Origin: a virus
Direction: 5' to 3' (one strand)
DNA length: 64,000 nt
IMG/VR virus record: IMGVR_UViG_3300031669_005140
Positions 1-64,000 of the stretch are shown here, piece after piece. How positions within the stretch are numbered: position 1 is the stretch's first letter; every line of letters begins with the position of its first letter. The notes beneath the pieces were generated by a model that was not told the DNA's origin, did not search any database, and saw nothing but the letters and a program-made list of their open reading frames with translations. Made by a program: the position numbers and the translations under genes.

Positions 1-51
1 GATTGCTAGGGCGATAAGTATCGCTAAGGAAATTTTTAATTGTCTCATTGG

Positions 52-324
52 TTATTTAGTTATTGATTCCAGTGCCTCTTTAAAGAACTCTTCAAACCGT
101 TCCTTTGACACAAAGTTGTTTATGTCTGAATCTGTTATGGAATAGTGGCCACCTCCTTTGATGGAAACGCCCAATAGATCGTATGACACCATTATGTGTT
201 TATCCTCAAAGACAGCAACAATTGTGTCGCAACAGTCCTCGTCTTGATAGTATATGTAGACTGGGTAATCAATGTCTAGTTCCCTGTGTGTAGTGGTCTT
301 CTTGAAAACCTTTACCTTAGCCAT
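52..324 (-). CDS. hypothetical phage protein
   Basis: 90-aa ORF, co-oriented with its neighbours. Confidence 0.6.
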   Translation of the reverse strand: MAKVKVFKKTTTHRELDIDYPVYIYYQDEDCCDTIVAVFEDKHIMVSYDLLGVSIKGGGHYSITDSDINNFVSKERFEEFFKEALESITK

Positions 325-343
325 ATCGTTTTTTTGTTATTAG

Positions 344-598
344 TTATTTGCCATGTAGCACAGCATCGGCTATTACGTATATGGTTAGCATATCGTTGTA
401 CAGCCTAGCAAGATCGTTGGAATTGCGTATCGCATCAATAAGGCTTGGTCGGGAAGCGGCGATAGCGAATATACGCTCTAAGGCATAGTGGCTTTGTTTA
501 ATGGCTAGTTGCTCCTGTTCCAATCTATCGGCCCAATCGTTCTTATCTGTTCTTTCATCAAAGGATTTCATATTATCCTCTATGGTAGGTTTCTTCAT
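344..598 (-). CDS. hypothetical phage protein
   Basis: 84-aa ORF in the minus-strand gene run. Confidence 0.55.
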   Translation of the reverse strand: MKKPTIEDNMKSFDERTDKNDWADRLEQEQLAIKQSHYALERIFAIAASRPSLIDAIRNSNDLARLYNDMLTIYVIADAVLHGK

Positions 599-915
599 TG
601 CTATTTACTTTTTAATGAACACCTGCTTGATTCTAGGCCAAGCCCTATCTATTATTACCAAAAGAATGATGGTTACGAATAGCAGCGTCATCAGGAAGGA
701 TATTAGGTCTAGGAAGTCGTAGATCATAGGTTTTCTATTTCTTTTTTAATAATGAATAGTTGAGTATAGCATCAATCTACCCATTTATAAAGTAAAAGAA
801 TAGCTATCATAAATGGAAGAAATAGAATGATAATAGCGTAAGCTAAGGCTACAACCAAGTATTTTAAGAATGTATTCATCTCGTTTGTTTTAGGTTAAAT
901 TCACTCTGTTGTTTG

Positions 916-1033
916 TGATGGGAGCAGGACTCGAACCTGCACTTGTCGGCTCTACCTCGAAATAGCTTAATGGAGTGCTACTCCATACCCCGACACAGGT
1001 GACTGTTGCGTCTACCAATTTCGCCATCCCATC
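916..1033 (-). ncRNA. tRNA-like RNA (Leu-type D arm, aberrant anticodon arm, expanded variable region)
   Basis: Minus strand: acceptor GATGGGA/TCCCATC, D arm TGGCGAAATTGGTAGACGC, T arm GCAGG-TTCGAGT-CCTGC. The anticodon stem ACAG/CTGT closes only a 4-nt loop, and there is an insert of ~55 nt. Confidence 0.7.
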
Positions 1034-1037
1034 AATC

Positions 1038-1292
1038 TTATTCATACATATATGACACAGTGAGAAAAATCTTAATTAACTGGCACTGTTTTAGGCTTTC
1101 AAAGTATTTCTCACCGATAACCCCATATCCTGTCATATCGTTAATTTCCTTGGCACGTTCAGCCAGAGTTTCAATAGTGTCCTCCTTTGAATAGATAAAA
1201 GGTTTATCACAAGCATATATCCCTTCGCCCAAACGGTTTGCATCCACATATCTTCCACAATGCATCAATGCTTTAAATTCAGTCTCTATCAT
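1038..1292 (-). CDS. hypothetical phage protein
   Basis: 84-aa ORF coupled to denV by an ATGA overlap. Confidence 0.6.
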   Translation of the reverse strand: MIETEFKALMHCGRYVDANRLGEGIYACDKPFIYSKEDTIETLAERAKEINDMTGYGVIGEKYFESLKQCQLIKIFLTVSYMYE

Positions 1293-1726
1293 AATATTTT
1301 ATCGTTAACGTTGATAATACTTTTTACCATGTCAATATACTGATCTTTCCCGATAACTACGCCACAATGCCTGGGTATCTGTTTAGACTTTATGGTGTTT
1401 GATACTATCCGATCTACCACTGTCTTGGTATCCTCTGATGTTGGCACAAATGGATTATCATGCTCCATGGAGTTCTTCCAACTGCCGGAGTAATCACCTA
1501 CCCGAAACCCTCGCCTAATGCACTCGTTATGAATGTCCATATATCTGTTTAGAGTATAGGAACGCTTATCCGAAAAGAATAGAACGTGTCCACTTCCTAG
1601 TGTGAAATGCTTAGGAATAGATGACTTAAAACGAGTGTTAGGTATTCGCTTAGTCTCCCTATGCTCGGCTAGCAGATGTTGGTCTGATAGAACGGATACG
1701 GGTATTCCTGCGTTTATTCTTGTCAT
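1289..1726 (-). CDS. denV: pyrimidine dimer DNA glycosylase / T4 endonuclease V-like
   Basis: N-terminal MTRIN...LSDQHLLAEHRE..RI and FTLGSGHVLFF motifs typical of the T4 endonuclease V family. Confidence 0.9.
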   Translation of the reverse strand: MTRINAGIPVSVLSDQHLLAEHRETKRIPNTRFKSSIPKHFTLGSGHVLFFSDKRSYTLNRYMDIHNECIRRGFRVGDYSGSWKNSMEHDNPFVPTSEDTKTVVDRIVSNTIKSKQIPRHCGVVIGKDQYIDMVKSIINVNDKIL

Positions 1727-1901
1727 AGTTTAAAGTGTTAAAGTTAATAAGTGAAATTGGTAACTTACTTTGTTACGGGATATTACCCACGCTCTTCCCC
1801 ATATATCATTTCAGTATGTGAATTTTAAAAAATTCATAGATAGTTGTAATTTAGTTTTCATAACTTTAAATTTTACATTAGTATATTTAATTGTTAATTA
1901 G

Positions 1902-1975
1902 TGGACAATGACGGACTCGAACCGTGTTCCCCTCATTCCCGCAGTCGCTGTTTCACAACCACGGTAACATTGCCC
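1902..1975 (-). ncRNA. tRNA-like RNA (acceptor stem and T arm only)
   Basis: GGGCAATG...CATTGTCCA acceptor stem and ACGG-TTCGAGT-CCGT T arm. The interior forms one long hairpin (CCGTGGTTG/CGACTGCGG) instead of D and anticodon arms. Confidence 0.5.
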
Positions 1976-2361
1976 TTAATGTTTTAAAGAAAGTGCTTGC
2001 AATAAATATATTCCTGCTTTATCATACCCAAGTTTCCCGCTTTTCCTAGGATAGGGTGATTTGTCGTTTCAGCATGATTTGTCCGCAATTCAGAGCTTAC
2101 CTGGTGCAGTAGGAACGGTTAACCATCTAAATACTTATTACAAAACACTTTCAATGTTTAAAAGTAAGTGGTGGCATAACTTTTGGCCTTTTATGTCAGT
2201 CGCACGACGTGTTATAGCGGGTTATGCCTAGATTCCGTTTCCCTCTTTCAACCTTTCAGACTTTGCCATTGCTGGGAACATCTAGTTACTCAACTGAAAT
2301 TCGGTAGCATCTATCTATTTTACCACTCACAATATCTTCAAAGAACGTTGTTATTTCTGAT

Positions 2362-2721
2362 TCAAAGTAACGAAAAATATTCCAATCCACGAAATCGTTC
2401 GTCAAAATAGTTACATTTTTTTATCTCGTCGAACTTCTCGTTTAGGCTTTTGGTTGTTCTTACCTCCTTGTCTTCTGTGCGCTGGTTATATCCTAGAAAG
2501 AATAATCTTCTTGCTTCTTCTTCGGTATATGTTCTTTTGTTTTCATTTTTTCGTTTAGAGGCCAAGTCATCCAGTATCTCGCCAGCCAAGGATTGCAATT
2601 TCTTAGCATATTTGATCTCAACACCATTGCTCTTACTAAACATAACAAAGTTAGAATATCCATCAATTGACAACTCCGTTACAAGACTAATTAAGCGATC
2701 TGCTATTTGTTTCTTCTTCAT
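2362..2721 (-). CDS. hypothetical phage protein
   Basis: 119-aa ORF coupled to the upstream gene. Confidence 0.55.
   Translation of the reverse strand: MKKKQIADRLISLVTELSIDGYSNFVMFSKSNGVEIKYAKKLQSLAGEILDDLASKRKNENKRTYTEEEARRLFFLGYNQRTEDKEVRTTKSLNEKFDEIKKCNYFDERFRGLEYFSLL
2363..2407 (-). promoter_or_regulatory. TTTTGACGAACG-type promoter
   Basis: 12-mer at 2396-2407, 25 nt upstream of the -7-like TTACTTTG (2363-2370). Confidence 0.6.
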
Positions 2722-3179
2722 GGCTGCGTTGTTTTATTGTTTTGTCGCTTGTATAGCTTCTTTAGCGTGCTCAACTTGATGTATATGCAGTGGGTGTTAT
2801 CCCAGAACCTATAAATATCACACAGGACATATATTATCCCACCGAACTCTGTTACTCCATAAGAAACAAAATTATTATGTTCTTCTCTTGTAGTAGAAGA
2901 GAATAAAAGTTCCAATGGGTCTCTTTCTAAGCACGGAGTTCCTTTTGGGATAACGGGTAATTTTGAATATTTTTTTACGAATGGAATGAACCCTTTTGGG
3001 GTTGGCTTTGGGCCGGCCATATCTCTTAGGATGTCTACCCAAGATTCTATTCTATGCATCTCATCCGTAAGCATCTTTTCTACCTCCGGTGATTTTGTCC
3101 TTCCGAATAGCAATATGTTTATGTCAATAAGCCTAAAAGAAAGCAAACGCCTAAGGTCTTTTATTTTATCTCTGTCCAT
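2718..3179 (-). CDS. hypothetical phage protein
   Basis: 153-aa ORF. Confidence 0.55.
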   Translation of the reverse strand: MDRDKIKDLRRLLSFRLIDINILLFGRTKSPEVEKMLTDEMHRIESWVDILRDMAGPKPTPKGFIPFVKKYSKLPVIPKGTPCLERDPLELLFSSTTREEHNNFVSYGVTEFGGIIYVLCDIYRFWDNTHCIYIKLSTLKKLYKRQNNKTTQP

Positions 3180-3693
3180 GGCATTACTCCTCCTTCGACA
3201 TTAACGCTTCAAGTAATAGCAAGAACTGAGACTCTCTGCTGCACAGAGAAAACATACCATGAATCTGATCATAAAAGAAGTTACATCTTGGTCTAAACCA
3301 TGCCGAGTCATCTACTTTCATCCACAATACCATATCACAAGTTTTTTGACCATGAGTATCTGGGTTACCAGTGCTACTGTCGTGTGTAAATGTTATATTT
3401 CTACCAAAAAATTTTTGTACTACCATGACATTAAAGAATAAAGTGAGTGACATCTGAGAATATAGCCATGCTATTTAGGCATGTAAAGATATAGTGATCT
3501 CCATCGGATGCAGCCCAGCATGTTTTGCGTTCACCCTTGCTGTTTACGGCAATAAGTGGTGAGTATAGCGGAGGGCAATCGTCCTTTAGGCTAATCATTT
3601 TAAGAGGTTCTTCGGCCTTATATTTGTTCTTGGACATAGTATATCAGTTTTAGTTAGATAGTTCGTGTAATGGGCTAATACTAGTGTTTATCT

Positions 3694-3840
3694 TCATGAT
3701 ATCGGTTCTATTGGCATCCAGTGCGTAATTGATTGCCCAAAAAATGAATCGGGGCCAAACATTTACCATTTATAAAACGGAGCGTAAAACCCATTCATCG
3801 CCCTTGGCGTGGGTGGGTAGTTAACTTCAATCCAACTCAT
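3694..3840 (-). pseudogene. DUF551-like gene disrupted by a mini-IS and an in-frame stop
   Basis: Frame reads MSWIEV...KW*MFGPDSFFGQSITHWMPIEPIS*. The M-x-WI start and THWMP end are typical of DUF551. Confidence 0.6.
3774..3825 (+). mobile_element. non-autonomous mini IS200/IS605 derivative (PATE-like, fused left and right ends)
   Basis: 3' part CATCGCCCTTGGCGTGGGTGGGTAGTTAAC nearly matches the tnpB element right end; 5' part GGAGCGTAAAACCCA resembles its left end; preceded by TTAT. Confidence 0.7.
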
Positions 3841-3855
3841 ATGGATATTGGTTTT

Positions 3856-4266
3856 TTAATATTTGTTGATTAACTGATTACCGTGCTTAATTACAAAATA
3901 CAGTTTTCCGGGTTCTGCACCCCAATCAGGGTTTCCGGTTCTAATCTCGATTCCTTTATGATCAAGTCGTAAAATTCTATCTGTGTCAGTTGACTTAGGG
4001 TAGCCTAAAGTCATTATGTTGCAATCAAATCTCTTAGGAAAATGAAGATAGTAATTACCAATATGTTCAACGCTACAGCCTCTATTAATGTCTTCTAAAA
4101 TACTTGGAATCATTTCTTTGTCGCAGTCATTAAATAGTCGTTTAAACCAATACTCGTTGATTTCCCTATAATCTTCAGTCTTAATCCCATCCTTGGTCAT
4201 TTCAAACCATTGCTTCTTTAGAGATAATTGTAGGTTTTTCATAGTCGTGAAAGTTTCTCCCAACAT
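3856..4266 (-). CDS. ASCH/PUA-like domain protein
   Basis: LxLxLKKQWFEMxxxGxKTEDYRE motif and C-terminal G.PDWGAEP..YFVI. Confidence 0.8.
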   Translation of the reverse strand: MLGETFTTMKNLQLSLKKQWFEMTKDGIKTEDYREINEYWFKRLFNDCDKEMIPSILEDINRGCSVEHIGNYYLHFPKRFDCNIMTLGYPKSTDTDRILRLDHKGIEIRTGNPDWGAEPGKLYFVIKHGNQLINKY

Positions 4267-4764
4267 TAACCGTTAAACTCTTTGTTATTGATGGTAATTC
4301 CACCAACCATATAGTATACTAGGATAAGCCCAAGAACACACAGCGGAAAGAAAGCAACCATCATGGTGATGTTCCTTGATACCACATATATTGGGATTAT
4401 TGCCTCAGCGAAGAATCCTGCAATTCGGATGATTACCGTTCCGCCAATAAAGCCCATGCAAAATTCTGCGAAACTTTGCAGCAACTCTCTGTCTAGGTTA
4501 ATGTTTAGTTTAGTTTTCATATCGTTAGTTTTTAAAGTTCTGATTCTACCCACTCATCCTGTTTCTCATATGTCATCTCCATGGACTCAGCGTCACTCAT
4601 TGCCTCTGCCGTATCCAGCAACCCATACTCTATGTGCTCAGTTAATACTCCGTTGGCATTACAGGCAGCCATAAGGGTGTTTACCATCTTAACGCATAGG
4701 TCGGTATATTCGTATCCACCCATTAGCATTGTGCCTCTCAGTAGGGCAAGTGCATCTCTTGTAT

Positions 4765-5247
4765 TTATTTCCATTCGATTAGGTTGTTATATGTTTCTAT
4801 CATAGCAGAGTGATCGTATACAACGATTCTGGTAGTTACGCCATCACAGGGATGGTAGTAAGCCTTTAGCGTTTCTCCAGCATCCTTCCTGACAACCTCC
4901 TGCTTGACATTTTTAAGCAACACTCTCATTATCTGCTCACCACTCATGTTATTCCATAGCTGAGTCATAATAAATGGATATATAGTTTTACTGCTAACAT
5001 ACTTGTAGGCATAGTCTGCCTTAACCATTCCGGTATCCACCTTTCGGCTATAGCAGACACTCATTATGCAGAAGTATTTTTCGCTAGGACGAACGGTATC
5101 TCTGGTGAATCCGTTGGCCAGCATGAGAGAATCTACATAGAAAACGGTTGAGCATATAACACCCTCTGGAGCCTTAAATGCTATCGTAGGCTGTGCCTCG
5201 ACAACCACGGAGGTGAAAACAAATAGAAGAATAAGTAACTTTTTCAT
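4765..5247 (-). CDS. secreted/periplasmic hypothetical protein
   Basis: Likely start MKKLLILLFVFTSVVVEAQ (signal peptide), downstream of the promoter at 5270-5315. Confidence 0.55.
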   Translation of the reverse strand: MKKLLILLFVFTSVVVEAQPTIAFKAPEGVICSTVFYVDSLMLANGFTRDTVRPSEKYFCIMSVCYSRKVDTGMVKADYAYKYVSSKTIYPFIMTQLWNNMSGEQIMRVLLKNVKQEVVRKDAGETLKAYYHPCDGVTTRIVVYDHSAMIETYNNLIEWK

Positions 5248-5269
5248 AGCTAGTAAAAATTGATTAGGA

Positions 5270-5315
5270 CAAAGTAATGCTATTTTTTTTAGATACGCAA
5301 TACCGTTCGTCAAAA
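5270..5315 (-). promoter_or_regulatory. TTTTGACGAACG-type promoter
   Basis: 12-mer at 5304-5315, 26 nt upstream of TTACTTTG (5270-5277). Confidence 0.6.
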
Positions 5316-5337
5316 CGATAAAAACTATTTATCGACT

Positions 5338-5474
5338 GTTGACATTTTAGGAGTGTCTTCGGGAAGAATTTTTGCTTAACACTCAAAATTACCCAGCGGA
5401 ATATCATAACTTATTTAACCAAAAATTTGCACGGGCTAGAAAGCGTTTTGAAGAGCAATGATCAATTACAGTTG
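5338..5474 (+). repeat. ~135-bp direct repeat of 60356-60492 (gene fragment)
   Basis: Near-identical GAAGAATTTTTGCTTAACACTCAAAATTACCCAGCGG...GAAGAGCAATGATCAAT. Confidence 0.9.
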
Positions 5475-5556
5475 TTTCGATCAAATAGTATTCTTGTCGC
5501 AAAAACATACTATATTTGCGACAAGAATAATGGGTAAATAGGTTGTTGTCAATATG

Positions 5557-5603
5557 TAGTATTGTGTAGTTCAATTTGGTGAACTGTATTTATAAACTAG
5601 TTA
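5557..5603 (-). repeat. attI-like terminal site, copy 1 (near-identical to 8155-8200)
   Basis: Plus strand TAGTATTGTGTAGTTC...GTGAACTGT...TATAAACTAG|TTA. Confidence 0.75.
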
Positions 5604-6053
5604 GCTGCAAGCACTAATTATGTGCTTCGATTAAACTTTCTCCTTCATCATCACCATAAAAAAATTCGCAGAAAGAAAGTGAATTACTACCGTCATCATA
5701 AGCCTGTTCATTTATCCAGTCTTTAAATGTTTTTCTTTGCACGTCTCCTATATCACTTTCTCCCCACCCCTCTTTACTTCCATCGGGAGCTATAAAAAAG
5801 GATTGGTAACTATTCACATCACTTTCAATTATAGTTGAAGTTCTGCTTTTAAATATTTGAGTTGCTTTTTCGTGAGCCTTTTTTATTAACTCATCATTCC
5901 AGCTTGTTACAGCTATTGCGTGGTGTCTTATATATCCCATTTTTTTATTATTTAAGTGTTTCAAATTAAGTTACTGCTAAATTTACCGTGCCAGCAGCTA
6001 ACACGTTGTATAATTCATTGCGAAAAGCAACGAAATCATACAACCATTCGTTA
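5600..6053 (-). mobile_element. gene cassette A with upstream attC-like hairpin
   Basis: Ends GTTAGCTGCAAGCAC (5600) and GTGCCAGCAGCTAAC (to 6002) are 13/15 complementary; hairpin at 5999-6053. Confidence 0.75.
5614..5964 (-). CDS. hypothetical cassette-borne protein
   Basis: 116-aa ORF (probable start MGYIRHHAI) with APDGSKEGW motif. Confidence 0.7.
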   Translation of the reverse strand: MKHLNNKKMGYIRHHAIAVTSWNDELIKKAHEKATQIFKSRTSTIIESDVNSYQSFFIAPDGSKEGWGESDIGDVQRKTFKDWINEQAYDDGSNSLSFCEFFYGDDEGESLIEAHN

Positions 6054-6060
6054 ACGACAA

Positions 6061-6294
6061 TTAAAGAGAATGCTCCTTGCGATATTGTTTCAACCTTCCG
6101 ATAGTCAAGTTTTGTTGTATTATCGTTTGACTTAATTTTTGTGCTTGCCTAATTTGGTTAGGTTCTCCTGCAAATAATGATGCTTGCATATTTTCATTAG
6201 AAAATACCATTTTTTCAAGGCTTTGTAATCCTTTATCCCAACCAACCTTATTACACATATCTATTAACATTTTAAATGATGCGTCTTTTGCCAT
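6061..6294 (-). CDS. hypothetical cassette-borne protein (cassette B)
   Basis: 77-aa ORF between GTTA/TAAC cores at 6050 and 6316. Confidence 0.65.
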   Translation of the reverse strand: MAKDASFKMLIDMCNKVGWDKGLQSLEKMVFSNENMQASLFAGEPNQIRQAQKLSQTIIQQNLTIGRLKQYRKEHSL

Positions 6295-6345
6295 TTGATT
6301 AAAAACGTTTTATAACACGGTATGTAAGCCATCCCTTGTCAAGGT

Positions 6346-6735
6346 TTATTCTTTTCTGTTTGCTATGGCCGCCTGTTCCTGATAGATGCTAGACTTAGGA
6401 TAAAGACCGATTGCAGTAGGTTCCAACGGCAGTTCGTCGGGAAACTCATACTGCGAGGAGATGTCTACGATGCTTGCAGCGATCTCACAGGCATCCCTAC
6501 TTAACCTCCAGCCCCTATCCGTTACCATCCGATACTTTTTCCTTTTAGTATCGTGATGCGTTTTGAACGTGGTTGGAATATAAACTATTCCCTCTGGCTT
6601 CCTTATTGTAATGTAATCACCTTTCTTGCTTTCCTCAAAGTCCGTATCTCTTAGCTCTGGCTCGTGCCCATTAACAATGAGTGCTGCCGCTATGGACGAG
6701 CTGGCCTGAATAAAGTAATCCCTTAGTTGCCCCAT
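6346..6735 (-). CDS. hypothetical phage protein
   Basis: 129-aa ORF overlapping the end of the HNH gene. Confidence 0.55.
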   Translation of the reverse strand: MGQLRDYFIQASSSIAAALIVNGHEPELRDTDFEESKKGDYITIRKPEGIVYIPTTFKTHHDTKRKKYRMVTDRGWRLSRDACEIAASIVDISSQYEFPDELPLEPTAIGLYPKSSIYQEQAAIANRKE

Positions 6736-7178
6736 GAAAGATTATGATTAGAAATGAACCTATTGTAGTAATGCTCGTCTAGTGCCTTCATCCTGGATAG
6801 CACGGCTCCGAACGTCCTTGGAAACAGCTTTAGCAGGAAATTTACTGGCACAACGGTAAAGTTCTGGTCGAATACATCGTGATGCTCTCTACATGCCAAT
6901 ATTCCATTCCGTATGTCACCCCGTAGCAGCAAGGAATGGCTTTTAGGGATGATATGTGCCCAGTCTACCGGAAGATACCGCCCACATATTTCACAGCGAC
7001 TCCCAATACGCTGTACCATGGCTGCCTTGTTTGCACTGATACGGTTATCGGAGGCTCTTGTCTTCGTAGTTTTCTGCTTAATCTTTGGTAGGCTTCCTCT
7101 AAGATACTGGTGCTTTCTGCAATACCCGTGTGAGAAAACAGGGTATTTGCATCCTCCTGAGTTGCACTCTTTTGGCAT
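6723..7178 (-). CDS. HNH endonuclease-like protein (NinG-like)
   Basis: CEICG...AHII...N.ILACREHH zinc/HNH pattern; N-terminal C-C-C-H cluster. Confidence 0.75.
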   Translation of the reverse strand: MPKECNSGGCKYPVFSHGYCRKHQYLRGSLPKIKQKTTKTRASDNRISANKAAMVQRIGSRCEICGRYLPVDWAHIIPKSHSLLLRGDIRNGILACREHHDVFDQNFTVVPVNFLLKLFPRTFGAVLSRMKALDEHYYNRFISNHNLSWGN

Positions 7179-7525
7179 ACTTGTATACTTTTAGTGATGT
7201 TCAACTTATCGCAAGCGTAATCGATAATAGGGGTAATAAGAATATCGCTTCCCCGTTCTAGCCATCCGTCTACAATTGTTACAGATCGTAGCATGTTTGA
7301 GTGAGAAAACTTGGATAGCAACTTAACATCATCGTAGGCATTAGCCTTCATTCCATAGTATCGCATAAGAATAAACCGAGCAGCGTGACGACCGTAGCTA
7401 TGGCCCCTATCTCTGCAATCGCTATACATTAACTCTCCGATGTCGATGCCTTGGTATTCTGCAATCGGCCTACATACCCGCTCCAGCAACTCTTTATCAT
7501 ATTCTCTCATATACCTATTCCTCAT
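6965..7525 (-). CDS. DnaA C-terminal-like helix-turn-helix protein
   Basis: RDRGHSYGRHAARFILMRYYG...HSNMLRSV resembles DnaA_C-type phage HTH proteins. Confidence 0.4.
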   Translation of the reverse strand: MRNRYMREYDKELLERVCRPIAEYQGIDIGELMYSDCRDRGHSYGRHAARFILMRYYGMKANAYDDVKLLSKFSHSNMLRSVTIVDGWLERGSDILITPIIDYACDKLNITKSIQVCQKSATQEDANTLFSHTGIAESTSILEEAYQRLSRKLRRQEPPITVSVQTRQPWYSVLGVAVKYVGGIFR

Positions 7526-8154
7526 AGTCTGTATAAACCCTTAGTTTTCCTTCGTGATCGATAATGTAGGTTTCACTACAATCTGGACAGAAGATAGTCT
7601 CTCCATCGGCTATTAACTCACAGCCACAGTTCGTGCAGATGTATACCCTTAACTCTCCGGCTAAATCCTTAGTTCTTCCCATGTCTAAAAGTTTTTTAAT
7701 TTCTGAATGTATTGCTAACCATGCACAGGCTTCCACCTCTTCTCGCTCTGAGGCATCCTTGATGTAGTCAAAATTATACGGGGGCAACGACAGGTAATAC
7801 TTCCTCACTTTCGATAATATGGCTAACGCTTTCCGGTAGTTCGAGTTCTTCATAGATCATTCGTTTTATGTTATCCAATGTTAATCCAAATTCTATTATG
7901 GCCTCTTCGCTTAGGTTGTTCCCAGCATACATGCTCATCTGGTCGCTATGCTTCTTTATTCGCTCAATGTGGAACTTATCTGCAAAATTATACTTGTTCT
8001 GCATTCCGAGATTAACCTCTATCTCCCTAGATACCTCGTTGATTACTTCGGCCAGCTGGTATACGAGATGAATCTTTTTCTTCACCACCTCTGCAATAGC
8101 CAACTTCTGCTCCTTGGTTAGTTTTACTTTTTTTGTCATCGTTCCTTGTGTTTT

Positions 8155-8200
8155 AGTATTGTGTAGTTCGAATTAGTGAACTGTGCATATAAACTAGTTA
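8155..8200 (-). repeat. attI-like terminal site, copy 2
   Basis: Plus strand TAGTATTGTGTAGTTCGAATTAGTGAACTGTGCATATAAACTAG|TTA. Confidence 0.75.
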
Positions 8201-8209
8201 GCACCAATT

Positions 8210-8518
8210 TTAAGGAAGCAACTCGCATTCACGAACTCCCCACCATTGGTCAAAATCCCACTTAAACTCTTTCCAGTATTCAGGGTCGTTTTCTTCATCT
8301 AATTTTCGCATTTCATCCCACTGCTTTTGCTTTTCAGCTTTGTGAAATTCCATTGCCATTTCAGCTCCTTTATTTGTTTTGTGAATACTTATAGTAGCTG
8401 CTGCACTTTCGCAACAATCTGAATTATAAAGAAATTCATAAACAAATACTGGTGCTAACACAGGCTCAACCGCAATAGCGGGTTCTGTGGTTTGCGAAGT
8501 GTTCTGCTCTTTATTCAT
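8210..8518 (-). CDS. hypothetical cassette protein C (starts inside the hairpin loop)
   Basis: MNKEQNTSQTTEPAIAVEPVLAPV...; ATG at 8518 in the AT-rich loop. Confidence 0.7.
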   Translation of the reverse strand: MNKEQNTSQTTEPAIAVEPVLAPVFVYEFLYNSDCCESAAATISIHKTNKGAEMAMEFHKAEKQKQWDEMRKLDEENDPEYWKEFKWDFDQWWGVRECELLP

Positions 8519-8577
8519 ATTAGTTAAAATTGATAAGTTACTACTTTTTAATCCGCTACATGCGGTTACACTCACCG

Positions 8578-8862
8578 TTATGCACGATGAGAAGAACGTC
8601 TATCTTCAAGTCCGTGCTTCCATTTATGAACAGCTCTTAGTTTTGATAAATCGGTAACTTTTTCAAAGTAATCGTATGGTTCAGTCATACATCCACCTTT
8701 GCATTTAACTGTCATTACTTTATCCCGGCACTCCATTACTTGCATGGCTTCTTTGCACTGTGTAGGGGCAAAACCTTTCGCTGATGAGAGGATGAATAAA
8801 TCATCTTGCATAACACTATCTATAGTGCATGGCTGTTTGGTATTTGAAGTTTCGTTTTTCAT
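8578..8862 (-). CDS. hypothetical cassette protein D
   Basis: Starts in the hairpin loop; its stop TAA is part of the TAAC core. Confidence 0.7.
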   Translation of the reverse strand: MKNETSNTKQPCTIDSVMQDDLFILSSAKGFAPTQCKEAMQVMECRDKVMTVKCKGGCMTEPYDYFEKVTDLSKLRAVHKWKHGLEDRRSSHRA

Positions 8863-8938
8863 GTCAATATTTGTTTAAATTTGTAAATATGTAGCTTTTA
8901 TAAGGCAGCCACGTCACCATAGATTCAACGTAATAATG

Positions 8939-9151
8939 CTAATTACTTTTAGGTTTAATTTCTTTTAGGCTATCTCTCATCAAATATTTCGCTTCCAAAA
9001 GTAGTTTCCTATAAAGAATATATGCGTGTCTTGCTTGCATACCGCCTTTAACTTCATGCAAATCACTTATTCTGTCTGTCAATAGTCTTTCAATTTCATC
9101 TACTACCTCAAAGAAATCTTTAATTTTTTCGTTTTCAATTTTGTATTCCAT
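8939..9151 (-). CDS. hypothetical cassette protein E
   Basis: 70-aa ORF between degenerate cores. Confidence 0.65.
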   Translation of the reverse strand: MEYKIENEKIKDFFEVVDEIERLLTDRISDLHEVKGGMQARHAYILYRKLLLEAKYLMRDSLKEIKPKSN

Positions 9152-9811
9152 TTTATTTCAAATTTTAGTTATTAAATCCGTAGTATTACTACTAATACAC
9201 TCGTCCGTTATTTATTGTTTCTATTTGCTATGGCCCAACCATTTCTTATATTTTTCGTTAGTGTGCCTAGCCCTAAACTCCCTATCTACATCCTTACCGT
9301 ACTTCTTCATCATGGTATGAATGCTTCGTAAAGGAAATGTTCTAAACGTAGAATACTCGTACCTTTGACTCACTCCTTCTGCATCATCCTTTAGCACAAC
9401 CCTATACCAGATTACGTGAATCATGTCGTTCTCTCTATGCACTACAGCCACATCATCATAGGCCACCATGAACCGAGAATAGATTTCGGCCAATCGTCTC
9501 AGCCTCTCTAGCATCTGCCGCTGCTTTGTTGTCGTCATTCTTTCTTTCCTTTATGTAATGTTTCAAATATTTCAGCCTATCTAAATATTCCTTAAATGTA
9601 GGATAGTTATGCTTATCAGAATTTCTCCAACGAGAATAGGCATATATGGTAGATTTTCCAAGAACCACTTTTTCGCAATCATCGTTCAGCCATTCTATAA
9701 ACTGCTCTGGATTATCCAGCCCCATTCCAAACATTGTGGCGTAATCTGAAGGATCAAACTGGTTTTTATCTGGATTACGGTTCGGATAGTCAACCTCAAA
9801 TACTACTCCCT

Positions 9812-10051
9812 CTACGTCCATATAGCATGTATATCGCTATCACCATCTATGACTGTTAGGCCATCGCCTACGTCTTTACCAGTAGTAGTGTAGACCACAA
9901 CTCTCATACCAACGTCAATAAGTGGATGATCGCTTGATACTACTTCTGCGTCGCAGGTAGGAGGCAAAGCAGTTACTTCAATTCCTGCAACAACTTGTTT
10001 TTTTATTTCCTTTCGCACAACTACGTGCCGGTTTTGTGGTATTACCATCAT
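9812..10051 (-). CDS. groES: co-chaperonin GroES-like protein
   Basis: IPQNRHVVVR...AGI...AEVVS...VGMRVV...DIHAI matches the Cpn10 pattern. Confidence 0.65.
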   Translation of the reverse strand: MMVIPQNRHVVVRKEIKKQVVAGIEVTALPPTCDAEVVSSDHPLIDVGMRVVVYTTTGKDVGDGLTVIDGDSDIHAIWT

Positions 10052-10059
10052 TATTTTTT

Positions 10060-10677
10060 TTAGTTAAACACATCGTATCCAAAAGGAGTCTCCAGCAGTG
10101 AGGCATAATCCCTGCCGCATAAAGAAACATCATCTGTGACCTTATAAACGGCCTTTATGTATGGTTCAAAGAACGTCTTAGGCTTACCGTTTGCTCCAAC
10201 TACTGCATAGCCATCCTCTATCCGCTCCATCTGCCTATGGGCAATAAGTGCCTTAAATTTCTTTCCTTTAAACGATTTTAGTTGCTCCAGCTGTGCCTCA
10301 TCGAAGCAGCAAGTATAAGGTAGAAACCATGACTGTCCTAGTGAAGATGTAGACACCTTGGCTTCATAGTGCTTCAACTCAAGCATCTCGAAGCTAAGTC
10401 GGTTATTGTAAACTCGTCTGTAGAACTCATACACAGGAGGTAGCTGAATTTTTATGGTCATGGTAAGTTTATTGTCTCTACTAACCTCACCTTTTACCGA
10501 ATAAACCTTTACCTCGTGAATGCCCATTGGGGTGATCGGCTTCTTTTCAAATCCCCAACGAGGATAGGCAATGGTGGTAAATCCCCAACGAGGATAGGTA
10601 ATGGTGGTAAGCAACCGTTCCTGGTCTTTGGTTAAAAAACCTGCGTAATCTTCTGCTATTAAGGACTCCTTATTCAT
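10060..10677 (-). CDS. hypothetical protein with an internal 10-aa tandem duplication
   Basis: 205-aa ORF containing TTITYPRWGF-TTIAYPRWGF. Confidence 0.6.
   Translation of the reverse strand: MNKESLIAEDYAGFLTKDQERLLTTITYPRWGFTTIAYPRWGFEKKPITPMGIHEVKVYSVKGEVSRDNKLTMTIKIQLPPVYEFYRRVYNNRLSFEMLELKHYEAKVSTSSLGQSWFLPYTCCFDEAQLEQLKSFKGKKFKALIAHRQMERIEDGYAVVGANGKPKTFFEPYIKAVYKVTDDVSLCGRDYASLLETPFGYDVFN
10549..10608 (+). repeat. 30-bp tandem duplication
   Basis: AAATCCCCAACGAGGATAGG(C/T)AATGGTGGT x2. Confidence 0.9.
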
Positions 10678-10978
10678 TATGCAAAAGGATTACTTTTACC
10701 GTGGCCAAATACATCTCCAAAGATGGTAGTTAATGGGTTATCCTCATAGCAGGTGTTCACAACCATATAACCAAAGTTCTTATACTTCAGTTTCAATAAA
10801 TCCTCCAGCCTACTTTGAGCATGTAGCTTAGATAGCGCACCCGTAACCCTCATCTTCTTATCTAGGACTATTGGCCTACAGTCTTTGTCGTAACAACTAT
10901 ACTCTACTATGTATCTCTGCTTTATCATTGGATTAGGCTATTAAACTATACCTGTGAATGAACTACAAATCAGTTTTA

Positions 10979-12279
10979 GTGAACTACCCACCCACGCCAA
11001 AGGCGATGGGATTGGCTTCATGGGTCAAAGCTCCTTCTAATGAAGGCAACATACCATGATTTTTATGTGTATGTTCCGTACACAATTTATTTAATGCGAA
11101 ATTTTTAATATTTATGGAAGCATTCACATCCCTATCGAGAACAGAATCGCACTTAGGACAAGTCCATTCACGGTCTTTGAGTGTTAGTTCGTTATTGATA
11201 TACCCACAACAATTACATGTTTTAGAGCTTGGCTCAAATCTTCCAATCCTTAGAATGTTTACACCGTTCCATTTTGCCTTATATTCAAGCATGGTAACGA
11301 ATGTTCCCCAAGATACGTCAGAAATTGAACCAGCTAAACAATGGTTTTTTAGCATTCCATTTATATTTAGGTCTTCCAAAGCAATAGATTGGTTCTCTCT
11401 TATTAACTCTGTACTGACCTTATGCAAAAAGTCTTTTTTTTGGTTAGCTACTTTTTCGTGTAATATGGCTAACCTGTGTTTACGTTTATTTGATTTATTT
11501 TTTGAAAACTGTCGTTGTTGGTATTTTAAACGTTCTATTGATTTACGTAAGTATTTTGGATTGTCGTATTCTTTACCATTTGAGGAAACAAGAAATGATT
11601 TAATTCCTAAATCTAACCCAACCGTTGTTTCTTCATTAACTGGATTTGGTTGTTTTTCTACCTCGCCTGTTTCGCAAAGAATAGAAACAAAGTATTTGCC
11701 TGTTGGCGTTCTGCTAATTGTAGCCTGTCTTATTTCGCCTTTAAACGGTCTATGCAAAACAACATTAATCCCCTTTTTGAATTTTGGGATAATCAGTTTA
11801 TCGTTATCAATGTTAATACTTTGTGGAATATTGAAAGATTGCTTGCCCTTACCTTTCTTTTTAAATTTAGGAAAGTCGTTTTGTGCCTTAAAAAACGCAG
11901 TGTATGCTTTATCTAAGTTTGTTATTGATTGTTGCAATGACTGGCTGTTTACTTCTTTTAGCCATTCATGCTCATTTTTAAGATTGGTTAATCTTTTATG
12001 TAATGCGAAGCAAGAATGGTTTGTTTTATCTTTAGCGTATTCGGATTGTTTAAAAGCTAAAGCATTGTTATATACAAAACGAGCGCAACCAATATGTTTA
12101 TTGATTAACTCAGCTTGTGATGCTGTTGGTATTATTCTATATCGAAACGCTTTTAACATATTGCAAATATACAAAATTTACAGAAACAAACTCATTTATT
12201 TAAAAAGATTATTAACTTTGCATTGGGTCGCATTCATCCCACCCACCCTTCGAGATAAGTGGGCTTTCGCTCCCATTTC
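10979..12279 (-). mobile_element. IS200/IS605-family element, tnpB only (IS1341-like)
   Basis: tnpB with subterminal hairpins; the left end follows TTAC (12280-12283) and the right end terminates ...GGGTAGTTCAC. Confidence 0.8.
10984..12159 (-). CDS. tnpB: RNA-guided endonuclease TnpB
   Basis: HTH MLKAFRYRI, RuvC I GLDLGIK, RuvC II IALEDLN, zinc finger CNCCG...CPKC, RuvC III DRDVNAS; start follows the TATATTTG promoter element at 12164-12171. Confidence 0.95.
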   Translation of the reverse strand: MLKAFRYRIIPTASQAELINKHIGCARFVYNNALAFKQSEYAKDKTNHSCFALHKRLTNLKNEHEWLKEVNSQSLQQSITNLDKAYTAFFKAQNDFPKFKKKGKGKQSFNIPQSINIDNDKLIIPKFKKGINVVLHRPFKGEIRQATISRTPTGKYFVSILCETGEVEKQPNPVNEETTVGLDLGIKSFLVSSNGKEYDNPKYLRKSIERLKYQQRQFSKNKSNKRKHRLAILHEKVANQKKDFLHKVSTELIRENQSIALEDLNINGMLKNHCLAGSISDVSWGTFVTMLEYKAKWNGVNILRIGRFEPSSKTCNCCGYINNELTLKDREWTCPKCDSVLDRDVNASINIKNFALNKLCTEHTHKNHGMLPSLEGALTHEANPIAFGVGG

Positions 12280-12280
12280 G

Positions 12281-12565
12281 TAATTTTAAAAATTAATAGT
12301 TGTTAGTAGGTTTGTCTTTTATTAGTTCGGTTTTTAATAATTCATAAATATCATCAATCTTTTTTCTGTCATCTTTATGCATAGTAATGAATTCACCACC
12401 CCAGCGAATATATCCTATAAAATGCTTTACAAATTCGTAACCGTATGATATAGCCAACAGTAATAGTATTGCTGGGCTTACCAAAATTCTTATAAAAAAG
12501 TTCCTTTTATTCATAATTTTAAAAATTAATAGTTGTTAGTAGGTTTGTCTTTTAAAAGTTCGGTT
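12281..12565. repeat. 52-bp direct repeats (12281-12332 and 12514-12565) flanking a 73-aa gene
   Basis: TAATTTTAAAAATTAATAGTTGTTAGTAGGTTTGTCTTTTAnnAGTTCGGTT twice. Confidence 0.9.
12293..12514 (-). CDS. small membrane protein
   Basis: Hydrophobic N-terminal segment FFIRILVSPAILLLLAISY. Confidence 0.65.
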   Translation of the reverse strand: MNKRNFFIRILVSPAILLLLAISYGYEFVKHFIGYIRWGGEFITMHKDDRKKIDDIYELLKTELIKDKPTNNY

Positions 12566-13304
12566 AATCGCTACAATCATATTTCCAATATATTTTACAA
12601 ATTGGACAACTAACAATATTCTCTGACCCTCTTTGGTTTAAACTAACCTCTATTAGTCTATGTTTAGAATCTATGCATTTTCTGTATTCTGGATAATCTT
12701 CTTTTGTATATACAAAAGTTTTGTGTGGCTTTCCTGTTTCTGAGCATAAATTACCATCTTCATCGTAATAAACATCCTTCCATTCATTTTGCCATCCTAA
12801 AAATTTATAGCCATTTGAAGTATAATTATAACCGCCATCTTTTTTATGCAGTTCTTTGAATGCTTTCTCTTCCTCAACAAATTTTCTTATAATCTCTCCT
12901 TGTTTTTCAGCATCCACGATAGAGTAAAATAATCCTTTTTCGGTTATAACATCCGTAAACATTACAGATGAAGTAGATATTCTATTATTTTCTTTACCCC
13001 AAACTTCTGAGTATTTAAACCATAAATTCTCTACTGAAAATGGAATATCCATATCCGAGTATATAGCCAATGCTTTAACCTCTTTTTTAGTTGGTTTTTT
13101 GCCAGTAAAGTATAGTATTCCTTCATGTTTGTAATGCGAATATTCAATATCAATTATAGTTCTTTCGGCTACTTTTCCACTAGGATAAACTACATAATAA
13201 ACGCTGGGTATAGTTTTACCTTCTTTTTGAGAATTAATAAACTTATTAGTTTTTACATCAACTATTGAAAGATAATAATTCCATTTTTCTAAGTTAGTTT
13301 TCAT
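12564..13304 (-). CDS. hypothetical protein with C-terminal zinc-ribbon-like CPIC
   Basis: 246-aa AT-rich ORF. Confidence 0.6.
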   Translation of the reverse strand: MKTNLEKWNYYLSIVDVKTNKFINSQKEGKTIPSVYYVVYPSGKVAERTIIDIEYSHYKHEGILYFTGKKPTKKEVKALAIYSDMDIPFSVENLWFKYSEVWGKENNRISTSSVMFTDVITEKGLFYSIVDAEKQGEIIRKFVEEEKAFKELHKKDGGYNYTSNGYKFLGWQNEWKDVYYDEDGNLCSETGKPHKTFVYTKEDYPEYRKCIDSKHRLIEVSLNQRGSENIVSCPICKIYWKYDCSD

Positions 13305-13674
13305 CGTTTTAAAATTTAACTATACATGACACGTCTTAATCTAACAATGCTTTAGGAATATAGTATTCTACAATAGCATAATCCTCATAGGATATACTCT
13401 GGACATAGTCTTCACTTACAACCAACTCTAGGACAATATTTTCCTCAATCCATCTGCCCTGTGTTTCGGAGTCTACGCTAAACGAATAGAGATGACCAAC
13501 TTTATTGAGCACAACACCATACTCAAACATCTCAAACCTAACCGTTATTATGCCGTGTGAGGACATGGTTACTGTTTGTGAATCGACTATTAGTCCGTTG
13601 CGTGTAGTCTCAGCCATAGCATTTAATTTAGTAGTTCAAAATAAGGAAAAATTTTTGACATATCCAAATCATTT

Positions 13675-13781
13675 GTCAAAAACTGGTTAAAATAATTGGA
13701 CTGCATCTATCAACTAGGTTATCAAACATACATGGACAACATGGACAGTCAAGATTAACACTGTGTTTATAAACGAGTTAT
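13675..13781. repeat. 107-bp direct repeat (copy at 19568-19674) containing tandem attI-like sites next to a promoter
   Basis: GTCAAAAACTGGTTAAAATAATTGGACTGCATCTATCAACTAGGTTATC...CTGTGTTTATAAACGAGTTAT with 3 mismatches between copies. Confidence 0.9.
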
Positions 13782-13993
13782 TGGCAATGCTTTACAAACT
13801 CAACACTGCCGTCTTCTTTCCATTTAAAAACACCTACACTACTTTTCGGTCTGTTCTTATAAAACAGTCCTGTCTTTTTTAGCAGTGTTTGAAACAAATT
13901 TAATCTATCGTAAGGGTCGCATCCAATAATGTAGCGATTTGCACTGCCCATAATAACAGGTATAGTGCATTGTTCTTTCTTTGTATCGACCAT
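13778..13993 (-). CDS. hypothetical cassette protein F
   Basis: Start in the hairpin loop (MVDTKKEQCTIPVIMGSA); stop within the TAAC core. Confidence 0.65.
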   Translation of the reverse strand: MVDTKKEQCTIPVIMGSANRYIIGCDPYDRLNLFQTLLKKTGLFYKNRPKSSVGVFKWKEDGSVEFVKHCQ

Positions 13994-14068
13994 TTGTCTT
14001 AATTTTAAAGTTAATCTCTTTTATCAAGGTCGGTGTTCAACGCACCATACCCAAACCGTTATGCGCAA

Positions 14069-14305
14069 TTAGTACTCAACTGCGCATTCACCATTACAAT
14101 AATCATACATAAAGTTTGCATGCTCTGTATTTGCTTCTTTCTTTAATTCTTTAATGTTCGTTTCTATGTAGTCGTATAAAGGCTTATCAAGTTTTTCTTT
14201 TATATTAAACCACAACCAAGTAAAATAACTTGGACTTTTCTTTCTGACTTCTTCATAAGTTAAGCCTTTATACTTACCAAATCTAAATGTTTCTGGTCTA
14301 CTCAT
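14069..14305 (-). CDS. DUF3820/ExoX C-terminal-like (FGKYKG) protein
   Basis: FRFGKYKGLTYEEV...PSYFTWL motif. Confidence 0.7.
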   Translation of the reverse strand: MSRPETFRFGKYKGLTYEEVRKKSPSYFTWLWFNIKEKLDKPLYDYIETNIKELKKEANTEHANFMYDYCNGECAVEY

Positions 14306-14368
14306 AGCACTTTAACGTTTTATAACAGCACATTGTTTTAATTAAAACGACAACAACTCTTCCAATCA

Positions 14369-15310
14369 TTAACCGATTATGTCCTTGGCAATCAGAACCG
14401 CCTGCTTAAAATCTCCAGCACATTCTAATATAGCCAATACTGCAAACGGTGTATAGGAGTGCCCTGCTTCGAAAGGATAGGCATTTGGCGACCACACGTA
14501 AAAGATGTTCTCTCCACACACCCCCAGAGTTGCGCTGTGACCTTCGCTCTTACCTGGACGTGCAAGCCTATTTTCTGTTATGAACTTCCAGCCGTGGCTA
14601 ACAAGTAAGTTTCTAAGATACTCAGCAACTCCATTCCACGCATTAAACTGATCCCCTATCCTATCACCAACGATTACGTTATCACTTGCTTCTCTCTTCT
14701 TGAACACAATTGGCTGCTCTTCTATCTCCGTTAGCGACTTACAGTAACTTATAAGTTTCATCCGAACTTCTACTGGAATAGTTTTAATATCCAGCATGGA
14801 GCCACGTAGGTTAACATAACCGGAGGTAGGTGGTATAACTGCAATTCCTCGTTCCCCCCTTGTCTCTAAAATAGCCTCTGCGTTGTAGTCCTTGCGCTTA
14901 ACGTTGTAGTCCAGAATGTTTTTCCTCATGCACAACTTCTGATTTCGCTCAATAAAGGCACAGCGATAAATGAGGTGATAACCTCCACTCCTTGTCTTGT
15001 TTACCGTAAAGAGTTTGAAGTCATCACCCATATGATTCCTAATCTTGTTGATGAATATTTTTGCATCCCTGAATTTATTGTCAATATCCACTATTTCTAG
15101 GTTTCCACTTACCTTACCACAAACTACACATAGGCCGTGATAGTTAGTATCGAAAACTGAGAGTGGTGCTTGCTCTGTGATATACTTAGTCCATTCAAGG
15201 ATGGGTAGTTTTCTTCTACTTGTTGGGAGAATATTCAGGCCAGCAGCATTGTATTGCCGTATTAAGTCTAGGTTATAAACTGGATTATCAACGCCGTGGC
15301 CTGTTTCCAT
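14369..15310 (-). CDS. bifunctional primase-polymerase (Prim-Pol) domain protein
   Basis: GLNILP..KLP..W, VCGKVSGNLEIVDID, TRSGGYHLIY, ETRGERG...PPT motifs. Confidence 0.85.
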   Translation of the reverse strand: METGHGVDNPVYNLDLIRQYNAAGLNILPTSRRKLPILEWTKYITEQAPLSVFDTNYHGLCVVCGKVSGNLEIVDIDNKFRDAKIFINKIRNHMGDDFKLFTVNKTRSGGYHLIYRCAFIERNQKLCMRKNILDYNVKRKDYNAEAILETRGERGIAVIPPTSGYVNLRGSMLDIKTIPVEVRMKLISYCKSLTEIEEQPIVFKKREASDNVIVGDRIGDQFNAWNGVAEYLRNLLVSHGWKFITENRLARPGKSEGHSATLGVCGENIFYVWSPNAYPFEAGHSYTPFAVLAILECAGDFKQAVLIAKDIIG

Positions 15311-15314
15311 ATCC

Positions 15315-15875
15315 CTATTTTAAGCAGTTCTTTACGGAACCGAGCATGTATCTGTAAGCATCGCTAACCTTCATATCTGTCTCTCCGTCTTCCTTCTTAA
15401 TCATATTACCAGAAGTGTAGGCGGCCATGGTCTTAGACATAACGAAAATACACATATCCTTGCCTTCGTAAGTTGTCTCTGTCTCAACTTGTTTCCACAC
15501 ATCGTCGATTATCATCCTTAGCATTGTCTCAAACAATTTCCATTCTACCTTACCAGCAATCATGGCATCTACGACATAGCTCAAGCAGCGTTTACCAACC
15601 TCGTCCTTAATAACCTCTCTACTACTTCCACTTTGAACAATTCCACCCGCCTGCTCCTCAAACCGCTTTAACTTTTTATATGGCTTGTTAGACATCGATA
15701 CCATATCCTCGGCAGTAAACTTTGCCACTTCGCCTACTACGAAATATTTATTTGCATACTTCGACTTGTAGGTTCCTTCTCCTCCATCATACTTGATAGT
15801 GTATGTGAAGTTTCCATTGTTATCCTTCTGTTTCCACTCCTCGATGGAGAGAATCTTTTTTTCTAATACTTCCAT
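15315..15875 (-). CDS. hypothetical protein (possible ssDNA-binding/recombination)
   Basis: 186-aa ORF in the replication/recombination cluster. Confidence 0.5.
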   Translation of the reverse strand: MEVLEKKILSIEEWKQKDNNGNFTYTIKYDGGEGTYKSKYANKYFVVGEVAKFTAEDMVSMSNKPYKKLKRFEEQAGGIVQSGSSREVIKDEVGKRCLSYVVDAMIAGKVEWKLFETMLRMIIDDVWKQVETETTYEGKDMCIFVMSKTMAAYTSGNMIKKEDGETDMKVSDAYRYMLGSVKNCLK

Positions 15876-15877
15876 GT

Positions 15878-17119
15878 CTATTTAGTTTTGTTAACAACCT
15901 CAAAAATAACCTCTTCTTCTGTGCTATCCATCTCTACTACGGTGATAAGCATAAGCACATCATTTGTTCTGGCCAACTCATCGAGCCACTCAATGTTCTT
16001 CCGACCAATGCTCTCTCCCCTGTCCATAAGAACAATATCCGTTCCAGCATTACATGCAATAGCGATCTCTGCCACGGCCTTATATAGCTCGGAGGTGCTT
16101 ACCTGTTCCCACTTCAGCTCGTAGCGTTCACCCTCTACGATAAGCCATATTCCATCGTCCTCTACAGATATATTTTTAAATGGAAAGTCATAGTTTGAAA
16201 TAATGGCCTTTTTAACCTCTCTTTTTTGCTGGACAAGTAAATCCTCCGCCTGATATATTTCATTGGCTGATTTAAGTTCTGAGGCCGCTTTATTAACGGA
16301 TAGCTGATTATCCTCGTATGCTTTAGTTGCGTAGTAAAGTTGAGTTAGGCTTTCTCGCTCCTTGGAGTATTCGTCATAAAGATGAGATATTCGTTCGAAG
16401 TCCTCTACGAACTCACCAGAAATAGGAACTAACGTATAGGTATTAAATAGCGTATTCAACTCTGAATATTTATGATAAATTGTTTTCACCTCCTCGTGCT
16501 TTACGGCCTGCAACTTACCATCTTCCTGTATCTGAAACGAGGTTTTGTCACTTGGTCGTTCTCCAGATACAGCCCTTAGCGAATCATAAAGCGACTGTGC
16601 AGCATCCAGCGTCTTCTTATACTTAGCCCTTCGCTCTACAGTCTGCTCCTCCTCGTATTCCAATGCAAAGAACTGATCCTGTAATTCATTTGACATAATG
16701 TTTAGTAGCGCATTACGTTGCTTCTTGCGACCATCCGCTGTGTAGGAGAACTGAATAAATTCATCGACGGTAAACTTGTTGTAATGAAGCAGTTCCGCTA
16801 CATCCTTTATTCGGCTCTTCTTTGAGCCGTCTGGCATGATAACAAGAAATCTATCCTTATCTACGGTTAGGTCTTGACGAACAAGATACTCTAGCCCATC
16901 CGAGGCAACCCATGTAATTTCAGAGTAACCGGTCTTGCTTTCTCTATTAAGCAACCTATCTGATTTTCCCTGCGACAGATGTGAGTCTATTGCCTGAAGC
17001 AACGAAGTCTTACCTGTATTAGGCTTGCCCTTAATAAGAAGCACTCCGTTCTCTGGCAACTCTAGGTTCAGCTTGCGCCACTTCTTGAAATTATGGAGTT
17101 CTATAGTTCTTGGTTTCAT
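15878..17119 (-). CDS. SMC/Rad50-like AAA ATPase
   Basis: IELHNFK, Walker A GKPNTGKT, coiled coil, signature-like STSE and Walker B-like VLMDRGE. Confidence 0.85.
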   Translation of the reverse strand: MKPRTIELHNFKKWRKLNLELPENGVLLIKGKPNTGKTSLLQAIDSHLSQGKSDRLLNRESKTGYSEITWVASDGLEYLVRQDLTVDKDRFLVIMPDGSKKSRIKDVAELLHYNKFTVDEFIQFSYTADGRKKQRNALLNIMSNELQDQFFALEYEEEQTVERRAKYKKTLDAAQSLYDSLRAVSGERPSDKTSFQIQEDGKLQAVKHEEVKTIYHKYSELNTLFNTYTLVPISGEFVEDFERISHLYDEYSKERESLTQLYYATKAYEDNQLSVNKAASELKSANEIYQAEDLLVQQKREVKKAIISNYDFPFKNISVEDDGIWLIVEGERYELKWEQVSTSELYKAVAEIAIACNAGTDIVLMDRGESIGRKNIEWLDELARTNDVLMLITVVEMDSTEEEVIFEVVNKTK

Positions 17120-17121
17120 GG

Positions 17122-18198
17122 CTAGTTAATCATCATTGGCATTAGTAAAATAGTATCCTCGTTATCTCCAACAATAAGAACTGCCTTATCTGGATAGGTG
17201 GCTACGAATCCAACACTATCACCGCTTACGGCAGATAAGCACTGGAGTAACTTCTGTGAGTTAAATCCTATGTCCAAATCCCCAACGCAAATTGCATCTG
17301 AAACAACTTCTTCAGCAGCCGTAGAGAAGTCTAAGTCCTGAGAACTCACTGTTAGGCTATCTCTTACAAAAGATAACTTAATCAGCATGGACATCTTATT
17401 GGAGAATACCGATACTCGTTTAATAGCACTCAGCAGCAAATCCTTCTTTACACTAAACTGCTTATCTCCACCCGAAGGGATTATGGAAAGAACATTAGGG
17501 TATTTCCCCTCGATAAGCCTAGCCGTAATGAATGAATCTCCATGTGAAAACTTAATGTTACGACCATCAGTAGCCATATAAAGTTCTTCATTTTGAATAG
17601 CAGCCAACCATGCGGTAACTATTCCAATCGACCTAGATGAAATAACTACATCGTGACTTAAGCCAAATGAGGGTTCTGTCTTGTATAGGAAGTGTGCATC
17701 AGTAGCAGTAACATAATCTTTTCCGATATACACCCCATTCATAATTGGGCGCAGTTCATCGTTGACCACAAACTTTGCTGCTCTGTTTACGGTGTCTGAG
17801 AATGCGGCCCCATAAAAAGCAACGGATTTTTCCTTAACCACTGGAGCAGTTGGGAAGTCGGTAGCATCCTCAATTGGCATAGTGAACTTTCCACTACCAG
17901 TTTTGATAGACATCTTGCTGTGCTCGTGATCCACATCAATGGATATATCCTTTCCTGCATTCCCATCTATTACTTTTAGGAACAGCTGTGCATTCACACA
18001 AAATCCAGGAACATCTACCTGAATAGGACAAGCCAGAGAAATAGTATTTTCCAAATCAGAGGCGGTTACAAGACATCCTCCGAATGCATTACCGGAGATC
18101 ATAAATGAATCCAGAATGGGTAACGAGCTACTCTTAGAGATAGCCTTAATGGCCAACTTCAGCGTTGGCAGTAAATCGTTTGCGTTAAATTTTATCAT
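17122..18198 (-). CDS. dnaN: DNA polymerase III sliding clamp (beta subunit)
   Basis: LPILDSF, ASDLE, DELRPIMNGV, ATDAH, ARLIEGKYPN, IGFN and LLMPM motifs. Confidence 0.95.
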   Translation of the reverse strand: MIKFNANDLLPTLKLAIKAISKSSSLPILDSFMISGNAFGGCLVTASDLENTISLACPIQVDVPGFCVNAQLFLKVIDGNAGKDISIDVDHEHSKMSIKTGSGKFTMPIEDATDFPTAPVVKEKSVAFYGAAFSDTVNRAAKFVVNDELRPIMNGVYIGKDYVTATDAHFLYKTEPSFGLSHDVVISSRSIGIVTAWLAAIQNEELYMATDGRNIKFSHGDSFITARLIEGKYPNVLSIIPSGGDKQFSVKKDLLLSAIKRVSVFSNKMSMLIKLSFVRDSLTVSSQDLDFSTAAEEVVSDAICVGDLDIGFNSQKLLQCLSAVSGDSVGFVATYPDKAVLIVGDNEDTILLMPMMIN

Positions 18199-18829
18199 AT
18201 CGTATAATTGCTTTTACGTGTCTTCTTTTGATTACTCGTGCATCCTTTAATCCAATCATATTCATGTGTGGCTGCTCCAGCAGTCTTTCAGAAGCAATGG
18301 CATAAATCACTTCATCTCCGACAAGAACATCCTTGGCATCTAAACTATTGAACCGAGGGTCTACGCTAGGCGTTCCTGCATGGGTAATGATAACCCTATC
18401 CATAACTTTTTGCATAACGTTGAACACCTCTATCTCCTTAGTTTTTCCTAGAAGAAAACCATTCTGCATAACTACCTCACCATTTCTTAACGAAAGAAAG
18501 ATATTCTCTGCTGGTATAAAGTAGCATTCACCAGAAGGGGTGTTTACCTTCTCACAGTTAACGGAATCAGATTGGGAGAAGAATACAACGTCACCTTCAA
18601 GGATAGCATTGGAACTGTTTTGGGCTACCCCATGCACAGGTATCCTAAACTTTCCTTGAGAGGTAAGGTCTTGATCGCTGATCTTTTGGCTCATCGCATC
18701 GGCAAACTTTGTACCACCATCCTCAGATGGAAGTATTAGGTTCCCAACACGAAGATAAGCCGAGGAATCAACCAAGACCATGACCATTCCGCTAATTATC
18801 TTCTTCGGTGCTTCCGTTAGGTTCATCAT
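18185..18829 (-). CDS. tandem GroES-like protein
   Basis: Two GroES-like halves (EGDVVFF; VGDEVIY). Confidence 0.5.
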   Translation of the reverse strand: MMNLTEAPKKIISGMVMVLVDSSAYLRVGNLILPSEDGGTKFADAMSQKISDQDLTSQGKFRIPVHGVAQNSSNAILEGDVVFFSQSDSVNCEKVNTPSGECYFIPAENIFLSLRNGEVVMQNGFLLGKTKEIEVFNVMQKVMDRVIITHAGTPSVDPRFNSLDAKDVLVGDEVIYAIASERLLEQPHMNMIGLKDARVIKRRHVKAIIRYDKI

Positions 18830-19098
18830 CTGCTATCGATTCAATTACCAACTTATCAATATTTTTATACTCTGTTTTTCCAATCCTTCCATCCCAAGTT
18901 ACAGTGCCAACGGTAATGTTGTAAAGGCTAGTTTCTTTTCCGTCGATCTTATCTCTTTCCTTTACTATTGACGTTACCATTCCAATATCTACCGTATCTC
19001 CAACAGAAATGGTCATCACCTTCTGCTCTCCAAGAAAGCTAAAGGTTATGCTCGTTGTTACTAGTTCCATTATTCTGTGTATTAGTTATGTGAAATCA

Positions 19099-19497
19099 TT
19101 AGAACGGTAGATCGTTTGTAGCATCATTCAAGTCTGGCAACTCTTCATAACTTGGAGAAGGAGCACCGGAAGACTTGGCAGAACTTTTACCATTAGGCTC
19201 AACCACGTTCTCGAACTTATAAGCCTTAATGGAGTTAAACCATCTACCCTCCCATTCCCTAGACTCTACGTTAAAGTTAACGGTAAGTTTTGTATCTGGT
19301 AGAAACTTGCTGGCGTTCTCGGCCACTCCGTTAACACACTCGAAGGCAATAAGCGTATCGAACCTGTCGTTTGAGTTCTTACATACCAGCGTAGATTTTG
19401 TCATCTGCACACCAGACTTGTTAACTACGATTTCTCCGTTCTTCTTCTTAACTACTTCTGGCATGGTTGCCTTTACTACTGTTACTTCTAAATTCAT
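19099..19497 (-). CDS. DUF3127 single-stranded DNA-binding-like protein
   Basis: VNFNVESREWEGRWFNSIKAYK and acidic tail DLPF. Confidence 0.85.
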   Translation of the reverse strand: MNLEVTVVKATMPEVVKKKNGEIVVNKSGVQMTKSTLVCKNSNDRFDTLIAFECVNGVAENASKFLPDTKLTVNFNVESREWEGRWFNSIKAYKFENVVEPNGKSSAKSSGAPSPSYEELPDLNDATNDLPF

Positions 19498-19529
19498 TTT
19501 TCTTTGGGTTTATATATTAGTTTATTATG

Positions 19530-19575
19530 CAATGTTAATGCTTATTATTTACTTGTGCAAATCGTTCGTCAAAAA
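19530..19575 (-). promoter_or_regulatory. TTTTGACGAACG-type promoter
   Basis: 12-mer, then TTTG, then TAACATTG 25 nt downstream of the motif; near-identical module at 60741-60826. Confidence 0.65.
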
Positions 19576-19669
19576 CTGGTTAAAATAATTGGACTGCATC
19601 TATCAACTAGGTTATCAAACATACCTAGACAACATGGACAGTCCAGATTAACACTGTGTTTATAAACGA

Positions 19670-20412
19670 GTTATAAGCCATTTTAAAAATAGCGACGTTC
19701 ATTGCGTTTAGCTCTTTGACATTGTGGTTTTGCCCAGCTATCTTGCCATTCTGATTTTTTACCATATTTACGGTGCAAAGTTGCCATTTCAGGTAAATTA
19801 TCAGAACAAATATAATCCCAGATGTCATGCCAAACGAAATTGAATAATTTGTCTTTGTTTGGCTTGTATTCAAAAGCATCAGCATGTATAATTGTTAATC
19901 GCTCATCATTAAAATATGGTGCTACCAACTTTATAACATCTTCGCTTTTTTCAATCACAGTTATTTCAGTAATTTCAGGCTTATCTAATAGCACTTTAAC
20001 AACGCAACCAATACCAAGTCCGTTAATTAAAACAGAACCTTTTGCTTTGCGTGTAAAGTGGCTAAAATCACTAATCTCATCAGGGGTATTACTCATTACA
20101 ACCGTTCCGCTTCTTTTTAATCTTTTATACGTTCCTTCGGGTACGGCTCTACCAGTTTTAAGCATTGAAATCATTTGGCTAAAATCTTTTTTTTGAACTG
20201 TAAATGTTTCAACGCTCCAATCTCCAGATTTCCCATCTACTAAAAATGACATATCTACATTCATAAGTTTTGAATAAAAAACGGCTTATAACCCGTGGTA
20301 TAGTTAATTGCCGTGTTAGTACTAATTTGAAGCGTTACCACCCGCTTGTAATTCTGTGTAAATTGATAGGTAGGGAGCCCGCAATCGGCAACTAACCATA
20401 CCACCAACGTTA
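19670..20412 (-). mobile_element. gene cassette H with attC-like hairpin at 20289-20412
   Basis: Ends GTTATAAGCCATTTT/AAAACGGCTTATAAC (14/15); arms GTGGTATAGTTAATTGCCG/CGGCAACTAACCATACCAC. Confidence 0.8.
19683..20264 (-). CDS. class I SAM-dependent methyltransferase / spermidine synthase-like protein
   Basis: VLINGLGIG, ITVIEKS, IIHADAF and HDIW Rossmann motifs. Confidence 0.8.
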   Translation of the reverse strand: MNVDMSFLVDGKSGDWSVETFTVQKKDFSQMISMLKTGRAVPEGTYKRLKRSGTVVMSNTPDEISDFSHFTRKAKGSVLINGLGIGCVVKVLLDKPEITEITVIEKSEDVIKLVAPYFNDERLTIIHADAFEYKPNKDKLFNFVWHDIWDYICSDNLPEMATLHRKYGKKSEWQDSWAKPQCQRAKRNERRYF

Positions 20413-20615
20413 CCGCCAATACTACTGCAAATTTGCATAACCTCCAAATTTTTAGCCACCTTTTTGACAAACGGAACGAAGATATTATTTGCTTCAGTAT
20501 TGGGCATAGCTATCGCATTACAATAGACTTGTTTACTTCTAAATGATCCTAGAAAAACTTAAACTAGCTGTTTTCTAAAATCTGAACAATCATAAGGCAT
20601 AACTTAAGCCTGATA

Positions 20616-21644
20616 TCATATATATAAGTTATCACTATATATAGTACTAGACTGTGAAAAATTTTCAGAAAATTCATTTGACCTGTAATTCGATCTCCAA
20701 GGAGTGACCATTTTTGGCTTTTCCTTTAGGAAGTTATTCCGTTCAAATGAAAGTTCTGTGCCCAAGATTGTAATGGTGGCGTTTAGGATTTGGTTGAAGT
20801 AGCAATAGCCTGGCGCATAATCCGAGGCATCGAACCCTTTCGCTGCAATGAAGGAGACGGTCTTGGTCTCGATCCACTTTCGTTTATTCATCCGCGAGAG
20901 GAGATTTTGGGTACTAGCCAAACTACATCCAATCTTTGTAGAGAGCTTCCGTAAACCTATTACGTTAACCAGCAAAGGGGCAGTGCTCGATTTTCCTATC
21001 GTGTCATTCCTTTTTTGTGCTGCTTTGAGGGCTTTTATACCCTCTGGTGTATCATGCCTTAAAACGAGTTTCTTCAGCTCGCTAACGACATAGGCTTGCG
21101 GCTCCATAGCCCTCTTCACAGAGAACATTTGGAGAATGTCTACAATATCCTTATGCGATAAATTGTCTTCGAAATGCTTATAGTAATGCAAGTATTTCCT
21201 TTTTCCGGTTGCGAACCTATGCTCTAGCTCCCTGTTGGTTGCTGCTTTTAGGTCGCCATGATTTATGCTAACTAGCCCAATTCTTAGAGCGGTGCTTACT
21301 GCCTTACGGAAGTAGTCTCTGGGCATTTGCAATTCGCGAATCGCCTTCTTCTGTATGTAGCCACTAATGCTCCCATGCCTGAAGTGATAGCGTATGGTAG
21401 CATATAAAACAACGGCCCTCCGTTCATCTGGAGTTCCGTTGGTAAAGTATTTTTCGAGAAGTGGCTTGGCAATCTTTATTCGTTGTTGCTTGGGGGTAAT
21501 AAGAACGCAGGGTGCAGTATCGGGCGTATAGTCAGTAATAGATGAATGCACATTTAATGTTGCATCAGCGTTAGACACCAATAAAGCAACCCTGCGTATA
21601 TCTTCTAGTGAGTCGTATCTTATTTTCTTTTTTATTGCATCCAT
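20616..21644 (-). CDS. basic DNA-binding protein, possible replication initiator or regulator
   Basis: 342-aa basic ORF with HTH-like segments and its own canonical TATCTTTG promoter (21671-21678). Confidence 0.4.
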   Translation of the reverse strand: MDAIKKKIRYDSLEDIRRVALLVSNADATLNVHSSITDYTPDTAPCVLITPKQQRIKIAKPLLEKYFTNGTPDERRAVVLYATIRYHFRHGSISGYIQKKAIRELQMPRDYFRKAVSTALRIGLVSINHGDLKAATNRELEHRFATGKRKYLHYYKHFEDNLSHKDIVDILQMFSVKRAMEPQAYVVSELKKLVLRHDTPEGIKALKAAQKRNDTIGKSSTAPLLVNVIGLRKLSTKIGCSLASTQNLLSRMNKRKWIETKTVSFIAAKGFDASDYAPGYCYFNQILNATITILGTELSFERNNFLKEKPKMVTPWRSNYRSNEFSENFSQSSTIYSDNLYI

Positions 21645-22073
21645 ATCTAATTACTTATGCTATACGAACGCAAAGATACGAAATACTTTTTTAATGGCAA
21701 TACTATATCAACCTTTTTGACGAAAAGTTTTTTTAACGGCTATAAAGAACATAATAAAAACAGCGAGAATTAACGCTAACATCGCATATTTAGGCTCCAT
21801 CTTCAACCTCCTTTTCTAACTTTTTAAAGTTATCGCATAGGATACCTGCAATGTTGTTAAATGTCTTATGATCTACATCCATGCCTGTGAGCGTGTTGAA
21901 TATTATCCTTGGTGAAACGGTAGATAGAACATGGGTTAGTAGCAGCACGTTAAACTGCTTGTCAGCAACGTCTATCCTGTCTGGATTGTCATCGTTGAAC
22001 AGTTCAGCCAAGAGGGTGTTTACCTTTTGGGTATATGATTGTAAAAGAAGTTCGTCCATGGCTATTATAGTTT

Positions 22074-22991
22074 TTACCTAGCAACGCTTCTAAGTAATTT
22101 TCTGCGTTGTGAAAGTTTTAGATTATTATTCGGCATTCTACATATTGCTCCACACTTAGGGTTTTGGCATCGGTAGGCCATAAACCTTCCGGCCATAGTA
22201 ACGTAATCACCTATTTCTTTAATGTGTATACCACCACAGTTTGGACATACACTGTCTTGGGCGTCTGAATAGATAGCCATATTTGGATGTGATTTTATCC
22301 ATGGCCTAAGTTCTACGTAAACATCTTCTAGCAGGTTAACATCTTCTTTGTTGTATTCATGCATCTTATTCAACGCTTCTGTATTACCTGCCATACAGTC
22401 TATCCAAAGTTTAAAATTGGTTTCGATCTTCCCTCTTCTAGTAATTAATTTTCCGAGATAGTCTAATTTATTACTTGAAAAAGCAAAGTGTTTTCTGGCT
22501 ATTTTAATCGTATCTATTGACTCATATGGAGACGGTGGTAACAAATGATTCAGAACATATCTTGCGTTCATTTTCCTTATGTCAAACTTGTCTCCATTAT
22601 GAGCAATTATAATATCTGCATCATCAAACATTTTCCACATTGATGTAACTATTCTCTTGTCGTCCTTGTTTTTAGCCTCTCTTGATGTAAGAACGTCTCC
22701 AAAAGTATCTGGAGCGAATAGCCATTTTGCAGACCACGATATAACAAACCAGTCACTAAGAATCTTGTCTGGGCTAATCATTGGCTTAAATAGTGACCAC
22801 GTTAACACAGACATTGGTGCTGTTTCTATGTCGAATAGAAGAACCTTTGGTGCTCTCGGCAACTTATCTCCTATTTTTCTGTTATATCTCTCTATTGTTT
22901 CTTTTGATATTCCGAACTTCTTTGCTGTTTCTTCGATTCCTTTTTCGCATAGGTATGCGATAACCTCTTCTGCTCTTGCTTTAGATACCAT
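22074..22991 (-). CDS. RNase H-like 3'-5' exonuclease with N-terminal HTH and C-terminal zinc ribbon
   Basis: LFDIET, AHNGDKFD, SNKLDYL, YNKEDV, CPNCG...C. Confidence 0.85.
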   Translation of the reverse strand: MVSKARAEEVIAYLCEKGIEETAKKFGISKETIERYNRKIGDKLPRAPKVLLFDIETAPMSVLTWSLFKPMISPDKILSDWFVISWSAKWLFAPDTFGDVLTSREAKNKDDKRIVTSMWKMFDDADIIIAHNGDKFDIRKMNARYVLNHLLPPSPYESIDTIKIARKHFAFSSNKLDYLGKLITRRGKIETNFKLWIDCMAGNTEALNKMHEYNKEDVNLLEDVYVELRPWIKSHPNMAIYSDAQDSVCPNCGGIHIKEIGDYVTMAGRFMAYRCQNPKCGAICRMPNNNLKLSQRRKLLRSVAR

Positions 22992-23420
22992 TACTTTCGA
23001 GTTAGTTATTTTTTAGTGTTTACGCATAATGAGCTCTTCTGGCTCTGCGTTAATTATTTCAATAGCATTCTCAATCTTCTCTGGTAGCATTACAATGCAT
23101 CCCTTAAGGCATGAGTTAACCTTTGACCTTACCTTGCACTTGGAATCGCAAGGAGACATACAATCATCTACTACTGATAGAAGAGCCATCTCACAAGCCT
23201 GTAGTGTCTCCCACTTACGCTTTTCTTTTAGACGGTCGTTAGCACCCTTTATTCGGTGGCCGGTAGTTCTCTGTATTCTAATTCCAATGTTTACGCATTC
23301 CTTTCCATAGGCTTCTAACATGGAGAGAACATCCTTCTCTTCGAGTTGGTCTTTGTGTTCTACAATCCATCTTGCCGCTTCAATCGTCCTTAGCATGTTA
23401 ACAAGATTAGTGTTATTATG

Positions 23421-23486
23421 CAAATATAATGATAACTATCTGAACTGCAATGAAAAAACACGATTATTTTTTAATGCTTATCTTTG
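23421..23486. promoter_or_regulatory. divergent Bacteroidota sigma-A promoters
   Basis: TATATTTG on minus (23421-23428) and TATCTTTG on plus (23479-23486) at the strand switch. Confidence 0.7.
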
Positions 23487-23509
23487 TAACGAACTAATAA
23501 ATAAAACAC

Positions 23510-24211
23510 ATGGCAAATAGTTTGATTTCGCAAACCGTTAAGTCGGTATTGCACGGAGGCGGTCGTAGACCTGTCCCTGTTGGAACCGTGGCTATTAATA
23601 GCAACCGCATCAAAACAATTGATGCCTACGCTACTAACGATAGCAAGGTTGCTTATAAACTTAGGCTAACTAGCGGGATGCCTGAGTCTCTTGCTCTTTT
23701 TGTCGTAGATGACGCTCCGGCTGTTCTTCAACCGAAGGTGGCTTCCTATGCCAATAAGTCTATTCCTTGGACGGATACTCTTCTTGGAGTAACCCGATAC
23801 TTTCCTGTTGATGATATTATATTTGCAATTGCTAATCCAGATAATCCGTCAACTCAGACAGATTTGTATATGGAAGCGGGGAGTAGGTTGGTTAAGCGAA
23901 CAATTACACAGGCGTTTGCAGACGTGATTACAGATACCGCTGACCCATCTAATGATGCAACGCTATCTGATTTGACCGTTGACGGAACAACCGTAACAGG
24001 GTTTGTTTCTACGCTAAACGACTATGCTGTTGAACTTACTGCTGGAACCGTAGTTGTTCCTACCGTTGTTGGAACAGAGCATAACGTTAATGCTACTGCT
24101 GTAGTTACTGATGCGGCTTCACTACCTGGTGATACAACCGTAGTTGTTACAGCACAGGATGGAGTGTCTACTAAGACTTATACCATCTCGTTTACCGTTG
24201 CTGCTGCATAG
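23510..24211 (+). CDS. virion protein with C-terminal cadherin-like Ig beta-sandwich
   Basis: SNDATLSDLTVDG...VVVTAQDG...TYTISFT. Confidence 0.75.
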   Translation: MANSLISQTVKSVLHGGGRRPVPVGTVAINSNRIKTIDAYATNDSKVAYKLRLTSGMPESLALFVVDDAPAVLQPKVASYANKSIPWTDTLLGVTRYFPVDDIIFAIANPDNPSTQTDLYMEAGSRLVKRTITQAFADVITDTADPSNDATLSDLTVDGTTVTGFVSTLNDYAVELTAGTVVVPTVVGTEHNVNATAVVTDAASLPGDTTVVVTAQDGVSTKTYTISFTVAAA

Positions 24212-24225
24212 TAAATATTTTTATT

Positions 24226-24260
24226 GGTTAGCCTCTTAATGTAGGGGCTAACCTTTTTTT
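24226..24260 (+). terminator. intrinsic terminator
   Basis: GGTTAGCCTCT...AGGGGCTAACC followed by T7. Confidence 0.85.
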
Positions 24261-24274
24261 ATAAACTCTAACAT

Positions 24275-24946
24275 ATGGATTTTTCAAGATGTCTTTATGA
24301 CCCTAGCGACGATAGGTTGCTGTCAAAAATTCTAAAAAACAATATTCTGTCGGATGAGTTCGGAACAGACTGGGGAGATGCCGAACCGTTTAAGGAAAAG
24401 ATTTGCCGATATATAGTGCTCATGTATGATTACTATTCCCCCACTCGGTTAGAGTTTAGGGATTACTGGAATAGGAAGTTGGAGTGTGCTTTTTTAGCGG
24501 GGTTTGATTTAGATGCTAAGACAGGAGAGTTACCTAAACCCATAGAGGATGTTTTAACTGCCAATAACGACGCTGCATTTGCCGCTATAACAAAGTATAT
24601 GCTCGTTACTGGTGGAATGGACTATATGGTTTTGTGGGGCTATATTATTCAACTGGCACTTATTACCAAGAGGGCATTCAACGGTAAGAGCAATACGAAA
24701 GATATTGCCGATTCCATTACGCTGAGAAAGCAGATAGATGAGCTAACATCTAAGTTGTTCGGGGGAGACGAGGAGACTGAGAAAGGAAAGCAGCTGCTTT
24801 ACATACAGATTGCTTCTCGCTCAAGTATTAGACCAGAAGCCTTTGCCAAGAGAGTAGGAGAAGGTGATGACCTTAGTGATTGTAACCCTTATGGTGAGTA
24901 TGAAGTGAAGCCATTAACGTTCCTTGGAGATGAAGAGCCAAAGTAA
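24275..24946 (+). CDS. hypothetical protein, possible terminase small subunit
   Basis: Helical ORF overlapping the start of terL. Confidence 0.45.
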   Translation: MDFSRCLYDPSDDRLLSKILKNNILSDEFGTDWGDAEPFKEKICRYIVLMYDYYSPTRLEFRDYWNRKLECAFLAGFDLDAKTGELPKPIEDVLTANNDAAFAAITKYMLVTGGMDYMVLWGYIIQLALITKRAFNGKSNTKDIADSITLRKQIDELTSKLFGGDEETEKGKQLLYIQIASRSSIRPEAFAKRVGEGDDLSDCNPYGEYEVKPLTFLGDEEPK

Positions 24947-27245
24947 GTATAAATATCTTGAAGCCGATAAATACTTTGTTCTTAACGACAGGGATACATA
25001 CCTGGTTCCAATTTACATATCGTTGCCAAAGCCTCCACCGTTGGAGATGATTGCCGGATATGGGCTTGCGCCAGAAGATCAGGTATTCAAAAGAATGGTG
25101 GTTCCAAAAAAGTTACAGTCTTTAGAAAAGCAAGTAATAGCAGAGTTATCGCAGAAGTCGGATGAGATTTCTTCATACTCTGTTTCTGGATACAAGATCA
25201 TCAAAGAATTTTGGGTTAGGTTTAACAAGAATAGTTCACTCCTGAAGGAAGAAGCGGAGTTTATTAAGCATTTTTGGTGGCATAGAATACATGGGTATTG
25301 GTTCTTTAACAATGGAAAACCAACATACATCACCGGAAGGTATTTTGAATATCTAAATACGTGGTATATGCCCGATGTTAAGAATGGATACCCAGAGTAT
25401 CGGGATAGGGATAGACGGTGGTTCTTGGCTGATAAATACTTCTTTGAAACGGAGGAGACCTTTGCTGAATTAGATGCCAACAATAAGGCTATGAAGGATA
25501 ATTCAGGAAAGTATAAGATGACATATACTGGAAGGAAGTTATACTTGGGCATCGAAAATACTAAGGGTAGGCGAATGGGTGACACCAATAAGTCACTATG
25601 TTGCTCTCACTCCATGCTAACTACTGGCCTTTCACGATATGCTTCCATAACATCATATACCAGCGATCATGCAGAGGGTTCGTTTACGAAGATGCTTGTT
25701 CCTGCTTGGCAGAATATGTATCTGTGGTTAAAGCCAATATTCTCAAACACCAATACTCCATCTACGCTTGAATACTCATCTCCAGGTAACGTTTTCAACG
25801 AGCAAGCACTTGGTGCTACGTTTGACTATGCCAGAACAGCTCAGGGTTCTTACTACGATGGAAAGAAAATAAATGCTGCTATTGTTTGTGACGAGGAAGG
25901 AAAGAGCAAGGAGTTTGACGTGGCCAAACGCTGGGATCAAATTGCTGAGTGTTTGGTTCAGGGAGTGAACAGGGTTGGTTTCTCTTATCATCCAACTACA
26001 GTAGAGGACATGGATGAAGGAGGTGGTAGCAACTTTGAAAAGATGATGGAGCAGGGTGATTTTTATGTGAGGAAGCAGTCTGGGGAAACGCTAAACAGGC
26101 TGGCTCGAATATACTTTAGAGCCTCCGATGGACTGGAGGGATTCATTGATAAGTATGGGAACTCCGTTGAGTTTGACTTAACGGATAGTCAGCGGAAAGA
26201 AGGGTTTAAAAATGGAGCATATAACTATCTTGTTAGTCAGAGAGATGTATTTGAAAAGCAAGGGACACCGGAGGCCATTGAGCGACTACGTGCATTAAAG
26301 AGAAAGTTTCCTATTGAGTATCTTGATTCGTTTATTGGAGAGAGCGGAGCACTGGGATGGGATATCAAGAAGATTGATGCTGCAATAAAGAGAATAAAGG
26401 CAACACACAAGCCTAAACGTTATAGGCTATTCAGGGACGTTTTACACGATACCGTAAGGGCAGCAGAGGATAACGAGAACGGAAGATTTGTGCTCGACTA
26501 TATTCTTCCAGATAATATGGCTGGTAAAAAGATACTTGACTCTGTTTATGACGAGATAAAAAATGAAACCGTTGATGCATGGACTCCAATGTATCCTGGT
26601 AAGTTTCTGTTATCCGTAGACCCTGTTGGATTCACTAATAAGACACAGAAAGAGCTAGATAGAAATCAGAGCAAGTATTCGAAAGGAGCCGCCGAGGTCT
26701 TTTGGACTAACGATGTTCGCCACTATAACGAAGATCAAGAAAAGAACAAAAACAACTTTTCAGGGATTACATCTATTGCCCACTACCTATATCGTCCTGC
26801 GGGAATGGATGAATTTGTGGAGGATATGCTTATGCTGGCTGAATACTATGGGGCAATGATATGCCCTGAGTCCAACAAGGAGGTGTTTACCAAGGAAGTG
26901 TTTAATCGAGGATATTCTGGGTATTTCTACTATGAGTTAGACCCAATAACAAAGAAGCGTAAGTCCATGCCTGGAGTGTATACTGGTTCGAACAAAAAGG
27001 AGATGATTATGTATGTGAACGATTACATAAAGCATCGTTCTGAGTATGATTGCAACCTAGAGTTCTGGCTCCAAGCAAAGAGGATGAAAACAATAGAGGA
27101 GATGACTTCATACGATACGGTTGCTGCTTATGCGGTTGGATTAATGGGGCTTTTAGGCATGAAGGGTGGCTATCTGGATGTTGTTAATAGTGAACGAACG
27201 AATGCTCTTAATGCTACAGATTTCTTGGATGAGCTATATTTTTAG
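24924..27245 (+). CDS. terL: terminase large subunit
   Basis: GYWFFNNG.PTYITG, Walker A KGRRMGDT, Walker B CDEEGK, nuclease SVDP and CPESN; crAss-like type. Confidence 0.9.
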   Translation: MEMKSQSKYKYLEADKYFVLNDRDTYLVPIYISLPKPPPLEMIAGYGLAPEDQVFKRMVVPKKLQSLEKQVIAELSQKSDEISSYSVSGYKIIKEFWVRFNKNSSLLKEEAEFIKHFWWHRIHGYWFFNNGKPTYITGRYFEYLNTWYMPDVKNGYPEYRDRDRRWFLADKYFFETEETFAELDANNKAMKDNSGKYKMTYTGRKLYLGIENTKGRRMGDTNKSLCCSHSMLTTGLSRYASITSYTSDHAEGSFTKMLVPAWQNMYLWLKPIFSNTNTPSTLEYSSPGNVFNEQALGATFDYARTAQGSYYDGKKINAAIVCDEEGKSKEFDVAKRWDQIAECLVQGVNRVGFSYHPTTVEDMDEGGGSNFEKMMEQGDFYVRKQSGETLNRLARIYFRASDGLEGFIDKYGNSVEFDLTDSQRKEGFKNGAYNYLVSQRDVFEKQGTPEAIERLRALKRKFPIEYLDSFIGESGALGWDIKKIDAAIKRIKATHKPKRYRLFRDVLHDTVRAAEDNENGRFVLDYILPDNMAGKKILDSVYDEIKNETVDAWTPMYPGKFLLSVDPVGFTNKTQKELDRNQSKYSKGAAEVFWTNDVRHYNEDQEKNKNNFSGITSIAHYLYRPAGMDEFVEDMLMLAEYYGAMICPESNKEVFTKEVFNRGYSGYFYYELDPITKKRKSMPGVYTGSNKKEMIMYVNDYIKHRSEYDCNLEFWLQAKRMKTIEEMTSYDTVAAYAVGLMGLLGMKGGYLDVVNSERTNALNATDFLDELYF

Positions 27246-27273
27246 TATATTGTATCTTTGTGCAATATAATCT

Positions 27274-29631
27274 TTGGATATGAACGTATATTTGGACGAA
27301 AAGTATAAGAACGCTGCTTCAGTTGACTACAAGAATGTTGATCCAGCACAGAAAGTATCTGAAGATTATTACTTACAGTGTGCAAAATCACACTATGCAA
27401 GTTATCTAAACGGGGGATGCTATACATCTCCCCATACTCATAAAACATTTGACGAGCTATACTACTATGCAACAGGAGGTATAGATGTAGATCAGATCAA
27501 GCCTCAGCTGACAGGTGGTGAGAAATTTCCTTCATCAAGGACTGCCGTTAATCCAACAAAGAAGGCTTGGGAGGATGCAATTGAGAAGGGATGGGATAAC
27601 CTAGACTGGAGTCCAGTTAGCCCTATTCCTAGAATAATGAAGACGCTAGAGAAAACAGAGGATTTGTTTGATAGCGATGTTCGTGTATATTGCTTAGACC
27701 CATTTAGCAGGAGTAAGGAAGAGGACGATAAGGCCAACGCCTATGTCAGAATGAAGGAGTTTAATTTCCTTACAGAATATAGTAAGAGAGCAGGAATACC
27801 CATTGACGATACACAGTTTACACCTGATAGCGTAGAACAGCTAAACGTTTATGCACAGAGCGGTGGATTTAAGCAGGCACATGCACGAGCACTAGAATCT
27901 CTTTTTGAGGGCATATCCAGAGAGAGTGATTACCCAGAGATCAGAAGACGACATATCTTTGACTTGGCTACCTACGGTGTTGCTGGGATGAGAGCAGAGT
28001 TTGATCCCATGAGCGGAAGAATTTATTTCGCATGGAAGAATCCACGAACATCTTTTATTGAACAAAGCAAATACAGCGATTTTAGGGACTCTAAATTTGC
28101 AGGTGACTATGATACTATCAGCGTAAACGATTTGGCCGTCTATGGCTTCGATATCGACCAAAGAAGGGCTGTTGCGTTGGCTATGTGTGGGGCATATGAT
28201 AATCCTTCTGAAAAAGAGTTCGATCAGTATGATACGCTAACTGAATATGGTGGTTATCGCTGGGGCACGTTCAAATGCTGCGTGATGAACTGCGAATGGG
28301 TGGATACCGACAAGGAATATAGAAAAGAATATACTACTCCATTTGGGGCTAAGCGGTATGCTGGAGAGAAATGGGGGACGAAACTTGGAGTTAAGACTAA
28401 CAAGCGAGTATTTACTGTTATAAAAAACGTGCTCAGGGAATGCACGTGGGTTGTTGGAACTGATTTTGTTTACAACTTTGGCATTTCTTCGAATATACCT
28501 CGTGTAGACAATCGGGATGTTTCCCTTACTTACAAGTTTTATCGCCTAAAGGAGCGTTCGTTGGTAGCACAGATAAAGTCGTTCGTTAATGAATACTTTA
28601 TGATTTGGATGCGCTGGCAGAACGATATGGCCACGGCCATGCCTGACTTCTGGGCAGTAAACATGCACATGCTCAACAACGTTAAGATGGGCAAGGGAGA
28701 AATTATCAACGGAGCAGAGTTGATAAAGATGGCCAGAAAGGCAAGAGTTCTTCCTTATCAGTATTCCTTGGTTGGGAAGTATGAGGGAGGAACTGGACAG
28801 CCAATGACTAAGGTTCAAGGGGATGTTCTGGAAAAGACCCAGAGCCGATCACAAGAGATGGATGTAATTTTAACAAAGATATATCAGTTGACTGGGTTGG
28901 ATGCTGGAACAGGACAGCAGAATGTGGAGACAGCCACGGAGGCACGTCAGGTTTATGCTGCTACCAGCGAGGTGCTAACATCCATTGCCAAGGCTTTTAA
29001 TTCTGTCCGATTAAATACCACAAAGACTGTAGAGCAGCGGTTACAGACAGCAATGATGATTCCTAGCTATCTAAAGGATGCCTACGGTAGTATGCTTTCT
29101 GATTATCAGATAATGATACTCAATGAAGCCAAAAAGTCGGCAGCACGTTACGGAATGGATATGGTTCTTAAGCCATCGGATGCAGAGAGACAGAGGTTAA
29201 ATCAGGCTAACGATCTGGCTATGCAGGCTAAGTTAATTAACTATGATACATGGCTGTATGTTGATGAGATGATTCGGAATAATACCAATATGTCTTGGAT
29301 TAGAATATATGTTGGCTACATGGTCAACAGAAAGAAGAAGGAAGACTTCCAGCAGCAGCAGGCACTTATCAAGCAGCAGTCTGATGGTAATATTCAGCAT
29401 GAGCAGGTTAAGCAGCAGACACAGCAGCAAATGTTCCAGCAGAACGGTCAACTTATGCAAGGGGAGGTTCAACTGAAGGCTCAGGCTAAACTATCTGAGG
29501 AGCAGTTGGTGGGCATGATGGATATTAAGAGCAAGATACTGTCGCTATTAGCTGCACAGAATACGGAAGAGTCTACTAGAATGATGCTATCGAAGGAGCT
29601 AGAAATGATTAATTCAAGATTGTATGCCTAA
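27274..29631 (+). CDS. portal protein
   Basis: Follows terL; NLDWSPVSPIPR motif, ITGL-like QLTGLD, Q-rich C-terminal coiled coil. Confidence 0.85.
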   Translation: MDMNVYLDEKYKNAASVDYKNVDPAQKVSEDYYLQCAKSHYASYLNGGCYTSPHTHKTFDELYYYATGGIDVDQIKPQLTGGEKFPSSRTAVNPTKKAWEDAIEKGWDNLDWSPVSPIPRIMKTLEKTEDLFDSDVRVYCLDPFSRSKEEDDKANAYVRMKEFNFLTEYSKRAGIPIDDTQFTPDSVEQLNVYAQSGGFKQAHARALESLFEGISRESDYPEIRRRHIFDLATYGVAGMRAEFDPMSGRIYFAWKNPRTSFIEQSKYSDFRDSKFAGDYDTISVNDLAVYGFDIDQRRAVALAMCGAYDNPSEKEFDQYDTLTEYGGYRWGTFKCCVMNCEWVDTDKEYRKEYTTPFGAKRYAGEKWGTKLGVKTNKRVFTVIKNVLRECTWVVGTDFVYNFGISSNIPRVDNRDVSLTYKFYRLKERSLVAQIKSFVNEYFMIWMRWQNDMATAMPDFWAVNMHMLNNVKMGKGEIINGAELIKMARKARVLPYQYSLVGKYEGGTGQPMTKVQGDVLEKTQSRSQEMDVILTKIYQLTGLDAGTGQQNVETATEARQVYAATSEVLTSIAKAFNSVRLNTTKTVEQRLQTAMMIPSYLKDAYGSMLSDYQIMILNEAKKSAARYGMDMVLKPSDAERQRLNQANDLAMQAKLINYDTWLYVDEMIRNNTNMSWIRIYVGYMVNRKKKEDFQQQQALIKQQSDGNIQHEQVKQQTQQQMFQQNGQLMQGEVQLKAQAKLSEEQLVGMMDIKSKILSLLAAQNTEESTRMMLSKELEMINSRLYA

Positions 29632-30898
29632 GCCTATAAATAATTTACAGCAACTATCGGCTGTTAGTGGTGTAGATGAGTCTAGCCTAGAACAACTAAG
29701 CCCCGCTGTTCAGCAAGTTTTATTCGATAAGCCATATCTGGCTAAAGGATTTATAGACAAGACGTATACGCTGGCAGACGGAAAGGTTAACGTTAACGAT
29801 TCCTATAAGACTGGCCCCCTTTATCAGAGGTTGGCAAACTTAAAGCCAGGAACGGTAATCGATAACAATACTCTTCAGCAAATGTTCGAGAGCATCTCCA
29901 CCTATTCATACCTTAACCACGGAGAAGCACCAAAAGTAACATTTATGCCAAAGATAGTTGTAGGTGATGACCCAGGACAGGTCACTAATAAGGCTCTTTT
30001 GCTATTCATGGATAAAATGGTTACCGGGCTTGCAAATGGTGATTTGCCAAAGATCAATATGGATTTGGAGGCAACAATGGATACTGGTTTAGGAAAAGTA
30101 GTCGAGAGTGGGATGGATAGAAGCACATTCAATGCTATGTCCAAGTATATTCCGTTCCTATCTAAGCCATCTATTGGAGATACTACCAAGAACTGGGTGC
30201 TGGCAATAAACAAGGTCGCACAGAATAATCCTACCGAGGGGCCAGAAATGACATTTGATGCTAAAGGAAATGTTATTTCTGCTACACCAGTAAAGGAAAG
30301 TGATTTATCCAAGCCAGCATCTATTTCAGATCAGGAGTTTTCGACTATAGTAGATAACTTAAAGAAGAAAAAAGCCAACGGTGTTGATCCTGCACAGGCT
30401 GCACAGGATGCTCTATTTGACGACAATGGTAAAGCGTTATTGGGGGGTAGAAATTTTACCAATCCAGACGGTAGTGTATCAACAGAACTTAAGCTAGGTT
30501 TGTCGAAGGCTATTCAGCTGGCCATGTTCAAGGCAGGATACGGTTCTTCTATGGTTCATGTCCCTAATGCAAACGGAGATGCAACTGATATAGCATATAG
30601 GCAGGAAGTAGATGCAGATATTACGGGTAATGATATTGTTGCTAAAACTATTGGTGGGCCTGGAAAATTTGTTATCCCGACTCAGTCTGCCAGCAAGACT
30701 TTGCTAGATAGAATCCAGCTAGGGAATGCATTTGTTGGTAGCCCTGCGTTCAAAAATGTTGGTAAGAAGATTGCTGGGAAAAACTATATCATTGGAAGTA
30801 TGAGCGGAGCAGTGGGTGAAAGCAATCTTACATCTGACATCGTTAACTCTGATGTGAATGCTGCCGCTGAATTACAGACTGGCGCAGCCGTTAAATAG
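29624..30898 (+). CDS. hypothetical virion-associated protein
   Basis: 424-aa ORF between portal and scaffold. Confidence 0.55.
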   Translation: MPKPINNLQQLSAVSGVDESSLEQLSPAVQQVLFDKPYLAKGFIDKTYTLADGKVNVNDSYKTGPLYQRLANLKPGTVIDNNTLQQMFESISTYSYLNHGEAPKVTFMPKIVVGDDPGQVTNKALLLFMDKMVTGLANGDLPKINMDLEATMDTGLGKVVESGMDRSTFNAMSKYIPFLSKPSIGDTTKNWVLAINKVAQNNPTEGPEMTFDAKGNVISATPVKESDLSKPASISDQEFSTIVDNLKKKKANGVDPAQAAQDALFDDNGKALLGGRNFTNPDGSVSTELKLGLSKAIQLAMFKAGYGSSMVHVPNANGDATDIAYRQEVDADITGNDIVAKTIGGPGKFVIPTQSASKTLLDRIQLGNAFVGSPAFKNVGKKIAGKNYIIGSMSGAVGESNLTSDIVNSDVNAAAELQTGAAVK

Positions 30899-30944
30899 TG
30901 GTTAAAAAAGTATTTTGTAATTTTGTAACGTAATTTATAAACTA

Positions 30945-32072
30945 ATGGAACAAAGTCTAAGAGAAAAGTCGGAAGAACTTTTCAGAGAACAGCAAGGGAT
31001 TAAGACGGGTGAAGTATCCGAAGAGAAGATTACTCCGGCTCCTACGCCCAAGGAGGGTGATGACAATACTGGAGAGGGAAAGAAAACGGATAAGAAAGTT
31101 GACACTCCTGTAGTAGAATTTGATATCAAGGCACTATCTACCAAACTTGGGTTTGAGATAGGTAGCTTAGATGATATAAAGGATGCCTACGGTAAGAAGG
31201 CAGAAGTTGAAGGGTTGAGGGCGCAGCTAAGTGAATACGAATCTATCGCTAATGAGTCTTTTGATATTAGCAAATTCGTCAGCCCAGAAACATTAAAGGC
31301 AGAAACATTAAAAACAAAAATACCGAGCATTACATTTGATGCGGCTAGAAAGGTTGCCAGTGGCGAAAGTCTTTCTGATTTAGATTACTTGGTTTTATCT
31401 AAGAGAATAAAGAATCCTGATATTAAGCTAGGGGATGCTGAACTCAAGGAGGCTATTCTGGAAGGGTATGACCTATCTGAAGAAGATTTAGTTGACTTTG
31501 CTGATGTTAAACCAGGAAAGCGGTTACGGTGGAGCGAAGAGGTTGCTAGTGCAAGAAGTGTGGTAGCAGGGGTGCTATCAGACATTAAAACACCAACAAT
31601 CGAGGGCTATGCTGCTATAACCGAAAAGCGTAAAGCACAGAAGCAGGAGATGGATGCAAAGGTAGAGATTGAGTATAAACCGTTTGCTGAAGAGGTGGCT
31701 AAAAGTTTAAAGTTTTTCAACGTAAAGATGGAGAACGACGAGTTTTCATTTCCACTTCCAGACGATTTCGTTAGCCAGATTCCTGAGTTGGTAGTCAATG
31801 TAGCCAAGATGAAGGGCGAGTTACTGACTAAGGAGAGTGGAGAAAAAGTATGGAAAGAGGCGAATGCATTGGTATGGGCAACATTTGGTCAGAAGATGCT
31901 AGAGTCGTATGGAAAAACGGTTGCTTCTAGGGTAATGGCTGAGGCAGATGCTAAGTATGGACATCCTACGGGTGGCGTAAAGAGCATAGAGAATGCCGAT
32001 GCTGGAGCGGGTGACTCACAAATGCCCCTACACACCATTGCTGCTAAACCAGTTAATGGATGGGGGAAGTAA
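30945..32072 (+). CDS. capsid scaffolding-like protein
   Basis: Acidic helical protein directly upstream of the capsid gene. Confidence 0.6.
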   Translation: MEQSLREKSEELFREQQGIKTGEVSEEKITPAPTPKEGDDNTGEGKKTDKKVDTPVVEFDIKALSTKLGFEIGSLDDIKDAYGKKAEVEGLRAQLSEYESIANESFDISKFVSPETLKAETLKTKIPSITFDAARKVASGESLSDLDYLVLSKRIKNPDIKLGDAELKEAILEGYDLSEEDLVDFADVKPGKRLRWSEEVASARSVVAGVLSDIKTPTIEGYAAITEKRKAQKQEMDAKVEIEYKPFAEEVAKSLKFFNVKMENDEFSFPLPDDFVSQIPELVVNVAKMKGELLTKESGEKVWKEANALVWATFGQKMLESYGKTVASRVMAEADAKYGHPTGGVKSIENADAGAGDSQMPLHTIAAKPVNGWGK

Positions 32073-32095
32073 AAACCCATTAAAAGAAAAACAAA

Positions 32096-33580
32096 ATGGC
32101 AGAATATACAGTAAGAACAGGCGAAGTAGATTCCAAAGCGTTTGCGGGGAAACTTGATGCGACTTATGTTACAGCTCGCGAGGCCGCTATGAGCGATTTG
32201 GAGTTTAAGAAAAGAGTTTGGCCTGGTATCTTTAAGAGTTATGGAAATGCAAGGTATACTTTTATGGACTTGCTTACCATGCAAACTCCGTTTAACTTCA
32301 TCGGTAGGGATATTACCCTCATTGAAGAGCAAAATCTTGACTATCTTATTGAGGTAGGAGATGTAGGCTCTACCCACGGTATTAATACTACCGCTAATGG
32401 TGCAGTGGCTTACTTGATCTTAGCTGCAAGTGGATATGATAGCAATACTGGTGCTTTGAGGCTTAGGGTAGGTGATTCCGTAATCATTCCTCACGCATAT
32501 ACCTCTACCGGAAACAACGAGCATTATCGTATTCAGTCAATTAGCTCTGGTAGCGGTGCTACTACTAAGTGGGCTCTTCACCCATACAACGTATCGGCTG
32601 GTATCGCAACTGAAGTTCCTATTGGAACCAAGTTAATGCGTGGTCCATGGAAGACATCTGTTGGTGGTGGACAGCCTTCTAGCGGTTACATTGATTACCT
32701 CAATGCTCGTAAGTTCTACACCCAGATCATTGGTGAGACCGTTTCTGTTCAGGGTGGAGTAAAGGCTACTGCTCTTGAGTCATGGTATAAGAGAGATGGT
32801 GTTTCCATGAGCAACATGGTTACAGAGGCTCTGTGGCAAACAGAATTTATGTTTGATCGTAAGATTGACCAAGCCTTATTTACTAGTTCTGCCAATACCA
32901 ATACCTCTAACGTAACAGATACAGACCAGTATGGTGCTGCATCTGCTGTTAAGTCTGTTTTTGGTTATCGTGAGCACGCAGTAAGTAGAGCACAGCTGTT
33001 AAACTACGATAGTACTCAGCCTTGGGATTATTTTAAGTTTGACCTTATCGACGAGATTTTTGACACTCAGAAAGTATCTGATGGCAATATCGTTGTTGGT
33101 TGCGGCCCAGACTTATACAAGAGCATTGAGAATGGTGGCCTAGAGTTTACCAAGGAGTACAGCAAGACCGATCTGATGCGTTCATTAGATGAGTTGGGTG
33201 TATCTTACAGGGCTTTCACCAAGGGAACTAGAACATATACTTTTGTTTTAATTGATACACTCAGGGACACTACTGGTCTTGGTTTGGTTAACTTAGGTCA
33301 TCGCCAAGAAGGCTTTATGATTCCTTCCTCTACGGTTAAGGTTCAGCTGGGTAACGGTTCTACCTCTATCATACCTAACCTTCAGATCGGTTACTTGAAC
33401 AACAATGGTGAGAACAGAACTCGTATGACCGGCCCTATCAGCGGTGTTAACGGTTATGGTCTTCCATTCAGCCACCAGTATGATAATACCATGTGGGCGT
33501 ATAAGACAGAGATGGGATTGGTTGCTCTTGGAATGAACCAGAACATCTTTCTCACTCCTACTTCTTACAGGACTACATAG
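32096..33580 (+). CDS. major capsid protein
   Basis: 494 aa, follows the scaffold gene, followed by a strong terminator; YTQII.E pattern. Confidence 0.8.
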   Translation: MAEYTVRTGEVDSKAFAGKLDATYVTAREAAMSDLEFKKRVWPGIFKSYGNARYTFMDLLTMQTPFNFIGRDITLIEEQNLDYLIEVGDVGSTHGINTTANGAVAYLILAASGYDSNTGALRLRVGDSVIIPHAYTSTGNNEHYRIQSISSGSGATTKWALHPYNVSAGIATEVPIGTKLMRGPWKTSVGGGQPSSGYIDYLNARKFYTQIIGETVSVQGGVKATALESWYKRDGVSMSNMVTEALWQTEFMFDRKIDQALFTSSANTNTSNVTDTDQYGAASAVKSVFGYREHAVSRAQLLNYDSTQPWDYFKFDLIDEIFDTQKVSDGNIVVGCGPDLYKSIENGGLEFTKEYSKTDLMRSLDELGVSYRAFTKGTRTYTFVLIDTLRDTTGLGLVNLGHRQEGFMIPSSTVKVQLGNGSTSIIPNLQIGYLNNNGENRTRMTGPISGVNGYGLPFSHQYDNTMWAYKTEMGLVALGMNQNIFLTPTSYRTT

Positions 33581-33587
33581 CATGATC

Positions 33588-33621
33588 GGGATGGGGATTT
33601 AAAACATCCCCTCCCTTTTTT
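33588..33621 (+). terminator. intrinsic terminator
   Basis: GGGATGGGGAT...ATCCCCTCCC followed by a T run. Confidence 0.8.
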
Positions 33622-33650
33622 ATTTTATTAACTTATAAATAACAAAAAAG

Positions 33651-34772
33651 ATGATCTTAATCGACAATAATCAACTCAACATCTTTGCTCCAGAAACAGG
33701 AAATAAGCTAGTAGATGTTGCCACGAAGGAACTGTCCAAGTTCTATGATGAATACAGAAAAAAGATATTCCCTCTTTACCTAAAACGTCATACCGGAGAT
33801 CGGTTAGATGACGCAGGGAATCAGAACCCAGACAGGTTTATTGCTTACTACTTTAGCACTATCTCTTTTGTATCCAAGGAACTTGGTAATCACCGATGGA
33901 TTTATTCAAAGGTTCCGTGGGGCATAGAGACACCTGTCCCACATTCAGAACTTCTTCCAGAGACAATTACGCTGGTAGAAGAAGATTGGGAAAGAGCGTT
34001 CTTCTTGCTGAAGAAATCTGGGTTGGTAGGTTCTAGGGGACACTATACACTAGTTGATCCAGTGGAGGATGCCAATAACTTTGCGGAATCTCAGGCCAAT
34101 ATGTCGTATGTAAATACAATGCTGTATGCAAAGGAACTTTCGCCTTTGTTCGGCCCTGACGGCGAGTTTAAGGTAAGAACTCTTGCCACAGCACTTGGTA
34201 TACCAATGGTTAAGAATATGTCCTTAAATCAGGTTAAAAAGCGCATTCTTGAATATACCGAAGCGTTTGATATTGCAACCATTGATCGTAGGGCTGTCTC
34301 TAACGAACGAGCCGTCGAGTTTAAGGAACTCCTCAATGCAGGTGATGACCTCAATGTAAGGCTTAGATATCTAATCCAGAAGGCAGAGGACGACAGAGTA
34401 TTAGTTTACGATACCATGAGCCACGAGTATAGTATTACGAGCGGTAGTGGTTCTGCACGGTTGTTCTTTACCAACAAGAGCTACAGCGCAGAGTTAAGGC
34501 AACGAGACTTGGCCGCAGTTCTGAAGAACAATAAGACCAAGTTGGATACGCTGCTTGAGGCTATGGGAGAGCCATTAGAGCCAGATAAAATCGTAGAGGT
34601 ATCTGAGGATACTATACGAGAAGTAATGGCAGATATGGAAGCGAAAGGTGGCATTAAAGATGCAAAGTATGCTCAGGTTAAGAGTTGGGCAAAGAAGATT
34701 GGACTAAACGACAGTAAAGGCTTTTCTGAAATGAAGGCCGATATCGCTGATCTGGTGGCGCAGTATGCTTAA
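33651..34772 (+). CDS. conserved post-capsid hypothetical protein
   Basis: 373-aa ORF in the position of the crAss-like post-capsid gene. Confidence 0.55.
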   Translation: MILIDNNQLNIFAPETGNKLVDVATKELSKFYDEYRKKIFPLYLKRHTGDRLDDAGNQNPDRFIAYYFSTISFVSKELGNHRWIYSKVPWGIETPVPHSELLPETITLVEEDWERAFFLLKKSGLVGSRGHYTLVDPVEDANNFAESQANMSYVNTMLYAKELSPLFGPDGEFKVRTLATALGIPMVKNMSLNQVKKRILEYTEAFDIATIDRRAVSNERAVEFKELLNAGDDLNVRLRYLIQKAEDDRVLVYDTMSHEYSITSGSGSARLFFTNKSYSAELRQRDLAAVLKNNKTKLDTLLEAMGEPLEPDKIVEVSEDTIREVMADMEAKGGIKDAKYAQVKSWAKKIGLNDSKGFSEMKADIADLVAQYA

Positions 34773-34794
34773 CGCTACTCGCTAGACTATGACT

Positions 34795-34823
34795 AAAGCC
34801 TCGAAAATATCGAGGCTTTTTTT
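34795..34823 (+). terminator. intrinsic terminator
   Basis: AAAGCCTCGA...TCGAGGCTTT followed by a T run; promoter TATATTTG at 34829-34836. Confidence 0.85.
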
Positions 34824-34849
34824 ATTTGTATATTTGCAAGATAAAATAG

Positions 34850-37800
34850 ATGGGTATGGCTAGTTCTGGTATAACAGTAAGTTTAGAAGTTACGGTAAGG
34901 GATGGTTCTGGGGTAGTTAAAAACAAGTTGCTAGCTACCGATACAACCACATGGGGAATAGGTATCGACTACATCAACATAAAGGCAATTTCTCCTGCTG
35001 GGAATGTGTTTTTTGCACATGCATCAGGAACAGGTATTGCTGCGAATGGAAATGTTACTATTGACCTACCTACCGATACCGATGGCAATATCATAAAGGG
35101 TGTTTACACTTTTGTTTATACTGTTAAGGAGACGCTTGTGTCAACTGAGTTTGTTGATACGGTAACGGTAGATTACCAGTATGTTACTCCTACTCCAACC
35201 ATCAACGTAGCAGTAAACGGTTTTGCTTCTACATTTATTTCTACTGATGCTACAAACTACGCTGGAGCAATAGTTACCAGAACCCATGCCGTCACGCCGC
35301 CATCTGGAAGTGGTATGAGTGGACTGTCTGGGACTGAGTTAACACAAAGCTATGCTCCAAATATATTTTCAGGAGTTTACACCACTTCGTTGGTATGCGT
35401 TCTTAACAACACTACACTTTCTGGCTATTCTGTAAACGACTATATCTCCTTAACGAATGACACTACGGTTTATCCGATCAGTGAAAGCAGCACGTTTGCT
35501 TCTCTTAATGCATATGTGGATGGTTACAATGCTGCACTAGAGAGCAATCCGTCGGTAGCGAACTTTATGGCTTCTACCATGATACTGCTATCTGGATTGG
35601 TTAACCGATACCTAAAGTTTATTCGTGACGACTCGTTATTAGATGCCTATAATACATTGATTGTTATTAACAGCATCTTAAATGTAAATAGCGACCCTGT
35701 ATCTGTTGTAGGAATAATTCCATTTGTAAATTCCTATACCGAAGGAACTGGAGAGGTAAAGGTAGACTCTTCTGATACGCTTGGGTTTTTGGAGTCGAAG
35801 TTGGACGGGATAACGCTGCAAAAAGATAGCGGGACAAAAAAGGTTAAGGTTGTTGACAGCCCATCTCTTGGAGGAAATGCTGCTGATACTTATGCTCCAA
35901 TAGACTCTCCGGACTTTACTGGAAGTCCTACCGCTCCGAACTTGTCTATTGGAGATACCTCTGGAAAATTGGCTAATGCTAAGTTGGTTAATGATACTAA
36001 GAATGCGTTGGTTGACGGTGCTCCGCTTGATACCTTGGCTCAACTTTCTGCGGCGGTAATGAATAGTGACACGTTCGGAGAAGATTTTTATGTTGAGTTG
36101 GGTCAAAAGTTGGCTTCTGCTTCATATACGGCTGCGGATGTGTTGGCTAAGTTACTGACTGTAGATGGTGCTGGTTCAGGGTTGGATAGTGATTTATTAG
36201 ATGGTCAACAAGGTAGTTATTACTACAATCCAACCAATTCTAACTTACCTACTGTTCCTTGGACTGCTAATAGTATGAGTATTAAAAATAGTGGTAATTT
36301 GAATTTACAGGCTGCTAGTGGTAGCACAGATAGCGGTGATATAGTATTTATGGATGGGGATGGAAACGAGAAATATAGGTTATATACATCACCCGATAAT
36401 AGTTATAATAGTCTCTTATTTCGTCAAAATGCAGGAACAGAGTATAATTTATGGCATTCTGGAAACCTAACACCAGGGCAGGTTAAAACAACCACCTTGG
36501 ACACGTTGGATTATTTAGGCAACAAGTTGGGTGATGGAATAACTCTCGATGTTAATCAAGATTTAACCCTAGACTTTTCTAAGGTAGTCAAACAAAATAT
36601 ACCTAACTCGCTTAGAGTAAAGATACCTTATAATGTGATTAAGAACTTGGAGATGGATAATACTCTTTCTCCAGTTGACTATGCTGGATATGGGAGGCCG
36701 GTTAGCACTCCGTTGGCTGTTTCGAATATTGCAACAAACGTTATAACCATAACCAATATACCTAGATACGATCTGTTGCTATCTAGCGTATATGATGGAA
36801 CCACTGGATCAAATAGGTGGGCACTTGTAAATCTTGATTCTAATACTGTTCCAACAGACGATCAGCCAGATGGTGGCTATAGTGTTCAAACAGCCATAAG
36901 AGCCATTACGTTTACGGATGTTCATACGGCAAATGTGACGGTTAGTAGCTCTGCTGGGTTTAATGTTGGGCATAAGGTAATGCTTATATCAATAAATAAC
37001 TCTAGGTTTAAGATAAACTCTGGGTATGTTAGCGGTCTTGGTATTACAGAACCTTGGAGAACAAGACAAATTGAGGCAGGCTATCTCTTTAAGAAGCAAA
37101 GCACTGGTAAGTGGAATATGATCGTTGGTGGAACCGCTTCTGACATTAATGTTTGGACAACTAAGCTGATGGAGGCAGACAGCCTGTATGGGCCATGGAC
37201 TCTTTCTAGCATTAATGGAACAAACCTATTAACATCTGTTGGTAGCAACTTTAAGGATTTAACGGCTGCAATTCCACAGACAAATAAAATAACAACCAAG
37301 TATGGCTGTCCTGTACCAAACTCTTCCTACCATGTGGTTATGGGCTGGGGGGCTGATTCTGGTAGTTGGAGTTTCCCAGTAAACTTTAAAATATATTTTG
37401 TTATTTTCAGCGAGGACTTTTCTGACATGAGAACCATCGTTGCTAGAACTAACTATACTGTTAAGCGGGGATCGAGCGGATACCTTCACTATCCTTCGTT
37501 GGGGTACTATAAGGGCAAGTGGTATCTCTCTGCTATTGATGACTATCCACCATCAACATCAAGCACATGGACGGATGAGAATCGTTGGGACAGGCACGTG
37601 TTCGTATCAGATTCCCTAGATGGCGTATTTGAGTATCACTCCACCATTCAGGTTGGCCGGAGATTAAATCAGGGATCATTCTATTCCAACCATCCGGTAA
37701 ATGGATATGTATTTGGCTTTGGAGATGCTCTATATGCATATGTTTCAGGAACATCCCGCTATATTTACTCTGGTAATAAGGGCGATGCTGTTACTGGGTT

Positions 37801-38026
37801 CTTCGAGTATGATGATGCAACAAATACGTGGAATGAGTTTCCATCAAACTTTATACCGATCCCGTATGGTGGAGACGCTGTGTGGGGATCAGGTTATGAG
37901 CGAATGAAGGATCACTCTGGAGGGCCAGGATTAATTATACAGGATAGCAATAAGCTATTCCTGCTCCAAGATTATACTAACGGATCAGATAACTATCAAA
38001 CAGCACTAATCGAAATACCACTATAA
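34850..38026 (+). CDS. tail fiber/spike with probable C-terminal beta-propeller glycoside hydrolase-like domain
   Basis: Fiber motifs SPDFTGSPTAP and DGAGSGLDSDLLDG; propeller-like repeats (SLYGPWT, SDSLDGVF, YPSL..YKGKWYL). Confidence 0.7.
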   Translation: MGMASSGITVSLEVTVRDGSGVVKNKLLATDTTTWGIGIDYINIKAISPAGNVFFAHASGTGIAANGNVTIDLPTDTDGNIIKGVYTFVYTVKETLVSTEFVDTVTVDYQYVTPTPTINVAVNGFASTFISTDATNYAGAIVTRTHAVTPPSGSGMSGLSGTELTQSYAPNIFSGVYTTSLVCVLNNTTLSGYSVNDYISLTNDTTVYPISESSTFASLNAYVDGYNAALESNPSVANFMASTMILLSGLVNRYLKFIRDDSLLDAYNTLIVINSILNVNSDPVSVVGIIPFVNSYTEGTGEVKVDSSDTLGFLESKLDGITLQKDSGTKKVKVVDSPSLGGNAADTYAPIDSPDFTGSPTAPNLSIGDTSGKLANAKLVNDTKNALVDGAPLDTLAQLSAAVMNSDTFGEDFYVELGQKLASASYTAADVLAKLLTVDGAGSGLDSDLLDGQQGSYYYNPTNSNLPTVPWTANSMSIKNSGNLNLQAASGSTDSGDIVFMDGDGNEKYRLYTSPDNSYNSLLFRQNAGTEYNLWHSGNLTPGQVKTTTLDTLDYLGNKLGDGITLDVNQDLTLDFSKVVKQNIPNSLRVKIPYNVIKNLEMDNTLSPVDYAGYGRPVSTPLAVSNIATNVITITNIPRYDLLLSSVYDGTTGSNRWALVNLDSNTVPTDDQPDGGYSVQTAIRAITFTDVHTANVTVSSSAGFNVGHKVMLISINNSRFKINSGYVSGLGITEPWRTRQIEAGYLFKKQSTGKWNMIVGGTASDINVWTTKLMEADSLYGPWTLSSINGTNLLTSVGSNFKDLTAAIPQTNKITTKYGCPVPNSSYHVVMGWGADSGSWSFPVNFKIYFVIFSEDFSDMRTIVARTNYTVKRGSSGYLHYPSLGYYKGKWYLSAIDDYPPSTSSTWTDENRWDRHVFVSDSLDGVFEYHSTIQVGRRLNQGSFYSNHPVNGYVFGFGDALYAYVSGTSRYIYSGNKGDAVTGFFEYDDATNTWNEFPSNFIPIPYGGDAVWGSGYERMKDHSGGPGLIIQDSNKLFLLQDYTNGSDNYQTALIEIPL

Positions 38027-38409
38027 TGGCAAGTTTTAAATATACCAAGGTAGTTACCCATACGGCTAGATTATCTTTTGACCTGTCTACCCTGTCTTCT
38101 AATATTGGGATGATAGACTTTGTGCTTCCTGCTACGGCAACTATTGCAAAGATTGTTGGGGTGATACGTTCTAGCATAACCGCAGGAACCGCCACCACAT
38201 TTAAGTTGCAATACAACAGCACTGGTGCTACGGTATGGGCGGACATCACTGGAGACATAACCATTTCTGGGTTGACATCTACGTTTATTCCAACATTTGC
38301 TGGCTCATTAACGGCATTTAGGGCTGTTGGGTATAATGAACTTAGGCTTTTGGCTAATGGAACAATAACTGGTGGTGTGGTAGATTTTTACATTGAATAC
38401 TTTATTTAA
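38026..38409 (+). CDS. small beta-rich structural protein
   Basis: 127 aa, coupled to the fiber gene. Confidence 0.55.
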   Translation: MASFKYTKVVTHTARLSFDLSTLSSNIGMIDFVLPATATIAKIVGVIRSSITAGTATTFKLQYNSTGATVWADITGDITISGLTSTFIPTFAGSLTAFRAVGYNELRLLANGTITGGVVDFYIEYFI

Positions 38410-38415
38410 GTTGAT

Positions 38416-50200: not shown

Positions 50201-53200
50201 GAGGTAGACTTCGGTGATTCTATGTCTATCTTCAGCGATGGGAAAGCAGAAAATCCAGCCAAGGAATTTCAGAAGAAAGTGTCCTCTTTAGTCGATAAGT
50301 ATAAGGAGAAACTGGGGCTTAATCCAAAAGACTATGCTACGGTTATTCGCAGGCTAGCTGGTGTTAAGGATGAGGCTGGGGCCAAGAAACTGATAGATCA
50401 TATTCTATCTAAGTCAACCGAGCGTCTAGCCAAGAGTGCCGAGGAGGTGGCTACAGAAAAGAAAAGAGCAGCCATTACCAAAACGGTAAAGACGGAGTTA
50501 GATAAGCTGGGCGAGAGAATAGGCAAGTTGAGGGAAAGCAAAAAGGACAAGTTTTCCGAAAAGGAGTTAAAAAGCAACGTTGCCAAGTTTATTACAGCTA
50601 ACTCCAGCAGACTTAAAGACGTTTCTGGGAGTGCCTATCCAACTATCTTGCGCAAGTTGAACAAGATTACCCCTGCCACATTTGATCGCACCATATCGGC
50701 TGTAAATGACTTTTTAGGAAATGCTGAGGTAGTGAAGCAACTGGGAGATGTTGGTGATCGCCTTGCTAAGTTGAAGCTATGGAAGATGGGAGAGTTTGTT
50801 GCCACCGTTGGGGGATTGAAGGACTTGAAGTTTTCTGGTAGAGCAGCATGGACGAGGCTACAAACATTCCTGAACGGGATTAAGTTGGAGAATATAGATT
50901 CTATCGATCTTATTAAGGACTTGGACGCTCTAACGAAGGATTTGTCCAAGCCAGTGCCAGAGGTGTCGAAAATTGATCCTTTCATGGACAAGTGGCAGCA
51001 AAAGATAGATGATACCCTATTCGATAAGTTGGTAAAGAAGCCCTATACGGCAGATGATGTAGCCAAGATGTCGGATAAGGTTAAGGAGATGAAGGTTCGT
51101 ATCGATGCGCTTGTTAAGAAGCTAAACGATGGTTCTGCCGTAGACCTCGACGAGATACGCCAACTAAAGAATAGCATTCGTTCCCTAAATGCAGCGGCAG
51201 ATGGGTTAGTTCGCAGGGGAGACGTTACCGTAGATGATAATGGGAAGCTAGAGTCACAAAGAAAGGATTTAGAGCAGCTACAGCCATTTCTCGATAACAA
51301 TCTACCATCGCTTAGGGATAATGCAAAAGCCGCCATACAGGATGCAGAGTTTGCTTACAAGCAGCAGCTTAAACCTACGGTCGAAGCGAAGTTGTCTACG
51401 GCTATCCGTTACTTCGACGAGACGGGCCATAAGATGTGGGGCATACTTGCACGCCAGATGCAGCAAATGATGAAGCAGGCTGGAACAGGAGAGGGGTTCT
51501 TGCAGCGGATGAGCATTGCTGACATGGATGTGATGAATGCCTGCCTAGACCAAATAATGAGTAATGGCTTTGTTCCGACTCAGTTTGGGGTCGTCTTTAA
51601 AGGAATAAAGAAGGCATTTGTTGAGGACAGGGTGGCTAAGACCATTATGCACTCAGAGAAGTTAATGGATGCCATCAGGAAGAAGCTAGGTGACAACTTC
51701 ACGGTATACGATATTGAGCGATTCATCCAGCATACGAACTCGGCCAACATGGAGTCTCTGTTTAAGCACGCAGATGACTTGGTGAACTCCCCTATATATA
51801 CGGAGATTTACAACGATATTAACACTAGCGTAAACGCATCCAGAAAGATGGGTCGGGAGATGAATGCTCCGTTGATACAGCTGGCGCACGACATGATGAC
51901 CAATAAGGAGAAGGTAGGCCGTGGCTCAGTCGGTTCCTTTATTACTCGCTATATTACCTCTCCAGAGCAGATGGACAGCAAGGTTAGAAAGGTATGGATC
52001 AAGGTGGGCATAGTTATGGCCAACCAGCGTTTTCACAACCTAGTAACGAGCAAGCCTAGGGTGATAGAAAGTAATGGTAAGTATTTGCTTATAAAGCCAG
52101 ATGGGACCAAGGTATTGGATGAGAACGGAACACCTATGCTGTTTGACACGCCAAAGGATGTTATGGATTATCACGATACCCATAAGGCATCGTTATACTC
52201 GGAAGATATGCTGGACTTGTTCCATTTGGTAAACTTTGGGGCATTTAAGGATGAGGCCAAAAAGACATCGCTTTCCACTAACGCAAAAAGGAGTTTACGG
52301 GAAGTTACTCTGTTTCAGGAAGCATACAACGAGATGGTTGGAAAGGATGGCAGGCGGGTGGTTATATCCTCAGATGCGGATGTGGCCAAGTTCCTTTCTG
52401 GGCCGGAGATGAAAGCATACGATAAAATAAGGAAGATATACGATGACACAGAACTTCAGCAAATGCTAGAGGTTATTGGTGCTGTGTTTGGCGTTCCTGC
52501 TGTTTTTGAACGTGGAGGATACTATCCGTTCAACGTAAAGAGTGGAGACAACCCGCTGGATGTAGGAGATGTTATTAACAGCGTGCTTAAGGACAAGGGG
52601 GATAGGGACGTTCTACCTGGAATGACTGGAAACATATTTGCAAAGAACGAGAACGTTATTAAGTATATTGACTTCGATGCGTTCAGGGCTACCTACCGAT
52701 ACATAAACCAGCTTAATACCTCGTTTGGGGTAATCCCTGGCCTGGAGGGTATGCTAGAGGGCTTGGCATCCATGAAGAAGGAATACGGTGGCGATAAAGG
52801 GCAGTTTATCGGGGCCATCAGAAACGACTTAGTATTTGGGGTGAAGTTGGCCTATAACGGTCATGCCATATACGAGTGGAATAACTCTAAGGCAGGTAAG
52901 TATGCACGGTATGCGCTAAAGAACTACTCTACGTTCAAGCTGCTTCGTGCTCCAAGACCACTTATTGACTTCAGTTCACAGTGGCTAACCAATTTTACTT
53001 ATACGGGGAACTTTTACTCAAAGAGCTGGAAGAAGGGCAACCAGATGGCATGGGTAGATTTCTTTAAGCACTACGAGAACTCTGGTGGAGCATCAGCAGA
53101 AGCATTTGATAGGGTTGCCGGACGTTATAACCTAGAGGGATATGACCCATTAATGGGTAAATCTACTATCGAAAGGATAGGGGATAAGTACCTTACATGG

Positions 53201-54745
53201 TCTGACAGCAAGAACCAAACGCTATGGTGGCCAGTAAAGTTCTTGAAGGAGTACAAGAGGATAAGCGGGAAAGATTTTGATGTTCATGCCTACAATGCTC
53301 CAGATGGTGCATACAGAAACGCCATGCTGGAAGACCCTGCGTTTAGCAAGGCTAAGGCACTGGCCAATCAAATGATAGAGCAGACATTTAAGGCCACTTC
53401 TGCGGTAACAGATAAGCGGTACTTAGGAAGATTAGTTCACGGGGTAGATGCTTTTAATAGAGAGGGCTGGGTTACGAAGATGTTTATGCCCATGAGCGCC
53501 TTCAATGTGGCATCCTCTGCCTCATTCTTTGCAGAGGCTCGTAATCTTTTTTCTGCCGACTTGAATCATAAGGGTGTTCCTGCTGCTAAGTTAACAGGAA
53601 TTGTGGCCAGAGATATGTCATACATGCTCATGTTCAACCTGTGGTGGAATACACTAGCCGTTGGAGCTGGTGCTGCTGTAGACGCCTACGGTGACGACAA
53701 AGAATGGACTGAGTATAACTATGCCAAGGAAGGATTTGGAAAAATATTCTCATGGCAGGGAGTGACATCCAACCTAGGAGCAAGTGTTCTTGGATTAATG
53801 CTGGGAGGATATGCTAACTTTGGGAGAACGGTTGCGGGTATGCTCGTAGGGACATTACCGAGGGCAGCCATCACCCATATGGCTAGATGGAAAGACCCAG
53901 CAGCAGAGAAGAGAACCTTGGCTACGTGGAATAACATCCAGAGGGTATCTGGGGTAAATAGGGCTATTAACGATGTTAGGATAACCAACGGACAGATAAA
54001 ACTGGAGGACTTAGCCAACGTAGCTTTCCCAATGCTAGGAGGGATGTTGCAGGATACCTACCACTCTGGAGTGGACTTGTATAACGCTATCGATCAAGTT
54101 AACAAGGGGCACGTGGATGATGATAACGCTCCCTACCTTATGATGCTAGACGCCACCATGAAGTTAGGAGCCTTTACCTCTGGGGCCATACTACCTGGAT
54201 ATGCTGACATTACAGGACTGCTAGAGAACGCACAGAGAGCCTATACCTATAAGGACGGCACAATGATGTCCAATGCTACCGTAGATATGATGCGGGAGGA
54301 TATGGCTATTTACCACGAGTATCTGAAGCGGTCTGAAATAGACTTGGAGAATGCAAGAGACTACCGGACAGGTAAGATATTTGGAGTTCCATACGAGCGC
54401 GTTATCAGCTTCGTTGATATATGCAAGGGAGAGATAGGGAAAACCATGGCCGTATACTCATATGCCACCTCAACTAAGTATGACATTCCAAAGATAGAGC
54501 GAAGGGAGATGCTTAAAGCCGTGGCCGATGAGCTATCTAACTACTCCGAGGTGCTAACGAGCGACAGGGAGTACTACCCATCACAGGCCATATATGATAT
54601 CTATCAAACGAGGGATTTGGCCAATATGCAGCGAGACCTACTCCATACGATAGGGATGGATGATCTCTACCATGATTTACAGATGCAGAAGGAAGAGAAG
54701 GAGGCAGCAGAAAAGAAGGCAGAATCAGAAAAGGCAACAAAATAG
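47279..54745 (+). CDS. giant ejection/cargo protein (2488 aa)
   Basis: Membrane-like GA-rich segments, acidic linker, helical C-terminal region; last gene of the triad. Confidence 0.65.
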   Translation: MPIRKFSVNGEVLSIPDEQVGDFLKDIPQATEVNQFVVGKDTLTIPLDQVDEFLKDVPTAKPLDAVKKKEDSQKSPSEPVSLDLQSQSTDLPKSVEQYSQELPGVQNDLSQPLVSSESKSKSFSQQVAGSGITNKQIDVSSTPISGAALDLNVRKNTRKNIAEILPSLQEQKDEISKQINDWNQQHKYIYEGSGEKIPAPIVSGAGANFNSMADMPMPTELVELQNKWKNINTAQDMLQRAYDAADPEKSSHGSNTFGWGGRFLSSFKDADWMDVLTMGIKGMVETTDVINIDQKAQGEGLTTLDAPDKALLAAYATLKDVQGFRDHSVASSAGDMTISAIPFLVQYALTGGIGAATKLSIEKGGAALLAKFGANSAASSMLRAGIKGSAFVAQGTVRSLFTTMAPEAVLDRKLGTEAIVGGIDKDGQLNVKSIAPGEGWGEAAAKGLTTNALTFVWAGAGGMITKGLGEVGTKIGGAVAPKLMSRMNAYASVLSKTEAGQWMAKTFADKAVLGRAKTAMGWHGFVGQIGEMLGMTYSQAAVTGDKPILDAVSRKDLLTMMASVGAMSGTFLALNASFKGKAKPEAIDIDPELAKGIDDIISKNKDATDIAVELDSFFAANAANDKEANSLFYYAASKLREKGKNAGTDVTDGLDGKESAAVKATLDEYVAGQKEMLSKEGAHPSDLADIREGDIDADALDHGIAKKVEDAVPDVVAKINELETAKAKLYDSNLEEGNVSDISMQESEINGQLKDLYAQKNAKRQEILDSWKPEKTKSKTEDVNNEEAIKTGIGETVQESGRGSSEVGSKEPSSSSSSRGNEEVRQKENGSNGQEGQKPKEERPVGKAGEGNGQENVKPIDEQIRSLEAERDAKIAEIPSDKTADIQAVKDEYGKKIDELKINVGGTENATGEIGKQEYKGTLQGQQEEGKSTGSERKVTQPEADNSNSGERSGEIKAQEEVVPKKEKSQSWAMEVDFGDSMSIFSDGKAENPAKEFQKKVSSLVDKYKEKLGLNPKDYATVIRRLAGVKDEAGAKKLIDHILSKSTERLAKSAEEVATEKKRAAITKTVKTELDKLGERIGKLRESKKDKFSEKELKSNVAKFITANSSRLKDVSGSAYPTILRKLNKITPATFDRTISAVNDFLGNAEVVKQLGDVGDRLAKLKLWKMGEFVATVGGLKDLKFSGRAAWTRLQTFLNGIKLENIDSIDLIKDLDALTKDLSKPVPEVSKIDPFMDKWQQKIDDTLFDKLVKKPYTADDVAKMSDKVKEMKVRIDALVKKLNDGSAVDLDEIRQLKNSIRSLNAAADGLVRRGDVTVDDNGKLESQRKDLEQLQPFLDNNLPSLRDNAKAAIQDAEFAYKQQLKPTVEAKLSTAIRYFDETGHKMWGILARQMQQMMKQAGTGEGFLQRMSIADMDVMNACLDQIMSNGFVPTQFGVVFKGIKKAFVEDRVAKTIMHSEKLMDAIRKKLGDNFTVYDIERFIQHTNSANMESLFKHADDLVNSPIYTEIYNDINTSVNASRKMGREMNAPLIQLAHDMMTNKEKVGRGSVGSFITRYITSPEQMDSKVRKVWIKVGIVMANQRFHNLVTSKPRVIESNGKYLLIKPDGTKVLDENGTPMLFDTPKDVMDYHDTHKASLYSEDMLDLFHLVNFGAFKDEAKKTSLSTNAKRSLREVTLFQEAYNEMVGKDGRRVVISSDADVAKFLSGPEMKAYDKIRKIYDDTELQQMLEVIGAVFGVPAVFERGGYYPFNVKSGDNPLDVGDVINSVLKDKGDRDVLPGMTGNIFAKNENVIKYIDFDAFRATYRYINQLNTSFGVIPGLEGMLEGLASMKKEYGGDKGQFIGAIRNDLVFGVKLAYNGHAIYEWNNSKAGKYARYALKNYSTFKLLRAPRPLIDFSSQWLTNFTYTGNFYSKSWKKGNQMAWVDFFKHYENSGGASAEAFDRVAGRYNLEGYDPLMGKSTIERIGDKYLTWSDSKNQTLWWPVKFLKEYKRISGKDFDVHAYNAPDGAYRNAMLEDPAFSKAKALANQMIEQTFKATSAVTDKRYLGRLVHGVDAFNREGWVTKMFMPMSAFNVASSASFFAEARNLFSADLNHKGVPAAKLTGIVARDMSYMLMFNLWWNTLAVGAGAAVDAYGDDKEWTEYNYAKEGFGKIFSWQGVTSNLGASVLGLMLGGYANFGRTVAGMLVGTLPRAAITHMARWKDPAAEKRTLATWNNIQRVSGVNRAINDVRITNGQIKLEDLANVAFPMLGGMLQDTYHSGVDLYNAIDQVNKGHVDDDNAPYLMMLDATMKLGAFTSGAILPGYADITGLLENAQRAYTYKDGTMMSNATVDMMREDMAIYHEYLKRSEIDLENARDYRTGKIFGVPYERVISFVDICKGEIGKTMAVYSYATSTKYDIPKIERREMLKAVADELSNYSEVLTSDREYYPSQAIYDIYQTRDLANMQRDLLHTIGMDDLYHDLQMQKEEKEAAEKKAESEKATK
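49632..49850 (+). CDS. nested small lysine-rich protein 1 (+1 frame)
   Basis: MKKQSKLGSGKRFKKVEEAAAKSGAKNPAAVAAAVGMKKYGKKKM...; GGAGG and A-rich leader upstream. Confidence 0.7.
   Translation: MKKQSKLGSGKRFKKVEEAAAKSGAKNPAAVAAAVGMKKYGKKKMEAMAKKGKNRKKKDLSEKQEKAMGKKT
50004..50165 (+). CDS. nested small lysine-rich protein 2 (+1 frame), DUF6496-like
   Basis: MPLGKSVSKNIKELYKDNKKKGKARGANGKLRSRKQIIAIAESAAGKSRRKKK* (53 aa); GGAGG at 49991. Confidence 0.7.
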   Translation: MPLGKSVSKNIKELYKDNKKKGKARGANGKLRSRKQIIAIAESAAGKSRRKKK

Positions 54746-54783
54746 TTTTTGGTATCTTTGTAACAGTTTTAAAACTAAAAGAC

Positions 54784-55116
54784 ATGAGCGTAATTGGATT
54801 TATGATAGGGAGTAAGGTTAACCAGAACAAGCCTGATTTTGTTACTCCTTCGGAGCAGAAAGCAGTCGATGTTTCTGCTACTGCTTTTCAGTGGTTGGAT
54901 GCCAATGGCAATCCGCAACCATTTAAATTGAATGTGGCAAGTGCCTGTAAGTTGATGGTGGTGCTGTGGGGCGATCAAGATGCCACGGACTCCAAGAAGG
55001 TGCTAACACCCTTCCACGAAGGAGATAATGCTAAGGCTATCTATAAGATATTGGTAGATGGAGGAAATACTCCTTTAACAGGAGCAACAGCAGGTGATAT
55101 AAACGCATGGAGGTAG
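54784..55116 (+). CDS. small structural protein
   Basis: 110 aa, after promoter TATCTTTG (54753-54760). Confidence 0.55.
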   Translation: MSVIGFMIGSKVNQNKPDFVTPSEQKAVDVSATAFQWLDANGNPQPFKLNVASACKLMVVLWGDQDATDSKKVLTPFHEGDNAKAIYKILVDGGNTPLTGATAGDINAWR

Positions 55117-55120
55117 CATA

Positions 55121-57145
55121 ATGGCAGTAGGAGTAGGAGTAGCAGTCGGATTATTTAATCAGTTGGCCTTGGGAGGTGGGATACCTTTTGAAACAGATTT
55201 AGCCCAATGGATAAAAAAAGATTCATTAAGTGGGTCTACATTGACAGATTCACTAGGGATTGATTCTCCTACAGTTCTATATCCATACCTATATCGGCCA
55301 ACTGATACTTCCTATGCTTATTATACTGACACGAACAATAATTTAGATATCCTTACTGGTGGATTTTCTGTTTTTGGATGGATTCATGTAGAAAATAAAA
55401 CTACTCTTGGGGTGCATTTTGGAAAGTCTAACTCAAATGCAACTGTAGGTAGATATGCTATTTATACTAATGATGCGACTGGATTTGTAGTCTTTCAGGT
55501 GCAAACAACAACTGCAACATTTATCGTCACTAGCAACGTTGACGCGTCAGTTGGGTGGCATTTTGTCATAGGAACCGTTGACATAGTTGGGAATAAAATA
55601 CACCTATATATAGATGGGGTTGAGTCTGGAACTGGGACAGCAATATCTGGAACATTCCCAACAACTACGATCCCTTTCATGTTAGGTAGAACCAGTGTAT
55701 TTACGTTTAAATCGAAGGCTTCCTACTATAATGTTGGAACAATTCAGCGATTACTTACCACACAAGAGAGAATTAATGCCCTTAGTGGAGTATTCCCGTC
55801 TGATGTATCTGCCTTGTGGTCATGTTCCTCACTTGGAATGTATGACAGTTCACCAAATGCTAGGCATATGTCTGTGGTCGTTGGGATGAGTGACGCGGCA
55901 ATAAAATACGATGCTACGAATGGATGTAAGTTAGGCCTGAATAATGGATATTCATCATTTAGGAGGGAAGACATTTTTATCACTACCGGATACCAATTTG
56001 ATTATTTTGCTACTGAAGTTCCTTTTCACATACCCTACTTATCAATTAATACTCCTATTGTAACTCCGAGTGGATGTGTTAAATTGAATGATATTAACGG
56101 AAGTTCAACTAATCATAATTTAGCAGATTCAGAATTAGAGTTTGCTGGGGCATTTTGGGATAGAAGCAACACCACCACATGGAGTGATAAAGCAAGAGGT
56201 TTTTATTACGACAGCCTGTATCCAAAGAGGTTTCATGTATCAGAACTAAATATCGAAAAATTAGACTATTCCCCTAATGCCGATTACATAAATAGAGTTT
56301 TTCCTAAAATAAGCATTAATTCTTATAATAGGAGGCTTCAATTGCAGGAGTTACTACAATACGCCTCTAAGAAATCAGGAAGCGATTTATCTAGGGTATT
56401 AAATTATACGAAAGATATTGGTAAAGATTTTTATAGGCCAGTCAATGGAGCTGGGGTCTGTCTAAACTTTGACGATACTGTAAGATCAACATCATGGAAG
56501 GCTGCCGATGATATATTATTCCCATTATTCGGATGGAAGGCTACTTTTTATTTGAACGGAGCCATAGATGGAACTAATCTTATTAATGTTCAGGCTTTAA
56601 TGGCTAGCGGACATGAGATAGCTAACCATAGTGTTCATCATGGGGATTGGGTTGCTTATCTTGAAACTCATACAGTAGAGGAATTGTTCAATTATGATAT
56701 AGCTCCGCAGCAAACTTATATACAAAACACACTTGGTATAACTCCGGTTACTTTTGGGATATATTATAGAGCAATTCACAATCAGGAGCTTGTAGACTAT
56801 GTGCTGTCTCACGGATTTTCCCATTATCGAGATGCATTTGTTGATCCTGATTGGGAAAATAGTTGCATATATAAGGGTAATGGGGGTAACGCTTATAACA
56901 CCATATTAGGAGATGCTATACCGAATGGGATAGATGGGGATAATCTAATGATAAGTATGTTGAGGCGAGCGAATGAAGAAAATAAGGTAGTAATAATCAC
57001 ATTTCACACCGTAGGGACTACTAACGACGTATCAAACCTTACTGTTAGCCAAGCTAGATTGACTAAATTATGTCAGTATGTAGCAGACAATAACATGAAG
57101 TTCTACACGATGAATGAATTGAATGATAATATTTTCGGACTATAA
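55121..57145 (+). CDS. LamG/ConA-like lectin fused to a NodB polysaccharide deacetylase (CE4)
   Basis: WHFVIGT...LYIDG (LamG); LNFDD, ATFYL, GHEIANHSVHH and ITFH (CE4 motifs). Confidence 0.85.
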   Translation: MAVGVGVAVGLFNQLALGGGIPFETDLAQWIKKDSLSGSTLTDSLGIDSPTVLYPYLYRPTDTSYAYYTDTNNNLDILTGGFSVFGWIHVENKTTLGVHFGKSNSNATVGRYAIYTNDATGFVVFQVQTTTATFIVTSNVDASVGWHFVIGTVDIVGNKIHLYIDGVESGTGTAISGTFPTTTIPFMLGRTSVFTFKSKASYYNVGTIQRLLTTQERINALSGVFPSDVSALWSCSSLGMYDSSPNARHMSVVVGMSDAAIKYDATNGCKLGLNNGYSSFRREDIFITTGYQFDYFATEVPFHIPYLSINTPIVTPSGCVKLNDINGSSTNHNLADSELEFAGAFWDRSNTTTWSDKARGFYYDSLYPKRFHVSELNIEKLDYSPNADYINRVFPKISINSYNRRLQLQELLQYASKKSGSDLSRVLNYTKDIGKDFYRPVNGAGVCLNFDDTVRSTSWKAADDILFPLFGWKATFYLNGAIDGTNLINVQALMASGHEIANHSVHHGDWVAYLETHTVEELFNYDIAPQQTYIQNTLGITPVTFGIYYRAIHNQELVDYVLSHGFSHYRDAFVDPDWENSCIYKGNGGNAYNTILGDAIPNGIDGDNLMISMLRRANEENKVVIITFHTVGTTNDVSNLTVSQARLTKLCQYVADNNMKFYTMNELNDNIFGL

Positions 57146-57258
57146 CCTAAAGACAAATGAATGGATTAACACTAATCACATATAAGATGAAAACACCAAC
57201 AGTTATTATTAGAACTTCATAATATGCCTACACTACAGATTATTGATACCGATACGCT

Positions 57259-57741
57259 ATGATCTACTTAATTATACCTGTTCTAATTCTCTTTATATTC
57301 CTCCTTTGGGTGGTAGATAACCACGGAGTATTACAGAGCTGGTCTGACTCCTATCGGGAGATAAAAGATAAGTGGAAGTTTCAGCTGACCTTAGTTTTAC
57401 TCGGACTAGGAGTTGGGTTATTTGGATGGTTTACTGTTCATTCCTACTTATTGCCTTTCTCTGGACTTGGTTTAATCACGGTAGGATTAGCCCCCAGATT
57501 CTGGCTAAAGACTCAGGGTATCATTCATTCAGTAGGGGCGATATTGGGCGCACTGGCTGGATTACTTTCAGTAGGTGTAGATTTTCATCTGTGGTGGGTG
57601 TCGGCACTCGCTATTGCCTTAATAGGCATCATTAAGTTTAAGAAGATAAGTAACGCTACGTGGTGGATGGAGACAACGGCGTTCCTTGCCATCATCATAG
57701 GTATTTTAGCAACCAGTAACAAGAAAAAAGGAGACAAGTAG
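57259..57741 (+). CDS. multi-pass membrane protein
   Basis: About 5 hydrophobic segments; S.SDSY..I pattern. Confidence 0.7.
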   Translation: MIYLIIPVLILFIFLLWVVDNHGVLQSWSDSYREIKDKWKFQLTLVLLGLGVGLFGWFTVHSYLLPFSGLGLITVGLAPRFWLKTQGIIHSVGAILGALAGLLSVGVDFHLWWVSALAIALIGIIKFKKISNATWWMETTAFLAIIIGILATSNKKKGDK

Positions 57742-57774
57742 GTGCAGTAAAAACAGCGTAAAAACAAATGATCT

Positions 57775-58128
57775 ATGGTTGACAAGTTAAAGAGCGAAGT
57801 AAAAGTTCCAGCTTACGTGCTGACTCTAGTAGTAGCGATACTGCTGGCCTTGGCTGGTGGTCTTGTTTCAATGGGTATCTCCGTGGCACAGATACGGGTC
57901 AATGCGGAAGATATCCGAGATTTAAAGCACGATACGGAGGCACTGAAGGATGTGCTGGTGAATACCGTTTCAGCCTCGGTCAACCAAGTGCAGAACAACA
58001 AGGAGGAGATCAGGAAGATAGAGGATATCATTAATAACAAGGTAGACGAGAAGCGTTACCAGCTAGATATGCAGCAGATTAATGCACGCTTGGCTGCACG
58101 GGAGGCACGTCTGAAAGGTAAAGAATAG
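57775..58128 (+). CDS. membrane-anchored coiled-coil lysis-associated protein
   Basis: N-terminal transmembrane segment plus coiled coil, upstream of the endolysin. Confidence 0.5.
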   Translation: MVDKLKSEVKVPAYVLTLVVAILLALAGGLVSMGISVAQIRVNAEDIRDLKHDTEALKDVLVNTVSASVNQVQNNKEEIRKIEDIINNKVDEKRYQLDMQQINARLAAREARLKGKE

Positions 58129-58130
58129 CC

Positions 58131-58574
58131 ATGGAAGATATACATTTTAGGGTAAGGAGGGTAGCATTACAGCCAACCTATGCTATCGGTAAAATGGAAT
58201 ACAATACCGGTAGCGAATGGGTGTACCTATGCGATACGCTGGAGGACACCGTAAGGGACTTAAATAGAGATGGGAAGTTCGATAACGGAGAGAAGAAGAT
58301 TTGGGGCAAGACGGCCATACCCTACGGAACCTATAAGTTCATTGTAAACCACAGCCCTCATCTTGGCTACGATACTCCACTGTTGCTAGATGTGAGCGAT
58401 TTTGATGGCATTAGGATACATATCGGCAACTACACCACCGACACGGACGGGTGTATACTGGTAGGAAAGAACACCATTAAGGGTCAGGTAACGCAGTCCA
58501 CGGTATGCTTTAATGCGCTGATGGCGTTGCTGGCTAAGTATCCACAACCATCTTACACCATAAATATATGCTGA
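58131..58574 (+). CDS. DUF5675 family putative endolysin (transpeptidase-like)
   Basis: CDTLED, TAIPYGTY, GIRIHIGN..DTDGCILVG motifs. Confidence 0.85.
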   Translation: MEDIHFRVRRVALQPTYAIGKMEYNTGSEWVYLCDTLEDTVRDLNRDGKFDNGEKKIWGKTAIPYGTYKFIVNHSPHLGYDTPLLLDVSDFDGIRIHIGNYTTDTDGCILVGKNTIKGQVTQSTVCFNALMALLAKYPQPSYTINIC

Positions 58575-58783
58575 ACAGACTAATTAAGGAGGGTATAGTA
58601 ACCACCATATTCGGAACTATGCTGCTGGGAATATTCCTCACCATGCTATGGCTGGGGAAGATAGACATGAATAACTTTCTGGATGGGGCAGGCTGGCTCA
58701 TCTCTGCTGGGCTTCTATTTAGGAGCAAGGATACGCTGGTAGGTGTAACCCATAAGCCCAAGGATTCGGACACGGCAGGGTAG
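58568..58783 (+). CDS. putative holin
   Basis: 71 aa, two transmembrane segments, TTIFG...SKD, adjacent to the endolysin. Confidence 0.65.
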   Translation: MLNRLIKEGIVTTIFGTMLLGIFLTMLWLGKIDMNNFLDGAGWLISAGLLFRSKDTLVGVTHKPKDSDTAG

Positions 58784-58808
58784 TATCGGCTACTATATGT
58801 AAAGAAAA

Positions 58809-58841
58809 TCCCCATTTCTTAACCGAGTGGGGCTTTTTTTT
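58809..58841 (+). terminator. intrinsic terminator overlapping the next promoter motif
   Basis: CCCCATTT...GAGTGGGG followed by a T run. Confidence 0.7.
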
Positions 58842-58883
58842 GACGAACGGATTAGGTTTTCTCATTATTTATACATAATATTG
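58838..58883 (+). promoter_or_regulatory. TTTTGACGAACG-type promoter
   Basis: 12-mer at 58838-58849, 26 nt upstream of TAATATTG. Confidence 0.6.
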
Positions 58884-58926
58884 CACTGTGAACGATTGTT
58901 ATAGGTATGTATAAATTACTTTGAAT

Positions 58927-59367
58927 ATGGCACGATATAACGATAATGCACCAATAGGAAATACTTGCCCTACAATTGATAATATCATTGGTAAGATGGA
59001 ATATGCCAAGGGAGAGGCTGAATATATTCTTAAACATCAAGAAGAAGACAGCAAACATGAGGCGAATAGTATTTTAGGCGAACTTATTGACGCCATTTCT
59101 GATATGGAAAGTATAAGAAGTGACAACCAAGAACTCAGGCAATGGGGAAACGATGAATATAACCGAGCGGAGGATGCTAATAGTTATAGAGGCGAAGCCG
59201 TTAAAAGATGCGAGGATTTAGAAACAGAAGTAGATAGCTTAAAAGCACAAATTGAAGAACTACAAGAAAAGCCTAGCGAAGTTACAGTTTGCGAATGCGA
59301 CTTTGTTAGAATATCTGATAACGTGATTGAATGTACCAAATGTGGCGATGTTATCGAGTTTAGATAG
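58927..59367 (+). CDS. coiled-coil protein with C-terminal zinc ribbon
   Basis: TCP.ID motif, coiled coil, CEC...CTKC. Confidence 0.65.
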   Translation: MARYNDNAPIGNTCPTIDNIIGKMEYAKGEAEYILKHQEEDSKHEANSILGELIDAISDMESIRSDNQELRQWGNDEYNRAEDANSYRGEAVKRCEDLETEVDSLKAQIEELQEKPSEVTVCECDFVRISDNVIECTKCGDVIEFR

Positions 59368-59418
59368 CAGGATGATCTATAACGAAAAGTGTAAACACCG
59401 TTTTAAAACTAAATAAAT

Positions 59419-59634
59419 ATGGAAAAAGAAAGAGGAATAACAATTACAAATGTTGATAAAAGCACCGATAAAAATGGTGTTTCACATAGTGTTACCAAAC
59501 GTAAGTATTGGTATCGTGATGATATTGAAGTATGCGTGCTATGTGGTAAAGAAACTCACAATAAGGAACGAGTTTACAATGAAAGTGAGAAAGGAACATT
59601 TTGGAAAGAAGGTGCTTGTTGGGAACATTTTTGA
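59419..59634 (+). CDS. small zinc-ribbon protein
   Basis: YWY...CVLCG...C.EH. Confidence 0.65.
   Translation: MEKERGITITNVDKSTDKNGVSHSVTKRKYWYRDDIEVCVLCGKETHNKERVYNESEKGTFWKEGACWEHF

Positions 59635-64000: not shown

Follow-up and report, generated by a model that had tools for sequence, protein, structure and literature searches.

Integron-like cassettes are very probably present in the large phage of Bacteroidota type described here, with genes that run opposite to those of a classical integron and with a hairpin that heads the gene and often supplies its start. The phage is represented by a 64,000-nt window, the whole stretch of DNA that was analysed, in which the arrays holding cassettes C, D and F lie on the minus strand. 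Its hosts are presumably Bacteroidota bacteria. Besides a terminase large subunit (24924-27245, phrog_6681), whose closest relatives are those of Flavobacterium elemo podophages (25%), the window encodes polymerase exonuclease and processivity subunits and an ORF of 2488 aa. At the thresholds used, neither the C-D region nor the array-linked recombinase described below matched cultured GenBank phages. A scan of genome contigs returned one genuine copy, on a 3.3-kb Lutibacter MAG contig, the other matches being due to chance.

In the explanation we propose, a cassette would consist of a hairpin, a gene and a short end that can pair with the flank following GTTA. A short XerA-like recombinase, such as is encoded at the end of related arrays, would act on the better-folding coding strand, with crossover at AA|C on the hairpin's 5' side, and the mRNA would accordingly carry the hairpin ahead of the gene. 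A Bacteroidota ribosome, making no Shine-Dalgarno (SD) pairing, would need an unstructured A-rich start; the stem would block an ATG at the core while the A-rich loop of about 60 nt would stay open, so that about 60% of cassettes would start in the loop and have their right arm translated as a disordered leader of 14-25 aa, selected for its frame and not for its sequence. The remaining cassettes would use an ATG of their own 13-60 nt past the core. Routine shuffling would carry leader and gene as one, and a rarer exchange at G|TT, through recombination of the opposite strand or homologous exchange between similar cores, would re-pair hairpin heads with bodies, the new pairs surviving where the frame matches or gets repaired.

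Hairpin sites and the genes they head

Hairpins bounded by TAAC and GTTA lie at 8456-8580 (C), 8811-8933 (D), 13951-14061 (F) and 20289-20412 (H) on the minus strand and at 59380-59494, 60487-60570 and 61507-61630 (J) on the plus strand. As in attC sites, the AAC and GTT triplets pair at the base of an imperfect palindrome. Hairpin C, which heads cassette C, runs from TAAC (8580-8577) through its arms and an A-rich loop to the G|TTA core (8459-8456). In hairpins D and F one of the two cores has decayed, D reading TTAC for TAAC on the left, with GTTA at 8814-8811, and F reading ATTA (13954-13951). Taken singly, the window hairpins give modest folding z-scores (-0.9 to -2.7 on the coding strand), and Rfam and ARAGORN returned no match on the hairpins; in related loci our own detector finds 372 hairpins per Mb versus 3.6 per Mb in shuffled sequences. 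The coding strand gives the more stable fold in 73 of 78 hairpins and carries an A-rich loop in 162 of 170 long ones; the loop is about 60 nt long. The central spacer is asymmetric, with about 5 nt in the 5' arm and 2 nt in the 3' arm (mostly 5/2, 4/1, 5/3 and 4/2). Few of 125 sites fit the attC cores RYYYAAC (16) or GTTRRRY (15), and the consensus here is TAAC and GTTA with cassette-specific extensions; given these deviant cores and the spacer asymmetry, the strand rules of IntI may not apply. A stop codon lies within TAAC in 43 of 115 modules. Hairpin length falls between 110 and 130 nt in 178 of 267 hairpins over all loci and across unrelated sequence families, a tight constraint, and a second length class of about 70-90 nt seldom holds a start codon.

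ORF C (8210-8518, minus strand) encodes 102 aa, comprising a leader (8459-8518) made of the loop ATG at 8518 and 19 codons from the loop and right arm, predicted to be disordered, and a conserved domain of about 78 aa and unknown function that is also found leaderless. The ATG lies 59 nt before the core G at 8459, and the domain begins four codons past the core with no ATG between. ORF D (8578-8862, minus strand, 94 aa) starts at a loop ATG (8862) 48 nt before the core G at 8814, has a hairpin leader of 16 codons and ends in a TAA that is also the TAA of hairpin C's TAAC. ORF F (13778-13993, minus strand, 71 aa) takes its hairpin leader from a loop ATG at 13993 and has its stop codon in the TAAC of a terminal site. 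A fourth loop-start gene, of 71 aa on the plus strand (59419-59634, loop ATG 59419, hairpin 59380-59494), has the top start-context score in the window. The original prediction was that C, D and F start in the hairpin loop and read through the right arm and the GTTA core with similar leaders. All three frames are indeed stop-free from the loop ATG through the right arm into the gene, the core being GTTA in C and D but decayed to ATTA in F. The likeness of the leaders holds for D and F, in which GTT is read as a Val codon, but not for C, where the core G is the third codon base and the leader thus belongs to another hairpin family and frame. No Pfam or NCBIfam family was found for C, D, F or the gene at 59419, and a fold search with C was uninformative (Z of 4.4 at best).

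Starts in the window are not confined to the loop: the gene at 60587-60727, behind the shorter hairpin at 60487-60570 (plus strand), starts past the core and is a counter-example. In hairpin J, the loop ATG at 61568 has the same -59 offset and frame as in C and opens an ORF of 25 codons that runs to 61645; the ATG of gene J (61658-61876, plus strand) follows 12 nt later, so that the 25-aa leader predicted just ahead of this gene is confirmed. Since the body of gene J has its own start, its leader ends after 25 codons; J most likely combines a head of the leader type with a body that starts by itself, and the upstream ORF (uORF) is probably a by-product, which could still help by melting the stem, by analogy with what has been proposed for attC short ORFs (PMC8876359). 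As a general device such leader peptides fared badly, a loop ORF ending near the gene start being found in 6 of 26 downstream-start modules and mostly in poor start context. Gene H (19683-20264, minus strand; a weak aminopropyl-/methyltransferase-like match) has its own ATG 28 nt past the core. The ATGA overlap predicted at 20261-20264 is there, but we rejected the frame crossing the hairpin as a coupled leader: it is open for 82 codons without an ATG, the loop offers none in frame, and a near-identical hairpin in the related locus L001 stops the frame at the core. The crossing frame looks coincidental. H-type hairpins have a true loop start in L021 and none in the window, and 22 loci with H homologs hold ordinary genes that start where H does.

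In about eight related loci (L008, L009, L002, L020, L043, L071, L085 and L147) a whole gene, of 57-247 aa, sits inside the hairpin loop. In L008 (4956-5240) and at the same coordinates in L009 this gene is a leaderless C homolog, and the hairpin flanks differ on both sides. ORF E (8939-9151, minus strand, in the region 8939-9211) lies behind a left arm (9182-9211) of this gene-in-loop family; the right arm has decayed and the fold is lost, and the left core of D is damaged at the same spot (8930-9211). We infer that ORF E is a decayed gene-in-loop hairpin, and as a guess one deletion may have fused its right arm and the left core of D. In L004 and L005 (5001-5260) a C homolog with its own ATG has no upstream hairpin but does have a cassette-type 3' end and a following hairpin, and looks like a half-made or half-lost cassette.

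The whole array at 13680-14370 (an E-like gene at 14069-14305, hairpin F, ORF F and terminal sites) is absent from a related phage in run X10, the joint being covered by at least 255 nt on each side. The same run has one copy of a 30-nt unit that is tandemly duplicated in frame in the window (10549-10608, within ORF 10060-10677). Other elements of the window include an IS605-family TnpB/OrfB gene (10984-12174, minus strand; PF01385, PF07282 and PF12323), whose element has a 31-nt end with a second copy at 3796-3826; one contig of run X2 skips 11002-12254, on weak evidence (depth 7, 24 nt on one side). A 146-nt repeat (94%) at 5329-5474 and 60347-60492 corresponds to the 3' end of ORF 60189-60479, and its left-arm copy runs against local transcription. 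An Rfam tRNA match at 916-1033 (minus strand, 118 nt, 40.3 bits), for which ARAGORN makes no call, overlaps a 51-aa ORF.

Probable start codons within the loop

The hairpin family of C was gathered by its right arm only, a pattern that carries no information on the loop, and gave 49 distinct copies with a recognisable left arm. C-type matches whose left arm was missed by the pattern (for example L016, L019-L022 and L035) were left out of the 49; those inspected also have an in-frame ATG, except the unrelated GC-rich L025. All 49 copies have an in-frame loop ATG at -53 to -68 from the core, which in 35 of them is at -59 as in the window. From -47 to the arm, in-frame stops occur in none of the 49, and in the other two frames in 11 and 27. 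Between ATG and arm the length changes in two copies (+3 and -9), both times by a multiple of three, while upstream of the ATG it changes in 15, 14 of which are not multiples of three. Codon-position entropy over the leader (1.03/0.94/1.09) gave no sign of selection at the amino-acid level in this family. The leader residues vary freely, suggesting that the start and the frame are under selection and the peptide is not.

In modules outside the C family, the start lies in the loop in 46 of 78 cases, 3.5 times the 13 expected after shuffling the loops, and downstream in the other 32. A comparable ORF is found on the coding strand of 99 of the 170 long hairpins versus 19 on the opposite strand. 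In an independent set of 80 loci chosen by their recombinase only, 71 modules start in the loop and 46 downstream; for 47 of the 71 no alternative in-frame ATG lies within 45 nt of the core. Loop starts carry A at -13/-12/-6/-3 with frequencies of 0.83/0.89/0.67/0.70 and an SD-like motif in 1 of 46. Profiling and reporters in Flavobacterium johnsoniae have tied initiation to A at -3, -6, -12 and -13, no SD and low structure (PMC6847099), and the loop starts have the features given there for the Bacteroidota initiation region. With a start-score matrix trained on 42 of the phage's ordinary genes, we obtained a median of 6.8 for loop ATGs, somewhat inflated because the best-scoring loop ATG was picked, and of 2.6 for ordinary genes; in-frame ATGs at or after the core scored -4.9 and out-of-frame loop ATGs -2.9. 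In the folded mRNA the predicted unpaired fraction is 0.73 for the loop start versus 0.23 for a core start (C, 0.69 vs 0.22; D, 0.65 vs 0.35; F, 0.56 vs 0.19). As far as sequence can tell, these data support the original proposal that the recombination site doubles as a translation-initiation module, which it would do in about 60% of long-hairpin cassettes.

Could the leaders instead be annotation artefacts, with the genes starting at or just after the core and the frame upstream kept open by A-rich loops? In-frame codons at the core (GTG in C, ATG in D and F) formally allow a start there, the leader sequence is unconserved, and 25 of 90 C homologs are leaderless. However, the constancy of the loop ATG in the C family, the avoidance of stops, the confinement of indels after the ATG to multiples of three and the excess of loop starts over shuffled loops all speak against an artefact, as do the paired, low-scoring state of the core codons and the D and F homologs in which the core Met is replaced by other residues while the loop ATG is kept. 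We give this explanation scarcely any weight.

It is also very unlikely that the leaders are functional, as a degron or an export or localisation tag, or that they are regulatory coupling uORFs as in J and H. Right-arm peptides do recur on unrelated proteins, but which residues recur follows from the pairing of the DNA with the left arm and the loop part varies freely, and in the model of C the pLDDT exceeds 90 in the domain but is about 50 over residues 1-20. With regard to coupling, short ORFs in attC that relieve a hairpin block have been described (PMC8876359), and the uORF of J is intact, in fair start context, in L153; this locus, however, the single relative recovered, is almost identical to J and therefore no test of conservation, H is without an ATG, and the coupling geometry is uncommon and mostly in poor context.

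We favour selection for start and frame, with the leader itself an add-on. Among the 90 C homologs, 25 are leaderless and begin at the domain, 24 have a C-type leader, 11 a different leader at the same junction and 29 other N-termini; leaderless homologs occur outside cassettes. Together with the low pLDDT of the first residues this points to a disordered add-on encoded by the hairpin, which in the model is dispensable for the fold of C. The original prediction had named homologs lacking the leader as evidence against translation from the loop. Many homologs do lack it, but they are free-standing copies with their own ATG, which marks the leader as an add-on and does not show that it is untranslated.

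Cassette movement, leader swaps and the linked recombinase

Where genes at least 90% identical occur in a changed context, the hairpin upstream stays the same and the one downstream differs (15 of 15 pairs). All 13 informative gene clusters keep the upstream hairpin, with the reverse seen in none, a count biased by the fetching of many loci with the right arm of C; recombinase-anchored loci, an unbiased but small sample, agree (4 of 4 clusters, 5 pairs). Since the upstream hairpin is always kept, the inverted polarity is supported, and the hairpin travels with the downstream gene as had been proposed. Identity between relocated near-identical genes starts and ends at AAC. Together with the co-travel this would place the common crossover at AA|C, upstream of the ATG, and make exchange at G|TT the rarer and older event. 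The flank after GTTA is complementary to the 3' end of the same gene (10/10 in C, where the cassette end with a non-hairpin, attI-like terminal site lies at 8186-8206 on the minus strand; 14/15 in H), and compensating changes in this pairing are found among D homologs. Such complementarity is what one would predict for a circular intermediate that has to rebuild the stem, and it fits either polarity. Neither a circular cassette nor a C/D deletion joint was seen in the runs, which consist of contigs only, so that this proves nothing.

Complementary ends had led us at first to read the arrays with canonical polarity, in which the hairpin belongs to the upstream cassette, crossover falls at G|TT and every shuffle fuses a gene to a new leader; we dropped this when the upstream hairpin was found to stay with gene C in L001-L003. 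Canonical polarity accounts equally well for the complementary ends, and it agrees with the way heads and bodies are combined, many to many, precisely at GTT and with near-identical H hairpins heading different genes in the window and in L001. Against it, the relocated genes in all 15 + 5 pairs keep their upstream hairpin, the signature in which upstream differs and downstream is the same was never seen, and three leader frames are in use, so that routine shuffling at G|TT would often break genes. On these comparisons canonical polarity appears largely refuted already, and we consider it highly improbable.

Under the inverted polarity, the pairing of heads and bodies would reflect occasional swaps. 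The C-type hairpin heads 30 gene clusters in 46 modules, and one leader is thereby found on unrelated domains, which the original prediction had suggested looking for. F-type right arms head four unrelated proteins (six loci), and C, D and F are each found under several different leaders. The same body occurs under two leaders in L026 and L011 versus L148 (84%) and, across frames, in L085 versus L149 and L131 (69%), here with a one-base compensating shift just past the core. The three leader frames are used 27, 6 and 13 times in the non-C set and 54, 5 and 12 times in the recombinase-chosen set. The rarest, with G as second codon base (L021, L067, L081, L104, L139 and L009), is found mostly in long ORFs, which by eye look like DNA methyltransferases; L067 and L104 have different bodies behind a common leader. 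Leader swaps at G|TT are real but older and rarer than the co-travel of hairpin and gene. The N-terminal fusions that the hairpins had been suspected of creating thus exist, but ordinary shuffling would not make them, as crossover at AA|C precedes the ATG.

Scanned for tyrosine-recombinase motifs, the window gave no match. In L020, a recombinase of 268 aa (412-1218; PF13495 and PF00589) directly follows the last cassette. Its best match is to the XerA-like family NF040815, with 152 bits to the integron-integrase model TIGR02249 (cut-off 265), and it is without the IntI insertion, a stretch of 31 residues standing at the place that takes up 79 in VchIntI4. Among 54 relatives whose flanks are long enough, 52 have hairpins on the upstream side (287 hairpins upstream and 5 downstream), and the recombinase is co-oriented in 125 of 126 cases. 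In most loci a conserved, non-hairpin, AT-rich site led by TAAC precedes the recombinase ATG by about 30-55 nt. The window has repeated array-terminal sequences that begin at TAAC (5557-5610, 8154-8207, 13651-13788, 19544-19681 and 60732-60826), some of them doubled; by eye they resemble the pre-recombinase site of related phages, and no recombinase follows them in the window. Read away from the enzyme, the arrangement appears to be an intI-attI-attC layout with the genes inverted, and the linkage suggests that the XerA-like enzyme acts on these hairpin sites. Ending in such an enzyme, the related arrays are integron-like, not a classical integron.

A further idea, which we regard as possible but on balance doubtful, is that the leader-bearing hairpin serves as a gene-capture device, its less-used strand recombining at G|TT-like sites near the 5' ends of ordinary genes. 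Equally tentatively, a ready-made start and leader joined in this way to a start-less phage or host gene body might create expressible cassettes and N-termini that did not exist before. ORF C fits capture in that its leader is joined no more than four codons from the starting point of 25 free-standing homologs, and other C copies fit it in lying wholly inside a hairpin loop or in having a downstream cassette end only.

Relation to known systems

Phage-borne CALINs with attC arrays have already been published, two sites from Polaribacter phage P12002L having been tested (Qi et al. 2023, PMC9892861), as have single cases of starts or fusions supplied by a site (PMC8876359). The sites described here resemble integron attC in being imperfect palindromes bounded by AAC and GTT, with one strand that folds better and apparently an unpaired central spacer and a variable loop; in attC the recombined bottom strand is the better-folding one, through G:T pairs (PMC5027507). 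As in integron and CALIN arrays, there is one small gene per unit, a frequent stop in TAAC and, on phages, no recombinase nearby. Unlike attC, which lies downstream of its own gene, these sites travel with the downstream gene, so that the genes are reversed and the hairpin heads its gene, with the start codon and leader inside the site. Their cores seldom fit the attC consensus and are accompanied instead by cassette-specific complementary ends of 8-11 nt. Recombinase-less hairpin clusters are present as in CALINs, but their sites depart from attC in core and polarity; the term 'start codon' has no match in the text of PMC9892861. Unlike in an integron, the linked 268-aa enzyme is XerA-like, is without the IntI insertion and lies co-oriented with and downstream of the genes.

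In class 1 integrons, attC stems hinder translation of the next gene, and translation aids include ORF-11 in attI1, attC short ORFs and the gcuF1-blaOXA-28 fusion (PMC8876359). These are alike in that a site or neighbouring cassette gives a start, coupling or an N-terminal fusion to a poorly initiating gene, but they are single cases that depend on SD and on cassette position, whereas the phage cassettes appear to have a built-in, frame-selected start in their own hairpin, in most long-hairpin cassettes and across many families. Synthetic protein-coding attC sites have been engineered for IntI1 (Nivina et al. 2020, as cited in PMC8618304); they likewise set an attC-type structure within an ORF, but the present sites are natural and differ in enzyme and polarity. 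A literature search, thin on subscription papers, turned up no account of gene starts located within attC-like loops as a system.

If ribosomes do initiate in the loop, the recombination site would, under selection, also serve as the entry point for ribosomes and encode the first segment of its cargo, and would be a new solution to the block that attC stems place on translation. This would explain the odd N-termini that are very common in Bacteroidota phage proteins and that can mislead homology searches and annotation. The array-linked recombinase of 268 aa is a candidate compact, structure-specific tool with sites readable as protein. Occasional re-attachment of hairpins to unrelated genes may be one way in which new cassettes arise, offering a testable route for the origin of gene cassettes, which PMC8618304 counts among the field's open questions.
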